Shown: positions 1 through 64,000 of the stretch, one piece after another
How the letters are laid out: the number at the start of each line of letters is the position of its first letter
Position numbering within the stretch: position 1 is the stretch's first letter
Assembly: GCA_038882655.1 (NCBI GenBank)
Contig: JAVZNT010000002.1
Coordinates: forward strand, 32,001 to 96,000
Length of the DNA: 64,000 nucleotides
Direction: 5' to 3'
Origin: Candidatus Bathyarchaeia archaeon
Lineage (GTDB): Archaea > Thermoproteota > Bathyarchaeia > Bathyarchaeales > Bathycorpusculaceae
Program-made: the position numbers and the translations under genes
Notes under the pieces: generated by a model
Told to the model about the DNA's origin: nothing
The model's input: the letters and a program-made list of their open reading frames with translations, nothing else
The model's database searches: none

Positions 1-104
1 AATCGACAACAGAGAAGCCCTAAAAAAGGTTAATATCATAGAGATTTTAAATCCAGTTGCAAGGGGATTTCGAACACTAAAGATAACACCGGAAAGGATT
101 TAGA

Positions 105-779
105 ATGGCAAGCAAAGTTAGAGATAGCCAACAAATACCAGTCAGCGAAGCTTTACTAGCTGTGATTGCAAGTCTTTTGCTTTCACTTTTTCTGGCCGGA
201 TTAATTGCTAGTTTAAATTACGGCATCGCAATGGTTGTTGCAGAACTGCTTCTCGCGGCTGTTCCCCTCGGATACATGCTTTCAAAGAAAATAGACATTA
301 AAAAATACATTAGGCTTGAACTTAACCCCCGAAATATTTTATTAGGCGTAGCTGTCGGCTTTATTCTTGTATATTTCGATTTCCTCATAGTGATCGCATT
401 AACCTCATTATTTGGCCCAAGCAAAGTTGTTGAAGAAAGCAACAGACGAATAGCTGAAATGACCAGCTCCGTTGATGGACTAATTTTTGTTGCCGCTACC
501 TTAATTTCGGCGGGGATATGTGAAGAGTTCACTTTTAGGGGCTTTTTGCAAACTGCTATGAGTGGTAAGTATCCGTCATGGATAGCTTTAGTCGCATCTG
601 CCTTTGCGTTCGGCCTTCTTCTTCACTTTGACCCGCAAGGAGTCTACATAATTGCCGCGTTTCTCATAGGACTCGCAGTAGGTCTTGTCTATCAGTGGCT
701 ACGTTCTTACACCATCTGCGCAATTGCCCATGCAACACTGAACCTCATAATTCTAGCATTATCGCTTCTCCAACGATAA
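105..779 (+). CDS. CPBP/Abi family (CAAX-like) intramembrane glutamic endopeptidase
   Basis: Multi-TM protein with EEFTFRG, FGLLLH and AHATLN motifs. Confidence 0.85.
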   Translation: MASKVRDSQQIPVSEALLAVIASLLLSLFLAGLIASLNYGIAMVVAELLLAAVPLGYMLSKKIDIKKYIRLELNPRNILLGVAVGFILVYFDFLIVIALTSLFGPSKVVEESNRRIAEMTSSVDGLIFVAATLISAGICEEFTFRGFLQTAMSGKYPSWIALVASAFAFGLLLHFDPQGVYIIAAFLIGLAVGLVYQWLRSYTICAIAHATLNLIILALSLLQR

Positions 780-1646
780 ATTTCCAGTTCGTATTTTCTT
801 GGCTTCAAGGCTTACATCTAACGCTTTTGGGCTGTCAGTTATTTCCCCTAGGCTTACAATGTCTACTCCAGTTGACGCATACGCAACAACATTTTCGGCG
901 GTTATTCCTCCGCTTGCCTCTAACAAAACTTTTTCTAAAAAGCCAGCTTTTTTCAATTTTTCAACAGCCCTTTTTATTTGATTTGGCGAAAAATTATCAA
1001 GCATTATTATATCCGCTCTGGCTTCCGCCGCTGCTAAAGCCTCCTCGATGTTTGACACTTCAACTTCAACCTTCTTGCTGAAGGAGGCCTTTTCCTTGGC
1101 GGTTTTAACAGCCTTTTCAACGCCTCCGGCGATTTTAATGTGATTGTCTTTTATCAGAATCATGTCGTCCAAATGAAGCCTATGAGTGTCGCCTCCGCCA
1201 AGCAAAACTGCCTTCTTATCAAAGTACAGCAGTCCGGGTGCGGTTTTTCGCGTACACGCAACTATGGTTTTGTATCCCGCCTTCCTAATTTTCTTAACGA
1301 TTTTTCGTGTGGTTGTAGCTATGCCACTCATTCTGGAAACAATGTTTAGAAGTGTTCTCTCCACAGCCAATATTGCTCTGGCATCGCCATAAATTTTCAT
1401 CAACACCTGCTTTGGCTTTATTTCTTCTCCGTCTTTAACTAGAACCTCAAATTTTAAGCCTAGACTTTCAAGGAGAACTTTAGCTTCTTCGATTCCAGCA
1501 GCTACGCCGTCCTCTTTCGCGATTATTGCGGCTTCTGCGTTGCATCCTTCCGGAACTGTAAGGGCTGAAGTTACATCGCCTTGACCGACATCCTCAGCTA
1601 GCATTTGCTTGAGTTTTTTCTCCAAAATTTTTCTCGGCAAGAACAT
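759..1646 (-). CDS. nadC: Nicotinate-nucleotide pyrophosphorylase (quinolinate phosphoribosyltransferase)
   Basis: EDVGQGDVT, TRKTAPG, HRLHLDDMILIKDNH, IMLDN and EASGGI motifs; start moved to MFLPRK. Confidence 0.95.
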   Translation of the reverse strand: MFLPRKILEKKLKQMLAEDVGQGDVTSALTVPEGCNAEAAIIAKEDGVAAGIEEAKVLLESLGLKFEVLVKDGEEIKPKQVLMKIYGDARAILAVERTLLNIVSRMSGIATTTRKIVKKIRKAGYKTIVACTRKTAPGLLYFDKKAVLLGGGDTHRLHLDDMILIKDNHIKIAGGVEKAVKTAKEKASFSKKVEVEVSNIEEALAAAEARADIIMLDNFSPNQIKRAVEKLKKAGFLEKVLLEASGGITAENVVAYASTGVDIVSLGEITDSPKALDVSLEAKKIRTGNLSLEKR

Positions 1647-1696
1647 ATTTCCAACTTTACATTTGAAACTTAAAAAGCATTTACCCCTCAAGCCAT

Positions 1697-2875
1697 CTAA
1701 CTTTTGTTTGCCATTTCAGTTATCACGTTGACAGCATTTTCCAATCCATCATATTTCAAAAATTCAGCTTGCGTTTGCCCAAGTTTTTCCACGTTATTCG
1801 CCGTGAGGGTTTGCTCAACTGTTTTGAGTAGTTTGTTTAGGCTCAAATTTTCTTGTTGGATAACTTTTGCAACGCCGAGTTTCTTGGCTTGGACAGCGTT
1901 GTTTATTTGTTCCGTATGGTTTGGCGTGGGCACCAGAATCATGGGTTTGCCATAACACATGCACTGAGTTATTGTGCCATGCCCGGCTCGACTTATAACC
2001 AGGTCACAAGCCTTTAAGTATTCGAAACGATTTGGAATCCACTTATAAATTGTCAGGTTACCATAGCGTATAGGATTAGTATCCGCGTTTGGATAACCCA
2101 TCGACAAAACAATTTCATAATCCTTTGGAAACCTCATCAGGATTTTCCTTAAAATTCCAATAAAAAACGCCTTCTCCTTTACACTGCCGCTGATGGGCAC
2201 AAAAATGACAGGCTTATTTTGAGGCATATTCAACATTTTTCGGATTCCCTTTTTATCTGGCAATTTCTCCGGGTGAACCGGCAAAATGGGTCCTATAAGA
2301 TGGACTCGCTTCTGATAAACCTTTGGAATGTTCAAGTTGCCAGCACAAACCGTGTATGGTTGGGGGAAATCCGGTATCAAAACCATGTCTCCAGTCGTCC
2401 AGACTTTTCCAATAAGTGTTAAAGTAACGGAGTCCGCAAATCTAGCCAACCTTAGAAAGCGTTTTTTCCGAGGAATTATTGGTTGGAACTGGTTTAGAAT
2501 ACAGATTCTAGGCTTTCTTAGGATTCTTGCGGCTAACAGAGTGGAAGCACGGGAATCCGAAACCACAACATCAGGGTTAAAACTTTCAATCGCGTACAAT
2601 TCGGCATTAACCTGTCTCATAAAGGTGAAAGACGCAAGAAATGGACCAGGGTTAACGGCTGTTTGCTTAAAATCTATTGTTCCGTCAGGTCTTACTTGGA
2701 AGCCTATTGGTGGTGCCTTAAACAAAGGGAAGTTTTCCCGCTGAATGTATGGAATTCCTTCGCGATATGTTGAAAACATCACGCTGGCATTTTTCTCTAA
2801 AAATCTCTTGGCGATTGGAACGCACCTCCCAACATGTCCTAGCCCTATTCCACATGGGGCAAAGTAAATTCGCAT
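1697..2875 (-). CDS. GT-B glycosyltransferase (MurG/GT28-like, MJ1255-type)
   Basis: GIGLGHVGR N-terminal motif; ISRAGHGT and EQINNA C-terminal motifs. Confidence 0.8.
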   Translation of the reverse strand: MRIYFAPCGIGLGHVGRCVPIAKRFLEKNASVMFSTYREGIPYIQRENFPLFKAPPIGFQVRPDGTIDFKQTAVNPGPFLASFTFMRQVNAELYAIESFNPDVVVSDSRASTLLAARILRKPRICILNQFQPIIPRKKRFLRLARFADSVTLTLIGKVWTTGDMVLIPDFPQPYTVCAGNLNIPKVYQKRVHLIGPILPVHPEKLPDKKGIRKMLNMPQNKPVIFVPISGSVKEKAFFIGILRKILMRFPKDYEIVLSMGYPNADTNPIRYGNLTIYKWIPNRFEYLKACDLVISRAGHGTITQCMCYGKPMILVPTPNHTEQINNAVQAKKLGVAKVIQQENLSLNKLLKTVEQTLTANNVEKLGQTQAEFLKYDGLENAVNVITEMANKS

Positions 2876-3024
2876 AGCTACTTCCCTAGAAACTTTGAGG
2901 TTTGCAAGGCTTGTGTGCTGCAAAGAGACATGCTCAACGTATCTTTTTTGGAAGCATCTTTTTAAAAAGTTTTGCAGCGGTTTAAAAGTGTTATAAAGCT
3001 GTAATAAAAAGATAGGGAGATGGT

Positions 3025-3594
3025 TTATTTCCTGGTTTTCGAAGGTTGTTGGACAATTTTCTTATGATAAATTTTAGCAGCGACACAAAGGGCAGCGGCT
3101 ATCAAGGCAAGCCAGAAAACCCATGTGAAACCAGCTGTGATTGGCGCTATTATTTCTATAGCACCTAAATTCAAAGTGGTTGTGGAGGTTCCGTTTATTG
3201 GTATATTTATTTTCAGCATTGCTTGCACAGCGTATGAAACCCCGATTATGAAGACTGAGAAAATTATTACCGTGATTAATGGTTTTTTGTAAGCAAATCC
3301 CAACAAATGCTTGGAGTAGTTTTTCTCTGGAAGAACAGAGTAAACTATTATCGCAATCGCGCTGGCGATGAAAGATAATTGACATGAAAGGTTTATGAAG
3401 AATATAAGTGGGATTCCCATTGATGAACCCAAAATGGTAGAACTGAAACTTAGGGGTGAAATACCAGCATACCCCAAATCTTCGCCGATCGAGAGTTGCC
3501 ACCATGGAGAGGCATAAATTAAAGCGAGAGCCACAAGAGTTAATGTAGCTATTCCTCCGGCCAATCCGAACCAGTTTATTTTTTTAAGGTTCAC
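3025..3594 (-). CDS. Hypothetical membrane protein
   Basis: About 4 hydrophobic segments; GTG start with GGAGAGG upstream. Confidence 0.65.
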   Translation of the reverse strand: MNLKKINWFGLAGGIATLTLVALALIYASPWWQLSIGEDLGYAGISPLSFSSTILGSSMGIPLIFFINLSCQLSFIASAIAIIVYSVLPEKNYSKHLLGFAYKKPLITVIIFSVFIIGVSYAVQAMLKINIPINGTSTTTLNLGAIEIIAPITAGFTWVFWLALIAAALCVAAKIYHKKIVQQPSKTRK

Positions 3595-3609
3595 GCATCT
3601 CCTCTCCTT

Positions 3610-4122
3610 TTAAGGAATAGTTGCCGGAATGGGGATTGCTTCGACCGCGATGCTTTGCTTATAATGTATTTCAACACCTTGCATGGTAAGTCTTATGTCA
3701 CGCAGTTCGATACTTACATTAGTCTCCCCTGGATGATTGTTTATAAAGTGTGACAGTGCTTCATTGTTGAAGTTTAAGATCAGCGTGATTTTTGAGATGG
3801 ATTTTGGTGATATACTAACAGCACTTTTTTCACGGGCAGTTCCTAGACGAAAATTATGTTCGGTACAGTAAATGTCTCCGTCGATTGAGTTGATTTCCAA
3901 ATGAACGTCGTATGGGTTTTTGAAATTAAATTGCAGCGCAATTTTGCCATCTGTGATGCTATAATTCAAATACTCGATTTCAGGCGTACCTTCTATGAAG
4001 TAGCTAAAGTTTTCGGGAATTATTAAAGCCAGCAAGTTATCACTGTGTAAAAGCAGCGCTCCACCAATTGGACCAACAAAAAGTATAATTGAAATTGCAA
4101 AAAGAATCCATTTGATTGGCAT
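3610..4122 (-). CDS. Hypothetical membrane-anchored protein (possible LEA14-like beta-sandwich)
   Basis: N-terminal TM followed by NPY motif and beta-rich domain; GGAGGAG upstream of ATG 4122. Confidence 0.6.
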   Translation of the reverse strand: MPIKWILFAISIILFVGPIGGALLLHSDNLLALIIPENFSYFIEGTPEIEYLNYSITDGKIALQFNFKNPYDVHLEINSIDGDIYCTEHNFRLGTAREKSAVSISPKSISKITLILNFNNEALSHFINNHPGETNVSIELRDIRLTMQGVEIHYKQSIAVEAIPIPATIP

Positions 4123-4233
4123 CCTTCTCTCCTCCTTGAGGCTTATTTGTTCAACAATCTTACGTATATTATTTTTGATTTCTAATGGACGATGGTTTGA
4201 CACGGGCGTGTACCCTAAAATGCGCAAAGTGTT

Positions 4234-4875
4234 TTAGGGCTTTTCTCCCTTCCTCATGTCTATTATGCGAACACTTCCATTTGGGCTGTCTTCTTGTGCA
4301 ATTATGCAGCTAAACTTGTAGACTTTAGTACCCTTCATTAGCCAACAATCTGGCGGTAACCCGGCCTTTAAACAACATTGGCACAGGAACTCTTCTTCAT
4401 TCCAGTCCCATTCCACAGGCACTCGCGGCAGAAGAAGCCCTTTGTAAATTCCCCTTTCAACAATTAGCCCGTCCACACCAACCTTGATTTTTGATGGATA
4501 CTCGTTTGGCTTTTCAACTTCAACAAGTTGTGGAGGGGTTAATACACTTATCTCAAAAACAACTTTGTCTAATTCGCTTAGGGAGAGGGGATAAAATCTT
4601 GGGTCTTGGGTTGCTGAGCTTATGGCAGATTCTATAACTGCTTGTGCCAGCGGTGTTGTCGGATAAGGAAGCCCAATGCATCCTCGCAGTTCCCTTTCTT
4701 CCCCTTCAATGCTGTTTATTGTTACGAACACGCCACATGATAGCATCAATTTTTCCGGTATGTCTTCTGGGACGCGTATGCGCTTTTTCGTTTTTAGGTA
4801 TTCCTCTACAGCGTTGCGGGCAAGTCTAACGAGAGTTTTACCCTCTTCTAGGCTTAAGTCGAAAGACAAGTGCAT
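4234..4875 (-). CDS. AMMECR1/AmmeMemoRadiSam system protein A family protein
   Basis: GVFVT, LRGCIG, DPRF, EISVLTPP, GLLLP motifs. Confidence 0.9.
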   Translation of the reverse strand: MHLSFDLSLEEGKTLVRLARNAVEEYLKTKKRIRVPEDIPEKLMLSCGVFVTINSIEGEERELRGCIGLPYPTTPLAQAVIESAISSATQDPRFYPLSLSELDKVVFEISVLTPPQLVEVEKPNEYPSKIKVGVDGLIVERGIYKGLLLPRVPVEWDWNEEEFLCQCCLKAGLPPDCWLMKGTKVYKFSCIIAQEDSPNGSVRIIDMRKGEKP

Positions 4876-4906
4876 TTATCCCCGAGTTTTGATGGGTTGG
4901 TTCTGC

Positions 4907-5527
4907 TTAGAATTTTATTGATTCCTCGCGGGTTCCATCCTTTGTTATGAATAGGAAGTCTATGCCGTCGCCGCTCATTATATCTCTGCTTATGGCGGAT
5001 TTTATCGCCCTTATGACGAGCTCCCTGCCTTCCTCCATGCTTAAGCCTTCCCTATAACTTTCCTCGAGGACGCCCATGGCAATTTCTGTGCCAGAACCCA
5101 CAACGGCGAACTTGTCGGGTATAACTGAGCCTAAAACGTCTAACACATAAAGTGAGGCTCCTTCTTTATCTATTCCGCCAACAATTGTCTGGGTTATGAG
5201 TGGCGCCAGCCTATTGGCAAAGAGCAAGTTTGACATAAGTTTGGCGGCTGACTTGACAGATATCGGTCTTCCAACATCCATGTTATACAGATTTGCATAA
5301 GCTTCAACTTCACGTACTAGAATCTGCATGTCTGAAACCAGCCCGGCGCACGCGGCGCCAATATGGTCTGTTATTTTGAAGACCTTTTTTCCGCCTCTGC
5401 TTACGACTAGGTATCCATATGAGACTCGTTTTTCAGAGGCGAGGATGACGCTGTCTTTGCACACTATGCCCACGGTTGTTGCTCCTGGAATCCATAAGTA
5501 TTGGGGCATTTGCCCTTCCTTTTCCAC
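4907..5527 (-). CDS. psmB: Proteasome subunit beta (probably the non-catalytic paralog)
   Basis: GATTVG, KVFKI, GLVSDMQ, GSGT, RDIMSGDG; GTG 5527 preceded by AGGTGA (ATG 5509 is an alternative start). Confidence 0.92.
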   Translation of the reverse strand: MEKEGQMPQYLWIPGATTVGIVCKDSVILASEKRVSYGYLVVSRGGKKVFKITDHIGAACAGLVSDMQILVREVEAYANLYNMDVGRPISVKSAAKLMSNLLFANRLAPLITQTIVGGIDKEGASLYVLDVLGSVIPDKFAVVGSGTEIAMGVLEESYREGLSMEEGRELVIRAIKSAISRDIMSGDGIDFLFITKDGTREESIKF

Positions 5528-5643
5528 GCTGTTTTCACCTTTCCACGTGATATGCGAGCACAACCTATTAAACTTAATGTCTCCCAAACTCTGCAAAGCT
5601 AAATAGCCACCAGTACCATAGCAGTACTGAGAAGGGGGAGAAA

Positions 5644-6246
5644 ATGATAAACTTGTACGCAAAGCTCCACGACGATGTATGGTTTGGCGTGGCATGTAAC
5701 TACAAAAGTATTTTCGCCACTGCATTTGCGCCAAACCAAGGAATGGTTTTCCGTAGTTTGTTAAGGAGCATCCCGTTTAATGTTCCCTTTCAATGTTCTA
5801 AAGAAGGCATGTTTCTAGCCGATCAAGTGGTTTCCACACTAAGAGACATTTACAATGGAAAAGCCGCGCACAACAAGTTTTCCTTAAACATGGAATCTTT
5901 GTCCAAATATATGCAAAAGGTTCTAAGAGCTACTGCCCATATTCCAGTTGGCTACGTGACTTCTTATGGATTAATTGCGAAGGTTGCTGGCGGAAGCCCA
6001 AGGGCTGTTGGACGGGCTATGGCTTTAAACCCATTTCCGCTGCTAATTCCATGCCATAGAGTTGTGGCTTCAGACCTTTCTCTAGGCGGGTATGGCGGAG
6101 GCTTAAAGGTTAAGCTGGAGATATTGAGACGCGAAAAGAGGGGGCACAGCGAGGGGCGAGAAATACCTGTAGACAGGGGAATACTGAAGATTTTCCCGGT
6201 TGAGCTTGTCCTAGAAAAGGTTTTGAAGAAAGCGATAAAGGTTTAA
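5644..6246 (+). CDS. ogt: Methylated-DNA-protein-cysteine methyltransferase
   Basis: PRAVG and IPCHRVV active-site motif. Confidence 0.9.
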   Translation: MINLYAKLHDDVWFGVACNYKSIFATAFAPNQGMVFRSLLRSIPFNVPFQCSKEGMFLADQVVSTLRDIYNGKAAHNKFSLNMESLSKYMQKVLRATAHIPVGYVTSYGLIAKVAGGSPRAVGRAMALNPFPLLIPCHRVVASDLSLGGYGGGLKVKLEILRREKRGHSEGREIPVDRGILKIFPVELVLEKVLKKAIKV

Positions 6247-6295
6247 ACGTAAATAATAAAAGCCTAATGACCGAATCTAGTGAAAGAGTGGTTTC

Positions 6296-6820
6296 ATGGT
6301 TAGGCGTGGTCTTTTTGTTGGAAGGTTTCAGCCCTTTCATAAGGGGCACCTTAACGTCGTGAAAGACATCTTGAAAGAGGTTGACGAACTTGTCTTAGTC
6401 GTTGGCAGTGCACAGTACAGCCACCGCATTGACAACCCATTCACAACTGGTGAAAGACTTGTAATGATTCGAAAAGCTCTGAAAGAGGCTGGAATAGATT
6501 TGGGTCGAATATGGATTGTGCCTGTTCCAGACGTCCACATCCACATGGTTTGGGTTTCAGCTGTTGAAGGTTATACGCCAGGCTTTGATGTTGTTTACTC
6601 CAATGAACCCTTAACACGGAGGCTCTTCATAGAAGCCGGCTACGAGGTTAAATCAATACGCTTCCATAAGCGGAAAATCTACTCCGCCACCGAGATAAGA
6701 GAAAGGATACTAAAAGACGGAAACTGGGAGGAACTTGTCCCAAAAAACGTTGCTGAATTTATAAAAGAGATTGGCGGCGTCGAGAGGCTTAAAGACCTAA
6801 CTAAAAGCGATAAAGTATAA
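6296..6820 (+). CDS. nadM: Nicotinamide-nucleotide adenylyltransferase
   Basis: GRFQPFHKGH, GSAQ, NPFT, SATEIR. Confidence 0.93.
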   Translation: MVRRGLFVGRFQPFHKGHLNVVKDILKEVDELVLVVGSAQYSHRIDNPFTTGERLVMIRKALKEAGIDLGRIWIVPVPDVHIHMVWVSAVEGYTPGFDVVYSNEPLTRRLFIEAGYEVKSIRFHKRKIYSATEIRERILKDGNWEELVPKNVAEFIKEIGGVERLKDLTKSDKV

Positions 6821-7592
6821 CTTTGTCCCCAGCTTTAGCTTTAAACGTTTCAGCAGCGTTTCCTTGATTTACTGATATCTCGAGAAAGTCGTGGCTACCT
6901 ATTATTGCCAGCGGCTTTTTGGCTGATACTTCGGCGTAAGCCTTGCAAAGCTTCAGCCTATACGTGGTCTTTCCAATCTTTATGTTTAAGCTTTCTCTTG
7001 TTCTAAGCGATTCCAACTCCCTTGTTGTGAAGTTTGTGATGATGTTACCGAAGTTGTCCACGTGGATGATTTCGCCAACCAGCGTGGAACCTTTCCTAAA
7101 GATTTTTGCGAATTGCGGTTTCACAATCTCGTGGATTTCTGGTCCAAACTCTGATGGTGAAACTCCTTTTGATAGATAGGCGGCTGCCGGAGCGAAAATG
7201 TCTCTTCCATGAAAGGTTGTTGAAACCTTTGGAAGCATGTATTTGGGATTTGTTATTTCATAAATGTGCCTTATGCCTTGTTTTTCTGCCGCCAAGGCTA
7301 AGACGCCGTTGTCTGGTCCTATGAAAAAGCTGATTTCTGTCTCTATTAAGATTGGTTTGCGTTTTGTTCCAACGCCTGGATCTATGACGGCTATGTGTAT
7401 TGTGCCTTTTGGAAAGTATGGTGCGGCACTTGCCAAAACGTATGCGCCCATTCTTATGTTGAACTTTTCTATTTGGTGGCTTATGTCAACTACTTCCACA
7501 GAGGGGTTTATGCCTAAAATGACTGCCTTAATCTCTGCTACATAGGGGTCTGCGAGCCCAAAATCTGTTGTCAATGTTATTAGCGGAACCAT
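6801..7592 (-). CDS. SAM hydroxide adenosyltransferase (DUF62, chlorinase/fluorinase family)
   Basis: TTDFG, VIDPGVGT, GPDNG, TFHGRDIFAP, DNFGN. Confidence 0.92.
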   Translation of the reverse strand: MVPLITLTTDFGLADPYVAEIKAVILGINPSVEVVDISHQIEKFNIRMGAYVLASAAPYFPKGTIHIAVIDPGVGTKRKPILIETEISFFIGPDNGVLALAAEKQGIRHIYEITNPKYMLPKVSTTFHGRDIFAPAAAYLSKGVSPSEFGPEIHEIVKPQFAKIFRKGSTLVGEIIHVDNFGNIITNFTTRELESLRTRESLNIKIGKTTYRLKLCKAYAEVSAKKPLAIIGSHDFLEISVNQGNAAETFKAKAGDKVILYRF

Positions 7593-7706
7593 GGCTATAT
7601 CACAGTATTTAGCCTCGTTGGTTAAATTTTGCGATATTGTGCAATTTATTTATATGCAAGTTGCAAGCCAGCATTTTTCAAAAGTTGTCAGTTGTGAGGA
7701 GCGCAC

Positions 7707-8465
7707 TTGCGAAGCTTCGAACATATGAAAAAGCGAAGATTTATGGTGATGGACGCACGAGGTTTAGCTTTAGTTATTAGTTTTTCAGCATTATACGCAG
7801 TTTTCTGCATATTTCCAATATTCCAGATTATTGGTTTGCCCAGCAAAGCCATAACAGCGGCGGCTGTCATGGCGCCGGTCATCGGTATGATTCTCGGACC
7901 CTACCTTGGAGCCTTCTCAACAATGGTTGGCGGAGCAATTGGGTTGTTAACGGGATTCTTCTCTCACATGAGCTTTGTTGCAGGTGTCGCCACTGCCCTT
8001 TGCGCTGGCTTCCTCTACACTGGTAGGCGGGATTTATGCGCCTTAACCTATTTCTCGCTTCTATTACTTTTCGGCTTCTGCCCCTTTGTTGGGCCAGTAT
8101 GGCTTTACCCACCACTAATGTGGTTTCAGATTTTAGGCCTAACGGTTCTAATTTCTCCATTACAATCTTTGGCTTTAAGAAATATGAAGAATGCAAAGAG
8201 CAATGGTATGCGCATTTTTGGCTTTTTCGTAACGTTTTTCGTCTCTACGTTAGCCGGGCAAATTGCTGGTTCATTTATGTTTGAGTTGACCTTCTGGCCG
8301 TTATTCACAGCGAATGTTAACGCTATAGGAGCATACTGGCAAATTATCACTTTTCTTTACCCAATTGAAAGGGTAGTCATAGCGTTAACTTCGACTTTCA
8401 TCGGCGCTGGACTGCATAAAGCCTTAAAACTGGAAAGCACTGGACAAAACCTCTTTAACGTTTAA
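7707..8465 (+). CDS. Integral membrane protein, ECF transporter S-component-like
   Basis: Multi-TM with 'APVIGMILGPYLG' pattern typical of S components; true start probably further downstream. Confidence 0.55.
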   Translation: MRSFEHMKKRRFMVMDARGLALVISFSALYAVFCIFPIFQIIGLPSKAITAAAVMAPVIGMILGPYLGAFSTMVGGAIGLLTGFFSHMSFVAGVATALCAGFLYTGRRDLCALTYFSLLLLFGFCPFVGPVWLYPPLMWFQILGLTVLISPLQSLALRNMKNAKSNGMRIFGFFVTFFVSTLAGQIAGSFMFELTFWPLFTANVNAIGAYWQIITFLYPIERVVIALTSTFIGAGLHKALKLESTGQNLFNV

Positions 8466-9224
8466 TTTTGGCTTGAAGCTGCTTATGAAAATGCACTGTT
8501 CGGGAAGCAGAGCCATATCCCTAGGACCATAAACTCCATCGTCAAATTTGACGGGTGCTCCTTTAATTAAAACTGCTGGAATTTTTTCCGAAGTTTCGCC
8601 CATCAAAAGGTGGGCTGCCGACGCCAAGTCGTCTGCCACCGCATGTAACGTGATAGCCAACTTTTTCCCAAAAATGTCCTTTTCACTTCTGCAGTCCTTT
8701 ACCGGTTTTAAGCCAGCAACTGCCAATGCTAAACCAGTTGTGCCAAGCCTTAATGGTCTTAAACCGCTGTCAACAATTATGACTGCAACGTTTTTCCCGG
8801 TTCTGTGCATTATCTCTTCCCTAATGTTTTTTGCCCATTTCTCCGGGTTTTTCGGCCACAAAACAACAGCATCTTGCGGGGCGTTTTTGTTGTCTATCCC
8901 AGCATTAGGCGTCAAAACACCATTTTTTAATGTCAATACAGCCTTTTTTACCCCGCCAAAGATTTCTTCCGCCTCTTGCATGATCAGTTCAGCAAGCTCT
9001 GGCGGTATGGCAAATTTGCTAGCAAGTTTTTCAGCCTCTTTAGACGGTTTGATTTCTTTTAGCTTCACGATGCGGCCTTCTGCATAGGCTGTGATTTTGG
9101 ACGCCAACGCTAAAATGTCACCATCATCAAATGTCAGTTCATGTTTCTCCATTGCCTTTAAAATGGTGTCAACTATGTTGTCTCCTTGTTTTATAATATC
9201 AGTTTCTATTGGAAAAAGTTTCAA
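8424..9224 (-). CDS. cofE: Coenzyme F420-0:L-glutamate ligase family protein
   Basis: ASKI, PNAGID, IVDS, D-IFG, DDLASAA, MGE motifs. Confidence 0.8.
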   Translation of the reverse strand: MKLFPIETDIIKQGDNIVDTILKAMEKHELTFDDGDILALASKITAYAEGRIVKLKEIKPSKEAEKLASKFAIPPELAELIMQEAEEIFGGVKKAVLTLKNGVLTPNAGIDNKNAPQDAVVLWPKNPEKWAKNIREEIMHRTGKNVAVIIVDSGLRPLRLGTTGLALAVAGLKPVKDCRSEKDIFGKKLAITLHAVADDLASAAHLLMGETSEKIPAVLIKGAPVKFDDGVYGPRDMALLPEQCIFISSFKPKLNVKEVLSSAFQF

Positions 9225-9229
9225 GGGCT

Positions 9230-9514
9230 TTATCCTCCGTGGGAAACTGGGATGAAAACCACCTCATCCCCGTCCTTCAGAACAGTTTCCAAACCTTTCA
9301 AGACACTGATTTCGCGGCCATTCACAATTATTAAGGTGTTTGGTCTCGGGTCACCCAATTCTGGGTCAATTAAGGCTCTTTCCATTTTTGGGAATTCCTC
9401 AATAACCCGCTTTAATGCTTCCTTGAGTTGCGCGCCTTCCTTTAGTTCTATTGTTACTTTGCTCTTGTTGGTTATGTTGCGGAAATTGCCAACAAACCTA
9501 AAGTTTACCTTCAT
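9230..9514 (-). CDS. MoaD/ThiS/SAMP ubiquitin-like protein
   Basis: Beta-grasp pattern, VNG motif, C-terminal PVSHGG. Confidence 0.9.
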   Translation of the reverse strand: MKVNFRFVGNFRNITNKSKVTIELKEGAQLKEALKRVIEEFPKMERALIDPELGDPRPNTLIIVNGREISVLKGLETVLKDGDEVVFIPVSHGG

Positions 9515-9538
9515 CTTTCGCGTCCTTCTTTAAATGGT

Positions 9539-10915
9539 TTATAGTACTATGATGACTGAAACGTCGTTAACATTTGTGCCCGTTGGACCTGTCAAAATTA
9601 GGTCGCCCAATTGGGAAAAGAAGCTATAAGAGTTGTTGTCTGTTAAGAAATTCTCAGCCCTAAGCCCTAAGGCTTCTGCTCTGGCTATGGTTTTTCCGTC
9701 GGCTATTGCTCCTGCTGCGTCTGTTGGTCCATCCACTCCATCCGTGCTTAATGAGGCTATAACGACGCCTTCCAAGCCCCTAATTTTCAATGCAGCTGCT
9801 AAGGCTATTTCTTGGTTTCTTCCACCCTTGCCTTTTCCAGTGACCGTGACTGTTGTTTCGCCTCCAGCCACTATGCCCGCCGGTTTTTTAACGGGGTTGC
9901 CAGAGGCGGAAATTTCACGGGCTAGCGAAGCCAGCACTGTTCCGATATGCCTTGCCTCGCCTTCTAGAAGCGATGTTAACAAGAGCGAGTTCAATCCTTC
10001 AGATTTTAGGATTTCACATGCTGCTAAGCTTGCAGCTCTATTGTTCCCAATAATGACGTTGAAAACCCTTTCGAAGGCTTCGTCATCTGCCTTTGGTGTT
10101 TCTGGAATAAGCCTCTTCTCCCCATCTGTCAAGACTTTCTTTATTGATATTGGAGCTCTATCCCACAAGCGATATTTCTTCAAGACTTTTATGGCGTCGC
10201 TAAAGGTTGTTGAATCTGGAACTGTTGGTCCGGAAGCAATAAAATCTAGCGGGTCGCCTAAAACATCTGATAGGATAAGGTTTAGGATTGTTGCGGGATA
10301 AGCCTTCTTTGCAAGCCATCCGCCCTTAAACTCTGAAATGTGTTTCCTAACAGTGTTTATCTCGTTTATTGTGGCGCCGCACTTTAGCAAGTCCTCTGTT
10401 ATTTGCCTCTTGTCAGCCATCGTTATCTCGCCTCTTGGCATCGGCATTAGGCTGGAGCCTCCGCCTGAAATTAAGCATATAATCAAGTCTTCTTCGCTGG
10501 CTTTTTCGGCTATTTCAAGCATTTTTCTTGTTCCTTCAACTCCGGATTCGTCGGGGATTGGGTGGCTTGCCCTATGAAGCCTAATTATGCTTGTTTTATG
10601 CTTGCTTTCTTTTGGAATGTTGACGAGTCCGCTTGTGATTTTGTCGCCTAAAATCTCTTCTAGAGCTTCAACCATTGAACCGCTTGCCTTTCCCCCGCCT
10701 ATTACGTATACATTCTTGAACTTTTTAAGGTTAAAAGCGTGTCCATCCACGTGGAGAATTGAGCCTTTAAGCCTAAGTTTTGATTTAATTATCGATTTTG
10801 GGTCTACAGCTTTTATGGCGGCTTCAAGGCTTTTTATGGCTAATTCTCTAGCTATTTTATCAAGGTGCGTTTCACTGTTCTGAATTAATTGTTCTAAATT
10901 CTTAATAATTGTCAT
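9539..10915 (-). CDS. Glycerate 2-kinase (MOFRL family)
   Basis: GGGKA, HPIPD, SGGGSSL, SDVLGD, GGETTV, GGRNQE, TDGVDG, TGTNVND. Confidence 0.93.
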   Translation of the reverse strand: MTIIKNLEQLIQNSETHLDKIARELAIKSLEAAIKAVDPKSIIKSKLRLKGSILHVDGHAFNLKKFKNVYVIGGGKASGSMVEALEEILGDKITSGLVNIPKESKHKTSIIRLHRASHPIPDESGVEGTRKMLEIAEKASEEDLIICLISGGGSSLMPMPRGEITMADKRQITEDLLKCGATINEINTVRKHISEFKGGWLAKKAYPATILNLILSDVLGDPLDFIASGPTVPDSTTFSDAIKVLKKYRLWDRAPISIKKVLTDGEKRLIPETPKADDEAFERVFNVIIGNNRAASLAACEILKSEGLNSLLLTSLLEGEARHIGTVLASLAREISASGNPVKKPAGIVAGGETTVTVTGKGKGGRNQEIALAAALKIRGLEGVVIASLSTDGVDGPTDAAGAIADGKTIARAEALGLRAENFLTDNNSYSFFSQLGDLILTGPTGTNVNDVSVIIVL

Positions 10916-11007
10916 TTTGAGGCACCGTCGTGGCTTTTAAAGTTGGGAAATCGTAAATGTAATAAGCTGAGTGTTAATAAAGTGTTTTGCACCGCACGGT
11001 GAACATT

Positions 11008-12015
11008 ATGGCAAAGCCTAAGGTCTACGTAACCCGCGAGCTTCCAGAAAGAGGCATGAAAATAATAAAGGAGCGCTTTGACGCTGAAGTCTGGCCTGAA
11101 TATGGTCCGCCGCCAAAAGCGGAAATAATAAGGAGAGCAAGAAATGTTGACGCCTTAGCCACGCTCTTGTCAGATAAGATTGACGCTGAAGTTTTTGACG
11201 CTGCACCTAAACTGAAAATTGTTGCTCAGATGGCTGTAGGCTTTGACAACATAGACGTTGCCGAAGCCACGAAAAGAGGCATATACGTGACAAACACTCC
11301 TGGCGTTTTAACCGAGACCACAGCGGATTTTGCTTGGGCTTTGTTGATGGCCATTGCGAGGCGTGTTGTTGAGGCGGATAAGTATGTGCGCACAGGACAG
11401 TGGAAGGTCAGCTGGCACCCGAGCATGCTTCTAGGTAGAGACATTTACGGCGCAACGTTGGGCATCGTGGGAGCGGGCAGAATAGGAATGGCTGTTGTGC
11501 GAAGGGCAAAGGGCTTCAGCATGAAAATCCTCTATTATGATGTTGTTCCAATGCCACCAGAAATAGAGAAGGAACTCGGCGCAAAACGTGTGGACTTGGA
11601 CACGCTTTTAAAAGAATCCGACTTTGTCAGCATTCATGTGCCTTTAATGAAGGAAACATACCACCTAATCAATGAAGAAAGGTTTAAACTGATGAAGAAG
11701 ACGGCTTACCTAATCAACAATTCCAGAGGACCAGTTGTGGATGAAAAAGCCCTTTACAAGGCGTTGAAGGAAGGGTGGATTGCAGGCGCAGCCCTAGACG
11801 TTTTTGAGCAAGAACCTACGCCAGTGGACAATCCTCTCCTTAAGCTTGACAACGTCGTTGTAGCACCCCACATTTCAAGTGCCAGCTATGAAACCCGCTC
11901 AAGGATGGCTGAGATGGTCGCGGAAAATTTAGTTGCCTTCTTTGAGGGAAGAACTCCACCGAACCTCGTTAACCCTGATGTCGTCAAGGTGCGCCCACTA
12001 TCCAAGCTCTTCTAA
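11008..12015 (+). CDS. gyaR: Glyoxylate/hydroxypyruvate reductase (D-2-hydroxyacid dehydrogenase)
   Basis: AVGFDNID, NTPGVLT, GAGRIG, INNSRG, LDVFEQEP, PHISS. Confidence 0.88.
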   Translation: MAKPKVYVTRELPERGMKIIKERFDAEVWPEYGPPPKAEIIRRARNVDALATLLSDKIDAEVFDAAPKLKIVAQMAVGFDNIDVAEATKRGIYVTNTPGVLTETTADFAWALLMAIARRVVEADKYVRTGQWKVSWHPSMLLGRDIYGATLGIVGAGRIGMAVVRRAKGFSMKILYYDVVPMPPEIEKELGAKRVDLDTLLKESDFVSIHVPLMKETYHLINEERFKLMKKTAYLINNSRGPVVDEKALYKALKEGWIAGAALDVFEQEPTPVDNPLLKLDNVVVAPHISSASYETRSRMAEMVAENLVAFFEGRTPPNLVNPDVVKVRPLSKLF

Positions 12016-12104
12016 CATGCCTTTTTAATCCCTTTTAACTGTAATGGTTAAATACTCTGTTAATGTTACTTTCAATCTCCATCTTTCGGATGTTGGTGTT
12101 GCTG

Positions 12105-13283
12105 ATGGTTTCCATATTTGCAGATAGAATGGCATCTCTTGGAACTGAAACGGCTTTTGAAGTGCTTGCCCGTGCAAAGGCTCTTGAAAGGCAAGGCAAA
12201 AATATAATCCACCTAGAAATAGGCGAACCTGATTTTGATACGCCCAAAAACATTAAGGAGGCTGCTGTGAAGGCTCTCTATGACGGCTACACCCACTATG
12301 TGCCAGCGGCTGGCATCCCCGAACTGCGGGAAGCCATAGCCGAGTACATTTCAAAAACTAGGAAAATCCCAGTAAACCCAGAAGAAGTTGTTGTTACGCC
12401 CGGAGCCAAGCCAATAATGTTTTTCGCCATATTGGCATGTGTGGAGCGTGGCGAGGAAGTCTTATATCCGAATCCAGGTTTTCCAATCTACGAGTCCATG
12501 GTAAATTTTGTTGGAGCCAAACCTGTGCCCATTCCGCTCAAGGAGGAGAACGATTTCAGACTGGACCACGAGTATGTTAAGGCTAAGATAACCAAAAAGA
12601 CTAAAATGATTATTTTGAACTCGCCTGAAAACCCAACAGGCGGCGTTTTGACAAGGGAGGATTTGAAGGTTATAGCCGACTGCATAGCCAACAGAAACGA
12701 TGTTATAGTACTTTCAGACGAGATTTACAGCAGAATAATCTATGAAGGAACCCACGAAAGTATTGCCTCGCTCCCGGGAATGCGGGAGAAAACCATAATA
12801 TTGGATGGCTTTTCGAAGACCTACGCCATGACTGGCTGGAGACTTGGCTATGGAGTTATGCGGAAAGACCTAGCTGAAAAAATCACGCAGTTAATGATTA
12901 ATTCGAACTCTTGCACCTGTGCCTTCGTCCAAATGGCCGGAGTTGAAGCCCTAAAGGGTCCGCAAGATTCCGTTGACAAAATGGTTGCAGAGTTTAGAAA
13001 ACGAAGAGAAGTCATAGTTTCTGGCTTGAACAACATTAAAGGCATAACTTGCAAGAAGCCTAAAGGTGCCTTCTACGTCTTCCCAAACATAAAAGGCATT
13101 GGAAAGAAATCCAAAGAGTTTTCAGATTACTTGCTCGATGAGGTTGGTGTGGCTGTTCTGCCGGGCACTTCTTTTGGGAAGTATGGTGAGGGGTATCTGC
13201 GCATATCCTTTGCGAATTCTGTTGAGAACATTAAGAAAGCTTTAGACCGTATAAGCAAGGCTGTTGAAAAGCTGAAAAGTTAG
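12105..13283 (+). CDS. Class I PLP-dependent (aspartate-type) aminotransferase
   Basis: GEPDF, NSPENPTG, SDEIY, GFSKTYAMTGWRLG. Confidence 0.92.
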   Translation: MVSIFADRMASLGTETAFEVLARAKALERQGKNIIHLEIGEPDFDTPKNIKEAAVKALYDGYTHYVPAAGIPELREAIAEYISKTRKIPVNPEEVVVTPGAKPIMFFAILACVERGEEVLYPNPGFPIYESMVNFVGAKPVPIPLKEENDFRLDHEYVKAKITKKTKMIILNSPENPTGGVLTREDLKVIADCIANRNDVIVLSDEIYSRIIYEGTHESIASLPGMREKTIILDGFSKTYAMTGWRLGYGVMRKDLAEKITQLMINSNSCTCAFVQMAGVEALKGPQDSVDKMVAEFRKRREVIVSGLNNIKGITCKKPKGAFYVFPNIKGIGKKSKEFSDYLLDEVGVAVLPGTSFGKYGEGYLRISFANSVENIKKALDRISKAVEKLKS

Positions 13284-13298
13284 ATGGCTTTTTAGCCT

Positions 13299-13679
13299 TT
13301 AATCTTCCACTTTTTCTCCTATCATTGTTTCAACGATTTCTGAGGCTAGCTGTATTAGGCTGTCTGCCTGCTTTACGGCTTTTTCCTCGTTAACCTCTTC
13401 AAGCTGTGCCATTTGCTGCATCATTCCCTCGATTTCCACCAAGCATCTTAAAACTGGGTCGTTTCCAAACTGCATTTTTTCAACAGCCTCTCTTACGACG
13501 TTTTCTATGAAGGCTGGTTCTCCTAGGCTGTAGTATATGGCGTTTCTAGCCTTTCTTATGGCTTCTAGGATTAGGCTTGGAGCCATGTAGGGCATTTTCC
13601 TAGCGGCTTCTAGTTCTGCTTTTGCCTCGCGCAAGTATCTCAAAGCCCACCCGCGCCTATACTGGTCCATCATAGCCAA
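13299..13679 (-). CDS. Hypothetical helical protein (HEPN-like)
   Basis: RYLREAKAEL...A helical pattern resembling HEPN N-terminus; co-oriented with rps17e. Confidence 0.55.
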   Translation of the reverse strand: MAMMDQYRRGWALRYLREAKAELEAARKMPYMAPSLILEAIRKARNAIYYSLGEPAFIENVVREAVEKMQFGNDPVLRCLVEIEGMMQQMAQLEEVNEEKAVKQADSLIQLASEIVETMIGEKVED

Positions 13680-13725
13680 CCGCCTCGTCTGCCCTTTTCT
13701 AGAAATGGAAGGCAGTCTAATAAAG

Positions 13726-13950
13726 TTACTCGCCTTCTTCTTGACTTTCGTTGGACGCTGATGTTTCCATGCCGGAATAAATGTGGGTTATGTACCCCGC
13801 AATCTGGTTTCGCACTCGCGTCGTTGCTCCCTGCAAAAGCATGGTTACAACACGTTTATTCTCTTCAAAGTTGCTGGAAAACTTGTTGGGAAAACGCCTA
13901 ATAAGTTCCTTGGCTATGCGTTTAATGTATTCTGTGCGAACTTTTCCCAA
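13726..13950 (-). CDS. rps17e: 30S ribosomal protein S17e
   Basis: MGKVRT..IKR, NFEENK, RNQIAGYIT. Confidence 0.95.
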   Translation of the reverse strand: MGKVRTEYIKRIAKELIRRFPNKFSSNFEENKRVVTMLLQGATTRVRNQIAGYITHIYSGMETSASNESQEEGE

Positions 13951-14041
13951 CCTTCATTGTCCCCCAAGCATCCCTCATTTATACTGTTCCACACCGCTGG
14001 TTTAAAGTGAACATTCATAAACGAAAAGGCTAAATTTAAAT

Positions 14042-14848
14042 TTACGTGTCGCCACCCCTCGAATTTAACCTCACCCCGAAAAACTCCTCAAAATTCATCG
14101 CTATCTGGTCTGCGGCTTCCTCAACACTCACCCTTTTAATTTCAGCTATCGCGCCCACAACTGTTGGAATAAAAGCTGGAGTCGTCATTTTCCCATTGAA
14201 GGGGGCTTTAAAGTAGCGCACTGGTCCATCAGTTTCTGTTAAAAGATTTGTTAATGGCGCTTTTTTGACGACTTCACGTATGCCGTTTGAGTAGGCTGTT
14301 GGTGGTCCTTCGCTGATGTAGTATCCCCTTTCAATGGCTTTTGGTAGTACGCCTATAGGGTTGCTAAACCAGTGCAGAAGAACCCTCTTCGTATTGTAGG
14401 ATGGAAGTATATCCACTATATGCGCGGTTGTTCCACGAGAATGCACTATTACTGGGAGGTTTAGTTTTTCAGCTAGATGCAGCATTTCATCAAAAACCAT
14501 CAGCTGCTTTTCCCATATTTTCTCGTACTTATAGTCTAAGCCAACCTCGCCTATGGCTATTAAGGCCTTATTCTCTTTCTGTTTCGCTATGAGCTCAGTT
14601 GTTTGTTGCAGCTCCTCTTCGGTTAATGTGTTTACGTTCCATGGGTGGATTCCCAAGGCAGCATAAACCATCCCCTTATAGTGTTCGGCAAGCTCGAGGC
14701 TTTTCACGCTTGTATCTAAATTCATGGAATTAGAAACCAACGCTGTCAAGTTAGAGTTTCTTGCGTCAAAAATGATTTCTTCAACTTTCTCGGCGTATTC
14801 CTCGTCTGATAAATGTATATGGGCATCGACAAACTTTAGGGGCTTCAT
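14042..14848 (-). CDS. tatD: TatD family hydrolase/DNase
   Basis: DAHIH, GIHP, GEVGLD, HSR, LHWF, ETDGP. Confidence 0.92.
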   Translation of the reverse strand: MKPLKFVDAHIHLSDEEYAEKVEEIIFDARNSNLTALVSNSMNLDTSVKSLELAEHYKGMVYAALGIHPWNVNTLTEEELQQTTELIAKQKENKALIAIGEVGLDYKYEKIWEKQLMVFDEMLHLAEKLNLPVIVHSRGTTAHIVDILPSYNTKRVLLHWFSNPIGVLPKAIERGYYISEGPPTAYSNGIREVVKKAPLTNLLTETDGPVRYFKAPFNGKMTTPAFIPTVVGAIAEIKRVSVEEAADQIAMNFEEFFGVRLNSRGGDT

Positions 14849-15009
14849 AGCGTATTCACTTTAAGCATAAAACTACAAGCCTAGGCATTTTTATAATTTC
14901 CTCTCTTAAATAAAGAAAGTTCGGCTTTAATGCCCAATTTTGGAAGATAAGATGCAATAAACGTTAAATATTGCTTTAAATAGAGAAAGAGGCTACAGGA
15001 GGAGTCTTT

Positions 15010-15231
15010 ATGGCAGATTTAGAGTTGGCAATTGCTCCCATGCACAGATTGTGTAAGAAGGCTGGAGCTGACCGCGTAAGTGAGGCAGCCGCTAGAGAGC
15101 TTGCAAAAGCCCTAGAAGAAATAGGAATAAAAATAGCCAAGGAAGCACTAGACTTTGCAATGCACACAGGAAGAAAGACTATAAAGGCTGAAGACATTGA
15201 GATTGCCGCCAGAAAAGTTATGGGCAGATAA
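15010..15231 (+). CDS. Archaeal histone
   Basis: LAIAPMHRL..KAGADRVS...HTGRKTIKAEDI histone fold; GGAGG upstream. Confidence 0.95.
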   Translation: MADLELAIAPMHRLCKKAGADRVSEAAARELAKALEEIGIKIAKEALDFAMHTGRKTIKAEDIEIAARKVMGR

Positions 15232-15235
15232 CACT

Positions 15236-15260
15236 ACTTCTCCCTCTTTTCTTCTTTTTG
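15236..15260 (+). terminator. Putative archaeal pyrimidine/U-rich terminator after the histone gene
   Basis: tacttctccctctttt cttcttttt immediately after the stop codon. Confidence 0.4.
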
Positions 15261-15342
15261 AATAGTTACGGCTAGCAATGTATATAAGAAGCAAACTGGA
15301 ATCTATCCCATAGCCTAAAACCGTTTAGGGAGATGTCGGTTA

Positions 15343-15669
15343 ATGGGTGGGAAAAAGAAACTCAGCTTGAAACAGATGGAACGCATGCAGACGCGTAAGG
15401 ATGAAGAGGAAAGAAAGAAGAAGGAAAAGGATAAAGAAAAGGCGGCTAGAGAGAAAAAGCTGGCTGGTGTATTTGTACCAGACGTCAAAGGCGAAAAGAT
15501 TCTCGATGAATTGAGGAAGATGCGGGCTTTAACGCCCTATGCTGTGGCAACTCGCTTCAACATTAGGATAAGCACAGCTAAAGATTTTCTTGAACAGCTT
15601 GAAGAAGACGGCTTGGTTCAGCTGGTTTCCGGAAACCATAACATTAAGATATATAAGGCTGTAGACTAG
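15343..15669 (+). CDS. rps25e: 30S ribosomal protein S25e
   Basis: MGGKKK basic N-terminus; TPYAVA..I.IS.AK..L winged helix. Confidence 0.9.
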   Translation: MGGKKKLSLKQMERMQTRKDEEERKKKEKDKEKAAREKKLAGVFVPDVKGEKILDELRKMRALTPYAVATRFNIRISTAKDFLEQLEEDGLVQLVSGNHNIKIYKAVD

Positions 15670-15719
15670 CCGCTCCCTTTAATAACACTGTGTACCTAAA
15701 TTTTTACGGTTGAAGTCGT

Positions 15720-16196
15720 TTGAGTTATCCAAAAAGAGTGTACACCACCAATGAAGTCAAGGAAGCAGAAAAACTTGTCAGAAAAGGCTATCGGCACCGC
15801 TTAACAGTTAAAGGAAGCCCAGATTTTAAACAGAAAGTTAGAGCCGCATTGAAACTCGTTAAAACGGCAGGGTACTATGACTTTTTGAGGTCATATATCA
15901 AAAGTATAACCGAAATCGACGGTTTTACACAGCTGCGGGAGTCTGAAGCTTCTATTTGGGCAAATAAGTATGCAGTGGCAAATCCCGTTGATGCTGCAAG
16001 CCTTTTTGTGCAGAAGGTACACCACATGAAGGAGTATCTTGAAGGAAAAATGTATTATGGCGGAGAAGCCGAAAGACGTTCTGTAGAAAAACGCATAGAG
16101 TTCCTTGAAACATTAAAGAAGAGAACCCGCAAGAGGAACATTAAAGAAGAATGTGAAAGGCTTTTAAAAAGCTGGAGCGAAAGCGTGTTCCTATAA
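15720..16196 (+). CDS. Hypothetical protein
   Basis: 158-aa ORF with normal coding composition. Confidence 0.6.
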   Translation: MSYPKRVYTTNEVKEAEKLVRKGYRHRLTVKGSPDFKQKVRAALKLVKTAGYYDFLRSYIKSITEIDGFTQLRESEASIWANKYAVANPVDAASLFVQKVHHMKEYLEGKMYYGGEAERRSVEKRIEFLETLKKRTRKRNIKEECERLLKSWSESVFL

Positions 16197-16574
16197 CTTT
16201 TCAACTTTAATGGTTGTTCCGCTCTTCACTTTACTGAAAAGCTCAAGATTTTTGGTAACTTTACCTAAAACGTTGACTGGGCTGTAGGGTTGAGATTCCC
16301 CGTAGAATATGCATAGGGCGCTTCCCATAGGCCAGAAGGCTATTGTACCCTTTTCTACGGTGGCTTTTGCTTTTTCCTCCCCCATTTTCACTGGAATTTC
16401 AAAGTAGACTTCTTCTTTCCATATGGCTGCCCTTCCCTCAAAGGGCAGTTTTCGGACGATCATGTCCACTGTTCTTGGGGCTAGGTGGCGGATAAGCTCT
16501 CCTTCGGCTTCACCCAAACCTTCAATGATGAATTTTATTTTTACCCGTGAGATTTCGTCCTCTTCACTTCCCAT
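16191..16574 (-). CDS. Cyclophilin-like fold protein (DUF369/TM1367-like)
   Basis: APRTV..LP, W.EEVYF, IAFWPMG.ALCIFYG. Confidence 0.85.
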   Translation of the reverse strand: MGSEEDEISRVKIKFIIEGLGEAEGELIRHLAPRTVDMIVRKLPFEGRAAIWKEEVYFEIPVKMGEEKAKATVEKGTIAFWPMGSALCIFYGESQPYSPVNVLGKVTKNLELFSKVKSGTTIKVEKL

Positions 16575-17901
16575 GTTTATACACTTTCCCGAGAAAATCT
16601 TCTAAAATTTGTTCTAGAGACAATGGTCCCAGAACTTTGAGTTCGTATTTTACCCTCACCGTTGGCTTGTTAATTTCCATGACTCTTCGCAGGTCTACGG
16701 GTGTTCCGATAACCACAACGTCACATGGCGTTCTGGTAATTGTTTCATTAAGCTCCTCAATCTGTTTTTCTCCGTAACCTAGGGCGGGTAAAACTGCTCC
16801 AAGATGAGGATACCCTTCATAAGCCTCTTTTATTGAACCTACAGCGTAGGGTCTTGGGTCGGCTATTTCGCTGGCTCCAAGCTGCTTTGCCATGATTGTT
16901 GCTGCACCGTAGGGCATGTTTCCATGAGTCAATGTTGGTCCATCTTCAATTACAAGCGCACGCTTGCCCTTAATCAGTTCTGGCTTGTCAGCTGTTATTG
17001 GCGACGATGCCTCAAGTATAATAGCGTTCGGATTAACCTTCTTTATATTCTCCTTAACAAAATTAACGTTTTTAGGGTCTGCCGTGTCAACCTTGTTTAT
17101 TATCACAACATTTGCCAATCTAAGGTTTGCCTCTCCGGGGTGATACGTTATTTCATGCCCCGCCCTATGAGGGTCCGCCACAACTATGTGGAGATTTGGC
17201 TTGTAGAAGGGTATGTCATTGTTCCCTCCATCCCAAACGATGATATCTGCCTCTTCTTCTGCTTCCCTTAAAATCTCCGTATAGTCAACTCCAGCGTACA
17301 CGACTACTCCATTGTCTATATGAGGCTCGTATTCCTCTCTTTCCTCAATTGTGCACTCATATCGGTCAAGGTCCTCATATGAAGCAAAGCGTTGGCAAAT
17401 CTGCTTGCGCAGGTCACCATAGGGCATTGGATGTCTAACAACCACAACGTTTAAGCCCTTACCCTTCAAGATTTTAGCCACTTGCCGCGACGTCTGACTT
17501 TTTCCAGAACCAGTTCTCACAGCGCCCACGGAAATTACTGGAACCTTAGCCTTAAGCATCGTAGTCTTAGGTCCCATAAGTCTGAAGTCTGCGCCGCTTG
17601 CCAGCGCTATCGACGCCTTGTGCATGACGTATTCGTGGGAGACATCGCTGTAGGCGAAAACCACTTGGTCAACGTCAAAGTCCTTTATCAGCCTTGCAAG
17701 TTCCTCTTCGGGATAAATTGGTATACCATTCGGGTAATTTTTTCCAGCCAGTTCTGGCGGATATATTCTTCCCTCTATGCCTGGAATTTGGGTGGCTGTG
17801 AAAGCCACAACTTCATAAGCATCGTTATCTCTGAAATAGACGTTAAAATTGTGAAAGTCTCTCCCAGCTGCGCCCATTATAATAACTTTTGTCTTTGTCA
17901 T
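16564..17901 (-). CDS. COG2403 P-loop protein (cyclic 2,3-diphosphoglycerate synthetase-like; candidate arginine synthetase ArcE)
   Basis: MGAAGRDFHNFN, AVRTGSGKSQT, RHPMPYGDL, WDGGNND, EDGPTLTHG. Confidence 0.8.
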   Translation of the reverse strand: MTKTKVIIMGAAGRDFHNFNVYFRDNDAYEVVAFTATQIPGIEGRIYPPELAGKNYPNGIPIYPEEELARLIKDFDVDQVVFAYSDVSHEYVMHKASIALASGADFRLMGPKTTMLKAKVPVISVGAVRTGSGKSQTSRQVAKILKGKGLNVVVVRHPMPYGDLRKQICQRFASYEDLDRYECTIEEREEYEPHIDNGVVVYAGVDYTEILREAEEEADIIVWDGGNNDIPFYKPNLHIVVADPHRAGHEITYHPGEANLRLANVVIINKVDTADPKNVNFVKENIKKVNPNAIILEASSPITADKPELIKGKRALVIEDGPTLTHGNMPYGAATIMAKQLGASEIADPRPYAVGSIKEAYEGYPHLGAVLPALGYGEKQIEELNETITRTPCDVVVIGTPVDLRRVMEINKPTVRVKYELKVLGPLSLEQILEDFLGKVYKHGK

Positions 17902-17980
17902 AAGGCGGGTGCCCCCGCAAAACCACCAAATTCGGTGAAGGCACTATACTACACGGCATAAATATAAAAACCTAGCTGTC

Positions 17981-19096
17981 TCAACCCCGCCTAACCAGAC
18001 AAGAAAAAGCCTCACCTATAAATTCTATTTGCTTTGCTGTGACACCCGGATGAACTGGCAAGGAAAGCACCTGCTCTGAGGCTTTCTCCGTTTCTGGAAG
18101 CTTCATTCTTCCAAATTTACGGTAGTAGGGCATTAGGTGGATGGGCCACGGATAGTAGACTTCTGCGCCTATGCCCTCTTTCCTTAACTTTTCAACAATG
18201 GTGTCTCGCTTTGCTCTGTCCGCGTCTTTAACTCTTACTGTGTAGAGGTACCAGCTGTTTCTGCAGCCTTTAGGCTCGCATGGCAGCTGAAGATTTTTAA
18301 CGCCACAAAGTTTTGCTGTGAGCCTCTCGGCGTTTTCCCTTCGCTTAGCTAGAAAATTGGGCAGTTTTTTAAGCTGTGTGATGCCTATTGCCGCTTCGAT
18401 TTCCGGCATGCGGTAATTGTGTCCTAAAAGGATGGACTTGTACTTTTCTTTCTCGCCGTGGCTTCTTATAAATCTCAAGGTTTCGGCAACTTCATCATCG
18501 TTTGTAGTTATCATGCCGCCTTCACCTGTTGTCATGTTTTTGCTTGCATAGAAACTCCAACATGCAATGTCCGCATAAGCGCCCACTGGTTTGCCCTTGT
18601 AAGTTGCGCCGTGGGCTTGGGCTGCATCCTCAATAACCTTCAACCCGTGTTTGTCGGCTATTTCCCTTAATGGTTTTAGGTCTGCTGGTGAACCATAGAG
18701 GTCTACAGCAATCACTGCCTTAGTCTTCTTTGTCAGTGACTTTTCAATGGCTTCTGGCGAGATGTTGTAGGTTTCCGGGTCTATGTCTACAAAAACTGGT
18801 TTCGCCCCAGCCATCACAACGGTTTCAGCTGTTGCCACAAAAGTGAAGCTTGGCAAAATCACCTCGTCGCCCCGTTTTATGCCAGCCCCAACAAGAGTCA
18901 TGTGCAAGGCTGCTGTTCCGCTGTTTACGGCTATGGCATGTTTTGCCTCAACAAATCTTGCAAACTCCTCTTCAAACTGTTTAACCATTGGTCCGGCACC
19001 AAGGGCATGAGTTAGGATGCCGCTTTTCAAAACCCTTATAACAGCCTCAACTTCTTCCTCGCTTATTTGCGGAGCGTTTATTGGAATCATCAACAA
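17981..19096 (-). CDS. DegT/DnrJ/EryC1/StrS aminotransferase
   Basis: NSGTAALH, EDAAQAHG, SFYASKNMTTGEGG. Confidence 0.93.
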   Translation of the reverse strand: MLMIPINAPQISEEEVEAVIRVLKSGILTHALGAGPMVKQFEEEFARFVEAKHAIAVNSGTAALHMTLVGAGIKRGDEVILPSFTFVATAETVVMAGAKPVFVDIDPETYNISPEAIEKSLTKKTKAVIAVDLYGSPADLKPLREIADKHGLKVIEDAAQAHGATYKGKPVGAYADIACWSFYASKNMTTGEGGMITTNDDEVAETLRFIRSHGEKEKYKSILLGHNYRMPEIEAAIGITQLKKLPNFLAKRRENAERLTAKLCGVKNLQLPCEPKGCRNSWYLYTVRVKDADRAKRDTIVEKLRKEGIGAEVYYPWPIHLMPYYRKFGRMKLPETEKASEQVLSLPVHPGVTAKQIEFIGEAFSCLVRRG

Positions 19097-19293
19097 GCCT
19101 CTGTTACCATCTAGTTCCTAAAAATATAAAAGTAATGCAGTTTTGGTAACGCATAAACAGCAAACGGAGTTTTCCATAATTAATCAGTGACTAACAAAGA
19201 CATAGATAATAATGAAGCTTTTATGTTTTTACTGGAGATTGGTGTGAAGTATTCTAAAGGTTACCTTTTTATTTAAGTTATTTTGAATATTTC

Positions 19294-21960
19294 TTGGAGA
19301 AGGGGGTCTTGTTAAAGTTAAAATTGAATCGATTGTTTGCTCTGATTCTAATCTGCTTATTCATTTTGCCTATGTCAACTGTAAGTGTTTTAGATGTCCC
19401 GAGGAATTTGTCTAACACTACAGAGGCTATTATTATTTCGGAAGGCCATTCTATTGGTGTTCCATTTTATTATCAGGTGAAAACCTACTATTGTGGCCCA
19501 GCTGCTTTGCAAATGGTTTTTGACTATTTTGGTGAGAATATTTCCCAGTTTGAGATTGCAGATGTTGCGCGCACAGTGCCTTACGTGACTTATACTGATG
19601 AACTTAGGAGAGCGGCTCATTTTAGCAACATGAGCACTTCTATGGGAAGCGAAATGCCAGAAAACATAACCGGATACACTGCCAGAAAGTTAGGATACGT
19701 TGCTTTTGAAATGTTCGGTATAACGCTGGATGAGTTAAAGGCCCTCATTGATTGGGATTTTCCCGTAATCTTGCTCATGAGGTGGGTTCCAGGGGAACCA
19801 TATGGCCACTATAGAGTTGCTGTGGGCTATAATGCGACGCATATTTTCTTGCATGACCCATGGAATAATGTCCTTTGGGGCGGAGACTACGGCGGTCCGA
19901 ACTTGCCTATGAATTACACCTTCTTTAACGAAATGTGGAACTATTCTGGTCGCTGGGGGTTATTTGTTTCTCCATGGAATGTTAAAATTGAAACGCCAAG
20001 CAACGTTTACGTTGGCCAAACCTTTACGGTTACGGTAACTGTTTCCTATGTTTGTCCTCCTCAAACTCCCATTTACATTTATGACACCTCTTCATGTAAC
20101 GCGACAATAACCTTGCCGGAAGGATTAGTCCTCGCTGATAGTGAATCATTAACTAAAAACTTGGGAGAAATTTACGCTGGCGGTAGGGCTCAAACTTCTT
20201 GGATGGTGAGGGCTGAGCGTCTAGGAAACTATTCGATATCAGTTGAGGCGGAAGGGAAAATTACTGGATTTGTTGGAGGGAAGGCTGATGTTGGCCCAAG
20301 CTACCAATATGAAGATAGGATTGGCGGATACGGCTCAAGCTTTGTAAATGCAGAAGTTGCCTCGCACATATACATCGACTCAATCAAGCCAACTGAAGGT
20401 ACTCCGGGAACAGAAGCCTTCATTTTCGGAGGGGGAGCTACTCCGAATGGAACAGTTGTTGCTCTTCTTAGTGGACCAGAAAACGTAACAGTTATAGTTA
20501 ACATGACTTTAGGATGGACGGTAGCAGACACCGACGGGTTCTGGTCCATACCCTTCATCGTGCCTGATGCGCCCCCAGGAGAATACAAAATTTTTGTTCT
20601 CGATAACTCCACCCAAACAGGCGATGAAACTAAATTTTACGTGCTGCCGCCAACTCCAACCCAAATAAAGATAGAGAGTATTAAACCAGTTGAAGGATAT
20701 CCCAATACTCTGGTTTTCATTGCCGGGCACGGAGCGACCCAAAAGGGCGAAGTGAAAATCTACTTTGACAATTTAAATGTTGCAAACATAATAGCATACG
20801 ACGATGGAGGTTGGTCAACAATCTTCACCGTTCCGAATGTTAGCCCTGGAAACTACACAATTTTAGCATTAGACGTTGCATCAAGCACCTCCGATACTGT
20901 GACGTTTAGAGTGCTGGAAATCATTCAACGAAACGTTGGAGTCAAAGAAGGCGACTGGGCAAAATATAACATAACCTATTATTACTCAACAAATGATCCC
21001 GCAGTGCCAATTTCTCCACCTCCCATCTTCGCTGATATAGATTATTTATTAATAAGAATCATTTCAGTTGTGGGAACCAACGTCACCTATGAGTCTGTTA
21101 TGCACTATAAGAATGGCACTGAACAGAGGAGCACTTCGTGGCTAGATATAACTACAGGCTTAACTTACTATGGAATTACGATGCCCTATGGACCAATTAT
21201 TGCGGCAAACCTTACAGTAGGCGATCAAGTGTATCTCAATGCTTACGCCCCAACAATAAATTCAACAACTATAGCGTTCTACGCAGGTTTGCAAAGGGAG
21301 GTCAATTCTCTCCTATTAAAACCCGAAATCACCATTCCAGGCTATTATTATAAAAATGTTGTGGATTTTGAAATCCACTGGGACAGGATAAGCGGCATAT
21401 TATGCGAACAAAGAGTGAACGCCAGCTACATAAACATTGAAAAAGGTTACGAGACCAGCATGTTTCTCCAAGTAGTTATAACAGAAACAAACATTTGGGC
21501 CAAACCAAGCATTATCAACGTGAAGGTAGGCTTCTGCCCGCACACGTTATGTTTGAAGAGTAGAGGCAGATGGGTAATTTGTATTGTTAGGCTTCCTGAG
21601 GGCTATACCGTGAAAGATGTTGATACGTCAACATTAATGCTAAACGGCACTATCAAGGGCGAAGTCATCAATAAAGCTGAAGGAAGTCGCTATTTAATAG
21701 TTAAATTTGACAGAAAGGCCATCATTGGACTCATTTCTAGGGAGATCGTTTGTGATAAGAAGTTTAGAGAAGCATCGCTAACAATAACTGGCGAATTCAA
21801 AGATGGAACAACATTTTCTGGTACAGCCAACATAAGAATAGTCATGCCGCCAAACAAACACGCCAAAGCTAAAGAATACATCACTTGCCCGCACTTCAAA
21901 AGATTGTACTTAATTTTCTACGGTGTTCCCAATTACTGCAAAATTGATAGCAAAGAATAA
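19294..21960 (+). CDS. Secreted C39-like (papain-fold) peptidase with Ig-like/IPT repeats
   Basis: Signal peptide; Q....YCGPAAL, GHYRVAVGY and HDPW triad motifs; two tandem SIKP.EG..T...GAT..G repeats. Confidence 0.8.
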   Translation: MEKGVLLKLKLNRLFALILICLFILPMSTVSVLDVPRNLSNTTEAIIISEGHSIGVPFYYQVKTYYCGPAALQMVFDYFGENISQFEIADVARTVPYVTYTDELRRAAHFSNMSTSMGSEMPENITGYTARKLGYVAFEMFGITLDELKALIDWDFPVILLMRWVPGEPYGHYRVAVGYNATHIFLHDPWNNVLWGGDYGGPNLPMNYTFFNEMWNYSGRWGLFVSPWNVKIETPSNVYVGQTFTVTVTVSYVCPPQTPIYIYDTSSCNATITLPEGLVLADSESLTKNLGEIYAGGRAQTSWMVRAERLGNYSISVEAEGKITGFVGGKADVGPSYQYEDRIGGYGSSFVNAEVASHIYIDSIKPTEGTPGTEAFIFGGGATPNGTVVALLSGPENVTVIVNMTLGWTVADTDGFWSIPFIVPDAPPGEYKIFVLDNSTQTGDETKFYVLPPTPTQIKIESIKPVEGYPNTLVFIAGHGATQKGEVKIYFDNLNVANIIAYDDGGWSTIFTVPNVSPGNYTILALDVASSTSDTVTFRVLEIIQRNVGVKEGDWAKYNITYYYSTNDPAVPISPPPIFADIDYLLIRIISVVGTNVTYESVMHYKNGTEQRSTSWLDITTGLTYYGITMPYGPIIAANLTVGDQVYLNAYAPTINSTTIAFYAGLQREVNSLLLKPEITIPGYYYKNVVDFEIHWDRISGILCEQRVNASYINIEKGYETSMFLQVVITETNIWAKPSIINVKVGFCPHTLCLKSRGRWVICIVRLPEGYTVKDVDTSTLMLNGTIKGEVINKAEGSRYLIVKFDRKAIIGLISREIVCDKKFREASLTITGEFKDGTTFSGTANIRIVMPPNKHAKAKEYITCPHFKRLYLIFYGVPNYCKIDSKE

Positions 21961-21980
21961 GCATTCAATGGCTTTAAGAG

Positions 21981-22613
21981 TTAATGATTGTTCATGTTTT
22001 TAATTCTGTTTATGAACTCCTCCCTCTCCTTTTCCACTTCTGCTATCCTCTGTTTTAGGAATTCGAGTTCTTCAGAGATTTCTTCAAGCCAGCCTTTTAT
22101 GGCTTTTCTGCTCTCTTCAGTTGTCATTTCTGCGAGGTATTGTGAAACGTCTTGTGGTTTGCGTCTTTCTAGGGTGGCTAGTGGATAGTTAATTTTTGGT
22201 GGTTTTAGGAAGGGAAAAAAGTGTCTTGTGGTTCTTGGTTCCATAAGCTTCCCGCTTAAAGCTGTAGCAACCACGTTTTCGGCTGTTATTGACGGGGTTG
22301 AGTTTCCGATGTATCGGTGTATGCGTCTTCTGCCAATGCGAACTTGTGGATTTTGGAAAATGTTAACTTGTAGAACTGGTATTTGCGTGTAGCCCAAGTT
22401 TTTTAGGGCAAGCCACCGGTGCATTCCGTCAAGTATGACATTTGTCTTTTCATCGGTAACTATTGGGTATTTTAGAACGCCATCCTTTAGAATCTCCTTT
22501 TTCAACATCTCCAAATATAGAGGAGAACCTTTCTCGTGGGGCTTTAAGACGTCAATTGGCAAAAGCTCGATTTTAAACTCTTTTATCTTTTCAGCTTGAG
22601 TTGTGGTTGTCAA
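21981..22613 (-). CDS. ParB/Srx-fold protein, candidate free-serine kinase (SerK/SbnI-like)
   Basis: LKPHE, PIV, ILDGMHR and PRTTRH.FPF motifs. Confidence 0.7.
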   Translation of the reverse strand: MTTTTQAEKIKEFKIELLPIDVLKPHEKGSPLYLEMLKKEILKDGVLKYPIVTDEKTNVILDGMHRWLALKNLGYTQIPVLQVNIFQNPQVRIGRRRIHRYIGNSTPSITAENVVATALSGKLMEPRTTRHFFPFLKPPKINYPLATLERRKPQDVSQYLAEMTTEESRKAIKGWLEEISEELEFLKQRIAEVEKEREEFINRIKNMNNH

Positions 22614-22634
22614 CTATCACCCGCTCTTTAAAGG

Positions 22635-23996
22635 TTATTTAACAATTGTTGGAACCTCGATTTTTTCCGGCTCGTAATCCACGAGTTTTCCGGCCAAGAA
22701 CTGTTCGTAGGCACCCAAATCCAATAGTCCGTGTCCACTGTAGTTCATGGCTATAACCTTTTTCTCACTCGTCTTTCGGCAACGCAGAGCCTCGTCTATT
22801 ACAAATTTTAGGCTGTGGGCAGTTTCTGGTGCTATTATCAAGCCCTCTGCTTGAGCTAGTATATGGGCTGCTTGGAAGACTTCTGTTTGGTGGTAGGCAA
22901 TTGAATGCATGTACCCTTTCTGGATTAGGTAGGATATTGAAGGCGCCATTCCATGGTACCTTAAGCCTCCGGCGTGGATTGGCGGACAAGCATAGCCGTG
23001 TCCTATTGTTAGCATTTTGAGCAGTGGCGTTAATTGGGCTGTGTCTCCAAAGTCGTATGTATAGACACCTTTTGTTGTGTGGGGAACAGCTTTAGACTCG
23101 CAAGCCACAAACTCCGTTTCAGCCTTGCCCTTAAGCTTATCCATCATGAACGGATAGCAGAAACCAGCATAATTAGAGCCTCCGCCTATGCACCCGCAGA
23201 CAACGTCTGGGTACTCTCCAATAATCTCAAACTGTTTTTTTGCTTCCAAGCCTATGATGGTCTGATGCAACAGCACATGGTTTAGAACCGAGCCTAAAGA
23301 ATACCTTGTATCCTCATGTGCAATTGTATCCTCAAGCGCCTCGCTTATGGCAATGCCCAAAGTTCCAGGATGATTTGGGTTCTCCTTCAAGAGTTTTCTG
23401 CCAAAGTTTGTCTGATCGCTTGGCGAAGGAAACATTTCAGCCCCATATAACTGTGCTATAGTTCTTCTGCCTGGCTTCTGCTGGTAGCTGACGCGGACCA
23501 TGTATATGCGGCACTTTAAACCGAAGATTGTGCATGCGAAAGCTAGAGCTGTGCCCCACTGTCCAGCACCAGTCTCTGTCACAAGTCTTTTTATGCCTTG
23601 TTCCTTGTTGTAGTATGCTTGGGCTATGGCAGTGTTCGTCTTGTGGCTTCCAGTAGGGCTGAAATTCTCGCATTTAAAGTAGATTTTCGCCGGTGTTTTG
23701 AGAAACCTTTCAAGCCTCCTAGCTCTATAAAGCGGCGTTGGACGGGGCAGTCGCAAATAGGCGTCTAAAACCTCCTCTGGAATTTTTATGAAACGTTCTG
23801 TGGAAACCTCCTGCCTAATCAGTTCTTTTGCAAATATTCTTTCCAAGAGTTTTGGGTCTATTGGCGTTAGGGTTGTAGGGTCTAATGGTGGCGGAAGCGG
23901 CTCTGGCAAATCTGCTTGAATGTTGTACCATGCTGTGGGTATTTCATCAGCGCTCAGCATCGTGAAGTACTCGCCTTTTTGAACTTTAAGGCTCAT
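22635..23996 (-). CDS. trpB2: Tryptophan synthase beta chain, TrpB2 type
   Basis: WYNI, RPTPL.RA, TGSHKTN, TETGAGQWG, GGGSN, HAGGLRYHG, SGHG. Confidence 0.95.
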   Translation of the reverse strand: MSLKVQKGEYFTMLSADEIPTAWYNIQADLPEPLPPPLDPTTLTPIDPKLLERIFAKELIRQEVSTERFIKIPEEVLDAYLRLPRPTPLYRARRLERFLKTPAKIYFKCENFSPTGSHKTNTAIAQAYYNKEQGIKRLVTETGAGQWGTALAFACTIFGLKCRIYMVRVSYQQKPGRRTIAQLYGAEMFPSPSDQTNFGRKLLKENPNHPGTLGIAISEALEDTIAHEDTRYSLGSVLNHVLLHQTIIGLEAKKQFEIIGEYPDVVCGCIGGGSNYAGFCYPFMMDKLKGKAETEFVACESKAVPHTTKGVYTYDFGDTAQLTPLLKMLTIGHGYACPPIHAGGLRYHGMAPSISYLIQKGYMHSIAYHQTEVFQAAHILAQAEGLIIAPETAHSLKFVIDEALRCRKTSEKKVIAMNYSGHGLLDLGAYEQFLAGKLVDYEPEKIEVPTIVK

Positions 23997-24009
23997 TTTA
24001 CATCTCCTC

Positions 24010-24082
24010 AGTACATTTTAGTACATGTGGGCATATAATAAAACAGTGAACATATTTATACTTTATTGCACAAAAAAGTACA
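24010..24082. promoter_or_regulatory. Two pairs of TRP-box-like hexamers in the divergent trpB2/trpY promoter
   Basis: AGTACA at 24010 and 24020; TGCACA at 24067 and AGTACA at 24077; each pair separated by 4 nt. Confidence 0.65.
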
Positions 24083-24098
24083 TTAGGCAGACGGAAAC

Positions 24099-24602
24099 AT
24101 GTGGAACACGATAAAAAAGCATTTTGAAAATTATCCGGAACGCCTAAAAGTAGCCAGAATCCTCGTAGAAAATGGGTTGAGCGTGAAAAATGGAAAGATA
24201 TATCTTAATGAGATAGAGATTCCACCAACCCGCATAGCAAGAGTGGCGAGTGTAGATAGAAGAACAGTAAACGAGACAATAAACACTATAAGGGCAAACC
24301 GCGAGCTACGCCTAATATTCGAAGGTTTAAGGTCTGCTGGGCATTCCTTAAAGGAAATAGCAAAACACTTGGAGCTCGGTGTGGTGGAAATAACTCCGGT
24401 AGACGCCAGAATACCCGGCATATTAGCAAATTCAGCCATGATACTTGCAAAAAGTGGCTTGAGTATAAGGCAGGCTATTGTTGATGATCCGGAGCTTTCT
24501 CCAGAGCCGAAGCTGACACTTATTGTGGAGAAGAAAGTTCCAGGTGAGCTTATCCCAGAATTCTTAAAGGTTAAGGGCGTTGCCAAAGTCTCTGTCTACT
24601 AG
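24099..24602 (+). CDS. trpY: TrpY-like regulator (HTH + ACT, COG2150)
   Basis: MW..IK..F..YP, VDRRTV HTH, C-terminal ACT (PGILA, IRQAI.DDP); divergent from trpB2. Confidence 0.75.
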   Translation: MWNTIKKHFENYPERLKVARILVENGLSVKNGKIYLNEIEIPPTRIARVASVDRRTVNETINTIRANRELRLIFEGLRSAGHSLKEIAKHLELGVVEITPVDARIPGILANSAMILAKSGLSIRQAIVDDPELSPEPKLTLIVEKKVPGELIPEFLKVKGVAKVSVY

Positions 24603-26388
24603 ACATGAGGGTTTTCAAAGGCTGTTATAATCCACTTTTCTCCACGCTTTTCAATATGCACAGTTACTGTGTGGTCCTCCTGAGTCGCCATCAACTTGTT
24701 CCATTGAGCAGTTGGAAGGTCTTTTGGAGTGGCTTCCACCCACTCGTATGTCGCGTTATCCAGGCGGAGAACAATGTGGGTTGTTCCATCCTCCACATAC
24801 TCGTATTTGCCCTTAACTTTTGCGCTAACCTCTATTTCGGTTATTATGCCGAAAAGTTTTAGAAATTCCTGCCGAGTGGCGCGTACAAGCTGTTCGCTTG
24901 TCATGCCCTCCTCATGCATTTTTATGGCTATTTTGCTTGTTTCCTCCGCATCGACTATGGCAAAACCAGCAAGATAGATGGTTTCCTCCTTTCCACTTAT
25001 GGCTTCCCGCCAGTAAATGGGCACATACCATGCAAGTCTGTAGTTGTCAGGGGATATTTGCACCGGATATAGGAGCGGCATTTCAGCGTCATACATGCCA
25101 GCTGCGGGTTTTGGAAGCCTTCCTTCAACGAGGTCTTCGGCTGTCATGCCTGAGATGTAGTTGGCTTGCTTGAAATCGTAGAAGAATATGCTGTTTCTTG
25201 TGGCTTTGAAAACGCCTGAAAGGGTTCGTCTATTGCCAATAGGGTTCACGCAGATTAAGGCTACGACATCACCTGTTTCTGGGTCTACGATGTAGCGTGT
25301 GTCCTCTGTCATCTCGAAGCGTTCTCGGCTGGGTGGGATAAACCACAGGAAGCCTCCAGCCCAATAATCAAAGCCTGTGCCCCTTTTGAAGTTCCCCATC
25401 TCGTTTATCATTTCTTCAAGCCAGTTCTCATCGTAAACTTGCGTAACCCAGTCTGGGATTTGAAGGAGCGACTCCGCTTGAGGGTAAAGGCTGCCCTCTT
25501 CATCATAAATTAATGGGGTCTCATAACGCCTGATAAGGTCGAAGCCAACATAATAGCGGGTTACGACATACGCTGTTTCGTTTGTTTCGAGATTCCATGT
25601 CACGTAGGCTACACCGTAACGATTTGAAATGTCGTTCATATAAGAGCGGAAGTGAACGTTATGGTCAAACCATAAAGATTCGCCAACCGCAAATTTCCTC
25701 TGCAAAATTTTAGGAGGCGCCAACGGATCTGTGGCGTCTATTACGACAAAGCCCTTCACATAGTTTTCAGCTATAACGTTTGTTGAACCTATAACCGCAA
25801 CCCAGACCAGTTTGCCTTCCGGAGTTTTTGTAATGTGGCATCCTAAAACTTGAGTGTTGCTTCCAAACTCCGACATGTGACGTCGGGCTACTGAAATGGC
25901 AAGCTCCTCAGTGACAAGGCGCACCATGTTGTCCGGAATTTCCCTATCAAAGGGCAGTCCAGAACTCATATGGATAAAGTTGTTAAAGTATGCGGCGTTA
26001 GCCACCCTTTGAACCTGCCAAAAAACAATCATTGAGGATGCTGCAAGCAAGTAAACGAGAAACAAATGCCTAAAAGCCTCGCCCTAGCCTTCAATGAAAT
26101 CTTCCACGGCAAACGCCTATAATGATAATAATAGTTCTTCTCAGCTTCTTCTGGACCAATCGGCTTTATGGAAAAGGCTGACTCCGCAAAGGCGACAAAC
26201 AACCTAAGGAAAACAAGAAGATACACAAATACACTTAATGGAGGCTGGGAAAACTGGATTATAAAGAATAGAAACAAGCCTAATAGAAGCGAAATTATCC
26301 GTCTAGACTTTCTCCAGCTGTCTCTCTGTGGAGGTATTGGAATATACCAAACCACCGCCCAAATTAAAAGGAATATGAATAGGTTCAC
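24599..26388 (-). CDS. Large membrane-anchored hypothetical protein, split by a single-base frameshift near 26065
   Basis: ORFs 26029-26388 and 24599-26065 join into a continuous TM segment (LLGI-LFLVYLLAASS) if one T is added at GGCATTTGTTT on the minus strand. Confidence 0.6.
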
Positions 26389-26546
26389 AGCCTACACCAA
26401 CCTAATTGGTGTATGTGTCTGCTTGAAAGGTTTTGCTATCTTTTGCCCATACGTTCTAAAAGTTCATATTCGCGGCAAAACTCTTAATACCCCATTAAAA
26501 GCCCTAAATGCCAAAGGGGCATTAAACTATTTTGACGGGTGCTAAA

Positions 26547-27683
26547 ATGGAATGTGAAAAGGAAACAAGGACTTTTTTGCAGGGAAGCGAAGCGTGTGTA
26601 GAGGCTGCGCTAACTGCTGGATGCAGATTTTTTGCTGGCTATCCCATTTCGCCAGCTAATGAGATTGCCGAGCACATGGCAGCGCGTCTTCCAAAGGTTG
26701 GCGGCATATTCCTACAAATGGAGGATGAGCTAGCCTCAATAGGGGCTGTTGTCGGCGCAAGCTGGTGTGGTGTTAAGGCAATGACGGCTACTTCTGGACC
26801 GGGCTTCAGCTTAATGCAAGAAACCATAGGCTGGGCTTTCATGACTGAAACGCCATGCGTCATCGTTGACGTTCAGAGGGTTGGACCCGGTACTGGTCAA
26901 GCGACCAAGTGTGCGCAGGGCGATGTTATGCAGGCGCGGTGGGGAACCCATGGCGATTACATGGCTGTTTCGCTTTGCCCCAACTCCGTCCAAGAAGTTT
27001 TTGAACTTAGTATTAGGGCGTTCAACCTTGCAGAAAAATATCGCACACCAGTCACTTTGCTAACAGATGAGACTACAGTGCATCTTAGAGAGCATTTAGT
27101 TATACCACCCTTGGAAAACATAGAGATAGTTAACCGCAAAAAGCCAAAGGCTGGAGAGCAAGTCTTCTTCGGCTTGGAGGATGTCGCACCCATGCCATCC
27201 ATAGAGGAAGGGTTCAATGTAGCTGTTACTGGCTCAACCCACGACGAACGGGGGGTTAGATTTACTGCTGACCCAGTTGTGCATAGGCGGGTGATAGAGG
27301 CGATTAACAACAAGATAAGGAAAAACGTGGATGATATTGTGGAAGTGGAGAGCTACAACATTGAAGACTGCAAGGTGGGCATGGTGGCTTACGGCATTAC
27401 CTCACGCGCAATCTATGAGGCTGTCGAAGAAGCAGAAAAAAGAGGTGTAAAAGTTGGCTATGTCCGCCTAAAAACCCTTTGGCCCTTCCCGGAAAAGCCG
27501 GTGCAGAGGCTTGCGGAAAACGCTGAAAAAATAATTGTGCCGGAAATGAATTTGGGGCAAATAGTCAACGAGATTAAAAGGGTTGCTGGCTGCACAGAGG
27601 TCGTTCCGCTCAACAAGATAGGCGGCGGCGAACTAATCACTCCAGAAGAGATTTTAGAAAAGATTTTGAAGGAGGCGCAATGA
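26547..27683 (+). CDS. korA: 2-oxoacid:ferredoxin oxidoreductase alpha subunit
   Basis: GYPISP, QMEDE, TATSGPG, QRVGPGTG, PEMNLGQ. Confidence 0.9.
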   Translation: MECEKETRTFLQGSEACVEAALTAGCRFFAGYPISPANEIAEHMAARLPKVGGIFLQMEDELASIGAVVGASWCGVKAMTATSGPGFSLMQETIGWAFMTETPCVIVDVQRVGPGTGQATKCAQGDVMQARWGTHGDYMAVSLCPNSVQEVFELSIRAFNLAEKYRTPVTLLTDETTVHLREHLVIPPLENIEIVNRKKPKAGEQVFFGLEDVAPMPSIEEGFNVAVTGSTHDERGVRFTADPVVHRRVIEAINNKIRKNVDDIVEVESYNIEDCKVGMVAYGITSRAIYEAVEEAEKRGVKVGYVRLKTLWPFPEKPVQRLAENAEKIIVPEMNLGQIVNEIKRVAGCTEVVPLNKIGGGELITPEEILEKILKEAQ

Positions 27684-27686
27684 AAG

Positions 27687-28517
27687 ATGGGTGAAAGGAC
27701 ATTCTCGCCTACTAACTACTTGAGACCGGGGTTACGTTTTCCCTTCTGCCCAGGCTGTGGGTTATACACCTTAAGCGACGCCTTTCTAAGAGCCGTTTTT
27801 GAGCTTGGCTACGACGATTTCAGAAAGTTCTGTTTCGTCAGCGGGATTGGCTGCTCTTCATGGATACCTTCGCCATATTATTTGGCGGATTCCATCCACA
27901 CTTTGCATGGGAGAAGCATACCAGTGGCCACAAGCATAAAACTTCTGCGGCCAGAACTTAATGTAGTTGTTTTTGGCGGAGACGGCGACATTGTCGGGAT
28001 TGGTATGGGCCACTTCATACATGCTGCAAGAAGAAACACCGACATTCTCGTTATAATGGGCAACAACATGATTTATGGAATGACCGGCGGCCAAGTAGCC
28101 CCTACAACGCCTTTAAAGACGAGGACAACCACGACACCTTATGGAAGCTTTGAGCACCCATTGGATGCCGCTAGAATTGCGGTTGCGGCTGGAGCCAATT
28201 ATGCGGCAAGGTGGACAACCGCCCACTCCAAAGAGCTTAAAGAATGCTTTAAAAAAGCACTCCGAATGGACGGTTTCAGATTTATCGAAGTTGTCACCCA
28301 ATGCCCAACAGCCTATGGCAGAAGGGCTGGATTCAAGGACATCGGGGAAATGCTGAAGTGGTTTAAAGAGAACGCTGTTCCTGCGGCAGAGGCAGAAAAA
28401 ATGGGCGAAGAAGAGCTTGAAGGTAAAATTGTTGTCGGCGAGTTCATCCATAGAAGAAGGCTGACCCTTGTTGAAAGTGTTTATGCGGTTTTAAAGGAGA
28501 CGCAGCAAGATGCCTAA
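27687..28517 (+). CDS. korB: 2-oxoacid:ferredoxin oxidoreductase beta subunit
   Basis: CPGCG, SGIGCS, GGDGD, NNMIYGMTGGQ, QCPT. Confidence 0.92.
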   Translation: MGERTFSPTNYLRPGLRFPFCPGCGLYTLSDAFLRAVFELGYDDFRKFCFVSGIGCSSWIPSPYYLADSIHTLHGRSIPVATSIKLLRPELNVVVFGGDGDIVGIGMGHFIHAARRNTDILVIMGNNMIYGMTGGQVAPTTPLKTRTTTTPYGSFEHPLDAARIAVAAGANYAARWTTAHSKELKECFKKALRMDGFRFIEVVTQCPTAYGRRAGFKDIGEMLKWFKENAVPAAEAEKMGEEELEGKIVVGEFIHRRRLTLVESVYAVLKETQQDA

Positions 28518-29037
28518 AAGAATTGAAGTTATAATTGGTGGGCATGGCGGTCAAGGTGTTGTTTTAGCTGGGCAAATTTTGGGGAAGGCAGCCGCCTTTG
28601 AAGGGAAGAATGTTGTGCAAACACAAAGTTATGGTGCAGAAGCCCGTGGAAGCCTAGCCAAAAGCGAGGTAATAATATCAGAAAGCCGAATAGGCTTTCC
28701 AGCGGTCCGAAGATGCGATGTGCTTGTAGCTATGAATCAAGAGTCCCTTGAAAAGTACTGGCCCCTCTTGAAGGATGATGGCACATTAATAGTTGACAGC
28801 AGCGTTGAAAAATTCCCGGAAGTGAAAGCCAAAACCTTCAAAGTGCCAGCCGTTGAAACAGCCAGAAAAACTTTTGGAGAAAACCTATTCGCAAACATGG
28901 TTATCCTCGGGGCACTGGTGAAAATAACACAAGTTGTCAGCGTGGAATCCATGGAGATGAGCATAAGGGAAAGTGTTTCAGAGAAAACTTTAGAGACGAA
29001 TTTAAACGCTTTTAAGAAAGGCTTGCAGCTCGTCTAG
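28510..29037 (+). CDS. korC: 2-oxoacid:ferredoxin oxidoreductase gamma subunit
   Basis: GHGGQGV, SYGAEARG, NMVILGA. Confidence 0.9.
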   Translation: MPKRIEVIIGGHGGQGVVLAGQILGKAAAFEGKNVVQTQSYGAEARGSLAKSEVIISESRIGFPAVRRCDVLVAMNQESLEKYWPLLKDDGTLIVDSSVEKFPEVKAKTFKVPAVETARKTFGENLFANMVILGALVKITQVVSVESMEMSIRESVSEKTLETNLNAFKKGLQLV

Positions 29038-29119
29038 TGCCATTGGAGAGTTTGCCAAACCTTCAAACAAGTTTTATATGCCTTCAGCCGTTTAGGTTAG
29101 GTTTAAAAGGTGAAATGTC

Positions 29120-30337
29120 ATGGTAGATTTCAGCTTCACCGAAGAGCAGGAACTTTTCCGCAAAGCAGTCCGCGAATGGTGCCGAAAAGAGCTTACACTG
29201 GAAAAGGTTAGAGAAATGGATAGCAAAGGGGAAATCCCAAGGGAAATTATCAAGGGATTGGCTGATTTAGGATTACTGCTTATGACCGTGCCGGAGGAGC
29301 ATGGCGGGGCAGGCGCCGACTGGGTTACGGCTTGCATTGCGGCTGAAGAGTTGGGCTATGCGGACATCAGCATTGCAGTGCCGGTGCTCTTTTTAGTTGA
29401 GGGTTCATGGGGCTTTGTAACCGACAAGTACTGCACTGAGCAAGTTCGAGAAGAAGTGATAAGGAAGGCTGCTAGGGGCGAAGCCTTCATTGGCATAGCC
29501 TCAACAGAAGCGGGCGGAGGCTCAGATGTTGCAGCCATAAAGTCAACAGGCACAAAGGAAGAAGCCCATTGGATTTTAAATGGAGAGAAAACCTACATAA
29601 GCGGGACAGAAGAAGCAAAAAAATTTGGTGGGGGACACTTTACACTGGTTAGGACAGCGCCGCCGCCTCCAGGAGCATCCCACCGGGGCATAACAGCCTT
29701 CTACTTGCCAATAAATGCGCCGGGCGTGGAAGTTGGCAAACGCTTTGAGGAAATGGGGCGCATGGCAATTTCAACTGGAAGCATAGTTATGGACAATGTT
29801 AGGCTTTCAGACGCCTACCGCTTAGGCGAAGAGGGAAGAGGCTTCTACTTAACCATGGAAGGCTTCGACAATGCAAGGCTGCTGATAGGCGCCACCTGTT
29901 TGGGGGCTGCCCAAAAAGCCTTAGAACTTGGAATTGATTATATTAAAGAGCGACAAGCCTTTGGAAACCCCATTGGAAAGTATGAGGGCATCCAGTTTGA
30001 CTTGGCGGACATGTGGGCTGAGCTTGAGGCTTTAAGGTCTCTTGTTTACCGAACAGCATGGATGAACGATGAAAAATATAAGCAGAGACGCTTCACACCA
30101 CTAGAAGTCACAAAGTACGTTTCAGCGGTTAAGCTGAGGGTTCCACCCTTCGCCTTCAAAGTTTTTGAGCACGTGCTCTTATGGATGGGGGCTTGGGGCT
30201 ACACAAAAGAATGCCCGCTAGAAATGGGACTACGGGGCATAATGTCCTACTACATCGGAGCTGAAGGCGCCATGAACATCCAACGAATCATCATAGCCAG
30301 AGAACTGCTGGGCAGAGACTACATACCATACAAATAA
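29120..30337 (+). CDS. Acyl-CoA dehydrogenase
   Basis: TEAGGGSD, LNGEKTYI, R.AFG.PI..YEGIQ, GAWGY, EGA.NIQR. Confidence 0.92.
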   Translation: MVDFSFTEEQELFRKAVREWCRKELTLEKVREMDSKGEIPREIIKGLADLGLLLMTVPEEHGGAGADWVTACIAAEELGYADISIAVPVLFLVEGSWGFVTDKYCTEQVREEVIRKAARGEAFIGIASTEAGGGSDVAAIKSTGTKEEAHWILNGEKTYISGTEEAKKFGGGHFTLVRTAPPPPGASHRGITAFYLPINAPGVEVGKRFEEMGRMAISTGSIVMDNVRLSDAYRLGEEGRGFYLTMEGFDNARLLIGATCLGAAQKALELGIDYIKERQAFGNPIGKYEGIQFDLADMWAELEALRSLVYRTAWMNDEKYKQRRFTPLEVTKYVSAVKLRVPPFAFKVFEHVLLWMGAWGYTKECPLEMGLRGIMSYYIGAEGAMNIQRIIIARELLGRDYIPYK

Positions 30338-30373
30338 CCCTTCTTTTCTATATCATATGTTGGGCTGCCTTTA

Positions 30374-31483
30374 ATGAGCTATCAAATAAGGTGCGCTGTT
30401 TGTAAGCGAGAATCTCTAAGCCTAATAGACTATGAATGCCAAGAATGCGGAAGCCCGCTAGATGTGAAGCTTAACATAACCTTCAACATAGGAGACATCC
30501 AAACAGGTGTTCGTGGCGTTTGGCGTTACGCAAAATTCTTCCCCTATGTGAAGGCATCGGAAATTGTGACACTTGGCGAGGGCTGGACACCGCTGGTAAA
30601 GTTTTCAGAAAACCTCTACTTTAAGCTTGAAAACCTAAACCCAACAGGCTCCTTCAAGGATAGGGGCTCAACAGTTCTAATATCAGCTGTTCATAAGCAG
30701 ATTAAGGCTTGCGGAGGCTATATTGCTGAGAACTCGTCTGGTAACGCTGGAGCTTCGATAGCGGCTTATGCTGCTCGCGCCGGGTTAAAAGCCAAGATAT
30801 ATGTGCCGGAAAATGTTTCTGGACCAAAATTCAACCAGATAATGTTTTACGGCGCAGAAGCCGTGAAAGTGGCTGATTCTAGAAGTCGTGTGGCCGATGA
30901 AGCAAAAAAGCCGGAAGCTGAAAAGTTTTATGTTGGGCACATTTTGCATCCCCTCTTCCGCGATGGAATAAGAAGCCTAGCCTACGAAATAGCCGAACAA
31001 CTGGAGTGGAAGCCTCCGGAAAGGGTTTACCTTCCAGTTTCGGCTGGAACGCTGCTTTTAGGCGTTATAAACGGTTTTAGGCATTTGAAAGAGGCTGGCG
31101 TAATCAAGGACGTGCCGAAAATTGTGGCTTGCCAGACGAGGCAAGTCTCGCCCTTATACCACCGTTTTAAAGGCTTGCACTACCAGCCTCCAGAAAGGAT
31201 AAATTCGATTGCAGATGCGCTGGTAAGCACAAACCCGCCACTTTTAGAGCTTATGGTTAAAAGTTTAAGGGAGGTTGACGGCGACGCCATACTGGTTGAA
31301 GAAGAGGAAATAATCCGATCCTTCAAAGAACTGGCTAAGATGGGATTTTATGTGGAGCCAAGCTCAGCAGTGGCTTACGCAGCCTACCAAAAGCAACTAT
31401 GGAAAGAGGCAGCGGTGCGAAAAGAGAAAACAGTAATAATCTTGACTGGAACAGGACTGAAAACAACATTGGCGAACCTTTAA
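30374..31483 (+). CDS. Threonine synthase-like PLP enzyme (fold type II) with N-terminal Zn ribbon
   Basis: CAVC/CQEC, LGEGWTPL, NPTGSFKDRG, SSGNAG, VEPSSA, LTGTGLK. Confidence 0.85.
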   Translation: MSYQIRCAVCKRESLSLIDYECQECGSPLDVKLNITFNIGDIQTGVRGVWRYAKFFPYVKASEIVTLGEGWTPLVKFSENLYFKLENLNPTGSFKDRGSTVLISAVHKQIKACGGYIAENSSGNAGASIAAYAARAGLKAKIYVPENVSGPKFNQIMFYGAEAVKVADSRSRVADEAKKPEAEKFYVGHILHPLFRDGIRSLAYEIAEQLEWKPPERVYLPVSAGTLLLGVINGFRHLKEAGVIKDVPKIVACQTRQVSPLYHRFKGLHYQPPERINSIADALVSTNPPLLELMVKSLREVDGDAILVEEEEIIRSFKELAKMGFYVEPSSAVAYAAYQKQLWKEAAVRKEKTVIILTGTGLKTTLANL

Positions 31484-31831
31484 GTCCTCACGTTGATGGA
31501 AATTTGACCCACAACCCAATTTTGGTTTAATAACGCAAATCAAATGATTCCATCGCAAAACTCGCCAGAGCCTAACGAGTCTCCGTAGGGAGCGCTTCTC
31601 ATTGCTGAAACTACTGCCTTTGCGGCAATAACCATAACCAACTATTATTTTAAAGTACAAAAGAAAATTCGCTGAGATGCCGAGCGTCTTTTCTGTTTTT
31701 ATGAAATTGGACTTTGAATGTTTCTAATATGAAATTTGGTAAACGAAGCTATTTCGAAACGTGTTTAGTTAGGCGTTGTTAAGGAAAAATTTATATTGTA
31801 ATGCTGTTTCTCATTGTGACGCATTAGGGGG

Positions 31832-33475
31832 TTGTTTGGTTTGTCATCGCCCGCATCAGCCGGAGTCCCAGTTCTAATATTAAAGGAAGGCTCAAGCCGC
31901 TCAAGGGGTAGGGAAGCCCAACACACAAACATTATGGCTGCCCGCATAATAGCCGAAACCGTGAAAAGCTCCCTTGGGCCAAAGGGTATGGACAAGATGC
32001 TCGTGGATAGTTTCGGCGACGTCACAATAACCAGTGACGGTCGCACAATTTTGGATGAGATGGATGTTCAGCATCCAGCCGCAAAAATGATGGTTGAAGT
32101 AGCTAAAACGCAGGACAATGAGGCTGGAGATGGAACAACTACAGCCGTTATTCTTGCTGGAGAATTACTGGCGAAGGCTGAGGAGCTTATTGGCAAAAAC
32201 ATTCACCCAACAATAATAATTGATGGTTATAAGAAAGCTTTAGAAAAGTCCCTTGAAATTCTGGAGAAGATAGCCATACCCGTCGACTTAAACTCTCAGG
32301 AATATTTACGGAAAGCCGCCATGACATCTATGGCGAGTAAGCTTGTAGCCGAGCATAGGGAGTACCTCGCCGATTTGGCTGTTAAGGCAATTCTGCAAGT
32401 TGCTGAAAGGGAAGGTAAAAAATACAAGGCGGATGTGGACGACGTCAAGGTTGAGAAGAAGCCTGGCGAATCCGTTAGGGATACGATGCTCATAAATGGC
32501 ATAGTCCTAGACAAGGAAGTCGTCCACTCCGGCATGCCTAAACGTGTGGAAAATGCTAAAATCGCCTTGCTGGACTGCCCCTTAGAAATCGAGAAGACGG
32601 AGTTTGACGCTAAAATAAACATTGAAAGCCCCGAGCAGATGGACGCCTTCTTAAAACAGGAGGAAGCCATGCTAAAGGATATGGTGGAAAAGCTTGCCGC
32701 CATAGGCGCGAATGTTGTGCTTTGCCAGAAGGGCATAGATGACATGGCACAGCACTTCCTAGCCAGAAGGGGAATCCTTGCAGTGCGCCGTATCAAGAAG
32801 TCGGATATGGAGAAGTTGGCAAAAGCCACAGGTGGCAAAATAATAACTAATTTGGACGATGTGAGCCCAGCAGACTTGGGCTATGCAAGCCTTGTGGAAG
32901 AGCGGAAAATCGGCGACGACAAAATGACCTTTGTTGAAGGTTGCAAACATCCAAGGGCAGTCACCATCCTCATAAGGGGGGCAACAGAACGCATAGTGGA
33001 AGAGGCTGAACGCTCTGTGCATGACGCCCTATGCGTTGTCCGCGACATCGTTGAAGAACCAAAAGTCTTGGCTGGAGGAGGCGCCCCAGAACTAGAAATA
33101 GCCAAAGCCCTAAAGAAGTACGCTGAAACCCTTCCGGGAAGGGAACAATTAGCCGTTAAAAGCTTCGCAGAAGCCCTAGAGGCTATACCGGCAACACTTA
33201 CTGAAAACGCTGGCTTAGATCCAATAGACATACTCTCCGAGCTTAGAGCCAAACACGAGAAGGGCGAAGCATGGGCTGGAATTGAAGTGCATTCTGGAAA
33301 AGTTCAAGACATGAAAGAAGCCGGAGTCTTTGAACCAATTTCCGTCAAAAAACAAGCGGTCAAGTCTGCAACTGAAGCCGCGTCAATGATTCTGAAAATC
33401 GACGACGTTATAGCTGCTGGAAAGGCTAAAACTCCCCCGATGCCGCCTAAGGGTCCACCCCAAGGCGAATATTAA
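31832..33475 (+). CDS. ths: Thermosome (group II chaperonin) subunit
   Basis: [28 protein letters not shown]. Confidence 0.96.
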
Positions 33476-33487
33476 GGCTCTGGGGAG

Positions 33488-33757
33488 TTGAACACGTCTA
33501 AAAAAGAGAAGAAAATCTTGGTTGGTCCTCCAAGGCTTACCCGTTTCGAGAAAGCCAGAGTAGTCGGCGCAAGAGCCCTCCAAATATCCATGGGCGCCCC
33601 GATCCTTGTTGATGTTTCTGAAGTCTATTCAAGCCCAATAGACATAGCCCTAAAAGAGCTTGAAGCTGGAATACTGCCCATAACAATTAGGCGGACGCTT
33701 CCAGACGGCACTTATCAGGATATTCCGCTCAAGTGGCTTCTAGAAGGAGAAAAGTAG
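33488..33757 (+). CDS. rpoK: DNA-directed RNA polymerase subunit K (Rpo6)
   Basis: LTRFEKARVVGARALQISMGAP. Confidence 0.95.
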   Translation: MNTSKKEKKILVGPPRLTRFEKARVVGARALQISMGAPILVDVSEVYSSPIDIALKELEAGILPITIRRTLPDGTYQDIPLKWLLEGEK

Positions 33758-33762
33758 TAAAG

Positions 33763-34980
33763 CTATAGTTGGAAGATTTTTCTGTCAAAGTTTGTTAAGA
33801 ACTCTGCCCTACTCTTCTTTACAAGAACCATATCCTCAACCCGCAGGTAATATTCGCCAGCATGCCATAATTTGGGTTCTAAAGCGATCACCATGTTTTC
33901 GCAGATAACCCCATTGTATATTGGACTAAGCCATGGAGGTTCATGCACTTCAACGCCTATGCTGTGCCCAAGGTTTTTGGTTGGCAAACGTGCCCGTAAA
34001 TATTTTCCATATCCAAGTCGGTCTAAGACGCTTTCTAAGAATGGGAAGAGATCACAAGCGCGCATGCTGCCGTCATATATTTTGTCCACTGTTTCGAGAA
34101 CCGCTTGTTGAAGTGCTTCGTAACCCTTCGCAACTTCGGCTGTGGCGCTTCCAAAATAGAAGCTTCTTCCGAAATCAGAACAGTAGCCATCCATCACAAA
34201 ACCAATGTCAAACGCTATGGACGTGCCTTTCACCAGTCCCTCATTTTTTGGGTAGATAAATGGGTTTGGAGAAACTTCAGAGCCAGATTTGACAAAACCC
34301 ACCGTAGGAGGAAACGACACGCTAGAGGCCCCGTAAAGTTTCCCATAAAACTCCACCTCAATTTCTAGTTGACGCTGGGTCACGCCCTCCCTGATTTTTG
34401 GGATTACCGCCTCTAACACTTTGTCAGTCAGCCTCGCTACATTTCTAAGCTTCTCGATTTCTTCGGGCTCCTTAACAACCCTCAAGTTGTCCATGAAACC
34501 TTCAGCGTTGACAAACTTAACACGCTTAACAAGGCGGGTGATTTCCGTTATAGTTGTTCCCCAAACATGGTCGCCCAGCCCGATGACACCGCTTTTAAAA
34601 TTCAAGTCTAACAGAACTTTCCTGAGCATATCACCATAACTTTCATCTTTCCTCAATATGCGGACATCTTTAATCCATGTTTCGCCTGTTTGTTCTAGCC
34701 AGCCTTCTGCAAGGGTCAAAACTGGTTCACCTGTTCTCGGCACAAAAACATTGTTTACATGACTTCCAAGGTCTATACCGTTGCGCCAGTCAATTAGGAG
34801 TCCTGTCAAGTACTGGAAGTTTTGGCATGAACCGAAAACAACTAGGTCAATGTTTTCTTCATCCATTTTTTTCTGAAGCCCGAGAAGCCTTCTTTTGAAT
34901 CCTATGTTGCTTTTCAACTTCATTGTCTCCGGCTTGACATCAAACAGAGTTGCATGGTGTTTAAAGGTTTTCCCCTTCAA
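33763..34980 (-). CDS. Xaa-Pro peptidase (M24 family)
   Basis: DIG....GYCSDFGR, GHSIGVEVHE, LEP, RVED. Confidence 0.9.
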   Translation of the reverse strand: MKGKTFKHHATLFDVKPETMKLKSNIGFKRRLLGLQKKMDEENIDLVVFGSCQNFQYLTGLLIDWRNGIDLGSHVNNVFVPRTGEPVLTLAEGWLEQTGETWIKDVRILRKDESYGDMLRKVLLDLNFKSGVIGLGDHVWGTTITEITRLVKRVKFVNAEGFMDNLRVVKEPEEIEKLRNVARLTDKVLEAVIPKIREGVTQRQLEIEVEFYGKLYGASSVSFPPTVGFVKSGSEVSPNPFIYPKNEGLVKGTSIAFDIGFVMDGYCSDFGRSFYFGSATAEVAKGYEALQQAVLETVDKIYDGSMRACDLFPFLESVLDRLGYGKYLRARLPTKNLGHSIGVEVHEPPWLSPIYNGVICENMVIALEPKLWHAGEYYLRVEDMVLVKKSRAEFLTNFDRKIFQL

Positions 34981-34983
34981 ACC

Positions 34984-35469
34984 CTATTCCGCTGGCTTAC
35001 TTTTAGCCAGTTCTTTAGCGCTTTCAAGAGTTTTTCTTATTCTTGTCCAGTGGGCTCCCTGCCAGTAGATTTGCCCGCATTTTGGGCACTGCCAAAACTC
35101 GTTGTAGTAGGCGAATGTAGTTTCTTCAACCTTGTCCTTAACGTTTTCCTTTGATGTTGGCTTTACTTGTGCGTTGCATTTTGGACAACGCGAGACAGCC
35201 ATGTTTATGTCTAAGCTTATACCGAATTTCTTGGCTAGTTGCGCCAGCTTTTCAGCTTCTGTTCTGCCGTCTACGTAGAAGGCTTGGACGCCTTTTGCTG
35301 TGGCTTGCTGGTAAAGCTCTAAATCCCTCGTTAAGAGTATGCGCTTCTCCCTCTTTGCTATGGCAATTAATTGCACGTCGTCCAGTTTATTCGAGTATTT
35401 CACGTTGTGTCCCAGCATCCTAAGCCAACGGGTGAGTTTCCCAAGCATACCATCAACAATGAATTTCAA
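34984..35469 (-). CDS. Mut7-C RNase domain protein (DUF82)
   Basis: DGMLGKL.RWLR, LTRD, RCPKCN, CPKCGQIYWQGAH. Confidence 0.92.
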   Translation of the reverse strand: MKFIVDGMLGKLTRWLRMLGHNVKYSNKLDDVQLIAIAKREKRILLTRDLELYQQATAKGVQAFYVDGRTEAEKLAQLAKKFGISLDINMAVSRCPKCNAQVKPTSKENVKDKVEETTFAYYNEFWQCPKCGQIYWQGAHWTRIRKTLESAKELAKSKPAE

Positions 35470-35476
35470 GGCTATT

Positions 35477-36829
35477 TTATTCCCCCGCTTTCGCCTGGGG
35501 TTTAATTATTTTTCCACATCCGGGTTTAGCCACTATTTCGCCTTCATCCATAACTAGTTTTCCGCCTACAAAAGTTTTGATAACCATGCCTTTGGCTGTT
35601 CTGCCATCGAAGGGTGAAAACTTCGCCTTAGAATGGAAACGCAAAGCATCAATCTTAACCTCTCTTTTCAAATCAACAGCCACCAAGTCGGCTCTAAAAC
35701 CCTCCTTTAGGTTTCCAAAACCATCTAACCCAAAAATTCTCGATGGGTTCTCACTCATAAGCCTAACAACATCGGCTAGACCAAGCCTTCCAGCATTCAC
35801 CTCAGTAAGCAGTAGCGGAAGGGTTGTTTCAAGCCCGGGAATGCCAACCTTAACATCCCAAACGCTGTCAGCATTTTTCTCCGCCAAAGTGTGGGGTGCA
35901 TGGTCTGAACCCACCACGTCAATCCAACCGTTTTTCACGCCTTCCAGTAAAGCTGTGTTATGGCTTTTGCTTCGAAGCGGAGGCATTGTCAGAGCCAACA
36001 TCCCAAAACGCCTAAAATCTTCAGCAGACAAGAGCAAATGATGGGGCGTAACCTCACACGTCACTGGTAGCCCCACCTTTTTCGCCGCAATCACTAGACT
36101 TAAGCCTTGCTTTGTGCTTATGTGGCAAAAGTGCACTCGCGCCCTTGCTTCTTCCACTATTTTTAGTACGCGTTTTACAGCTTTAGCTTCCACCCTTTCA
36201 GAATGAGCCTCGAGGAAAGCATCAACATCGTTTTTGCCTTCTAGCTTAAGCCTCTCTTCGACACTTTTAATCATGCTCTTGTCTTCGGCGTGCACAGCAA
36301 TCGGGGTTCTTGAAGTCACCTTTTCGAAGGCTTCTGCAAGTGCACCGTCATCTTCTATGTTTAGTCCGCCCACCTGTTCGCTTAGGAAAAGCTTAAAAGC
36401 CATCGCGCCAGCGCCAATTATCTCGTCTATTTCATGTAGGCTTTTTGGGAACTCAGAGTAAAAGCCCACATTAACCAAAATCTTTTCCTCGGCTTTTTTC
36501 ATCCTACTTTTCAAAGTTTCAGCGCTCATGGTCACTGGGTTGTTGTTGGGCATGTCCAACACCGTTGTGAAGCCGCCAGCTGCAGCGGCTGCCGTGCCGC
36601 TATAGAAGTCTTCTTTATAGGCTTTGCCCTCATCCCTCAGGTGCACATGAACGTCAATCAAGCCGGGCAAAACAAGAAGCCCCTTAAGGCTGATTTCAGC
36701 GTCAGCGTTAGGCATCTGCGGCTCTTTCCCAATTTTCGCTATTTTGCCGTTTTCGATAGCTAGGCAGCACTCTTTCACCTCGCCGTTCACATAGGCTTTT
36801 GGGTCTTTTAAGACGAGTTCAGCTTTCAA
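35477..36829 (-). CDS. pyrC: Dihydroorotase (cyclic amidohydrolase)
   Basis: DVHVHLRD, DMPN, HAED, HIST, EVTPHH, SDHAPH. Confidence 0.88.
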   Translation of the reverse strand: MKAELVLKDPKAYVNGEVKECCLAIENGKIAKIGKEPQMPNADAEISLKGLLVLPGLIDVHVHLRDEGKAYKEDFYSGTAAAAAGGFTTVLDMPNNNPVTMSAETLKSRMKKAEEKILVNVGFYSEFPKSLHEIDEIIGAGAMAFKLFLSEQVGGLNIEDDGALAEAFEKVTSRTPIAVHAEDKSMIKSVEERLKLEGKNDVDAFLEAHSERVEAKAVKRVLKIVEEARARVHFCHISTKQGLSLVIAAKKVGLPVTCEVTPHHLLLSAEDFRRFGMLALTMPPLRSKSHNTALLEGVKNGWIDVVGSDHAPHTLAEKNADSVWDVKVGIPGLETTLPLLLTEVNAGRLGLADVVRLMSENPSRIFGLDGFGNLKEGFRADLVAVDLKREVKIDALRFHSKAKFSPFDGRTAKGMVIKTFVGGKLVMDEGEIVAKPGCGKIIKPQAKAGE

Positions 36830-36865
36830 CTTTCCACTCTTAGCTGGAAAATAAATGCTTAGAAG

Positions 36866-38296
36866 CTAAATAAATTTAGTCGAAAGCTTTTCAACGAAGC
36901 TTTTTTCGGTTACCGCTGCAACAACGCCTTTAACTTTTTCAAAAAGTGCTTCACTTACAATGCCTTTTTCTAGGGCTTTTTCAAGCTTTTCCATATCCAC
37001 AATCTTCGTTTCGCCGCTTGAGCAGATGCAAACATCCACTTCTAAATCGATGTAACGAACTGCATCTGGGTATATTTCCACCGGCGTGTTTATGTTTATG
37101 TATGCGCCCTTCCACCGCCCGTTCCTTGAGAAGTAGTTGGTGGTTATGTACCAGTCGCCAAGCTTTGTTTCACTTGCCGCCTCGTCGCCAGCCTCTTTGG
37201 CTACGCCTAACCCGTCGTAAAAGCCGTCAGCTCTAATGGTTCTGCTGTATCTTAGTTCTTGGCTGTTTATGGCTTCTATTGTTGCGTGTCCAAGGTGGAA
37301 GACTGCGCCGCCTAGCTTAACGTGTTCCACATCAACCGTTGAGCCTTCCACTGGGAATTCTGGCTGAACATGCGCTTTTAGAAGTTCTTCAACCTCGCTT
37401 TTGCTTTGTCCCCTTTCCAGGAGTTTTTCAGCCATTTCTAGGGCTGCTGAAACCTTGTCGCCGCAGCTTTTGTAGAAGTGGTGTCCATCAATGGTTGGCG
37501 AAACAGAAGCCCTTAAAACGTCCAGCTTCGCTTTTGAAAGGCGTGGAAACTCAACATCCATAAAATGTAAGCCTTCAATAAGTAAGGCTGGCGCATTAGC
37601 CAAAGCAGCGCTCTCGTTTAAGGCTTTAATCTTTTCGGAGAGATTTGCCACCTCATTTTCCAAAACTGTTTTTGGCGTGTGGGCGGCTGGTTCCCGCCAA
37701 ATTATCCCCCAACCATCTGGCGCCAACTTTTTTCCAAGCGTGTAAAGCTCAGCCCGTTTGTTTATGTCCCTAATTTTTAGGCTTACTCCACCGTTGCTTT
37801 CATGTGCCAGTATGGCGTAGTTCCCAACAATTTTAAGCTGAGTTGTCAAAACTGGAGTTTTTCTTCCTATGCGTTTTCTCGAGACTTGGACTATTACAGC
37901 TTTTCCAATCGGGTTTCGGCTTCCGCTGGAGGCTTCATATTTCGGCAGTAGTCCAACAACATCTTCACTTATTTTGACTTGAAATGCATCATTGCTCTCA
38001 TCTATGATTGCGCCCTTGTATATGCCGTCCACGCTGGTGCTCCATTTTCTTGCTATGGCATCTTCAAATGTGGAGTGCAGAATTGTATGAAAGGCTTTTA
38101 TGGCTTCTGGTTTGCCTAGTGCCACCACTCCTTGGAGGTCATGCCTATCCTTTATTTTTAGGTCTGGAGGTTCGTTGTTGTCTGGTACACCGAGCCGCGC
38201 CTTTATGGCTTGGGATGGCTGAACTATTTGGAAGCTATTTTCTAAAAGCAGTTTTGTCAAGGCTGTTGTGTATATTCCCCTAACCTTGGCTCTCAA
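36866..38296 (-). CDS. fau-1: RNA-binding ribonuclease FAU-1 family (RNase E/G-like + DUF402)
   Basis: VRGIYTTALT, GIIWR, GHH, YDGL, YININTPVE, YIDLEVD. Confidence 0.85.
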   Translation of the reverse strand: MRAKVRGIYTTALTKLLLENSFQIVQPSQAIKARLGVPDNNEPPDLKIKDRHDLQGVVALGKPEAIKAFHTILHSTFEDAIARKWSTSVDGIYKGAIIDESNDAFQVKISEDVVGLLPKYEASSGSRNPIGKAVIVQVSRKRIGRKTPVLTTQLKIVGNYAILAHESNGGVSLKIRDINKRAELYTLGKKLAPDGWGIIWREPAAHTPKTVLENEVANLSEKIKALNESAALANAPALLIEGLHFMDVEFPRLSKAKLDVLRASVSPTIDGHHFYKSCGDKVSAALEMAEKLLERGQSKSEVEELLKAHVQPEFPVEGSTVDVEHVKLGGAVFHLGHATIEAINSQELRYSRTIRADGFYDGLGVAKEAGDEAASETKLGDWYITTNYFSRNGRWKGAYININTPVEIYPDAVRYIDLEVDVCICSSGETKIVDMEKLEKALEKGIVSEALFEKVKGVVAAVTEKSFVEKLSTKFI

Positions 38297-38298
38297 GG

Positions 38299-39337
38299 CT
38301 AGCCGACCTTCTCAACCTTGTAAAGCCCGTTAAGGCGCTCAACATTGAATTTTACGCCTAGGAGGATTTCAGCCAGCCAAATGTTTGTTTCTAAATGGTC
38401 TGAAAGGGCTCTTGTCAAGTAGGCTGATTTCCCCCCTAGCTAAAGCCACATAAGGGATGAGCATGTCAGCCAAATGCACGTCAACAGTAGCCCTAGAAGA
38501 GATTTCAGCGTGAAGTTTTTCCGCGGCTTCAACTCCCACAGTCTCGCTTGTTTTTCCAAGCTCTCCAATGGAGTCTGCGCCGAGCACCGCGCCCCTATCT
38601 GTTTCAGCCCAAAGCACTAGGGAGCTCCCCTTCTGGAGGGAATTAGACCTGTCGTTCACGATTTGAATGTCAGCCTTTAACCCGTGTTTTTGGAGATAAT
38701 TGTTGGCGGCTGTTGCTTGTCGTTCAGCCACCCGCCTATCCGCTAGGAAAGTGCATACCGAAACACCTTTAACATCTTTTATTTTGCCAAAATTTTCTAG
38801 GCATATGGGTTTAAGCTCCCTGCAAGGCTCAACCGTTAGGGTTGCCTCCCCCATGCCTTTTGGATAATAGCCATACTTGTGGACTGTTATTTCGGCGTTT
38901 ACGCCCATTCGCCTCAAAACCGGTAGGAAAACGAACCGCATATAGTTTATTGTTGGCGAGTGGGAAACATCTGTTCCGCCTTTTGAGATGCGGAGGCGGA
39001 TGCTGTTTTTTGCGAAGATGCAGATGGGTAACACGGTCATAATTAGCATCGGTATGCTTCCAGCAGTGCCGATCTCAGCCTCAAAAACCCCGCCTTTAAC
39101 TTCCTTCGGCGTGAACCAGAGTTCCCGAGAGTTTAAAACAGCGCCTCTAACTTCGGCGTTGCAGAGTTTCGCCGCTGTCAAAACAGCCTCCAAATGCTGT
39201 GGTCTCAAGCCGGGTTGTGGGCGGTTCTGGCGTATATTGTATATGTGGATAGACTGCCCAAGAATGGAGGCTAGGGCTACTGAAAGCCTTAGGATGGTTC
39301 CGCTTCCGCTTTTCTGACTTCCATCAATCTCAATCAA
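38299..39337 (-). CDS. rtcA: RNA 3'-terminal phosphate cyclase, with an apparent +1 frameshift in a G6 run near 38431-38436
   Basis: IDGS, RPQPGL.PQH, GGTDV, GYYPKG, DVHLADMLIPY; the family C-terminus (SDHLETNIW...VKF) continues in another frame to TAG at 38299. Confidence 0.88.
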
Positions 39338-39435
39338 CGGTGGCTGGCTCCTTCGTTTAATGCTACAGCGGCTTTCACAGACAATAATTAAATACAGCTA
39401 TAAGGGTATTAAGCATTTGAAGAGTGTGAACCTCC

Positions 39436-39846
39436 ATGAGCACGGAGAAGGAGCGCATCCAAAAACTGGCGGAAAAAGTGGACGAACTGCTGGTGGTTTT
39501 AAACAATATAGCAGAAGACCTCAGAATAGTTTCAGCATCGCTGAGATCCATAGCTGTTTCGCAGTTTGCTCAACCACCACCAACAGTCCCGGTAACGCCA
39601 ACGCCGGAGAAGCCAGAAGCAGAGAAACCCCTAGGCGTCGATGATGTTAAAATGATGTTCCCAGAAGATTTAGAAGGGCTTCTAAACTTTGAGGATAAGG
39701 GCGGATACATCAAAATCACGCCCCGCCAGTACTTGGGCGCAGAAAACTTCGCGAAAATAGCCCAAATAGCCCGAGGAGCTGGAGGAGACTACATAAGCGC
39801 TGGCAGGGAAAGCCACTTTCGCATACCGAAAAAGAAAGCAGTCTAA
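39436..39846 (+). CDS. Hypothetical protein (coiled-coil N-terminus, Pro-rich linker, small globular C-domain)
   Basis: 136-aa ORF with ATG start and coding-like composition. Confidence 0.65.
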   Translation: MSTEKERIQKLAEKVDELLVVLNNIAEDLRIVSASLRSIAVSQFAQPPPTVPVTPTPEKPEAEKPLGVDDVKMMFPEDLEGLLNFEDKGGYIKITPRQYLGAENFAKIAQIARGAGGDYISAGRESHFRIPKKKAV

Positions 39847-40118
39847 TATCTTATTTCGAAGTCTCGAAACTTGCCAGTGTAATTCTCCCACTTTACATCC
39901 ACTTTTGTCACTTTTGCACCGGGCGGTCCACACCTACAAAAATCTATAAGCTCTTTTACAACTGCTTTTTCGCCCTCGAAGACCGCCTCCACCCTACCGT
40001 CTGGAAGGTTTCGAACCCAACCCTTAACGCCGCGCATCTTAGCCTCATGTTTAGTTTCATACCTAAAAAACACTCCTTGGACGCGCCCACGGACAAACAC
40101 GTGTGCCCTAACCTTCAT
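39843..40118 (-). CDS. acyP: Acylphosphatase
   Basis: GRVQGVFFR, GWVRNLPDGRVE, GPP. Confidence 0.95.
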   Translation of the reverse strand: MKVRAHVFVRGRVQGVFFRYETKHEAKMRGVKGWVRNLPDGRVEAVFEGEKAVVKELIDFCRCGPPGAKVTKVDVKWENYTGKFRDFEIRY

Positions 40119-40273
40119 GGCGCCCTGTTCCCCTAATGTTTTGCCAAAATTCTACAGCATTCAGCATTTATGAGCTTTCACTTTAACTTAACTCTCTCCA
40201 CGGGGCGGTTTTGTCGTTGCACACACGCCTTTAAAAGGGATAAACGCCAAACCGCGTTCCGGAGGCTTAATCT

Positions 40274-40609
40274 TTGTTGGAAGATAGTCGTGGAAAGTTG
40301 TTGGTTTACGTTTCAAATGCTGGAACTCATAGAGAAAGGCGGAAAGCAGTGAGCGTTGCTGTTGAGAAGACTGCTAGAATGTTGAATTTGGGGGTTGAGG
40401 TTGTTCCATTAAAAGACGCAAGGGCACCAACCTACGTTTACTATAAGGATGGTGAGAACGAGCCCGTTCCACTTTACTGCGACAAGGAAAACAAAGATAG
40501 CATAGAAAAAGTTTGCACGGCATTAAGGAGCATGATGTTTGTCTTGTCTTTCCATCCAAAATTTTCGGCTTTAAAAAAGGTTAGAAAACAGATTATACGC
40601 TTTTCCTAA
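40274..40609 (+). CDS. Hypothetical protein
   Basis: 111-aa ORF with GGAGG upstream; MFVLSFHP C-terminal motif. Confidence 0.65.
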   Translation: MLEDSRGKLLVYVSNAGTHRERRKAVSVAVEKTARMLNLGVEVVPLKDARAPTYVYYKDGENEPVPLYCDKENKDSIEKVCTALRSMMFVLSFHPKFSALKKVRKQIIRFS

Positions 40610-40919
40610 ACTTTATGGACTGATTTTCAAGGGTTATCTCATAAATCTGATTAACATCGAAGTCTATGCCCAAACTCTCGTATTCCTGCTCTGTTAGGAA
40701 AAGTATTATCTTCGGAATTGTAAACTGCACGCGCCCCGGAAAGATTGGCAGTTGCTGTTGAAGGGCTTGGAGAACGTCTTGCACAACTTTTGCCTCTTCG
40801 GTTTGGGGTCTAATGGCAAACTGTGGGATTGGGCGTTCCTCAACAAGCTCTATGCGTTTCCCAAGGTTTCCATCAATGTCGCGAATTGACTCAATTTTGT
40901 TCACTCTAACACGAAACAT
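40593..40919 (-). CDS. Arcadin-1 family protein
   Basis: D..G..GKRIELVEE, PKIILFLTEQEYE.LG and EI..EN..I motifs match my recollection of Pyrobaculum arcadin-1. Confidence 0.7.
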   Translation of the reverse strand: MFRVRVNKIESIRDIDGNLGKRIELVEERPIPQFAIRPQTEEAKVVQDVLQALQQQLPIFPGRVQFTIPKIILFLTEQEYESLGIDFDVNQIYEITLENQSIKFRKSV

Positions 40920-40976
40920 GTTCATCCACGAAGAAGAGCGCATAACAGCTATTTAAGGGCTTTAGGCGTTATCTGC

Positions 40977-42179
40977 CTATTCCATTTCGATGGTGGCTGG
41001 AGGCTTAGGCGTAACATCATAGTAAACCGCTGAAACATTTGGACACTTTTCAATAATCTCGTTTGCCGCCCTCTCCAGAACCTTCCAAGATATTTCTGAA
41101 ACCTGTGCTGTTAGGAAGTCTTTTGTCTGCACGGCTCTTATGCTTATCACGTAGGGCTTTTTCTCTGGCGTTTCCTTAACAGCGTAGAGCACCCTTGTTA
41201 TTGTCGGGTTTTCGCTGGTTATCCTCGCCTGCAACGAGATAAGCTTCGGTATATCAGCTTGGTAGACTTTGCTCTCCGCCGTTTCAGCCTTTACACCAAC
41301 TACTTTTCCGTAACGCCTCTCACCGCCCTTCACGCCTGTAGCTTTGTCTCTGAAAATCTTCACGTGAACATTCCGTGATGGCACGTTTAAGAGACGCGCC
41401 GCTGTTTCCTTCACGTGGGATGTTGAAGGCTCCACTGGCGCCTCCTCGTTGTCTATGATTGCCGCGAAGTACTGACTTGGCTTATACTCAGCGAGGGCGC
41501 TTTCAACTATTGTTGTCGTCCTTTTCAACGCCTCCAACTTGTCCAAGCGGATTTCGCCCACAACTCGAACTGATAAGCCTGGTCCCGGGAAAGGTTGCCT
41601 CTCAGAAGCTTCTGGCGGCAAGCCTAGATGTCTAGCAACCATCCGCACTTGCTCCTTGTAAAGCGTCAACAACGGTTCAACAACTTTGAAACCGAATCTT
41701 TCCATGGGGTTTATGCCTATCTGCTCCAAAACATTGTGCTGGGTTTTCACGCCGCCAACAGTCTCCACAACGTCCGCGCGGATTGTACCCTGCACAAGAA
41801 CACGGCAATTTTCCTTCTTCGCTGTTTCACTCAGGACTGTGTAGAAGGTTTCACGGAACTTTTTTCGCTTTTCCTCTGCATCGTGTAAGCCTTTCATGGC
41901 GTTTAAGAAGCGCTCTTGAACATTAACTATTTTAACTGGCACTTTGAATGGTTCTTTGTAAAGGATTTCGGCAACTCTTTCTGGTTCGCCCTCCCGCATG
42001 AAGGCGTCGTCTAAAATCACGCAGACGAGGTTTTCGCCTATAGCCCTGCGGGTTAGAACAGCACATGTTGTGCTGTCGACTCCGCCAGAAACCGCCACTA
42101 ATGCCTTTTCATTGCCTATAGCCTTCTTTATCTCTATGACTTGCGCTTCAACAAATTTTTCTGGGTTAAAGCTTTCCAT
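40977..42179 (-). CDS. guaAB: GMP synthase, ATP pyrophosphatase subunit, with extended C-terminal region
   Basis: SGGVDS, QGTI..D, KTQHNV, PFPGPGL, YDVTPKPPATIE. Confidence 0.9.
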   Translation of the reverse strand: MESFNPEKFVEAQVIEIKKAIGNEKALVAVSGGVDSTTCAVLTRRAIGENLVCVILDDAFMREGEPERVAEILYKEPFKVPVKIVNVQERFLNAMKGLHDAEEKRKKFRETFYTVLSETAKKENCRVLVQGTIRADVVETVGGVKTQHNVLEQIGINPMERFGFKVVEPLLTLYKEQVRMVARHLGLPPEASERQPFPGPGLSVRVVGEIRLDKLEALKRTTTIVESALAEYKPSQYFAAIIDNEEAPVEPSTSHVKETAARLLNVPSRNVHVKIFRDKATGVKGGERRYGKVVGVKAETAESKVYQADIPKLISLQARITSENPTITRVLYAVKETPEKKPYVISIRAVQTKDFLTAQVSEISWKVLERAANEIIEKCPNVSAVYYDVTPKPPATIEME

Positions 42180-42202
42180 ACGACTTCGAACTCCTTCAAC
42201 TT

Positions 42203-42646
42203 TTAGGTGATTAACTGATTTACTATTTCGCGGTTTATGTATTTACCGCCCCTAGGCACTTTTAAAACACCGGAAAGCCTTTTAAGCGCTTCAAAAGAGA
42301 CGGGGGTTTCAAGTTCACAGAAGTTTGTGAACCTTATAAACGTGGCTTTCCTCCTACCTTTTAGAAAAGCTAGATATTCCGTGTAAGAGTTTATGCATGT
42401 TTCATCGCCATATTTTTCCCAAAGTTCTTTAGAGTCGCCAGCGGCTCGCTCTAGGAAATCTGCAACTCCCTTAATCTGCATTGACGGACGCTTAACATAA
42501 AACAATAATTTTTCAGCCCTTTTTGGTCCGACAAGGTTTCTCCGAACAAAAGCGTGGGTTTTCTCGCCGCGTTTACACCTTTCACAAAGCCTACTCCACC
42601 ACTTCTCGTCAGAGAGCAAAATAAACCCGTACCGTTCATCCGTCAA
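42203..42646 (-). CDS. PUA-superfamily (EVE/ASCH-like) domain protein
   Basis: W near N-terminus, LLFYV..P...I.G.A, LWEKYG pattern. Confidence 0.6.
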   Translation of the reverse strand: MTDERYGFILLSDEKWWSRLCERCKRGEKTHAFVRRNLVGPKRAEKLLFYVKRPSMQIKGVADFLERAAGDSKELWEKYGDETCINSYTEYLAFLKGRRKATFIRFTNFCELETPVSFEALKRLSGVLKVPRGGKYINREIVNQLIT

Positions 42647-42902
42647 ACCAGCAAACCACCTTGCATCAACATGGTTATTTAGGTTTTAGAAATAATATTT
42701 TTGGTTAAATCACGCCCACCGCCCGAACAAAATTTCACTTTTTAGGCATCAAAAACCAAAAGGAAGCCAGACGAGTTTGAAATAGATTTTTAAAAACAGC
42801 CATCCGTTTAAGCTTGAAAAGTGCGGAAAAGCCCCTCTCCTTGACCGTTAAAGTTTTTCTACATCACCGTGTCATTTTCTTTAGCGGATAGGAGGGTTTC
42901 CT

Positions 42903-43250
42903 CTGAAGCTAGATGAGGCGAAAGCCTTAGCCGACGCTTTAAACGAGTTAAATGATAGCTATGCCGATTTTCTTCAGTCCTTAAGTGGCACAGTAAGAGA
43001 GGCGAAAGCTTCAAAAAAGCTTTGGAAAAACGGCAACAAGCCATGGCTCATTAAGCTGGGCTTAGCCCTAATAGTTTTTCCAGAACCCGTCCTAAGCGAT
43101 GTGTTGGGAAGTCTCCTAATAGCTGCTGGAACTGTTCAAGAGGGAATTCGCCGCCGCGCCATACACGTTGAGGACATACCTAAAACATTTCAAAACGTTA
43201 TGAAGGAGCTTAGGGCTTCGGAGGAGCACACAATTGGAAAGTTTGTTTAA
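42903..43250 (+). CDS. Hypothetical membrane-associated protein with CTG start (not in ORF track)
   Basis: Open frame of 115 codons (KLDEAKALADALNELN...WLIKLGLALIVFPEPVLSDVLGSLLIAAG...GKFV) after in-frame TAG 42882; GGAGGG lies 6 nt before the CTG. Confidence 0.7.
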   Translation: MKLDEAKALADALNELNDSYADFLQSLSGTVREAKASKKLWKNGNKPWLIKLGLALIVFPEPVLSDVLGSLLIAAGTVQEGIRRRAIHVEDIPKTFQNVMKELRASEEHTIGKFV

Positions 43251-43266
43251 ATCTTATATTTAGAGC

Positions 43267-43284
43267 ATGTTATAAGTATAACAT
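43267..43284. promoter_or_regulatory. Perfect inverted repeat ATGTTATA-AG-TATAACAT, candidate RHH operator
   Basis: 8-bp arms, 18 nt upstream of the RHH gene ATG. Confidence 0.6.
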
Positions 43285-43302
43285 ATTTAGGGGCGGAGAA
43301 GC

Positions 43303-43455
43303 ATGAAACTCGTAACGGTGCTGTTACCCGAAGCCTATTTGGAAGGATTAGATGAGCTAGTAAGGGCGAACATGTATCCGAGCAGAAGCGCAGCAATAAG
43401 GTCTGCTGTCAGAGACTTGCTCAAAAAAGAGCTTTGGGAAAGGAAGGAACGCTAA
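43303..43455 (+). CDS. Small ribbon-helix-helix (CopG/CdrS-like) transcription factor (not in ORF track)
   Basis: MKLVTVLLPEAYLEGLDELVRANMYPSRSAAIRSAVRDLLKKELWERKER. Confidence 0.9.
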   Translation: MKLVTVLLPEAYLEGLDELVRANMYPSRSAAIRSAVRDLLKKELWERKER

Positions 43456-43470
43456 CCCCATAATCCCCTT

Positions 43471-44241
43471 TCATTTAATGCTCATGGCAATGTCCCTAAT
43501 CCTTTTGGCTGTTTCAGCCGGATTCTCAGAAAGAGTTATCGCCCGCCCCACAATGAGGTAATAGGCTCCAGCCTTTAGGGCAGATTCTATCTCGCCTCCT
43601 TGGACGCCTACGCCGGGCGAATAAATTGGGGTTCTCCCGCCGAGAACCGCATGCACTTCTCTTATTTTTTCAGGGTAGGTGGCTCCAACCACAACACCGT
43701 CTGCACCCCATTTTAGGGCTTTTTCTGCAAAAACAACGTATTGTGACTTTTTCTGTCCACTTTCTGTGTCCACTACAATCTGTCCGTAGCCTTCTTCAGC
43801 GCCTTTATGGCTCATGTAGGCAAGCAAGATAACGCCTTTGCGCCAATTTTTTGCAACTTCGAAGATTGGTTTTAGGCCCTCCTCCCATCCAACGAAGGGG
43901 TTGGCAATTAAAGCGTCAAAGCCAGCCTCATAATAGTATTCGGCTATTACTTGGTTTGTTGAACCTATGTCGTTTACCTTGCAGTCCATTATTGTGAGGA
44001 GACCTTTTTCATGCGCCTTTTCTAAGAGTTTTTGGATGCCGTTGAAGATTCCCAGTGGCAGAACCAAGTGATGGTTTATTTTGACAGCGCAAATGTAGGG
44101 ACTTACAGCCTCAATAATGTTTTCCGCCCTTTTGTAGAAGCTTTTGCGGTTTTCCGGCTTTTCGTAAGGAAAGTCTAAAGCCAGAACAATGTTTGACTCC
44201 CTTTTTCTGGCGGCTTCAGCCATTTTCTCTCGGAAAGACAA
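43471..44241 (-). CDS. pyrF: Orotidine 5'-phosphate decarboxylase
   Basis: LALD, DCKVNDIGST, VVGAT, SPGVG.QGG, IVGRAI. Confidence 0.93.
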   Translation of the reverse strand: MSFREKMAEAARKRESNIVLALDFPYEKPENRKSFYKRAENIIEAVSPYICAVKINHHLVLPLGIFNGIQKLLEKAHEKGLLTIMDCKVNDIGSTNQVIAEYYYEAGFDALIANPFVGWEEGLKPIFEVAKNWRKGVILLAYMSHKGAEEGYGQIVVDTESGQKKSQYVVFAEKALKWGADGVVVGATYPEKIREVHAVLGGRTPIYSPGVGVQGGEIESALKAGAYYLIVGRAITLSENPAETAKRIRDIAMSIK

Positions 44242-44259
44242 GCCTAAAGCACCAAGAAC

Positions 44260-44958
44260 CTATTTTGGAGTTGCACTAAAAACCTTTATCATCTCTATTT
44301 CTCCGCCGCAGCACACCTTAATGTATTCTAGGGCTGTTTTCACCGCCTCTTCAAGTTGCTGGTGGGTTATTCCCGGCGCACCGTACGCCACTAAAAGTAT
44401 TTTCTTTGTTTCTGGTGTGATTTTTGTCTGGTCTGCGTCTCTGTGGGGGTATATGCACAAAACCCTTATGGTGTCAGCGAAAACAAGCATGTTGCTTTTT
44501 AAAGCCATTGGCTTTTCCATTCCAATGCCCGCAAACGCCTCACCTTTTTCAGCAAACCGCACATTGAAGGGCGGATGGAGCGCGCCCCTGTCGAAACCGC
44601 TTATCGGGATTATCGTCTTCATAGAAGCCAAATTGTAGGCGTCCACAGCCGTTGAAATGGGTGGAAGCTCGCCGCCATGCAAAACTCGCCTCAGCAGCGC
44701 TTCACCAGAAGGTCTCGTTTTAGTTGGGTCTATGCCTAGTTGCCAGTAAAAGTCTCTGTAGGCTCTAACGGTTGGGTTTTCCTTGAGCCCCTCCACACTA
44801 TGTTGAGCTCTGGCTTCCGCGTATAAGGCTTTTTTAAGCTCTTTTATTTTCTGGTTTTCCCTTTCCACCCTAACGTTGTTTATTGTTCCTATGCTTATGG
44901 CTAGTTGTGGAAATTTTGAGGCAACTTCGGCGCACCAGTAAACTGTGACGGGCTGCAT
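44260..44958 (-). CDS. Stand-alone B3/4 domain protein (PheRS editing domain-like)
   Basis: YRDFYW..GIDPTKTRPSGEALLRR, VDAYN. Confidence 0.88.
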   Translation of the reverse strand: MQPVTVYWCAEVASKFPQLAISIGTINNVRVERENQKIKELKKALYAEARAQHSVEGLKENPTVRAYRDFYWQLGIDPTKTRPSGEALLRRVLHGGELPPISTAVDAYNLASMKTIIPISGFDRGALHPPFNVRFAEKGEAFAGIGMEKPMALKSNMLVFADTIRVLCIYPHRDADQTKITPETKKILLVAYGAPGITHQQLEEAVKTALEYIKVCCGGEIEMIKVFSATPK

Positions 44959-45040
44959 TTTGCTCAGCTAATAACTTCAGTGATAAGGTTAAATATTTTT
45001 AATGGCTTAGGCAGTCTTCCTTTGAAGTTGGCTGTCTGAA

Positions 45041-45943
45041 ATGATTGGCGAGTTGGCTGCCCTTGGGGCGGCCTTATGCTGGACCTTTTCAGCCGTGCTT
45101 TACAAGAAGGCTTTAGCTGAGACAAAGCCTATACCGGCGAATGTTGTGCGATGTGCTGGGACAAGTCTTGTTCTTGTTTTGTTTTTCGCTCTATTTGGGA
45201 AAATTCATGTTTTCGCAAGTTTGCCGGTTCACGTGATTCTTTTAGCCTCTATCAGTGGCATAATCGGGTTGGGGTTAGGTGACACGCTTTACATGAACAG
45301 TCTTGAAATTCTTGGAGTTGCACGGGCTGTTCCAATAACGTGCACGTATCCCCTTTTCAGTCTTGTTTGGGCTTACTTTTTCGCAGGCGAAATCATCACG
45401 CTACCGGTTGTCCTTGGCGCTTTAGCAATTGTTTTTGGAATTTGGCTTTTAACTAGCGGAGAAGAAAAGTACAAAATAAACAATAACGGGCGTTGGATTA
45501 AGCTTCGCATTAGAGGTTTTGTCTTTGCATTGACAACGGCTATTGCATGGTCTGTTAGCATTTCAATGATTAATTTGGCTGTTAAAGCATCTTCTGGTTT
45601 GGAGCAAGCCTACGCCATAAACACCCTTCGACTCGTGGCGGTGGCAGTTTTTCTGATAGCTTTAGTACCCTTTGGCAGTGTGAAACGTTTCGTTCGAGGG
45701 ATGCTGTTGAAGACTGCGGGTATGCTCTTGGCTGGAGGCTTAATAGCCATAGGATTGGGATGGTTCTTTTTAACAACCAGCTTCATTTACATTCCCGAGG
45801 CGCAAGCCGTGCCAATATCTTCGACAACACCTTTGTTTTCGGCTTTGTCGGGCGTGGTTTTTCTACGGGAAAAGGTTACGGCTAGAATTGCTATAGGCTC
45901 CATCATGGTTGTGGCTGGAATCTTTTTGGTCTTCGTAGATTAG
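45041..45943 (+). CDS. DMT/EamA family transporter
   Basis: 10 TM in two repeats; PLFS and FLREK motifs. Confidence 0.9.
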   Translation: MIGELAALGAALCWTFSAVLYKKALAETKPIPANVVRCAGTSLVLVLFFALFGKIHVFASLPVHVILLASISGIIGLGLGDTLYMNSLEILGVARAVPITCTYPLFSLVWAYFFAGEIITLPVVLGALAIVFGIWLLTSGEEKYKINNNGRWIKLRIRGFVFALTTAIAWSVSISMINLAVKASSGLEQAYAINTLRLVAVAVFLIALVPFGSVKRFVRGMLLKTAGMLLAGGLIAIGLGWFFLTTSFIYIPEAQAVPISSTTPLFSALSGVVFLREKVTARIAIGSIMVVAGIFLVFVD

Positions 45944-45961
45944 CCCCCGTTTTTCATAAGT

Positions 45962-47056
45962 TTGTTGAAAAGGTTTATATGGTTGAACCTTGAATCCTCG
46001 GTGTGGGTCGTGGAGACCCAACTTAGTGAGATTGGAAAAATTTCTGAAAAACAAAGCGTAAAACCCCTTTCCATTCTGAAGGAGACAGAGAATCGCCACA
46101 AACTGCTTTCAAAGCCAGAATTGTCAGCTGTTGTCAAGATTGAGGCAAGTCTGCTGAAGGGTGCTAGGCGCTACTTTGAAGAACACGGCTTCGTCGAGAT
46201 TGTTGTTCCCCACTTAACAAGGGCGACTGGCGCGTGTGAAAATATCGCCACAATGTTTGAGGTGGACTATTTTGGCAGAAGACGATACTTAAGCCAAACA
46301 GCCCAGCTCTACTTAGAGGTTTTAACGCCTTTCCTTGGCAAGGTCTGGTGTATTGGACCCAGTTTCAGGGCTGAGCCTTCAGTGGACGAGCGCCACTTGG
46401 TGGAGTTCAACTTAATAGAGTTGGAGTTCGCCGGAGACTTTAGGCAACTTCTAGAGCACATTGAAGGCGTAATATGTTCGATGGTGGGCTGTGTGCTTGC
46501 CGAACGCGGGAAGGAGCTGGAGCTTCTAGGCGTGGATTTGGAACGTTTAAAACGGGTTAGGAAGCCCTTCGAAAAAATAACCTACACGGAAGCTGTTGGC
46601 TTGCTGGCTGATTATGGCGTCAAATGGGGCGACGACCTAAAAAGCATGCATGAAAAAGCTCTTGTCCAGATGGTTGGCAATAAGCCACTGTTTGTAACTC
46701 ACTTTCCAAAAGCCATAAAATTTTTCAACATGCGGGAAAACGACGAAAACCCAAACATCGTCAACAGCGCCGATTTGCTTCTGCCCATGAGTGGGGAAGC
46801 CGTCGGAGCAGCGGAAAGGGAATACCGCTACGAGAGGCTTTACGAGAGGCTTGTCAACTCAACAATGTTTAGGCAGCTTGTCGAAAAGGGCGGAAGCATA
46901 GAAGACTTTGACTGGTACTTGGAATTTTACAAGGAACACAGCGTTTTACATTCTGGCTGTGGCATAGGGCTAAACAGAGTAACACAGTTTGTCTTAGGCG
47001 ATGATGACATTCGGGCGACCACAGCGTTTCCGCTGAACAAAGAATCAATCCTATAA
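45962..47056 (+). CDS. Archaeal asparagine synthetase A (AsnRS-like, no anticodon-binding domain)
   Basis: Class II aaRS motifs YLSQTAQLYLE, SFRAE, RHLVEF and GCGIGLNR without an OB domain; true start may be GTG 46010. Confidence 0.8.
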   Translation: MLKRFIWLNLESSVWVVETQLSEIGKISEKQSVKPLSILKETENRHKLLSKPELSAVVKIEASLLKGARRYFEEHGFVEIVVPHLTRATGACENIATMFEVDYFGRRRYLSQTAQLYLEVLTPFLGKVWCIGPSFRAEPSVDERHLVEFNLIELEFAGDFRQLLEHIEGVICSMVGCVLAERGKELELLGVDLERLKRVRKPFEKITYTEAVGLLADYGVKWGDDLKSMHEKALVQMVGNKPLFVTHFPKAIKFFNMRENDENPNIVNSADLLLPMSGEAVGAAEREYRYERLYERLVNSTMFRQLVEKGGSIEDFDWYLEFYKEHSVLHSGCGIGLNRVTQFVLGDDDIRATTAFPLNKESIL

Positions 47057-47120
47057 TCCACCCACATCCTCTCTTTCTTTTTACTACTATACCCTAAAAG
47101 CGGTACAGTTTTATACTGGC

Positions 47121-47936
47121 ATGTTTCTAGAGGTGAAACTTGGCGGACTGGAAGGGAAAGGCGTTCACATGTCTGTATCTCCAAGCGTTCGCGAAGTTCT
47201 TGCTAGGCGGATTGCTGGCGAGATTATCCTCTCCAACAAGCCGGGAGCCACTATGCGGAAGTGGCGGGAGCTCTTCGGTGTTTCCCAGACAACACTTTCG
47301 GATAAGATGATTCTTTCGCCTTCTGTAATAAGTGACTATGAAAGCGGGAGACGGAAAAGTCCGGGAACAAAGTTTGTGCGCCGTTTTGTTTGGGCACTGT
47401 TGAAGATTGATGAGGAGCGTGGGAGCCGCTTCATCCGCGAATTCGCAAAACTCACAAGTTCGCCAAGTATGGCTGTTGTGGATTTGCGGGAGTTCCCCAT
47501 CCCAGTGCGCGTGGAATATTTGTGTAAAGCCATTAAAGGCGAGATTGTGGCTTGTTCCAGCCTAAACGTTAGGGATGTTTTGGGCTATACGGTTGTGGAC
47601 AGCAAGAAGACCATTGAGACGCTTTCGGGTTTTGAGTATTCCCAGCTTTTCGGCGCCACAACAGAGCGCGCATTAATCTTCACTAATATTGGGGATGAGA
47701 ACTCGCCTATGATGCTTGTCCGCATGAGCAGCCTAAAACCAAAAGTCGTTGTTTTTCATGGCGCGAAGCCAGACGAATATTCTATTAGACTTGCGGAGTA
47801 CGACCGCATACCTCTAATTTATTCGGCTCTGCCAACGGTTGAGCAGCTTGTAAAGTCCCTAAGGAAGCTTTACCGCATAGCCCTAAGAAGGAAGCTTGGC
47901 AAAGCAGTCCGCCCACCCCCAAAAGTAAGCACATAA
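47121..47936 (+). CDS. XRE-family transcriptional regulator (COG1709-like)
   Basis: IAGEI, RKWRELF, SVISDYESGRRKSPG, ERALIFT. Confidence 0.85.
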   Translation: MFLEVKLGGLEGKGVHMSVSPSVREVLARRIAGEIILSNKPGATMRKWRELFGVSQTTLSDKMILSPSVISDYESGRRKSPGTKFVRRFVWALLKIDEERGSRFIREFAKLTSSPSMAVVDLREFPIPVRVEYLCKAIKGEIVACSSLNVRDVLGYTVVDSKKTIETLSGFEYSQLFGATTERALIFTNIGDENSPMMLVRMSSLKPKVVVFHGAKPDEYSIRLAEYDRIPLIYSALPTVEQLVKSLRKLYRIALRRKLGKAVRPPPKVST

Positions 47937-47962
47937 ACATGCGTCTAGGCGAGGTTTAGGCC

Positions 47963-48877
47963 TTGATAAAGGTTGGGTGTTGCGGCTTCCCAACATCCAT
48001 GAAACGCTACTTCGAAAACTACAACCTAGTGGAGCTGAACAGCACATTCTACGAGTATCCAAGGCTGGAAACTGTCGTGGGATGGCGGGAAAAAGCACCG
48101 GAAAACTTCGAATTCACGGTTAAAGCCCACCAAGACATAAGCCACAAGGCGAAAATGCGACTAGACGAAACAAGCCAGCAAGCCTTCGAAACCATGAAAA
48201 AAATATGCAAAACATTAAAGGCAAAAATACTGTTGATTCAAACACCGGGCTCCTTCCGCCCAGACAAGCTCGGTGAAGCAGAAAAATTCTTTAGAGCTGT
48301 GGATCGTGAAGGTTTAACGCTTGTTTGGGAAACCCGCGGATCGGAATGGGAGAAACCAGAAGTTTATGAGAGGCTAAGGCAGGTTTTAAGTAGCCTTGAC
48401 ATTGTGCATGTGACAGACCCGTTTAGGGTTTTGCCAGCCTACATAAGCCAAACCGCCTATTTCAGACTGCACGGCTTAGGCGAAGGACTATACTACTACC
48501 AGTATACAGACGAAGAGCTGAAGCGGCTTGCAGAAACCGCCAAAACCTTCGAAGCGAAGGGCAAAACGGTCTATGTGCTTTTCAATAACCTCGCCATGTT
48601 CGATGATGGGTTACGCTTTACGCAGTACCTTTCAAGCGAAAGATTCCCAAAAATCACGGGCTCTGTTGGCTTGGAATCTGTAAAAAGCGTGATTAAAAAA
48701 ACACGTTATCCAGCGCCGAAAAGCATGTTGGTTAAGAAGGTTGGCTGGAGGCTTGTGGAAATAGAAGAAGGCAAACAGGTTAGGCTTGCGGAGCTGCTGG
48801 CGGAACTGCCATCAAAAACGTATAAAAACGCGGAAGAGCTCCTAAAAAAGTTGAAAGCCGCTAAAAAGCTGGACTAA
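47963..48877 (+). CDS. DUF72 family protein
   Basis: VGCCGF, VELNSTFY, FTVKA, YFRLHG, FNN. Confidence 0.9.
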   Translation: MIKVGCCGFPTSMKRYFENYNLVELNSTFYEYPRLETVVGWREKAPENFEFTVKAHQDISHKAKMRLDETSQQAFETMKKICKTLKAKILLIQTPGSFRPDKLGEAEKFFRAVDREGLTLVWETRGSEWEKPEVYERLRQVLSSLDIVHVTDPFRVLPAYISQTAYFRLHGLGEGLYYYQYTDEELKRLAETAKTFEAKGKTVYVLFNNLAMFDDGLRFTQYLSSERFPKITGSVGLESVKSVIKKTRYPAPKSMLVKKVGWRLVEIEEGKQVRLAELLAELPSKTYKNAEELLKKLKAAKKLD

Positions 48878-49488
48878 ACAGCCAAGCCCAACTCCAGAAT
48901 TTTCGCCTTCAGCAGTCTAAAGTCTCCGATGAGTAGTTGCTTGTATTTGGCGCTGTAAAGCCCAGCTGCCGGATGCATTGTTGGAAAAACCACCACAACC
49001 AAACCTAACACATTCGCGTTGTAAAATTTTCCCCTAGCCTCCGTTATGCCTCGAAAGGGTATTCCAGCCTTTGCGAAAATGTAGGCTGTTGAATAATTCC
49101 CAAGAGTGACTATGAGTTTTGGCTTTATAGTCCTTATCTGCCGTTCCAAGAATGGTGTGCAAGCCTCAATTTCGGCCGGTGCTGGCTCGCGGTTTGCGGG
49201 CGGGCGGCACTTCAAAACATTCCCAATAAAGACCTGATTCCGCAAAAGACCAGCCTCAGCCAAAAGCGTATCCAGAAACTTTCCAGCAGCCCCAACGAAG
49301 GGTTTGCCCTTAACGTCTTCCCAGTAGCCCGGCGCTTCACCCACGAACAGCACTTTTGCATTTGGGTCACCATCGCCCGGAACAGCGTTTTTGCGGGCTC
49401 TCCAAAGACCACACCGTGTGCAACCCTTAACTTCTGAAGCAATAGCCTCGATAACCGCTTTTATAGACAAGTCAAGGCACTCCAGCAA
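48874..49488 (-). CDS. udg: Family 4 uracil-DNA glycosylase
   Basis: CTRC, GEAPG, PFVG, NVLKCRPP.NR, HPAA. Confidence 0.93.
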   Translation of the reverse strand: MLECLDLSIKAVIEAIASEVKGCTRCGLWRARKNAVPGDGDPNAKVLFVGEAPGYWEDVKGKPFVGAAGKFLDTLLAEAGLLRNQVFIGNVLKCRPPANREPAPAEIEACTPFLERQIRTIKPKLIVTLGNYSTAYIFAKAGIPFRGITEARGKFYNANVLGLVVVVFPTMHPAAGLYSAKYKQLLIGDFRLLKAKILELGLAV

Positions 49489-49560
49489 TTAAGATAGTTA
49501 TGGGCAAAATATTTATTAGCATTGTTAATCTTGCCGTATGAATGTTGGAGGCTTCAATTC

Positions 49561-50340
49561 TTGACGAGTCTTTTGAAAATTGCAAGGAAATTTGTGGATG
49601 AAAGGTTCGTGGGCTGCGATGATGTTTTGGGCGTTTTGTTGGAAGGCTCCGCCGCCATCGGAGTAAGAGACAAGTTTGTAAATTTGGATTTTGAAGTTAT
49701 AATTACAGAGGAACGTTACAGGGAGGGCGTTTTCTTAACCGATGAAACCATATATGAAGGTGTTGAGGTTTGCTGGGGATGGACCCCTTTCAAAAGGCTA
49801 GAATCCAAACTAAACGGTTGGCAAAACGACATTAATCTCTGAGTATACTCCACATCAAAAATAATGCACGACCCCACTTGGAAAGTGAGCCGCCTACTAG
49901 AGAAGTTTAGGAGGTACCCCGAAGACATTCGGAGGGAGAAAATGTTCTCCTATTTTTACTATGGTTGGGCGGAGGCACCATACAACTTCGAAAAGGCACT
50001 AATGAGAAAAGACCTAATTACTGCGCAGCTCTTTCTAAACAACGCTGTAGAAATATTTACGGCCCTCCTTTTCATCATCAACCACAATTTTGTCCCATAT
50101 CGGAAATGGAGGCTTCGCGAACTGCAAAAATTGGAAAAGAAACCAGAGAAATATGAAGAAAAGATAAGGCAACTGGTCCAAACAAACAGTTTTGACAGCG
50201 AGACCTTCAACTTAAAACACAAAATAGTCCAAGAAGTTGTTGACAAACTGAGAGAACTTCTAATTTAAGAGGGGGTTCCCTCCGAAAGAGTCGGAAATAA
50301 AATGTGGAGGTATGAGCCCAAATATCAGCCTTCAGTATAG
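49561..50340 (+). pseudogene. Nucleotidyltransferase-like gene (DUF4037/HEPN-like C-terminus) with two in-frame stops
   Basis: GS...D..V.LD motif and PYRKW; a single frame broken by TGA 49840 and TAA 50266 continues to TAG 50338. Confidence 0.7.
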
Positions 50341-50357
50341 TTTATCTGCTTGAACTT

Positions 50358-51089
50358 TTAGGCGCTTTGTGTAAGCTTGGGTTCCCATTTAAGGGCGTCT
50401 CTTATTTTTCTTGTTGAAACAGAAGGCTCACACGCTACGTTAAAAACTTGACCGTAAGCTTTACTGTTTAATGTCGCTAGGATGAAAGCTTGAACAACAT
50501 CCTTAACGTGTATTTCGCCTTCTCCTGGAGGTTCGAAAACGTATCCAATTCTTAAGGCGGTTACTGGCAACCCATATTCGCTATTATATAGAAGGCATAG
50601 GCGCTCTGTTACAAATTTTATTATTCCATATGCTGGCCCAGGGTCTCCTCTGAAAAGTTCTGGTTTGCAGACGCTTTCTTCATCCACAACCTCTGCGCTT
50701 CCATTTCCGTAAACTGCGGTGCTGCTTGCAAACAAGAAGTGTTTAATTCCCTCAGACTTCGCCTCCTCTAAAAGGTTTAGGGTTCCCTTAATGTTAACAT
50801 AAAACAGATCTGGCAAAGGGATTTTGTGCTTCCATGTAGCTCCGTCCCAATTCAAACCTAAATGGTAAACCGCGTCCACGCCTCTAATGGCTTGCCGCAC
50901 AATATCCTTGTCAACCATGCCCTCACGTAAATCATCGCTTCCAACACCGAAAAACTCCACCTTTTCCTTATACTCTATCAACTCTCCGTATCGAACATCG
51001 AGAACTCTAACAAGCCAATTTTTATTCAATAGGGCACGTACAAGCCTAGAGCCGATAAAACCTCCTCCGCCAGCAACTAACACTTTCAA
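50358..51089 (-). CDS. NAD-dependent epimerase/dehydratase (extended SDR)
   Basis: GGGGFIG, ASSTAVYG, YGIIK, HVKDV. Confidence 0.88.
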   Translation of the reverse strand: MKVLVAGGGGFIGSRLVRALLNKNWLVRVLDVRYGELIEYKEKVEFFGVGSDDLREGMVDKDIVRQAIRGVDAVYHLGLNWDGATWKHKIPLPDLFYVNIKGTLNLLEEAKSEGIKHFLFASSTAVYGNGSAEVVDEESVCKPELFRGDPGPAYGIIKFVTERLCLLYNSEYGLPVTALRIGYVFEPPGEGEIHVKDVVQAFILATLNSKAYGQVFNVACEPSVSTRKIRDALKWEPKLTQSA

Positions 51090-51168
51090 TTCTCACTCAC
51101 CTTCTTACAATTATAAACAAAGAACGTATCATATTTTACTTTACATATTCCTAGATCTAGCTGTTGAC

Positions 51169-51367
51169 AAAATCTATAGAGGGGAGAGTCGCTATTGGCT
51201 TTTTTCTCTGCCAAAGATCATAGAAAATCTAGAAGGGGAGGGGGGTCACCTTAGGCTATTTTTCTCAATCATTTTCCCGTGTAGTAAAATTCTATAGAGG
51301 GGTAGTGTTTTTGTTAAGCCGATCTGTCAACAAATATGATTTGCCATGCCAAAATTCTAGAGAGGGG
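51169..51367 (+). repeat. Four direct repeats AAAAT(T)CTA(T/G)(A)GAGGGG
   Basis: Copies start at about 51169, 51224, 51286 and 51351 in a non-coding gap. Confidence 0.75.
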
Positions 51368-51408
51368 CTATCAATTTTGTAGTTTGCCACTATCAGCAAA
51401 ATTGACGT

Positions 51409-51702
51409 TTACAGCATACGCTTTAAGGCTTCTGCGCCCCGCATTCCGGACTGAATACCTAATCCTTTAGCCCTTGTTGTGGCAGCTTTAACCTCAGCCT
51501 TCAAAACATCCTCGAAGGTTTTTACTCCGGTCACCATGGCAGCGGCTACGCCTAAGCGTTCTGCAGCCTCAACGTTTAGGAAGCCGCACATGACAAAGCC
51601 CTTCTCCGCCATGATTAGCAGTAGTGGAGAAGAGTCTGGGAGCTCAACCCTAACGCCCAAACACATTTTTTCGCCAACCTTAACCTGAGCCACATTTATC
51701 AA
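51409..51702 (-). CDS. YunC/DUF1805 family protein
   Basis: KGFVMCGFLN, GVKTFEDVL, G.EAL. Confidence 0.88.
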   Translation of the reverse strand: MINVAQVKVGEKMCLGVRVELPDSSPLLLIMAEKGFVMCGFLNVEAAERLGVAAAMVTGVKTFEDVLKAEVKAATTRAKGLGIQSGMRGAEALKRML

Positions 51703-51779
51703 GGCTGCCGCCCTCCACAGCCCCTATGCTATGTTGTAATTTTTAAATAAGAATTACCACACAGAAAAAGCGAAACAAC

Positions 51780-52388
51780 ATGCTGACAAAACTCAAAGCC
51801 AAAGTGCAATCAGCCATAAAAACACAAGCCAAAGCAGCCAACAAATTAGGGTTGACGCCAAACATCGTAAGCGGCATGGGCATCGTTTTAGCCCTCCTAT
51901 CGGCAACAGCCTATGCCAATGGACGTCAAACAATAACGTTGACTTTGGCTGTTGTTCTGCTGCTTCTTTCGGGATACTGCGACATACTAGACGGTGCCTT
52001 GGCAAGGCTATTCCAAAAGGCAACGCCTTTCGGAGGCTTTTTGGACTCGCTTCTCGATAGGTATGCGGACTCGGCAGTTTACCTAGGCATAATATTAGGC
52101 GGTTTATGCTCGGTGTTGTGGGGTCTCATAGCCCTTATGGGCTCTTTGCTGGTGAGCTATTCCCGCGCCAGAGCAGAAGCAGCAGGCATAAAAATGGAGA
52201 CGATTGGCTTGGCTGAAAGAGCCGAACGCATAATCATAATCGCGGTTGCAAGCATAGCCGAAATATTCTTTGTAGGTGTTATGGAAGCCGGCATGATATT
52301 TTTGGCGGTGCTCACAAACTTGACAGTGCTCCAAAGAAGCCTATACGCGCATAAAGCGTTAAAGAAGAAAGGAGAAACTGAAAGCTAG
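51780..52388 (+). CDS. CDP-alcohol phosphatidyltransferase (archaetidylinositol phosphate synthase-like)
   Basis: TPN, DILDGALAR, GGFLDSLLDR, SYSRARAE, ERAER. Confidence 0.9.
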   Translation: MLTKLKAKVQSAIKTQAKAANKLGLTPNIVSGMGIVLALLSATAYANGRQTITLTLAVVLLLLSGYCDILDGALARLFQKATPFGGFLDSLLDRYADSAVYLGIILGGLCSVLWGLIALMGSLLVSYSRARAEAAGIKMETIGLAERAERIIIIAVASIAEIFFVGVMEAGMIFLAVLTNLTVLQRSLYAHKALKKKGETES

Positions 52389-52675
52389 AACCTTCTGCCA
52401 ATGCGGAGCTTGCGCTCTTCTCTGGCGCGAACCTTCACAATGCCGTAATGAACAGCGCATGAAACACAATAATATTTCGTGTCAACAGGTGCAGAAATGT
52501 AAGCGCCTTTCTGGCGAAGCTCCTTCGCCAAAGCGGGGTCAACCAAAGAAAGCCTCCGCGTAACCTTTTTGGCTTTATCCCGTGGCACGAGTTCCCCACA
52601 GTTGGCGCACTGGACAAAACCGCTCCTACCCTTGGAGCCTTTTGACCTTCCACGGCTTTTTCTCTTGTATGGCAT
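52385..52675 (-). CDS. rps26e: 30S ribosomal protein S26e
   Basis: MP.KR..RGR, VQCANCG..VPRDKA, YCVSCAVH. Confidence 0.95.
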   Translation of the reverse strand: MPYKRKSRGRSKGSKGRSGFVQCANCGELVPRDKAKKVTRRLSLVDPALAKELRQKGAYISAPVDTKYYCVSCAVHYGIVKVRAREERKLRIGRRF

Positions 52676-52720
52676 AACACAACCCACAAGCTATCCTATG
52701 CATGTTATACCAATGCACGC

Positions 52721-53611
52721 CTATATATCTGTTCTCAATTTCAAAATACAAGCAATGTTAGCCCTAGAATCAATTCTGGGGACAATCTTTCCAGCAGACG
52801 ACGTAAACAAAGTTGTGACGCCTGGACCATGCCCAGATGTTACACAATTTGTGTGGACAACTATGCCCACCGAAACCGCGCCTTTACGGTAGATCCGCCC
52901 ATAAGAATGGTCCGCGTCCAATATGGCTACCAAGTCGCCGAGTTTCAAATCGTCAAGTCCATACTCCTTCCTTGTGGCTTCATCGAAAAGCTGTATGTCG
53001 TAATCACCAGAATACGTTTGATTAGCGCCCAAGCCAGAACCCATAATCGCCGCCGGAATAACATGTGTAACTGGAACCTCCAATTTGTCGCCAACAGGTT
53101 TCGGGTCTAAAGCCTCCAAGAAACGGGGGTCCATATTCATAACCTTAATGTCTGGAAAATCCACAAGCTTCAAGCCAACGCCGAAAGCCCTCACCAACAC
53201 CTTATCGCCCAACATAAGTTTCTCAAGGGTTTCAGGCTGAAAATCTACAAGAACATGCTCTATCCCACCATGCTTGCCTGTGACAACACCCTTCGCACCT
53301 TTAGCATCACCGGAAACCACAACAGCTTCATTCCCAACGCATGAAAGCACGTTTAGGGCTGTGTTCGCACCTCTACCAAAAGTGGGATCATTTTCCTTAT
53401 TTTCTATGCTCACGCCAGGCTCAACATGGTCGGCTTCCCAGCCGCAAGCCAGGTCGCCAACCCTCACGTTGTAGGTTATGCCTCCAACGCCTGGCAAGAC
53501 CATTGGTACTCCTTCGGCTGAAATGTTGTATACGCCTCTTCCATAAATTGGGCTTGCAATCTCGCCCACAACAGAAATCTTAATAAGCTTATCAACATTC
53601 GTCTTTAACAT
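52721..53611 (-). CDS. DUF4438 family protein
   Basis: PGVGGITYN, ADHVEPGVS, TGKHGG, MGSGLG, GDYDI, GHGPG. Confidence 0.85.
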   Translation of the reverse strand: MLKTNVDKLIKISVVGEIASPIYGRGVYNISAEGVPMVLPGVGGITYNVRVGDLACGWEADHVEPGVSIENKENDPTFGRGANTALNVLSCVGNEAVVVSGDAKGAKGVVTGKHGGIEHVLVDFQPETLEKLMLGDKVLVRAFGVGLKLVDFPDIKVMNMDPRFLEALDPKPVGDKLEVPVTHVIPAAIMGSGLGANQTYSGDYDIQLFDEATRKEYGLDDLKLGDLVAILDADHSYGRIYRKGAVSVGIVVHTNCVTSGHGPGVTTLFTSSAGKIVPRIDSRANIACILKLRTDI

Positions 53612-53770
53612 GGCTTTCTCCTCGACGATTAAAGTCAACACCAGTCTTGAATAATAAGTTTCCCCTCTAAATGATGTAATCGCTTGGAACATAACAAGTT
53701 TTAAATGCCTCTTTCTATTTTGAGTTGAGTGAACAGCGAAGCGCATAAAACCGAACAGTGGCGAAGGTCA

Positions 53771-54361
53771 ATGGCTGAAATTGGTTTAAGGTCGAGAATG
53801 CTGGTTAAAGATGTCATGAGCAGCCCAGTGATAACCGTGGAGGAAGACGCTACAGCAAACCGCGTAGCAGAACTCATGGACAAGCACGGATTAGGATGTA
53901 TAATAGTAACCAGCAAGGAAGGAAAACCCATAGGAATCATAACCGAAAGAGACCTTGTTACGAGAGTTCTTGCAAAAAACGTTAAACCCGACACCTTAAA
54001 GGCAAAAGACGTTATGACCACTCCGCTCATAACAATAGAACCAGACGAAACAATAAGCGAAGCCGCCAGAAAAATGAGCAGACTAAACATCAGAAGGCTA
54101 GGCGTCATCTACAGAGGACAACTTATCGGGATTCTGTCAAGCAAAGATATATTGGCAGTAATGCCAGAACTTATTGAAACGATACAAGAAAGAGCCCTCA
54201 TAGAGGGAGAAAACCTAGCCCAAACAACCATAACAGAAGAGGAGGGAGAGTCCTCTTTGGCTGGATACTGCGACCGCTGTGGTGGATGGTCAGACAACCT
54301 TAAAGAGGTGGATGGAGAATTCCTCTGCGAAGACTGCAGAGCCGAATTGGAAAGCGAATAA
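53771..54361 (+). CDS. CBS-pair protein with C-terminal Zn ribbon
   Basis: GIITERD CBS motifs; CDRC...CEDC. Confidence 0.9.
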   Translation: MAEIGLRSRMLVKDVMSSPVITVEEDATANRVAELMDKHGLGCIIVTSKEGKPIGIITERDLVTRVLAKNVKPDTLKAKDVMTTPLITIEPDETISEAARKMSRLNIRRLGVIYRGQLIGILSSKDILAVMPELIETIQERALIEGENLAQTTITEEEGESSLAGYCDRCGGWSDNLKEVDGEFLCEDCRAELESE

Positions 54362-54384
54362 AAAGGGTTTAAAGGGGAGATTTT

Positions 54385-55170
54385 TTGCGTGTCAAAGAAA
54401 TACTGAATGAAAAGCACCCCCTTATTTATGATGATGAGCTTGCAACAAAAGCCCGCGCTCTCATCCGCGACCTCTCCCTAAGAATATTGCCGGTCACAAA
54501 TAAGGATAGAAAACTTTTGGGAATAGTCTCCCGCAGTGCAGTTATGACTATATCCTCATCTGTTTCGCCAATAAAGGTAAAGGGCATAATGACGAATCCA
54601 AAGCATGTTGCTATAACAGAAGATGACGCCTTCGAAACAGTTAGGGCCATGTTGCGTGTAGACGAGTGGTGTACACCAGTTGTAAATAACCGAACAGAAA
54701 ACCTATTGAAAGGAGTTTTAGGCTTAGAAAACTTCATAGAAAACATAATTAAAACAAGCCCTGAAAAACTTGCCAAGCCAGTTTCAGAAATAATGACGAC
54801 AAACCTTCTGACGTGTTCTCCAGACGACGAGGTTGACAATGTCTGGCGCCTAATGCAAAACAAATCGTTAGCGGGACTTCCAGTTACTGCCAAAAACAAG
54901 CTTGTGGGTATTGTGACGCAGAAAGACATGCTTGAAAGCGGGGCGCTTATGCCAACATTTGAGTCGCACAAAGGAAGATTCAAGGCTTCAACGAAGATTT
55001 CAGCCCTTATGAAGACGAACGTGATAGCTGTCCAGCCTTCAGTAAAGGTGATAAGAGTTGCAAAAGTGATGGTTTCAAAGGATATTGGGCGGGTTCCAGT
55101 CATAGACATAGACGGAAGACTAATAGGCATAGTGGACCGAGAAGACGTAGCAAGGCTCATAATCAAGTGA
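54385..55170 (+). CDS. CBS domain protein (4 CBS)
   Basis: Repeated LPV...GIV motifs. Confidence 0.9.
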   Translation: MRVKEILNEKHPLIYDDELATKARALIRDLSLRILPVTNKDRKLLGIVSRSAVMTISSSVSPIKVKGIMTNPKHVAITEDDAFETVRAMLRVDEWCTPVVNNRTENLLKGVLGLENFIENIIKTSPEKLAKPVSEIMTTNLLTCSPDDEVDNVWRLMQNKSLAGLPVTAKNKLVGIVTQKDMLESGALMPTFESHKGRFKASTKISALMKTNVIAVQPSVKVIRVAKVMVSKDIGRVPVIDIDGRLIGIVDREDVARLIIK

Positions 55171-55171
55171 G

Positions 55172-56092
55172 ATGGGAATAAAAATGAGTAGAGAAACTTT
55201 TAGGAGAACATTAAGAGGCAAAGGACCAGTCTCATTGAAGGGTGCAACCGCCAAAAAACGCGAAGGGGACGTAATGCACATAGCAAAAAGCCCAGTCATA
55301 ACAATGACCCTAACAACACCCATACACGACGCCATAAAAATAATGGCAAAAGAGGGATTCCGCAGAATCCCCATCGCAGACCCAGGCACAAAAACCTTAG
55401 CGGGCATAGTAACAGCCACCGACATAGTTGACTATCTCGGCGGAGGAAAAAAATTCGAAATAGTCCAACAGAAGTTTTCCGGAAACATATTCAAAGCCAT
55501 AAACGAACCAATAAAACTCGTAATGAACCAAAAAGTTTTCGCCGTTAAAACCACAGCGGACATAAGCGAAACAATCCAGCTTATGAAAGAGAAGAATGTT
55601 GGCGGCTTGCCGGTTGTGGACGCAGAAAATCATGTTAGGGCAATAGTCACTGAAAGGGATGTAGCCCGCATGTTCGCAGACAGAATAAGCGGAATAAAAG
55701 TTTCACAGTTAATGACTGAGAAAGTGGTAACGGCTCTACCCAAAACAACAATCTTCGAAGCAGAAAAAACTATGATTGGACAAGGCTTCAGAAGACTCCC
55801 AATAGTTTCAGACGGCAAAGTCGTAGGCATAGTAACATCCATGGACATAATACGCTTCTTCGGCTCAGGCGAAGTCTTCAAACATCTAAGATCAGGGACG
55901 ATAATGCAAGTTCTAAACACATCAGCCCTTGAAATCGCAACAAAAGAAGTCGCAACAATTGCACCGGACGCGGATGTCGGACAAGCAGCAAAAATTATGA
56001 GGGAGAAAAACCTTGGGGCTTTACCAGTAGTCCAAAATGAGAGGCTTGTTGGCATAGTAACCGAAAGGGACTTCTTCAAAATAATCGAATAA
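55172..56092 (+). CDS. CBS domain protein (4 CBS)
   Basis: GFRRIPI, GFRRLPI, GIVTERD. Confidence 0.9.
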   Translation: MGIKMSRETFRRTLRGKGPVSLKGATAKKREGDVMHIAKSPVITMTLTTPIHDAIKIMAKEGFRRIPIADPGTKTLAGIVTATDIVDYLGGGKKFEIVQQKFSGNIFKAINEPIKLVMNQKVFAVKTTADISETIQLMKEKNVGGLPVVDAENHVRAIVTERDVARMFADRISGIKVSQLMTEKVVTALPKTTIFEAEKTMIGQGFRRLPIVSDGKVVGIVTSMDIIRFFGSGEVFKHLRSGTIMQVLNTSALEIATKEVATIAPDADVGQAAKIMREKNLGALPVVQNERLVGIVTERDFFKIIE

Positions 56093-56104
56093 CTAGGCAA
56101 TTTT

Positions 56105-57175
56105 ATGCCAAAGGAAGCGCTCTGCCTCAAAGTTCCAAAAATTAACGGTGAAAAAGTCATAACAACAGCCCACAAATTAGGGTTAGTTAACAAAGAACTG
56201 GAAGTCAAAAGAGGCTACAACTACATTTATATTCCCCTCACAAAAAGCCCCTCGCAAGAAGAAATTCAAGCTATCCAAAAACAAGTCATAAGACTTGAAA
56301 TCATAACCCACACGTTTCCAGAACGGAAAAAGCAGCCACCAACGGTTATTAAAATTTTAGAAGAAAAACTTCCGCCGCACTTGTTGGCTTGTGTTCCCCG
56401 AGCCCTGGATATCGTCGGCGACATAGCCATAATTGAGATTCCACCAGAACTTGAAACCCACAAAACAGAAATTGGAAACGCCATCCTGCAAGTCCACAAA
56501 AACGTGCGAACAGTTCTCGCCAAAGCCGGAGCAATAAAAGGCAAATACCGAACAAGGCAATACACGGTCATAGCCGGAGAGCCAAAAACAGAAACTATAC
56601 ACAAAGAGCACAACTGCAGGTATTATGTGGATCTAGCCAAAGCCTACTTCTCGCCACGTCTATCCCACGAGCACAAACGCGTGGCATCAACCGTTAAGGA
56701 GGGCGAAACGGTCATAGACATGTTCGCTGGAGTCGGCCCCTTCTCAATCCTCATAGCAAAAATTCATGAGCGAGTTAAAGTTTACGCCGTAGACATAAAC
56801 CCAGAAGCCTTCGCCTTGCTCGAAAAGAATGTTAGGCTTAACAGAGTTGAGGGAAAAGTTCATCCAATCCTAGGCAACGCAAAACAAATCATTAAACAAA
56901 AACTTCGTGGATTAGCCGACCGCGTTATTATGAACTTGCCGGAAAAAGCCATAGAGTTCGTCGAAACCGCATGCGAAGCACTAAAACCAGAGGGGGGCAA
57001 CATACACTTCTATAGCTTCGTTACAGTAGAAGAGCCCTTGGAAAAATTGGAGCAACAATTCAGAAAAGAGGTTGAAAAGTCGGGTAGAAGTATAGCGAGA
57101 ATCCTTTTCTCAAGAACTGTTCGCGAAACAGCCCCATACAAATGGCAAGCCGTCTTAGACGCTGAAATTCGCTAA
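56105..57175 (+). CDS. trm5: tRNA (guanine-37-N1)-methyltransferase Trm5 family
   Basis: DIVGDIA, YFSPRL, DMFAGVGPF, DINP, IMNLP. Confidence 0.9.
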   Translation: MPKEALCLKVPKINGEKVITTAHKLGLVNKELEVKRGYNYIYIPLTKSPSQEEIQAIQKQVIRLEIITHTFPERKKQPPTVIKILEEKLPPHLLACVPRALDIVGDIAIIEIPPELETHKTEIGNAILQVHKNVRTVLAKAGAIKGKYRTRQYTVIAGEPKTETIHKEHNCRYYVDLAKAYFSPRLSHEHKRVASTVKEGETVIDMFAGVGPFSILIAKIHERVKVYAVDINPEAFALLEKNVRLNRVEGKVHPILGNAKQIIKQKLRGLADRVIMNLPEKAIEFVETACEALKPEGGNIHFYSFVTVEEPLEKLEQQFRKEVEKSGRSIARILFSRTVRETAPYKWQAVLDAEIR

Positions 57176-57597
57176 ACCTCAACGGTTAAAGTTACCCTAA
57201 CCAGTTGTGCCGGGTTCTGAAGTCTCCTAACAAGAGCCCTTGACAAGTTGCAAGCCGCTTTATCCGCATTAATTGCCAAAGTTCTACTGCAAATGTATCC
57301 ACTCTTTCTCACAACCATATCCGTCGGATGCGACAATATCAACCTAGGGCTCCCAAAGGCCTTCACAAAGTCAACAACACCGCCAGCATCTATAAGAATC
57401 GTAAGTCTCGCGTCCTCTCTACGGAGAAAATTCCTGAACTCTGGTTTTAAGTCCAATAAGCCTTTATCAGCTGAAACCGCAACAATACAGTCGCCTCTAA
57501 CGGTTAGCTCTTTCTCCTTAGTTATCTCAAGCGTGGTGATGTGGGATGCTCTTATGTTCTCATGCCCAAACGCCGTTATAACTTCGGCTACTCTCAT
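57172..57597 (-). CDS. DUF371 family protein
   Basis: GHENI.A.H.TTLEIT, RGDCI, RKS...RTL. Confidence 0.88.
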   Translation of the reverse strand: MRVAEVITAFGHENIRASHITTLEITKEKELTVRGDCIVAVSADKGLLDLKPEFRNFLRREDARLTILIDAGGVVDFVKAFGSPRLILSHPTDMVVRKSGYICSRTLAINADKAACNLSRALVRRLQNPAQLVRVTLTVEV

Positions 57598-57610
57598 AAA
57601 AGCGCCCTTA

Positions 57611-58057
57611 TTACAGTTCCTTCGCAAGATACAACGCCGTTTTGGTATCATCATAGAGCTTTTCGTTGTAGCCGCAGATTCTGAAGCCATTTTTCAAATA
57701 GAGGTTTAAGGCTGGAATGTTGTCTATTACGGTGTCAAACATGAGAACCCTTGCGCCGTTTTCCCTCGCAAAATCCTCCATGGTCTTCAGTAGAAGAGAG
57801 CCTATTCCTCTACGCCTATAACCAACATCAACAAGAAGACTTATCACATAGGCACTCTTATTCCATCTATAAACATGCACCCTAGAAAAACCTACAATCT
57901 CGCCACTTTCCTCAGCGACAAAGAATCTGCACTTCTCATTGGGGCTTTCAAAATTGAAGATAGCCTCTAAATCCTCATTTAAAGGCTCCTTATTCTTTTT
58001 AATCAGCTCTACTATTTTGGGCAGATCCGGCAGCTTTGCTATTCGAATTTTTGGCAT
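57611..58057 (-). CDS. GNAT N-acetyltransferase
   Basis: V...YRRRGIG, N.PA..LY.K.GF. Confidence 0.9.
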   Translation of the reverse strand: MPKIRIAKLPDLPKIVELIKKNKEPLNEDLEAIFNFESPNEKCRFFVAEESGEIVGFSRVHVYRWNKSAYVISLLVDVGYRRRGIGSLLLKTMEDFARENGARVLMFDTVIDNIPALNLYLKNGFRICGYNEKLYDDTKTALYLAKEL

Positions 58058-59022
58058 TACTCCAAAACCTCTATTGAGTCAACTTTCCCATCGCCGTCCA
58101 AATCAAAGCCTTGAATTACTTTGGCAAACGTGTCCTCGCCTCTATAATTCCCCAAGGTCTTTTCATGGAAGTTCGTCAACGCCAAAACACACGCCTTAGT
58201 GCCAACAGCCTTATTCCCAGCCAAAACCACAACCCGTTTGCTCCTGTCCCATGGATTAACAATCTTCGCCACAAGCCCAACAGCATCAGACGTATAAACC
58301 TGCCCGGTCTTAGCTGAAACCAAACCACCAAACAAGAAACCCTGCTCAGACGGTTGCATATCAAACTTTAAAGGCAGATACTCATTCAACTCTTGAGTTA
58401 AAAGGTTTGTTCCTGGTCCACCCACAAGAATTAGATTGTTTTTCTCCTCTTTTTCAGCCTTAACGTCCACGTCAAGTTTCACAGCAAAATCTTCGGGCAT
58501 CCAAGTGAATTGTCCAAGAAAGAAAGCCAAATGAGAAGCATAATGCCCATCCCGAGCACTCGTTTTGAAAGGTCCATGAGGAGTTGGGCTACCCACAACA
58601 ATTTTGCCATCAAAGCATCCATCTTTGCGAATGAACTCGCTGAAAAATCTTCGGACTTGCTCGCTGAGGCTGACCAGCGGAAGTTTCTCCATAGCTTTGT
58701 ATCCCTTTGGTAGTTCTATCCCGAAGGCTGGCGAGGCAGCCATGTAATATTTGGCTATGGCTCCCTTTTTCTCCTCTTGTCTTGCAACGGTTACGGCTCC
58801 AGCCTTAATCAACTTCCTTATATGATAGTAAACCTTCTGCTCGTGGATTCCCAGCTCCTTTGCAATTTCAAGAGGGTACATCGCCCTCTCAGAAAGCATG
58901 ACTAAAATTTTCCAGCTAAGCCTATTCAAAATAAGTTTAAGCTTTTGCGGATCATCGAAAACCCTAATCTCCTTAACCCTCTGCGCCTTGCCATCATCAT
59001 GCAACAGCAGTTTTTTACCCAT
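58057..59022 (-). CDS. ArsR-type HTH transcriptional regulator with C-terminal putative ligand-binding domain
   Basis: MYPLEIAKELGIHEQKVYYHIRKL HTH; VVGSP, LILVGGP.TN; start moved to ATG 59022. Confidence 0.8.
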   Translation of the reverse strand: MGKKLLLHDDGKAQRVKEIRVFDDPQKLKLILNRLSWKILVMLSERAMYPLEIAKELGIHEQKVYYHIRKLIKAGAVTVARQEEKKGAIAKYYMAASPAFGIELPKGYKAMEKLPLVSLSEQVRRFFSEFIRKDGCFDGKIVVGSPTPHGPFKTSARDGHYASHLAFFLGQFTWMPEDFAVKLDVDVKAEKEEKNNLILVGGPGTNLLTQELNEYLPLKFDMQPSEQGFLFGGLVSAKTGQVYTSDAVGLVAKIVNPWDRSKRVVVLAGNKAVGTKACVLALTNFHEKTLGNYRGEDTFAKVIQGFDLDGDGKVDSIEVLE

Positions 59023-59108
59023 GGTTTTCCATATGCATAAGCACGCCCCGTTATTAAAATTTTTATTACGGTGAATAAAGAGATAACCACACAAGCCGTA
59101 AAAGAAGG

Positions 59109-60107
59109 ATGAAAATGATTGGCTGCTACGTGACTGGCATAATGCCAAGACCAAAGGAACTTGTCGAAGCCACAAGAGCCTACGAAAGAAGAAAAATAAA
59201 CGAAGAAGATCTAGGAAAAGCCTTCAAAGAAGCAACAATAAAGGTTATAGAGGCGCAAGTCTCCGCCGAGCTAAGCTATATCACAGATGGAATGCTCAAA
59301 TGGCAAGATTTGCTGAGACCCTTCACAGAAAATCTAAAAGGCTTAAAAGCTGGAGCCCTCTCAAGATGGTTTAACAACAACACCTTCTATAAAAAGCCAA
59401 TCGTCCAAGACGAAATTCAGCGTAAAAAGGGCATAACCACAGAACTGGCCTATATGGAATATTTGCCAAGAAACATTCCATGGAAAGCTATATTGCCAGC
59501 ACCCTTCACGTTGGCAAGGCTTTCAGAAAACAAGTTTTACAAAAATGAAAAGGAACTAATATTCAGCTACGCTGAAATTCTGAAAGCTGAAATCGAAAGT
59601 CTAACAAAAAGTGGTTTTAAATATATTCAGCTAAGCGACCCAGCCCTCGTCTACAACCCATTAAAGAAACCAATTTCTAAGGATGTGCTTGTCGACGTTA
59701 AAGGAGCCCTTGAAACAACCGTTAGAATTACATATGCAAAAATATGCCTTCAAACATTTTTCGGAGACTTTTCACAAATTATGCCAGAAGCCTTAGACTT
59801 TCCAGTCGATGACTTGGGAATAGACCTTTACGAAACAAATTTGGAAAAGCTGAAGGGATACGAATTTGATAAGGGCATTGCCTTGGGACTTGTGGATTCC
59901 CGCAGCTCATTAGTCGAAGATGAAAAAGAGCTAGCCACCGTGGCTGAAGAGCTTATTCAATCAATTTATCCGTCAAAGATTCGCGACGTCTTCATCTGCC
60001 CAAACTGTGATTTGGAGTTTCTACCATGGGAAAGGGCAGAAGAAAAAATAGGAATTATTAGCCGCGTAGCCAAGCGCCTAAAGACGGAGTTGGGCGTTCA
60101 TGGATAA
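59109..60107 (+). CDS. Cobalamin-independent methionine synthase, N-terminal-like (non-catalytic) half
   Basis: PRP, ITDG...WQD, RWFNNNTFY, LGLVD.R; HxC replaced by QTF. Confidence 0.8.
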   Translation: MKMIGCYVTGIMPRPKELVEATRAYERRKINEEDLGKAFKEATIKVIEAQVSAELSYITDGMLKWQDLLRPFTENLKGLKAGALSRWFNNNTFYKKPIVQDEIQRKKGITTELAYMEYLPRNIPWKAILPAPFTLARLSENKFYKNEKELIFSYAEILKAEIESLTKSGFKYIQLSDPALVYNPLKKPISKDVLVDVKGALETTVRITYAKICLQTFFGDFSQIMPEALDFPVDDLGIDLYETNLEKLKGYEFDKGIALGLVDSRSSLVEDEKELATVAEELIQSIYPSKIRDVFICPNCDLEFLPWERAEEKIGIISRVAKRLKTELGVHG

Positions 60108-61254
60108 GCTTTTCCCAGCACAGGAAATAGGAAGTCTCGCCAAACCAGTATGGAGGATCAAGGGATACAGAGGCGAGTCCTTGTCAGAAAGTGAGATAGC
60201 TGAGGTCGTAGACTGGGGGCGGAGACTGGGGATAGAGGGCGTAGATGAGCTCGTCAAGATTTTAAAGAGCGGGGAAAGAACATTAGGGGATAAGAGAGCG
60301 ATTCTTGAGTGGGCTGCAAAGTTTGTCATCCGCTTCTTTGAAAATGCGGGGCTTGACATACTTTTTGATGGGGAACAGTGGCGCTCAGAAATGTACGAAC
60401 ATGTTATCAGAAACATTGAAGGCTTCAAATTTTTAGGATTTGTAAAATCCTTTGACTATAGATACTTTAACAAGGCTGCTTGCATGGACAAGCCAAAATA
60501 TATAAAACCATTCTATGTTGAAGAGTTCATTTTTACACGCAAAAACACCCACAGAGAGGTTAAAGTGCCCTTTACAGGCCCTTACACGCTTGTTGATTGG
60601 ACATTTAATGAGTATTACGAGAAAATGCTTAGTGGCAAAACCAAAGATTTTAAACGTAGGAAGCTCGAAGCTCGGAGAGAATTTCTTTTTGACTTAATAA
60701 AGGAGGTTGTAAGACCAGAAATTGGCAAGCTTGTGGAAGCCGGAGCAAAATGGATTCAGATAGACGAACCAGCGGCAACCACTAACCCGTCTGCTGAAGA
60801 AATGGAATTGTTTGTGGAGGCTTTCAACGAGACTGTTAGGGGGTTTAACTGCACCTTCAGCCTCCACAACTGCTACAGCAACTACGCGGTACTAGCGAAA
60901 TATGCTGCTGAACTGCGAAACTGCAGCCAATTAGCCCTAGAATTCGCCAACAGAGACAGCAAACAAATAGGAACTGGTGAAGTGCGCGTAGGCTATAGGG
61001 AACTGAAACTTTTCGAGGATTACAGCTTCAAAGGAAATTATGGCTTAGGCGTCATAGACGTCCACACAGACTTTATTGAGCCTCCAAAGCTCGTGAGGGA
61101 CAGAATACTACACGCCACCAAAATCGTCGGAAACGCGAGTAGAATATTTGTAAGTACCGACTGCGGATTAAGAACCAGAACCTGGGAGGTAAGCTTTGCA
61201 AAGTTGAAAAACATGGTTTTAGGCGCTGAGCTGGCAAGAAAGGCTTTGGCATAA
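60100..61254 (+). CDS. metE: Cobalamin-independent methionine synthase, catalytic half
   Basis: EIGSL.KP, DGEQ.R.EM, TGPYT, IQIDEPA, HNC, LE, DCGL Zn ligands. Confidence 0.85.
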   Translation: MDKLFPAQEIGSLAKPVWRIKGYRGESLSESEIAEVVDWGRRLGIEGVDELVKILKSGERTLGDKRAILEWAAKFVIRFFENAGLDILFDGEQWRSEMYEHVIRNIEGFKFLGFVKSFDYRYFNKAACMDKPKYIKPFYVEEFIFTRKNTHREVKVPFTGPYTLVDWTFNEYYEKMLSGKTKDFKRRKLEARREFLFDLIKEVVRPEIGKLVEAGAKWIQIDEPAATTNPSAEEMELFVEAFNETVRGFNCTFSLHNCYSNYAVLAKYAAELRNCSQLALEFANRDSKQIGTGEVRVGYRELKLFEDYSFKGNYGLGVIDVHTDFIEPPKLVRDRILHATKIVGNASRIFVSTDCGLRTRTWEVSFAKLKNMVLGAELARKALA

Positions 61255-61444
61255 GTGAATGGTTATAAAGTTTTTGAAAACGTTATTGAAAAATTAATTA
61301 AAAATTAAGCCTTCAGCTGTAAATAAGCAACTAAAAACCTATAAAAAATTTTTAGAGCTGAAATTTTTCTCTTAAAAATGCTTATTACCAAAAACAGCCA
61401 CTGAATATAGCTGCAAACAAGCAAAGGGAACAGTGACAGCAAAC

Positions 61445-63274
61445 ATGTGTGGAATATTTGGCTGTATTTTAAAGGAGGGCGCCGCTGCACCGCTAATACA
61501 TCACGCCCTTAGAAGGCTTGAATACCGTGGCTACGACTCCGTAGGTGAAGCAACAATCCACGAAGGAAAACTCTACATTAAAAAGGACAGCGGAAAAATA
61601 GACGACGTTCACAAAATCCATAACCTTGACGACTTGCCCGGTTTTATAGGTATAGGTCACACGAGATGGGCTACACATGGGGCGCCATTAATGATTAACG
61701 CGCACCCCCATGTTGATTGCAGCGGTCAAATAGCTGTAGTCCATAATGGGATTATTGAGAACTTCGCGGAACTGAAGCTTGAACTTGAAGGAAAAGGACA
61801 TACTTTCCAGTCCAGAACGGATACAGAAGTTATAGCCCACCTTATTGAGGAGGCGTTTAAAACAAATCCTTCTTTTGGGCTTGTGGATGCTGTTCTGGCG
61901 GCTTTGCAGAGTCTGGACGGTTCCTATGCGATTGCTGTTATTTCGCCAAAAGAACCAGACAAAATAGTTTGCGCTAGACACGAAAGCCCGCTTGTTGTAG
62001 GAATTGGAGAAAACGCGCTTTATTGCGCCTCGGACATTCCAGCTTTTTTACCATTAACCAATAAGGCGGTAATAATCGAAGACGGAGAGCTGGTAACCCT
62101 ATCTTTTGAAGGTCTTGAAATTAAAAGAATTGCAGACCTAAGCCCTGTCATCCGGGAGCCAAAGCTTATCGACTGGACTCCTGAAATGGCTGTTAAGCAA
62201 GGCTATCCCCACTTCATGTTGAAGGAAATCCATGAGCAACCCGTATGTTTACGAAACACTTTGAGACTGCAGGAGCATTATCTTGATTTGATGGCGACGT
62301 TCTTGGATCGCGCTAAAGAAGTGTTCCTTGTGGCTTGTGGCACATCATATCATGCTTGTTTGGCAGCATCCTATATGTTTTCTAAACTCGCTTTTCTAGC
62401 TACATATCCAGTAATAGCCTCAGAATTCATCGAGCAACACGGAAAATCAGTAAACATCGACAGCACCATCTTGGCTGTAAGTCAATCAGGCGAAACAGCA
62501 GACACGCTTGCCGCAGTAAATGCTGCCCGCCAAAGAGCAGCAACGGTTCTCGGGCTTACAAACGTTATCGGCTCAACACTAACAAGGGTTTCACGAGTCT
62601 ACATCAGCCAGCAGTCCGGTCCCGAAATCGGTGTAGCTGCAACCAAAACCTTCACTTCGCAGCTTTCGGTTCTCGCCCAGCTTGCGCTAAGGCTTGCAAA
62701 GAAGAGGGGAAAAATTTCTCAGGATGAAATGGACTTTATAGATGCGAAGTTAAAGAAGCTTCCAGAAATCGTGGAAACCGTAATCACCACACAAGAGGAG
62801 AAAGTAAAGAGCATAGCGAAAAAGTACAAGGATGCAAAGGTTTTCTTCTTTTTAGGACGGGGTATAAGCACAGCCACAGCATATGAAGGTAGACTTAAAC
62901 TTATGGAAATAGCCTACATCCCGTCAATTGCTTTTCCAGCTGGTGAAAGCAAACACGGACCGATAAGCCTCGTTGAAGAAGGGTTCCCAGCGGTTTTCAT
63001 ATGTCCCAAAGACGATACGCATAAGACCATTATAGGGAACATTATGGAGATGAAAGCCAGAGGAGCCTCAATAATAGCCATCATTGAAGAAGGTGACGAG
63101 GAAGTCAAAAGGCTAGCGGACGATTATGTTGAAGCGCCAAAGGGCATACCGGACGTTTTGTCACCCATACCCTTCGCTGTTCCACTGCAGCTCTTGGCCT
63201 ATTACATGGCTGTTGAAAGGGGACACGACCCTGATCAGCCTAGAAACCTAGCAAAATCTGTGACCGTAAAGTAG
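61445..63274 (+). CDS. glmS: Glutamine-fructose-6-phosphate transaminase (isomerizing)
   Basis: MCGIFG, LEYRGYDS, GHTRWATHG, SQSGETAD, KHGP, PRNLAKSVT. Confidence 0.97.
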   Translation: MCGIFGCILKEGAAAPLIHHALRRLEYRGYDSVGEATIHEGKLYIKKDSGKIDDVHKIHNLDDLPGFIGIGHTRWATHGAPLMINAHPHVDCSGQIAVVHNGIIENFAELKLELEGKGHTFQSRTDTEVIAHLIEEAFKTNPSFGLVDAVLAALQSLDGSYAIAVISPKEPDKIVCARHESPLVVGIGENALYCASDIPAFLPLTNKAVIIEDGELVTLSFEGLEIKRIADLSPVIREPKLIDWTPEMAVKQGYPHFMLKEIHEQPVCLRNTLRLQEHYLDLMATFLDRAKEVFLVACGTSYHACLAASYMFSKLAFLATYPVIASEFIEQHGKSVNIDSTILAVSQSGETADTLAAVNAARQRAATVLGLTNVIGSTLTRVSRVYISQQSGPEIGVAATKTFTSQLSVLAQLALRLAKKRGKISQDEMDFIDAKLKKLPEIVETVITTQEEKVKSIAKKYKDAKVFFFLGRGISTATAYEGRLKLMEIAYIPSIAFPAGESKHGPISLVEEGFPAVFICPKDDTHKTIIGNIMEMKARGASIIAIIEEGDEEVKRLADDYVEAPKGIPDVLSPIPFAVPLQLLAYYMAVERGHDPDQPRNLAKSVTVK

Positions 63275-63342
63275 CGCAATACAAATTTGAAATGCAAATC
63301 AGTTAAATGCCTAATCCACTTATCTTGGTATGGTGCAAAAAC

Positions 63343-64000
63343 TTGGAGGTAGACTGGGAACGGCTAATCGAGAATCTGATAAAAGAGGGCGTACTCCGCT
63401 CCCAAAAAGTGATTAAGGCGATGCGCAAAGTGCCTCGAACTAAGTTTCTGCCAGAAAACATGCGATCCTACAGCACTGTAGACACGCCTCTTCCAATTGG
63501 TTTTGGGCAGACGGTTTCAGCGCCACATAGCCTCGGCTTTCAGCCCGGCTAGGCGAAACATGGTTGCAATAATGAATGAAGCCCTTCAATTGGAAGTGGG
63601 CGACAAAGTCCTCGAAGTGGGGGCAGGTTCAGGCTGGCATGCCGCCACAATAGCTGAAATAGTGGCGCCAAGCGAAGCGCCTAGAAGCGAATGGGGACAC
63701 GTCTACACGGTCGAAATAATTGAGGGACTGGCGGAATTCGCAAGAAGAAACATAATGAAAGCAGGATACGGTGACCGAGTCACAATAGTCTGCAGGGACG
63801 GCTCCATGGGCTACCCAGAAAAAGCGCCATACGACAAAATAGTTGTTACAGCAGCAGCCCCAGACATACCAAAACCCCTAGTCGAACAGCTGAAAAACGG
63901 CGGAGTAATGCTTATACCCATTGGAAGCATGCACCTATTCCAAAGCTTGATAAAAGTTATGAAAAGCGCTGATGGAAAAATTAGGCAAGAAAATCTCGGT
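63343..64000 (+). CDS. pcm: Protein-L-isoaspartate O-methyltransferase, interrupted by a 31-nt insertion (exon 1 about 63343-63526; exon 2 from 63558 past the window end)
   Basis: Exon 1: VPR..F, DTPLPIGFGQTVSAP. Exon 2: HMVAIMNEAL, VLEVGAGSGW, DGSMGY, APYDKIVVTAA, QLK.GG. Confidence 0.93.
63527..63557 (+). other. Putative bulge-helix-bulge (BHB) mRNA intron in pcm
   Basis: CGCC(63521-24)/GGCG(63552-55) 4-bp central helix; 3-nt bulges ACA and AAA; intron stem TAGCC/GGCTA; excision restores CCA-CAC-ATG. Confidence 0.85.

Follow-up and report, generated by a model that had tools for sequence, protein, structure and literature searches.

Does the pcm gene of this Candidatus Bathyarchaeia archaeon, whose two halves lie in different reading frames on either side of a short insert, give one protein from a spliced message, two separate polypeptides, or no functional product? 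The question is raised by the last part of the window, i.e., the whole 64,000-nucleotide stretch of DNA that was analysed (G000:C2:32001-96000), which belongs to a genome of 1.02 Mb in 27 contigs that is 84% complete. In the window, glmS (61433-63274) directly precedes pcm. The N-terminal pcm ORF (63307-63552, 81 aa) ends in ...GFGQTVSAPHSLGFQPG at an in-frame TAG (63550-63552), and the C-terminal part runs in another frame from an ATG at 63560 through the window end (MVAIMNEALQLEVGDKVLEVGAGSGWH...), its complete length being 162 aa (L001:1507-1992). The PCMT/PIMT family PF01135 matched the N-terminal part at profile positions 4-62 (E 4.3e-15) and the C-terminal part at profile positions 61-196 (E 3.7e-40); because the two parts abut in the profile, they represent a single domain cut in two at one point. 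In a tblastn comparison with an intact orthologue, exon 1 covered residues 4-62. Both halves are conserved without further disruptions, and they form the only true pcm of the genome, the remaining three PF01135 matches being weak methyltransferase look-alikes. ARAGORN detected no tRNA in the window, and Rfam detected no family at E up to 1 in 63300-63800. A sequence-only reading of this DNA had described a PIMT motif broken by 31 extra nucleotides that shift the frame and contain a TAG; all of its coordinates were verified, with the insert located at SAPH/MV (Table 1).

Table 1. Coordinates of the pcm and cbf5 features; plain numbers are window positions.
Feature	Position	Strand	Remarks
pcm exon 1	63307..63526	+	start codon uncertain; last nt is the first letter of the His codon in SAPHMV
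Closing G	63520	+	single pair with C63559, the whole of the exon-exon helix
Central helix H, 5' strand CGCC	63521..63524	+	exon: Ala codon letters 2-3 and Pro codon letters 1-2
5' bulge ACA	63525..63527	+	predicted cut after C63526
Candidate pcm intron, 31 nt	63527..63557	+	5' bulge nt 3 through 3' bulge nt 2
Intron hairpin h'	63528..63551	+	stem 63528-32/63547-51; apical stem 63535-38/63542-45
Central helix H, 3' strand GGCG	63552..63555	+	intron
3' splice-site triplet AAA	63556..63558	+	predicted cut after A63557
pcm exon 2	63558..64000	+	continues 48 nt past the window; stop codon included, end at G000:C2:96048
Candidate cbf5 intron, 23 nt	L147:1476-1498, within L147:1470-1500 (G000:C8:36950-36980)		between letters 1 and 2 of the catalytic Asp codon
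pcm junction with covarying hairpin, families f56/f60	G267:C78:2552-2606
pcm junction with covarying hairpin, families f56/f60	G288:C143:4714-4768
pcm junction with covarying hairpin, families f56/f60	G281:C29:1844-1898
pcm junction with covarying hairpin, families f56/f60	G309:C2:52934-52988

Structure of the Candidate Intron and the Splice Rule

The fold claimed for the locus, with a central helix (C63521-G63555, G63522-C63554, C63523-G63553, and C63524-G63552), ACA and AAA bulges, intron and apical stems, and a G63520-C63559 closure, is present as described. Its exon side had been called short and imperfect, which agrees with the comparison of relatives, where no conserved exon-exon helix was found. 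Taken alone, the fold of the window is weak evidence and not exceptional: the minimum free energy (MFE) of 63505-63575 has a z-score of -1.52, 13 of 200 shuffled sequences folded equally well or better, and the MFE structure pairs the exon GUUUC (63514-63518) with GAAAC (63555-63559), sequestering the 3' triplet instead of bulging it. It represents more than chance because the same site and geometry recur in 102 of 117 distinct related loci, with pairing above that of shuffled and slid controls. A repeat or MITE as the source of the intron was rejected, since allowing up to 4 mismatches revealed no second copy of its sequence in the genome.

Cutting after the second nucleotide of each bulge had been proposed to restore both frame and motif. 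This rule regained SAPHM(V/I) in all 102 related introns (28-46 nt) and restored the motif in 12 further introns of 21-57 nt at junctions of families f20 and f35, which were read by eye. When the cut was shifted one nucleotide later, Leu replaced His in 3 of the 102, those with a 5' bulge ending in T. The letters of the rebuilt His codon come from the second bulge position (C throughout), from the third position of the 3' triplet (A throughout), and from the closing C or T. Without splicing, Pro would be followed by H, Q, or L. In the window, the codon is composed of C and AC across the junction, so that the predicted spliced protein reads SAPHMVAIM, with SAPHMVAIMNEALQLEVGDK spanning the junction, and the unspliced reading ends in ...SAPHSLGFQPG. 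Since A63527 and A63558 are the same letter, excision of 63528-63558 would yield an identical product. Cuts between bulge residues 2 and 3 are also predicted for the cbf5 intron in PMC2738675.

Conservation and Covariation among Relatives

The PF01135 profile was searched over 60 relatives from the same order. The pcm gene was uninterrupted in 10 genomes, carried an in-frame interruption with stops in 7, and was split near profile position 60 in the rest. Loci from these relatives and 80 more from metagenome-assembled genomes (MAGs), the added ones mostly from hot-spring MAGs of Candidatus Bathyarchaeia, were combined into a junction set of 139 loci, 117 of which were distinct. An insert at the identical nucleotide was present in 102 of the 117 and absent in 15. 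The inserts were 28 (n = 7), 29 (n = 8), 30 (n = 10), 31 (n = 37), or 32 nt (n = 35) long, with one each of 33, 34, 35, 40, and 46 nt. The register was fixed from the coding flanks alone, and therefore no structure was fitted.

Helix H was fully paired over 4 bp in 102 of 102 loci, as CGCC/GGCG in 97, CACC/GGTG in 3 (compensatory), and CGCC/GGTG in 2. The 5' bulge was always 3 nt long (ACA 98, TCT 3, and TCA 1), as was the 3' triplet (AAA 76, AGA 19, ATA 4, and ACA 3), and the closing pair was G-C in 101 loci and G-T in one. The inner helix h' began at the 5' bulge in every locus and continued without interruption for 3-11 pairs; the mean length was 6.4 pairs vs. 3.96 when the arms were exchanged between sequences (maximum 4.4 in 200 trials). 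In a MAFFT alignment, the named structure was paired in 96.8% of cells compared with 89.2% in shuffles (0 of 500 as high), and partners slid by 1-3 columns were paired in 14-42% of cells. Changes on both sides were observed for 6 of 6 stem pairs of h' (94.2% of cells paired) and for 1 of 4 pairs of helix H, where the double changes were three replacements of G-C by A-U. From the alignment as sole input, RNAalifold predicted helix H (columns 29-32/75-78), a 3-nt bulge, h' (columns 36-41/69-74), and nothing else. The exon-exon helix h of the strict hBHBh' form was absent from this consensus of 102 introns, which has one closing pair only; consequently, the motif is assigned to the relaxed (HBh'-like) type rather than to the strict BHB. 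Two checks suggested beforehand, covariation of the stems in pcm orthologues and retention of the BHB geometry in their inserts, thus came out in favour of the intron: the hairpin pairs covary, compensatory changes are seen in the central helix, and its 4 bp with 3 nt on each side are kept throughout the 102 loci.

The Ala codon feeding helix H was GCG in 99 of the 102 intron carriers, and the three GCA carriers all had a compensating intron T. In the 15 intron-less genes, the same codon was GCA in 8, GCT in 3, GCG in 3, and GCC in 1. This exon synonymous site is thus constrained by RNA structure only where the intron is present.

Single-sequence MFE folds left the 5' bulge unpaired in 98 of 102 cases; the 3' triplet was unpaired in 47 and paired to exon UUUC in 35. 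The rival helix GUUUC/GAAAC was 87.5% paired in the alignment; two of its pairs had 33 and 22 unpaired cells, and the two that were paired in every sequence are invariant. In a column test, C24 occurred with G80 in 6 of 16 sequences vs. T24 with G80 in 11 of 79. As judged from these columns, covariation neither supports nor excludes this exon helix, which could be a competing conformer or irrelevant. The outer helix may be dispensable for EndA, as it is in relaxed tRNA motifs; otherwise, the alternative pairing would compete with splicing.

Distribution of the Interrupted pcm

In a sample of 151 Bathyarchaeia genomes, pcm was detected at E of 1e-28 or better in 134. It was interrupted at this site in 33 genomes (22 split and 11 in frame with stops, as counted from the table), and 3 were ambiguous through contig ends. 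Within the sample, interrupted pcm was confined to the window's own order and families f20 and f35. The 12 junctions of these two families, six from each, contained inserts of 21, 21, 21, 22, 22, 25, 31, 34, 47, 48, 48, and 57 nt, and read by eye, 12 of 12 shared helix H, which is CACC/GGTG in three of them, as well as the arrangement of the bulges. The 21-nt introns are in frame and contain TGA. A thirteenth fetched locus proved to be an intact paralogue with SSPYVVA, the second copy of genome G191, whose match starts at profile position 38. Two pcm-like genes each were observed in 14 genomes, and their matches were uninterrupted except for this second copy. None of five near-complete genomes of family f1, genus g17, reached the same E threshold of 1e-28 for pcm, and one of them (G029) gave a weak methyltransferase match only; this absence looks like gene loss.

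A strict junction pattern was matched in 26 of 401 Thermoproteota genomes, counts that are lower bounds since the pattern misses variants, and the backwards control pattern gave 0. Of these matches, 22 belonged to the window's order and 4 to families f56 and f60, which are placed in another class of the same phylum (Table 1).

When 128 spliced proteins were placed in a quick maximum-likelihood tree, 8 changes were needed to explain the 15 rows lacking the intron (shuffled mean 14.4; 0 of 500 as low), and these rows were nested in intron-bearing clades. The tree is unrooted and most of its forks are weak, the well-supported branches by themselves forcing only 1 change. The pcm intron appears to be old in Bathyarchaeia, and several precise losses would be the simplest reading of this unrooted, weakly forked tree.

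Splicing Machinery and the cbf5 Intron of the Same Genome

Two genes with the EndA catalytic domain PF01974 were found in the genome, at G000:C4:39988-40545 and G000:C3:68252-68812, complement strand. The first (185 aa) has its best matches among crenarchaeal catalytic subunits (2cv8_A, 5e-45; 3p1z_B, 4.7e-39; 2zyz_B, 1.5e-32) and carries Tyr, His, and Lys at positions that we take to be the catalytic triad. The second (186 aa; best match 1a79_A) is 34% identical to the first and has Thr at the position of its His. The pair is likely a catalytic and a structural subunit, which we infer to assemble as (alpha-beta)2. The K39-P40-K41 segment of the first protein aligns without gaps to the K44-P45-R46 loop of A. 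pernix EndA, a loop which, according to PMC3241643, gives broad substrate specificity and whose K44 is needed to cut relaxed motifs. An RtcB ligase is encoded (E 4.3e-180), and ARAGORN predicted 26 tRNA genes in the genome, 7 of them with introns. The host thus encodes both an EndA of the type accepting relaxed motifs and an RNA ligase.

The cbf5 gene of the same genome (contig C8) is also split: one frame ends in GHGGTLEA and a stop, and another resumes with GNPNVTGVLPV, the second part having no start codon at the junction. The build comprises a 4-bp CCCT/GGGG helix, bulges AGA and AAA, and a 5-bp hairpin with a 6-nt loop, with no outer helix, and the rule of cutting after bulge nucleotide 2 removes 23 nt and yields T-L-D-P-N-V. 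This junction splits the catalytic Asp codon after its first letter, as PMC2738675 describes for the crenarchaeal cbf5 intron. The putative cbf5 intron, whose build is the same as that of the pcm intron, serves as an internal positive control. By location, the pcm intron is not of the cbf5 type, as its host is pcm and cbf5 has an intron of its own: the mechanism would be the same and the intron a different one.

A genome-wide scan combining structure and ORF joining returned 1025 matches under loose settings vs. 1180 in the reversed genome. With 100-codon flanks, the counts were 9 and 13, and pcm was missed because exon 1 is shorter than the flank; with 40-codon flanks, they were 124 and 232, and both pcm and cbf5 were recovered. 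Since the reversed genome gave higher counts each time, the structural scan is powerless on its own. When each half of 35 other candidates (introns up to 35 nt) was searched against Pfam, none had both halves in one family. The only suggestive candidate (DUF655, C6) was rejected, being contiguous in the downstream frame. The candidate at 26519-26560 of the window (G000:C2:58519) is a gene boundary, not an intron, as its downstream half starts POR_N at profile position 1 and its upstream half has no family.

RNA and Protein Evidence

Four sequencing runs (X1-X4) were compared as contigs at 88% likeness; the label of X1 and X2 reads 'RNA? (probably DNA)'. One X2 contig joins 63526 to 63558, an exact 31-nt skip, with a depth of 9.75 and 28 letters on the shorter side, in a library that is probably DNA. 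The other X1 and X2 contigs keep the insert, X3 covers exon 1 only, and X4 gave no matching contig. Because intron-less relatives exist, the X2 junction contig may derive from their DNA; it is a hint of splicing and not proof.

In a collection of 5.8 billion proteins, no spliced full-length protein exceeded 91% identity to this pcm. Among the best 120 matches, 112 had 158-168 aa, one had 185 aa, and seven had 225 aa; the last are intron-less relatives, 80-81% identical, on contigs of up to 234 kb. Public gene calls are thus mostly the C-terminal fragment beginning at the motif Met (those 112 of the best 120), with the N-terminal exon omitted, and many of these short calls are listed by NCBI and JGI as protein-L-isoaspartate O-methyltransferase. 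These fragment calls indicate that the pcm intron has gone unnoticed by gene callers.

Proposed Mechanism and Alternative Explanations

The reading that we prefer, with a probability of about 0.88, is an archaeal endonuclease-type intron (BHB, relaxed) in the pcm coding sequence that is cut by EndA and joined by RtcB. The sequence-only reading had concluded tRNA-type splicing of a protein-repair mRNA, and the covariation, the restored motif, the EndA and RtcB genes, and the cbf5 intron all argue for it; EndA and RtcB very probably splice this intron. In the pre-mRNA, the exon CGCC of the Ala and Pro codons would pair with GGCG at the 3' end of the intron, placing a 3-nt bulge of the 5' strand between helix H and the intron hairpin. 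A second 3-nt stretch would follow the helix on the 3' strand, closed by the single G-C pair. The two-subunit EndA is expected to cut after nucleotide 2 of each triplet, and RtcB to ligate the exons, the 31-nt intron presumably being circularised. The junction would rebuild the His codon and give an uninterrupted PIMT with SAPHMV. Cleavage and ligation are thus predicted to occur, and unspliced mRNA would probably give no active enzyme.

A split gene, in which N-terminal (81 aa) and C-terminal (162 aa, from ATG 63560) polypeptides assemble and the hairpin is an unremoved spacer coupling or regulating translation, would accommodate several observations. Exon 2 starts one base ahead of an ATG, which allows separate translation of the C-terminal part; gene callers choose exactly the 162-aa ORF, in line with the lengths of the best protein matches; and a spliced product was recovered neither among the protein matches nor as a firm RNA junction. 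However, that Met is the family's own motif residue, present in 15 of 15 intron-less genes, and a spacer needs neither a 4-bp helix using exon letters, nor two exact 3-nt gaps, nor an invariant A and C/T before the ATG. Nor would it account for a His rebuilt in 102 of 102 introns, whereas the unspliced reading varies after Pro, or for the cbf5 gene of identical build, whose second part cannot start at its junction. Two assembling polypeptides are, on this balance, quite improbable.

Translational recoding, with ribosomes bypassing or shifting frame over the hairpin in the manner of phage T4 gene 60 and the RNA left uncut, draws on the stable hairpin immediately after the break and on the in-frame stop within or shortly past the insert. 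It lacks frame-keeping take-off and landing codons, the sole matched pair seen by eye (CAU 63526-63528 and CAU 63559-63561) being out of frame; the insert lengths of 21-57 nt fall in all three classes modulo 3; and the covarying pairing joins exon nucleotides with the distal end of the insert, in endonuclease geometry. Recoding is accordingly given very little credence. Decay or artefact, i.e., a pseudogene with a small palindromic insertion or an assembly error, would explain a broken frame followed by a stop, yet many independent assemblies contain the insert, which was found in 102 distinct loci whose halves are free of other breaks. It also lies in the sole pcm of the genome, is not a repeat, and is carried by X1 and X2 contigs, which leaves this explanation a negligible probability.

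Within the preferred reading of a spliced intron, splicing could act as a switch, PIMT being made only when EndA and RtcB process the mRNA. Pairing of the 3' triplet with UUUC could then gate the cut in response to temperature or stress, as an archaeal counterpart of HAC1/XBP1, and the excised 21-57-nt circles might be small RNAs. We regard this as conceivable but unlikely; if true, the repair of damaged proteins would be coupled to the machinery of tRNA splicing and RNA repair.

Significance and Comparison with Known Systems

A literature search found no report of a pcm intron, with subscription journals outside its coverage and an earlier mention therefore possible. As of 2020, the only BHB intron reported in archaeal mRNA besides the HVO_1309 leader was that of cbf5, according to PMC7714728, and a 2025 paper on these enzymes (PMC12397907) cites only cbf5 work for mRNA. 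The pcm gene would be the second protein gene, after cbf5, with an endonuclease-type intron, and a second host gene would show that such introns in protein genes are no cbf5 oddity. More than 100 covarying natural variants of 21-57 nt, together with repeated precise losses, would provide a natural mutagenesis series for a two-subunit EndA in a non-tRNA context. The intron would also be a clear case of RNA structure limiting synonymous codon choice, and a possible regulatory role of such introns in expression could be tested on it. In most of the related public records listed (112 of the best 120 matches), gene callers shorten pcm to the 162-aa fragment; metabolic reconstructions of Bathyarchaeia therefore contain a gene model that is systematically wrong, and annotation of archaeal MAGs should take introns into account.

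The cbf5 pre-mRNA intron of Crenarchaeota was reportedly described by Watanabe et al. in 2002. Like it, the pcm intron is short, lies in a codon of a conserved motif, has a relaxed or unconventional BHB with predicted cuts between bulge nucleotides 2 and 3, and occurs in a host with a hetero-oligomeric EndA; the distribution is patchy in both, with gains or losses among relatives. Crenarchaeal cbf5 introns are treated by Yokobori et al. (2009; PMC2738675). In contrast to cbf5, which encodes an RNA pseudouridine synthase, pcm encodes a protein-repair methyltransferase, and its intron is found in Bathyarchaeia and in 4 genomes of another Thermoproteota class, at the His codon of SAPHMV. Splicing of cbf5 has been demonstrated by cDNA, whereas that of pcm is predicted from sequence.

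Relaxed HBh'/BHL motifs also occur in non-canonical tRNA introns, which are cut by (alpha-beta)2 EndA and are said to have been described by Marck and Grosjean in 2003. The pcm intron shares with them a 4-bp central helix, one good 3-nt bulge between two helices, and a second site without an outer helix. As in the hosts of such introns, the EndA loop is of the crenarchaeal type, with Lys-Pro and a basic residue (PMC3241643). Unlike tRNA introns, the pcm substrate is an mRNA without a tRNA body, and half of its central helix is codon-constrained.

In Haloferax volcanii, HVO_1309 has a BHB intron in the 5' UTR of its mRNA, as stated in PMC7714728, and thus provides, as predicted for pcm, an EndA substrate in mRNA. 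Unlike the pcm intron, it lies in an untranslated leader and interrupts no reading frame, and the EndA of that host is homodimeric. The mRNAs of HAC1 and XBP1 undergo unconventional splicing, in which IRE1 cuts and a tRNA ligase or RtcB joins; PMC13149111 also mentions this system. Their endonuclease is unrelated to EndA and acts on other motifs, and stress regulation is established there, whereas it is speculative for pcm. Common to HAC1/XBP1 and the predicted pcm system are a short frame-changing intron in the mRNA of a protein-quality-control gene, an endonuclease acting on paired stem-loops, and joining by a tRNA ligase with no spliceosome.

Follow-up and report, generated by a model that had tools for sequence, protein, structure and literature searches.

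The window analyzed here is a stretch of 64,000 nt from Candidatus Bathyarchaeia archaeon (GCA_038882655.1, contig JAVZNT010000002.1, positions 32,001 to 96,000, forward strand), to which all coordinates below refer; the source organism is a hot-spring archaeon. At the downstream end of the window, on the forward strand, lies pcm, the gene for protein-L-isoaspartate methyltransferase (PIMT), which is flanked upstream by glmS (61433-63274) and has among its neighbours, in addition to glmS, the genes for a PALP enzyme, FEN1, EF-1 beta and CDC48. The pcm gene is split by a 31-nt interruption (63527-63557) into two halves that are in different reading frames and that both match the Pfam family PCMT (PF01135). 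The upstream frame, read from TTG 63343 or from ATG 63307, extends for 69 or 81 codons, respectively, to the TAG at 63550-63552. The second frame opens with ATG 63560 and contains no stop up to the end of the window and for 16 codons further, encoding 162 amino acids in total.

The two halves are complementary parts of one protein. The translation of the upstream half (63343-63528) matches PCMT positions 4-60 (E 6.9e-15, 55.8 bits) and that of the downstream half (63560-63997) matches positions 61-196 (E 3.7e-40, 138.4 bits), both above the curated cut-off for this family (20.3 bits), so that the profile is continuous (60|61) over the break and no profile position is missing; in a profile search of the genome, the downstream half spans positions 59-208 of 210. 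The SAM motif, VLEVGAGSG, is located in the downstream half, that is, beyond the premature UAG. These findings from the sequence and from Pfam agree with an earlier note on this DNA, according to which the unspliced message ends at UAG 63550 after about 69 codons, ahead of the SAM motif, and both exons are intact, with ATG 63560 in the second one. A PF01135 search of the genome did not find a second pcm gene, the three other matches scoring only 23-32 bits. A homing-endonuclease-associated mobile intron was considered as the source of the interruption and rejected, given that the insert is just 31 nt long and that no homing endonuclease gene is present in or beside it.

Structure of the insert and the predicted splice junction

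In the MFE fold of the region, CGCC of the upstream exon (63521-63524), located within the Ala-Pro codons, pairs with GGCG on the intron side (63552-63555) to form the central helix, H. The 5' bulge, B1, is ACA (63525-63527), which is unpaired in this fold, and the 3' bulge, B2, is AAA (63556-63558). Between the strands of the central helix lies the inner stem-loop, h' (63528-63551), in which UAGCC (63528-63532) pairs with GGCUA (63547-63551) below an apical GGCU-UUC-AGCC hairpin. Two 3-nt bulges on opposite strands are thereby separated by a 4-bp helix at both exon-intron borders, which is the arrangement that defines the archaeal bulge-helix-bulge (BHB) motif. The inner stem consists of 5-6 bp, with compensatory changes among relatives in all six pairs. 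The outer helix, h, consists of one conserved pair, G63520 with C63559 (G-C in 80 and G-U in one of 81 distinct sequences), followed by mismatches, the further outer positions being unpaired. With the outer helix reduced to this single G-C, the closure of the 3' bulge is weak, and the motif does not appear to be a strict hBHBh'.

By a rule derived from the canonical tRNA 37/38 layout, the tRNA splicing endonuclease, EndA, cleaves each bulge behind its second base. Cuts placed by this rule, AC|A (after 63526) and AA|A (after 63557), excise exactly 31 nt (63527-63557), including the in-frame UAG at 63550-63552. The predicted exon 1 (63343-63526, or from ATG 63307) would encode PIMT from its N-terminus to ..GQTVSAP and run into a His codon; the predicted exon 2 (63558-64000 and 16 codons past the window) starts with two bases, AC, that complete this His codon immediately ahead of ATG 63560. 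The predicted spliced reading, GCG CCA CAC AUG GUU, corresponds to ...S-A-P-H-M-V-A..., which is the uninterrupted motif of the family, and the removal of the insert joins PCMT positions 60|61 in frame; the predicted junction in the spliced cDNA is ...GCGCCAC|ACATGGTT... The BHB geometry places the intron at 63527-63557 rather than at 63529-63559; excision of either segment takes out 31 nt and yields the same peptide. The fold of the 81-nt region shows no excess of stability over shuffled sequence (z -0.57), so that the case rests on geometry and comparison rather than on energy.

Comparative evidence from Bathyarchaeia

The search for relatives in the genus, family and order of the source organism encompassed 41 genomes, the source genome included, and found the gene in 40. 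Among the 30 loci fetched from genomes of the genus, family and order, 25 contain an insert at the same codon and five contain none. A further 80 loci came from scanning the GTDB species genomes, and all of them are titled as MAGs of Bathyarchaeia or Bathyarchaeota or as 'uncultured archaeon'. After the removal of duplicates, the set comprised 94 unique pcm relatives, of which 83 have 28-40 nt inserted at this codon and 11 lack an insert. Although pcm would be listed as broken by a gene caller, a disabling insertion in a pseudogene or an error of the assembly appears extremely unlikely: 83 relatives from independent assemblies contain the same insert, dN/dS is about 0.1 on either side of it, and the interrupted pcm is the only copy in the genome.

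The BHB elements are conserved almost without exception. All four pairs of the central helix are kept in 83 of the 83 intron-bearing sequences, with one double change, to CACC/GGUG, in a single relative (L058). The first three pairs of the inner stem are likewise kept in all 83, through changes from UA to CG (6 sequences), from AU to GC (8) and from GC to AU (2). Of the 83 sequences, 82 have ACA as the 5' bulge, and all have A-N-A as the 3' bulge (AAA in 67, AGA in 13, AUA in two and ACA in one). In the covariation alignment, which included 82 of the 83 sequences (L009, a duplicate of L008, was omitted) in 81 distinct rows, 96.4% of the cells are paired, and seven of the 11 pairs have changed on both sides. 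None of 500 shuffles reached the observed covariation values, a control that somewhat overstates significance because the sequences are related and hence not independent. When the 3' partners are slid by 1-3 columns, pairing falls to 11-44%. Despite the relatedness of the sequences, the pattern of covariation is unambiguous. Across the relatives, the MFE of the stem segment has a mean of -18.1 and a standard deviation of 1.8 kcal/mol.

The pairing extends into codons. The combination GCG-CCA-CAU is found in 76 of the 83 intron-bearing genes, and seven different triplets occur among the 11 intronless ones. The Ala codon is GCG in 82 of the 83, and GCG is the rarest Ala codon of the genome (2290 of the 15,946 Ala codons counted in long ORFs). 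Covariation also ties the third position of the His codon to its pairing partner, the base just ahead of the central helix (U-A in 77 sequences, C-G in six). Judging from these comparisons, synonymous sites of the coding exon follow the predicted RNA structure. The evidence is unusually good for a comparative case, consisting of 83 variants, of compensatory changes extending to synonymous exon sites, and of natural intronless controls.

The length of the insert modulo 3 is 2 in 39 relatives, 1 in 38 and 0 in six, and varies even within the genus of the source organism; every one of the 83 unspliced frames is closed by a stop within 1-16 codons. These features bear directly on ribosomal recoding, in which a programmed frameshift or a bypass of the insert would restore the frame. 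The tetranucleotide ACAU does occur at both borders (63525-63528 and 63558-63561), loosely resembling take-off and landing sites, but a ribosome that resumed at the second CAU would read GGU UGC next, in the wrong frame. Furthermore, the required shift differs among close relatives, and because the insert lengths are spread over all values modulo 3, no single ribosomal shift could serve; with in-frame stops following so closely in every relative, we assign recoding a negligible probability.

Both parts of the gene are under purifying selection. Pairwise dN/dS was estimated for 92 of the 94 genes, two with a short 5' flank being left out; the values for the intron-bearing genes are 0.12 in exon 1 and 0.07 in exon 2, and those for the intronless genes are 0.12 and 0.05 in the corresponding parts. 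There is thus no relaxed selection on either exon, the outcome that the check proposed in the earlier note could have revealed, and the low dN/dS on both sides implies that each half is translated in its own frame in all these lineages. Such selection on both ORFs, together with the ATG at the start of exon 2, is also what would be seen if a peptide of about 70-80 aa from exon 1 and the 162-aa protein starting at ATG 63560 assembled into an active PIMT without any splicing. However, this ATG encodes the conserved Met of SAPH-M-VA, which is equally present in the intronless genes, and no strong Shine-Dalgarno-like motif precedes it, the bases at that place being the paired GGCG. Neither a BHB, nor pairing between exon codons and the spacer, nor compensatory changes would be needed by a split enzyme, and the break interrupts a conserved motif between Pfam positions 60 and 61; we regard such an enzyme as very unlikely. 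By contrast with these alternatives, it is well supported, as far as sequence comparison reaches, that PIMT could be made only if the insert is removed from the RNA. The dependence of PIMT output on splicing proposed in the earlier note is consistent with the BHB shape, the covariation and the restoration of the frame by excision.

In the maximum likelihood tree of 92 proteins, the 11 intronless genes are scattered inside intron-bearing groups. The best tree, from a quick maximum likelihood search, requires six changes, of which well-supported branches force only one. At the junction, 10 of the 11 intronless genes contain CAC-AUG, the very junction predicted by the BHB cut; in the genome, His codons are divided about 1:1 between CAU (1772) and CAC (1839). 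Given the small number of independent loss events, the CAC-AUG junction fits loss via a spliced copy without proving it. An exon-anchored signature of the intron was also searched for in the source genome and in 150 further genomes sampled evenly from the class, a search that divergent variants would escape. The signature was matched once per genome in 11 of the 151 genomes, and the reversed control produced 0 matches. The 10 further genomes with a match comprise seven of the 15 from the family of the window, two from other families of the same order and one from outside the order. Most simply, the intron is a lineage-specific insertion of old standing in one order of Bathyarchaeia, with several precise losses.

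Splicing machinery, sequencing reads and the search for further introns

The genome encodes two paralogs of EndA (PF01974) and one RtcB (PF01139). The EndA encoded on contig 4 aligns over its full length with the enzyme of known structure from S. tokodaii (2cv8; E 5e-45), and also with the catalytic subunits from A. pernix and P. aerophilum; in the alignment to 2cv8, its active-site Tyr, His and Lys are retained. The EndA encoded on contig 3 is nearest to that of M. jannaschii and has Thr in place of the catalytic His. We take the catalytic triad of EndA to be Tyr115/His125/Lys156. The paralog pair apparently represents the two-subunit, (alpha-beta)2 type, with a catalytic alpha subunit and a non-catalytic subunit, an assignment that answers the question of subunit type posed in the earlier note. 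EndA of the (alpha-beta)2 and epsilon2 types cleaves relaxed motifs (PMC6379350), and the (alpha-beta)2 type has been linked to the splicing of cbf5 pre-mRNA (PMC10485636).

With these enzymes, the proposed pathway would run as follows. In the pre-mRNA, CGCC of exon 1 would pair with GGCG at the 3' end of the intron, forming a central helix flanked by the two 3-nt bulges and the inner stem; an (alpha-beta)2-type EndA would cut after the second base of each bulge; and RtcB would ligate the exons to yield ...GCG CCA CAC AUG GUU... Full-length PIMT would be produced from the spliced mRNA only, and the product of the unspliced message would end seven codons past the His codon.

Among the sequencing runs that contain the pcm stretch, none is listed on record as RNA. 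Raw RNA reads (X3, about 12% of the run read) and a further data set (X4) contain no reads or contigs on this stretch, and two data sets of metatranscriptomic source with a WGS strategy, described as 'probably DNA' (X1 and X2), yielded short contigs only. One contig of X2 joins 63526 to 63558, omitting exactly the predicted 31 nt; its shorter side consists of 28 letters, and the likeness threshold was 90%. Intronless relatives with an identical CACATG junction exist, and the contig may be the DNA of such a relative. With a probable DNA library, a short side, a threshold of 90% and intronless relatives, the contig is compatible with splicing but is not proof of it.

Further introns were searched for on both strands of all 27 contigs of the MAG, which is 84% complete. 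A candidate was retained if excision at a BHB fused two open frames of at least 40 codons and if the unspliced frame stopped in or just after the insert. Both scans required a 4-bp Watson-Crick central helix, 3-nt bulges and at least 4 bp in one flanking helix, which was the inner stem in scan A (introns of 14-150 nt) and the outer helix in scan B (introns of 10-100 nt); a codon-usage model provided the coding scores of both flanks, and an identical pipeline under a mock pairing rule served as the control. Scan A detected 15,294 motifs (mock, 11,123), of which 960 (mock, 706) passed the frame-fusion test; 16 (mock, 14) had both coding scores above 3 and an intron of at most 60 nt, and 70 (mock, 47) had both scores above 2 and an intron of at most 100 nt. 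Scan B produced 32 candidates (mock, 25) with coding scores above 2 and an intron of at most 60 nt. Given that the raw motif counts already differ about 1.38-fold between the real and the mock rule, there is no excess of candidates. The pcm intron was recovered by the genome scan.

The Pfam test covered 20 of the 21 scan A candidates other than pcm with introns of at most 60 nt and scores above 2; the one omitted, on contig C18, lies between open frames of 1109 aa and 1278 aa. In none of these 20 does one Pfam family continue over the junction. Nine show different families on the two sides and are plainly the ends and starts of different genes: in a typical case, the upstream profile is matched to its end and the downstream one from position 1-4 onwards. 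Six more matched Pfam on one side only, and five had no match. No interruption was detected in cbf5, rtcB, metK or the ATP-grasp domain of carB. In particular, a pre-mRNA intron of the cbf5 type was rejected as an explanation, because the TruB_N matches sit in one stop-free frame of 295 aa and the intron is in pcm.

The tRNA introns were intended as a positive control, but the intron borders given by ARAGORN did not fit BHB motifs. In a noisy splice-and-rescan test, the introns of tRNA-Leu(CAA) and tRNA-Met display a 4-bp central helix, a long outer helix and a short inner helix. Since the tRNA introns resolved here have little or no inner stem, strict scans could miss relaxed motifs. Within an 84%-complete MAG and strict motif definitions, the genome apparently has no intron of this kind other than that of pcm. 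The suggestion in the earlier note that other genes here may contain similar micro-introns is accordingly not borne out, with 16 candidates against 14 and 32 against 25 for the mock rule, and 0 of 20 in the Pfam test; the pcm intron looks isolated rather than the tip of a hidden set of introns.

Regulation and comparison with known introns

Taken as a whole, we consider it likely that the only pcm gene of this archaeon carries a 31-nt BHB intron within S-A-P-H|M-V-A, which is spliced constitutively by EndA and RtcB and is old and lineage-specific. Splicing would most simply be constitutive, with no sign of a switch, and a change that spoiled the BHB would inactivate pcm, which is why the intron structure would be kept.

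A different role for the same intron is that of a gate, the spliced fraction varying with temperature, stress or the activity of EndA and RtcB such that PIMT is tuned post-transcriptionally. The intron would be obligatory for expression, so that any change in splicing efficiency would alter the output of PIMT; the weak outer helix, with its single G-C, could make the 3' bulge sensitive to conditions; and, given that PIMT is a damage-repair enzyme, a coupling to stress would, speculatively, make sense. Nevertheless, the need to remain spliceable fully explains the conservation of the BHB, the stem segment is similarly stable across the relatives, and 11 of the 94 relatives lack the intron while their exons are under equal selection, so a gate would be dispensable; altogether, we find a gating role unlikely. 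Quite unlikely, too, is a specific form of it, in which the fraction that EndA can cut would be set by temperature or by the load of tRNA splicing via the single G-C closure, coupling PIMT to heat stress or to RNA-processing capacity. Were this the case, a gated pcm would be the archaeal counterpart of HAC1/XBP1 splicing, and further introns with relaxed motifs, missed by strict scans, would be expected in Bathyarchaeia.

In eukaryotes, HAC1/XBP1, the model for the gating idea, undergo unconventional splicing by IRE1 and RtcB (PMC13149111). The predicted pcm case is similar in that a short mRNA intron would be removed by a protein endonuclease and an RtcB-type ligase, with a change of frame. 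Unlike pcm, however, HAC1/XBP1 involve a different nuclease and a different RNA motif, and their splicing is demonstrably regulated.

A constitutively spliced pcm intron most closely resembles that of cbf5. The cbf5 pre-mRNA intron is reported to have been described by Watanabe in 2002 and Yoshinari in 2006, alongside Yokobori in 2009. It is present in Desulfurococcales and Sulfolobales (PMC2738675). Both are short BHB-type introns in a protein-coding gene of a TACK archaeon, and they share two-subunit EndA hosts, a lineage-specific distribution, apparent precise losses and the ease with which they are confused with a frameshift or a split gene. Unlike cbf5, pcm encodes a protein-repair methyltransferase rather than an RNA-modifying enzyme, and its intron is found in the class Bathyarchaeia, in a genome where cbf5 is uninterrupted. 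The motifs differ as well: that of cbf5 is called 'more relaxed' than the tRNA BHB in a 2023 review (PMC10485636), whereas pcm has canonical 3-nt bulges and a canonical 4-bp helix, the outer helix alone being minimal.

The other archaeal precedent is the HVO_1309 mRNA of Haloferax volcanii, which is reported to be cut by EndA (Schwarz 2020, PMC7714728; PMC10485636). As predicted for pcm, an archaeal mRNA is there an EndA substrate with a spliced product; unlike the host of the pcm intron, the host of HVO_1309 is a euryarchaeon with a homodimeric EndA. In the 2023 review, cbf5 and HVO_1309 are the only archaeal mRNAs named as spliced by the tRNA endonuclease, and more are expected (PMC10485636). 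Measured against that count of two, pcm would add a third gene, in another class. Our literature search, in which subscription journals were thinly covered, found no reports of a pcm intron or of mRNA introns in Bathyarchaeia. In many MAGs of this class, annotation will present pcm as either a pseudogene or a pair of ORFs, with the result that protein repair may be mistaken for missing in metabolic reconstructions.

The canonical BHB of pre-tRNAs consists of two 3-nt bulges with a 4-bp helix between them (PMC6379350). The pcm intron shares these bulges and this helix at its exon-intron borders and, by prediction, the same enzymes, EndA and RtcB; unlike in pre-tRNA introns, the substrate would be an mRNA, and a 1-bp outer helix takes the place of an anticodon stem. 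Most of the stability of the pcm motif is carried by the inner stem, the reverse of the pattern in the resolved tRNA introns of this genome. At about 40 nt, the pcm motif would offer a compact natural substrate with which to probe what (alpha-beta)2 EndA needs of an outer helix.

Distribution and probable loss of the pcm intron

Of the 11 pcm genes that lack the intron, 10 (loci L023, L024, L026, L029, L034, L070, L072, L078, L080 and L104) carry CAC-ATG where the intron formerly lay, matching the junction predicted for the spliced pcm mRNA; the His codon is CAT in 77 of the 83 intron-bearing genes. The CAC-ATG of the intronless genes fits intron loss via a spliced copy. Beyond the order of the window, the signature of the pcm intron was detected in one genome, G089 (contig C75, positions 3020-3061), one of seven sampled from family f20, where the inner stem is GC-rich. 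This occurrence could reflect either an older origin of the intron or transfer of the pcm gene.

A 32-nt variant of the intron, with one additional T at position 1546 of L001, the pcm locus of the window, is present in contigs of the sequencing runs X1 and X2 from hot-spring libraries (L001:1483-1577), so several strains or species that differ in pcm intron length coexist in these samples.

The splicing endonuclease and tRNA introns

The source genome, G000, encodes two EndA paralogs. The copy on C4 (185 aa; positions 39988-40545, plus strand; L117:1228-1785) resembles crenarchaeal catalytic subunits and, in the sequence alignment, retains the Tyr, His and Lys of the catalytic triad. The copy on C3 (186 aa; positions 68252-68812, minus strand; L118:1471-2031) has M. 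jannaschii EndA as its nearest relative and Thr at the position of the catalytic His. This combination of an intact triad with a substituted His suggests an (alpha-beta)2 enzyme with a full-length beta subunit.

ARAGORN reports introns in 7 of the 26 tRNA genes of G000 (contigs C1, C6, C7, C8, C11, C18 and C24), with borders that are incompatible with BHB motifs. The motif was resolved in two tRNAs: tRNA-Leu CAA (contig C18) and a tRNA-Met of 94 nt (contig C15), the latter intronless according to ARAGORN. In both, the central helix spans 4 bp, the outer helix is long and the inner stem is nearly absent, the reverse of the pcm intron.

A candidate second split gene

The product of an ORF at positions 117573-118417 of G000 contig C1 (locus L125) begins in the middle of the Pfam DUF1616 profile, matching positions 159-269 of 307. 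Upstream lies a 151-codon ORF without a Pfam match, separated from the former by an AT-rich, BHB-like spacer of 42 nt with internal stop codons. Together, the two ORFs may constitute a second split gene; alternatively, the break may be an ordinary gene boundary, with a GAGGGTG box and a TTG located within the spacer.
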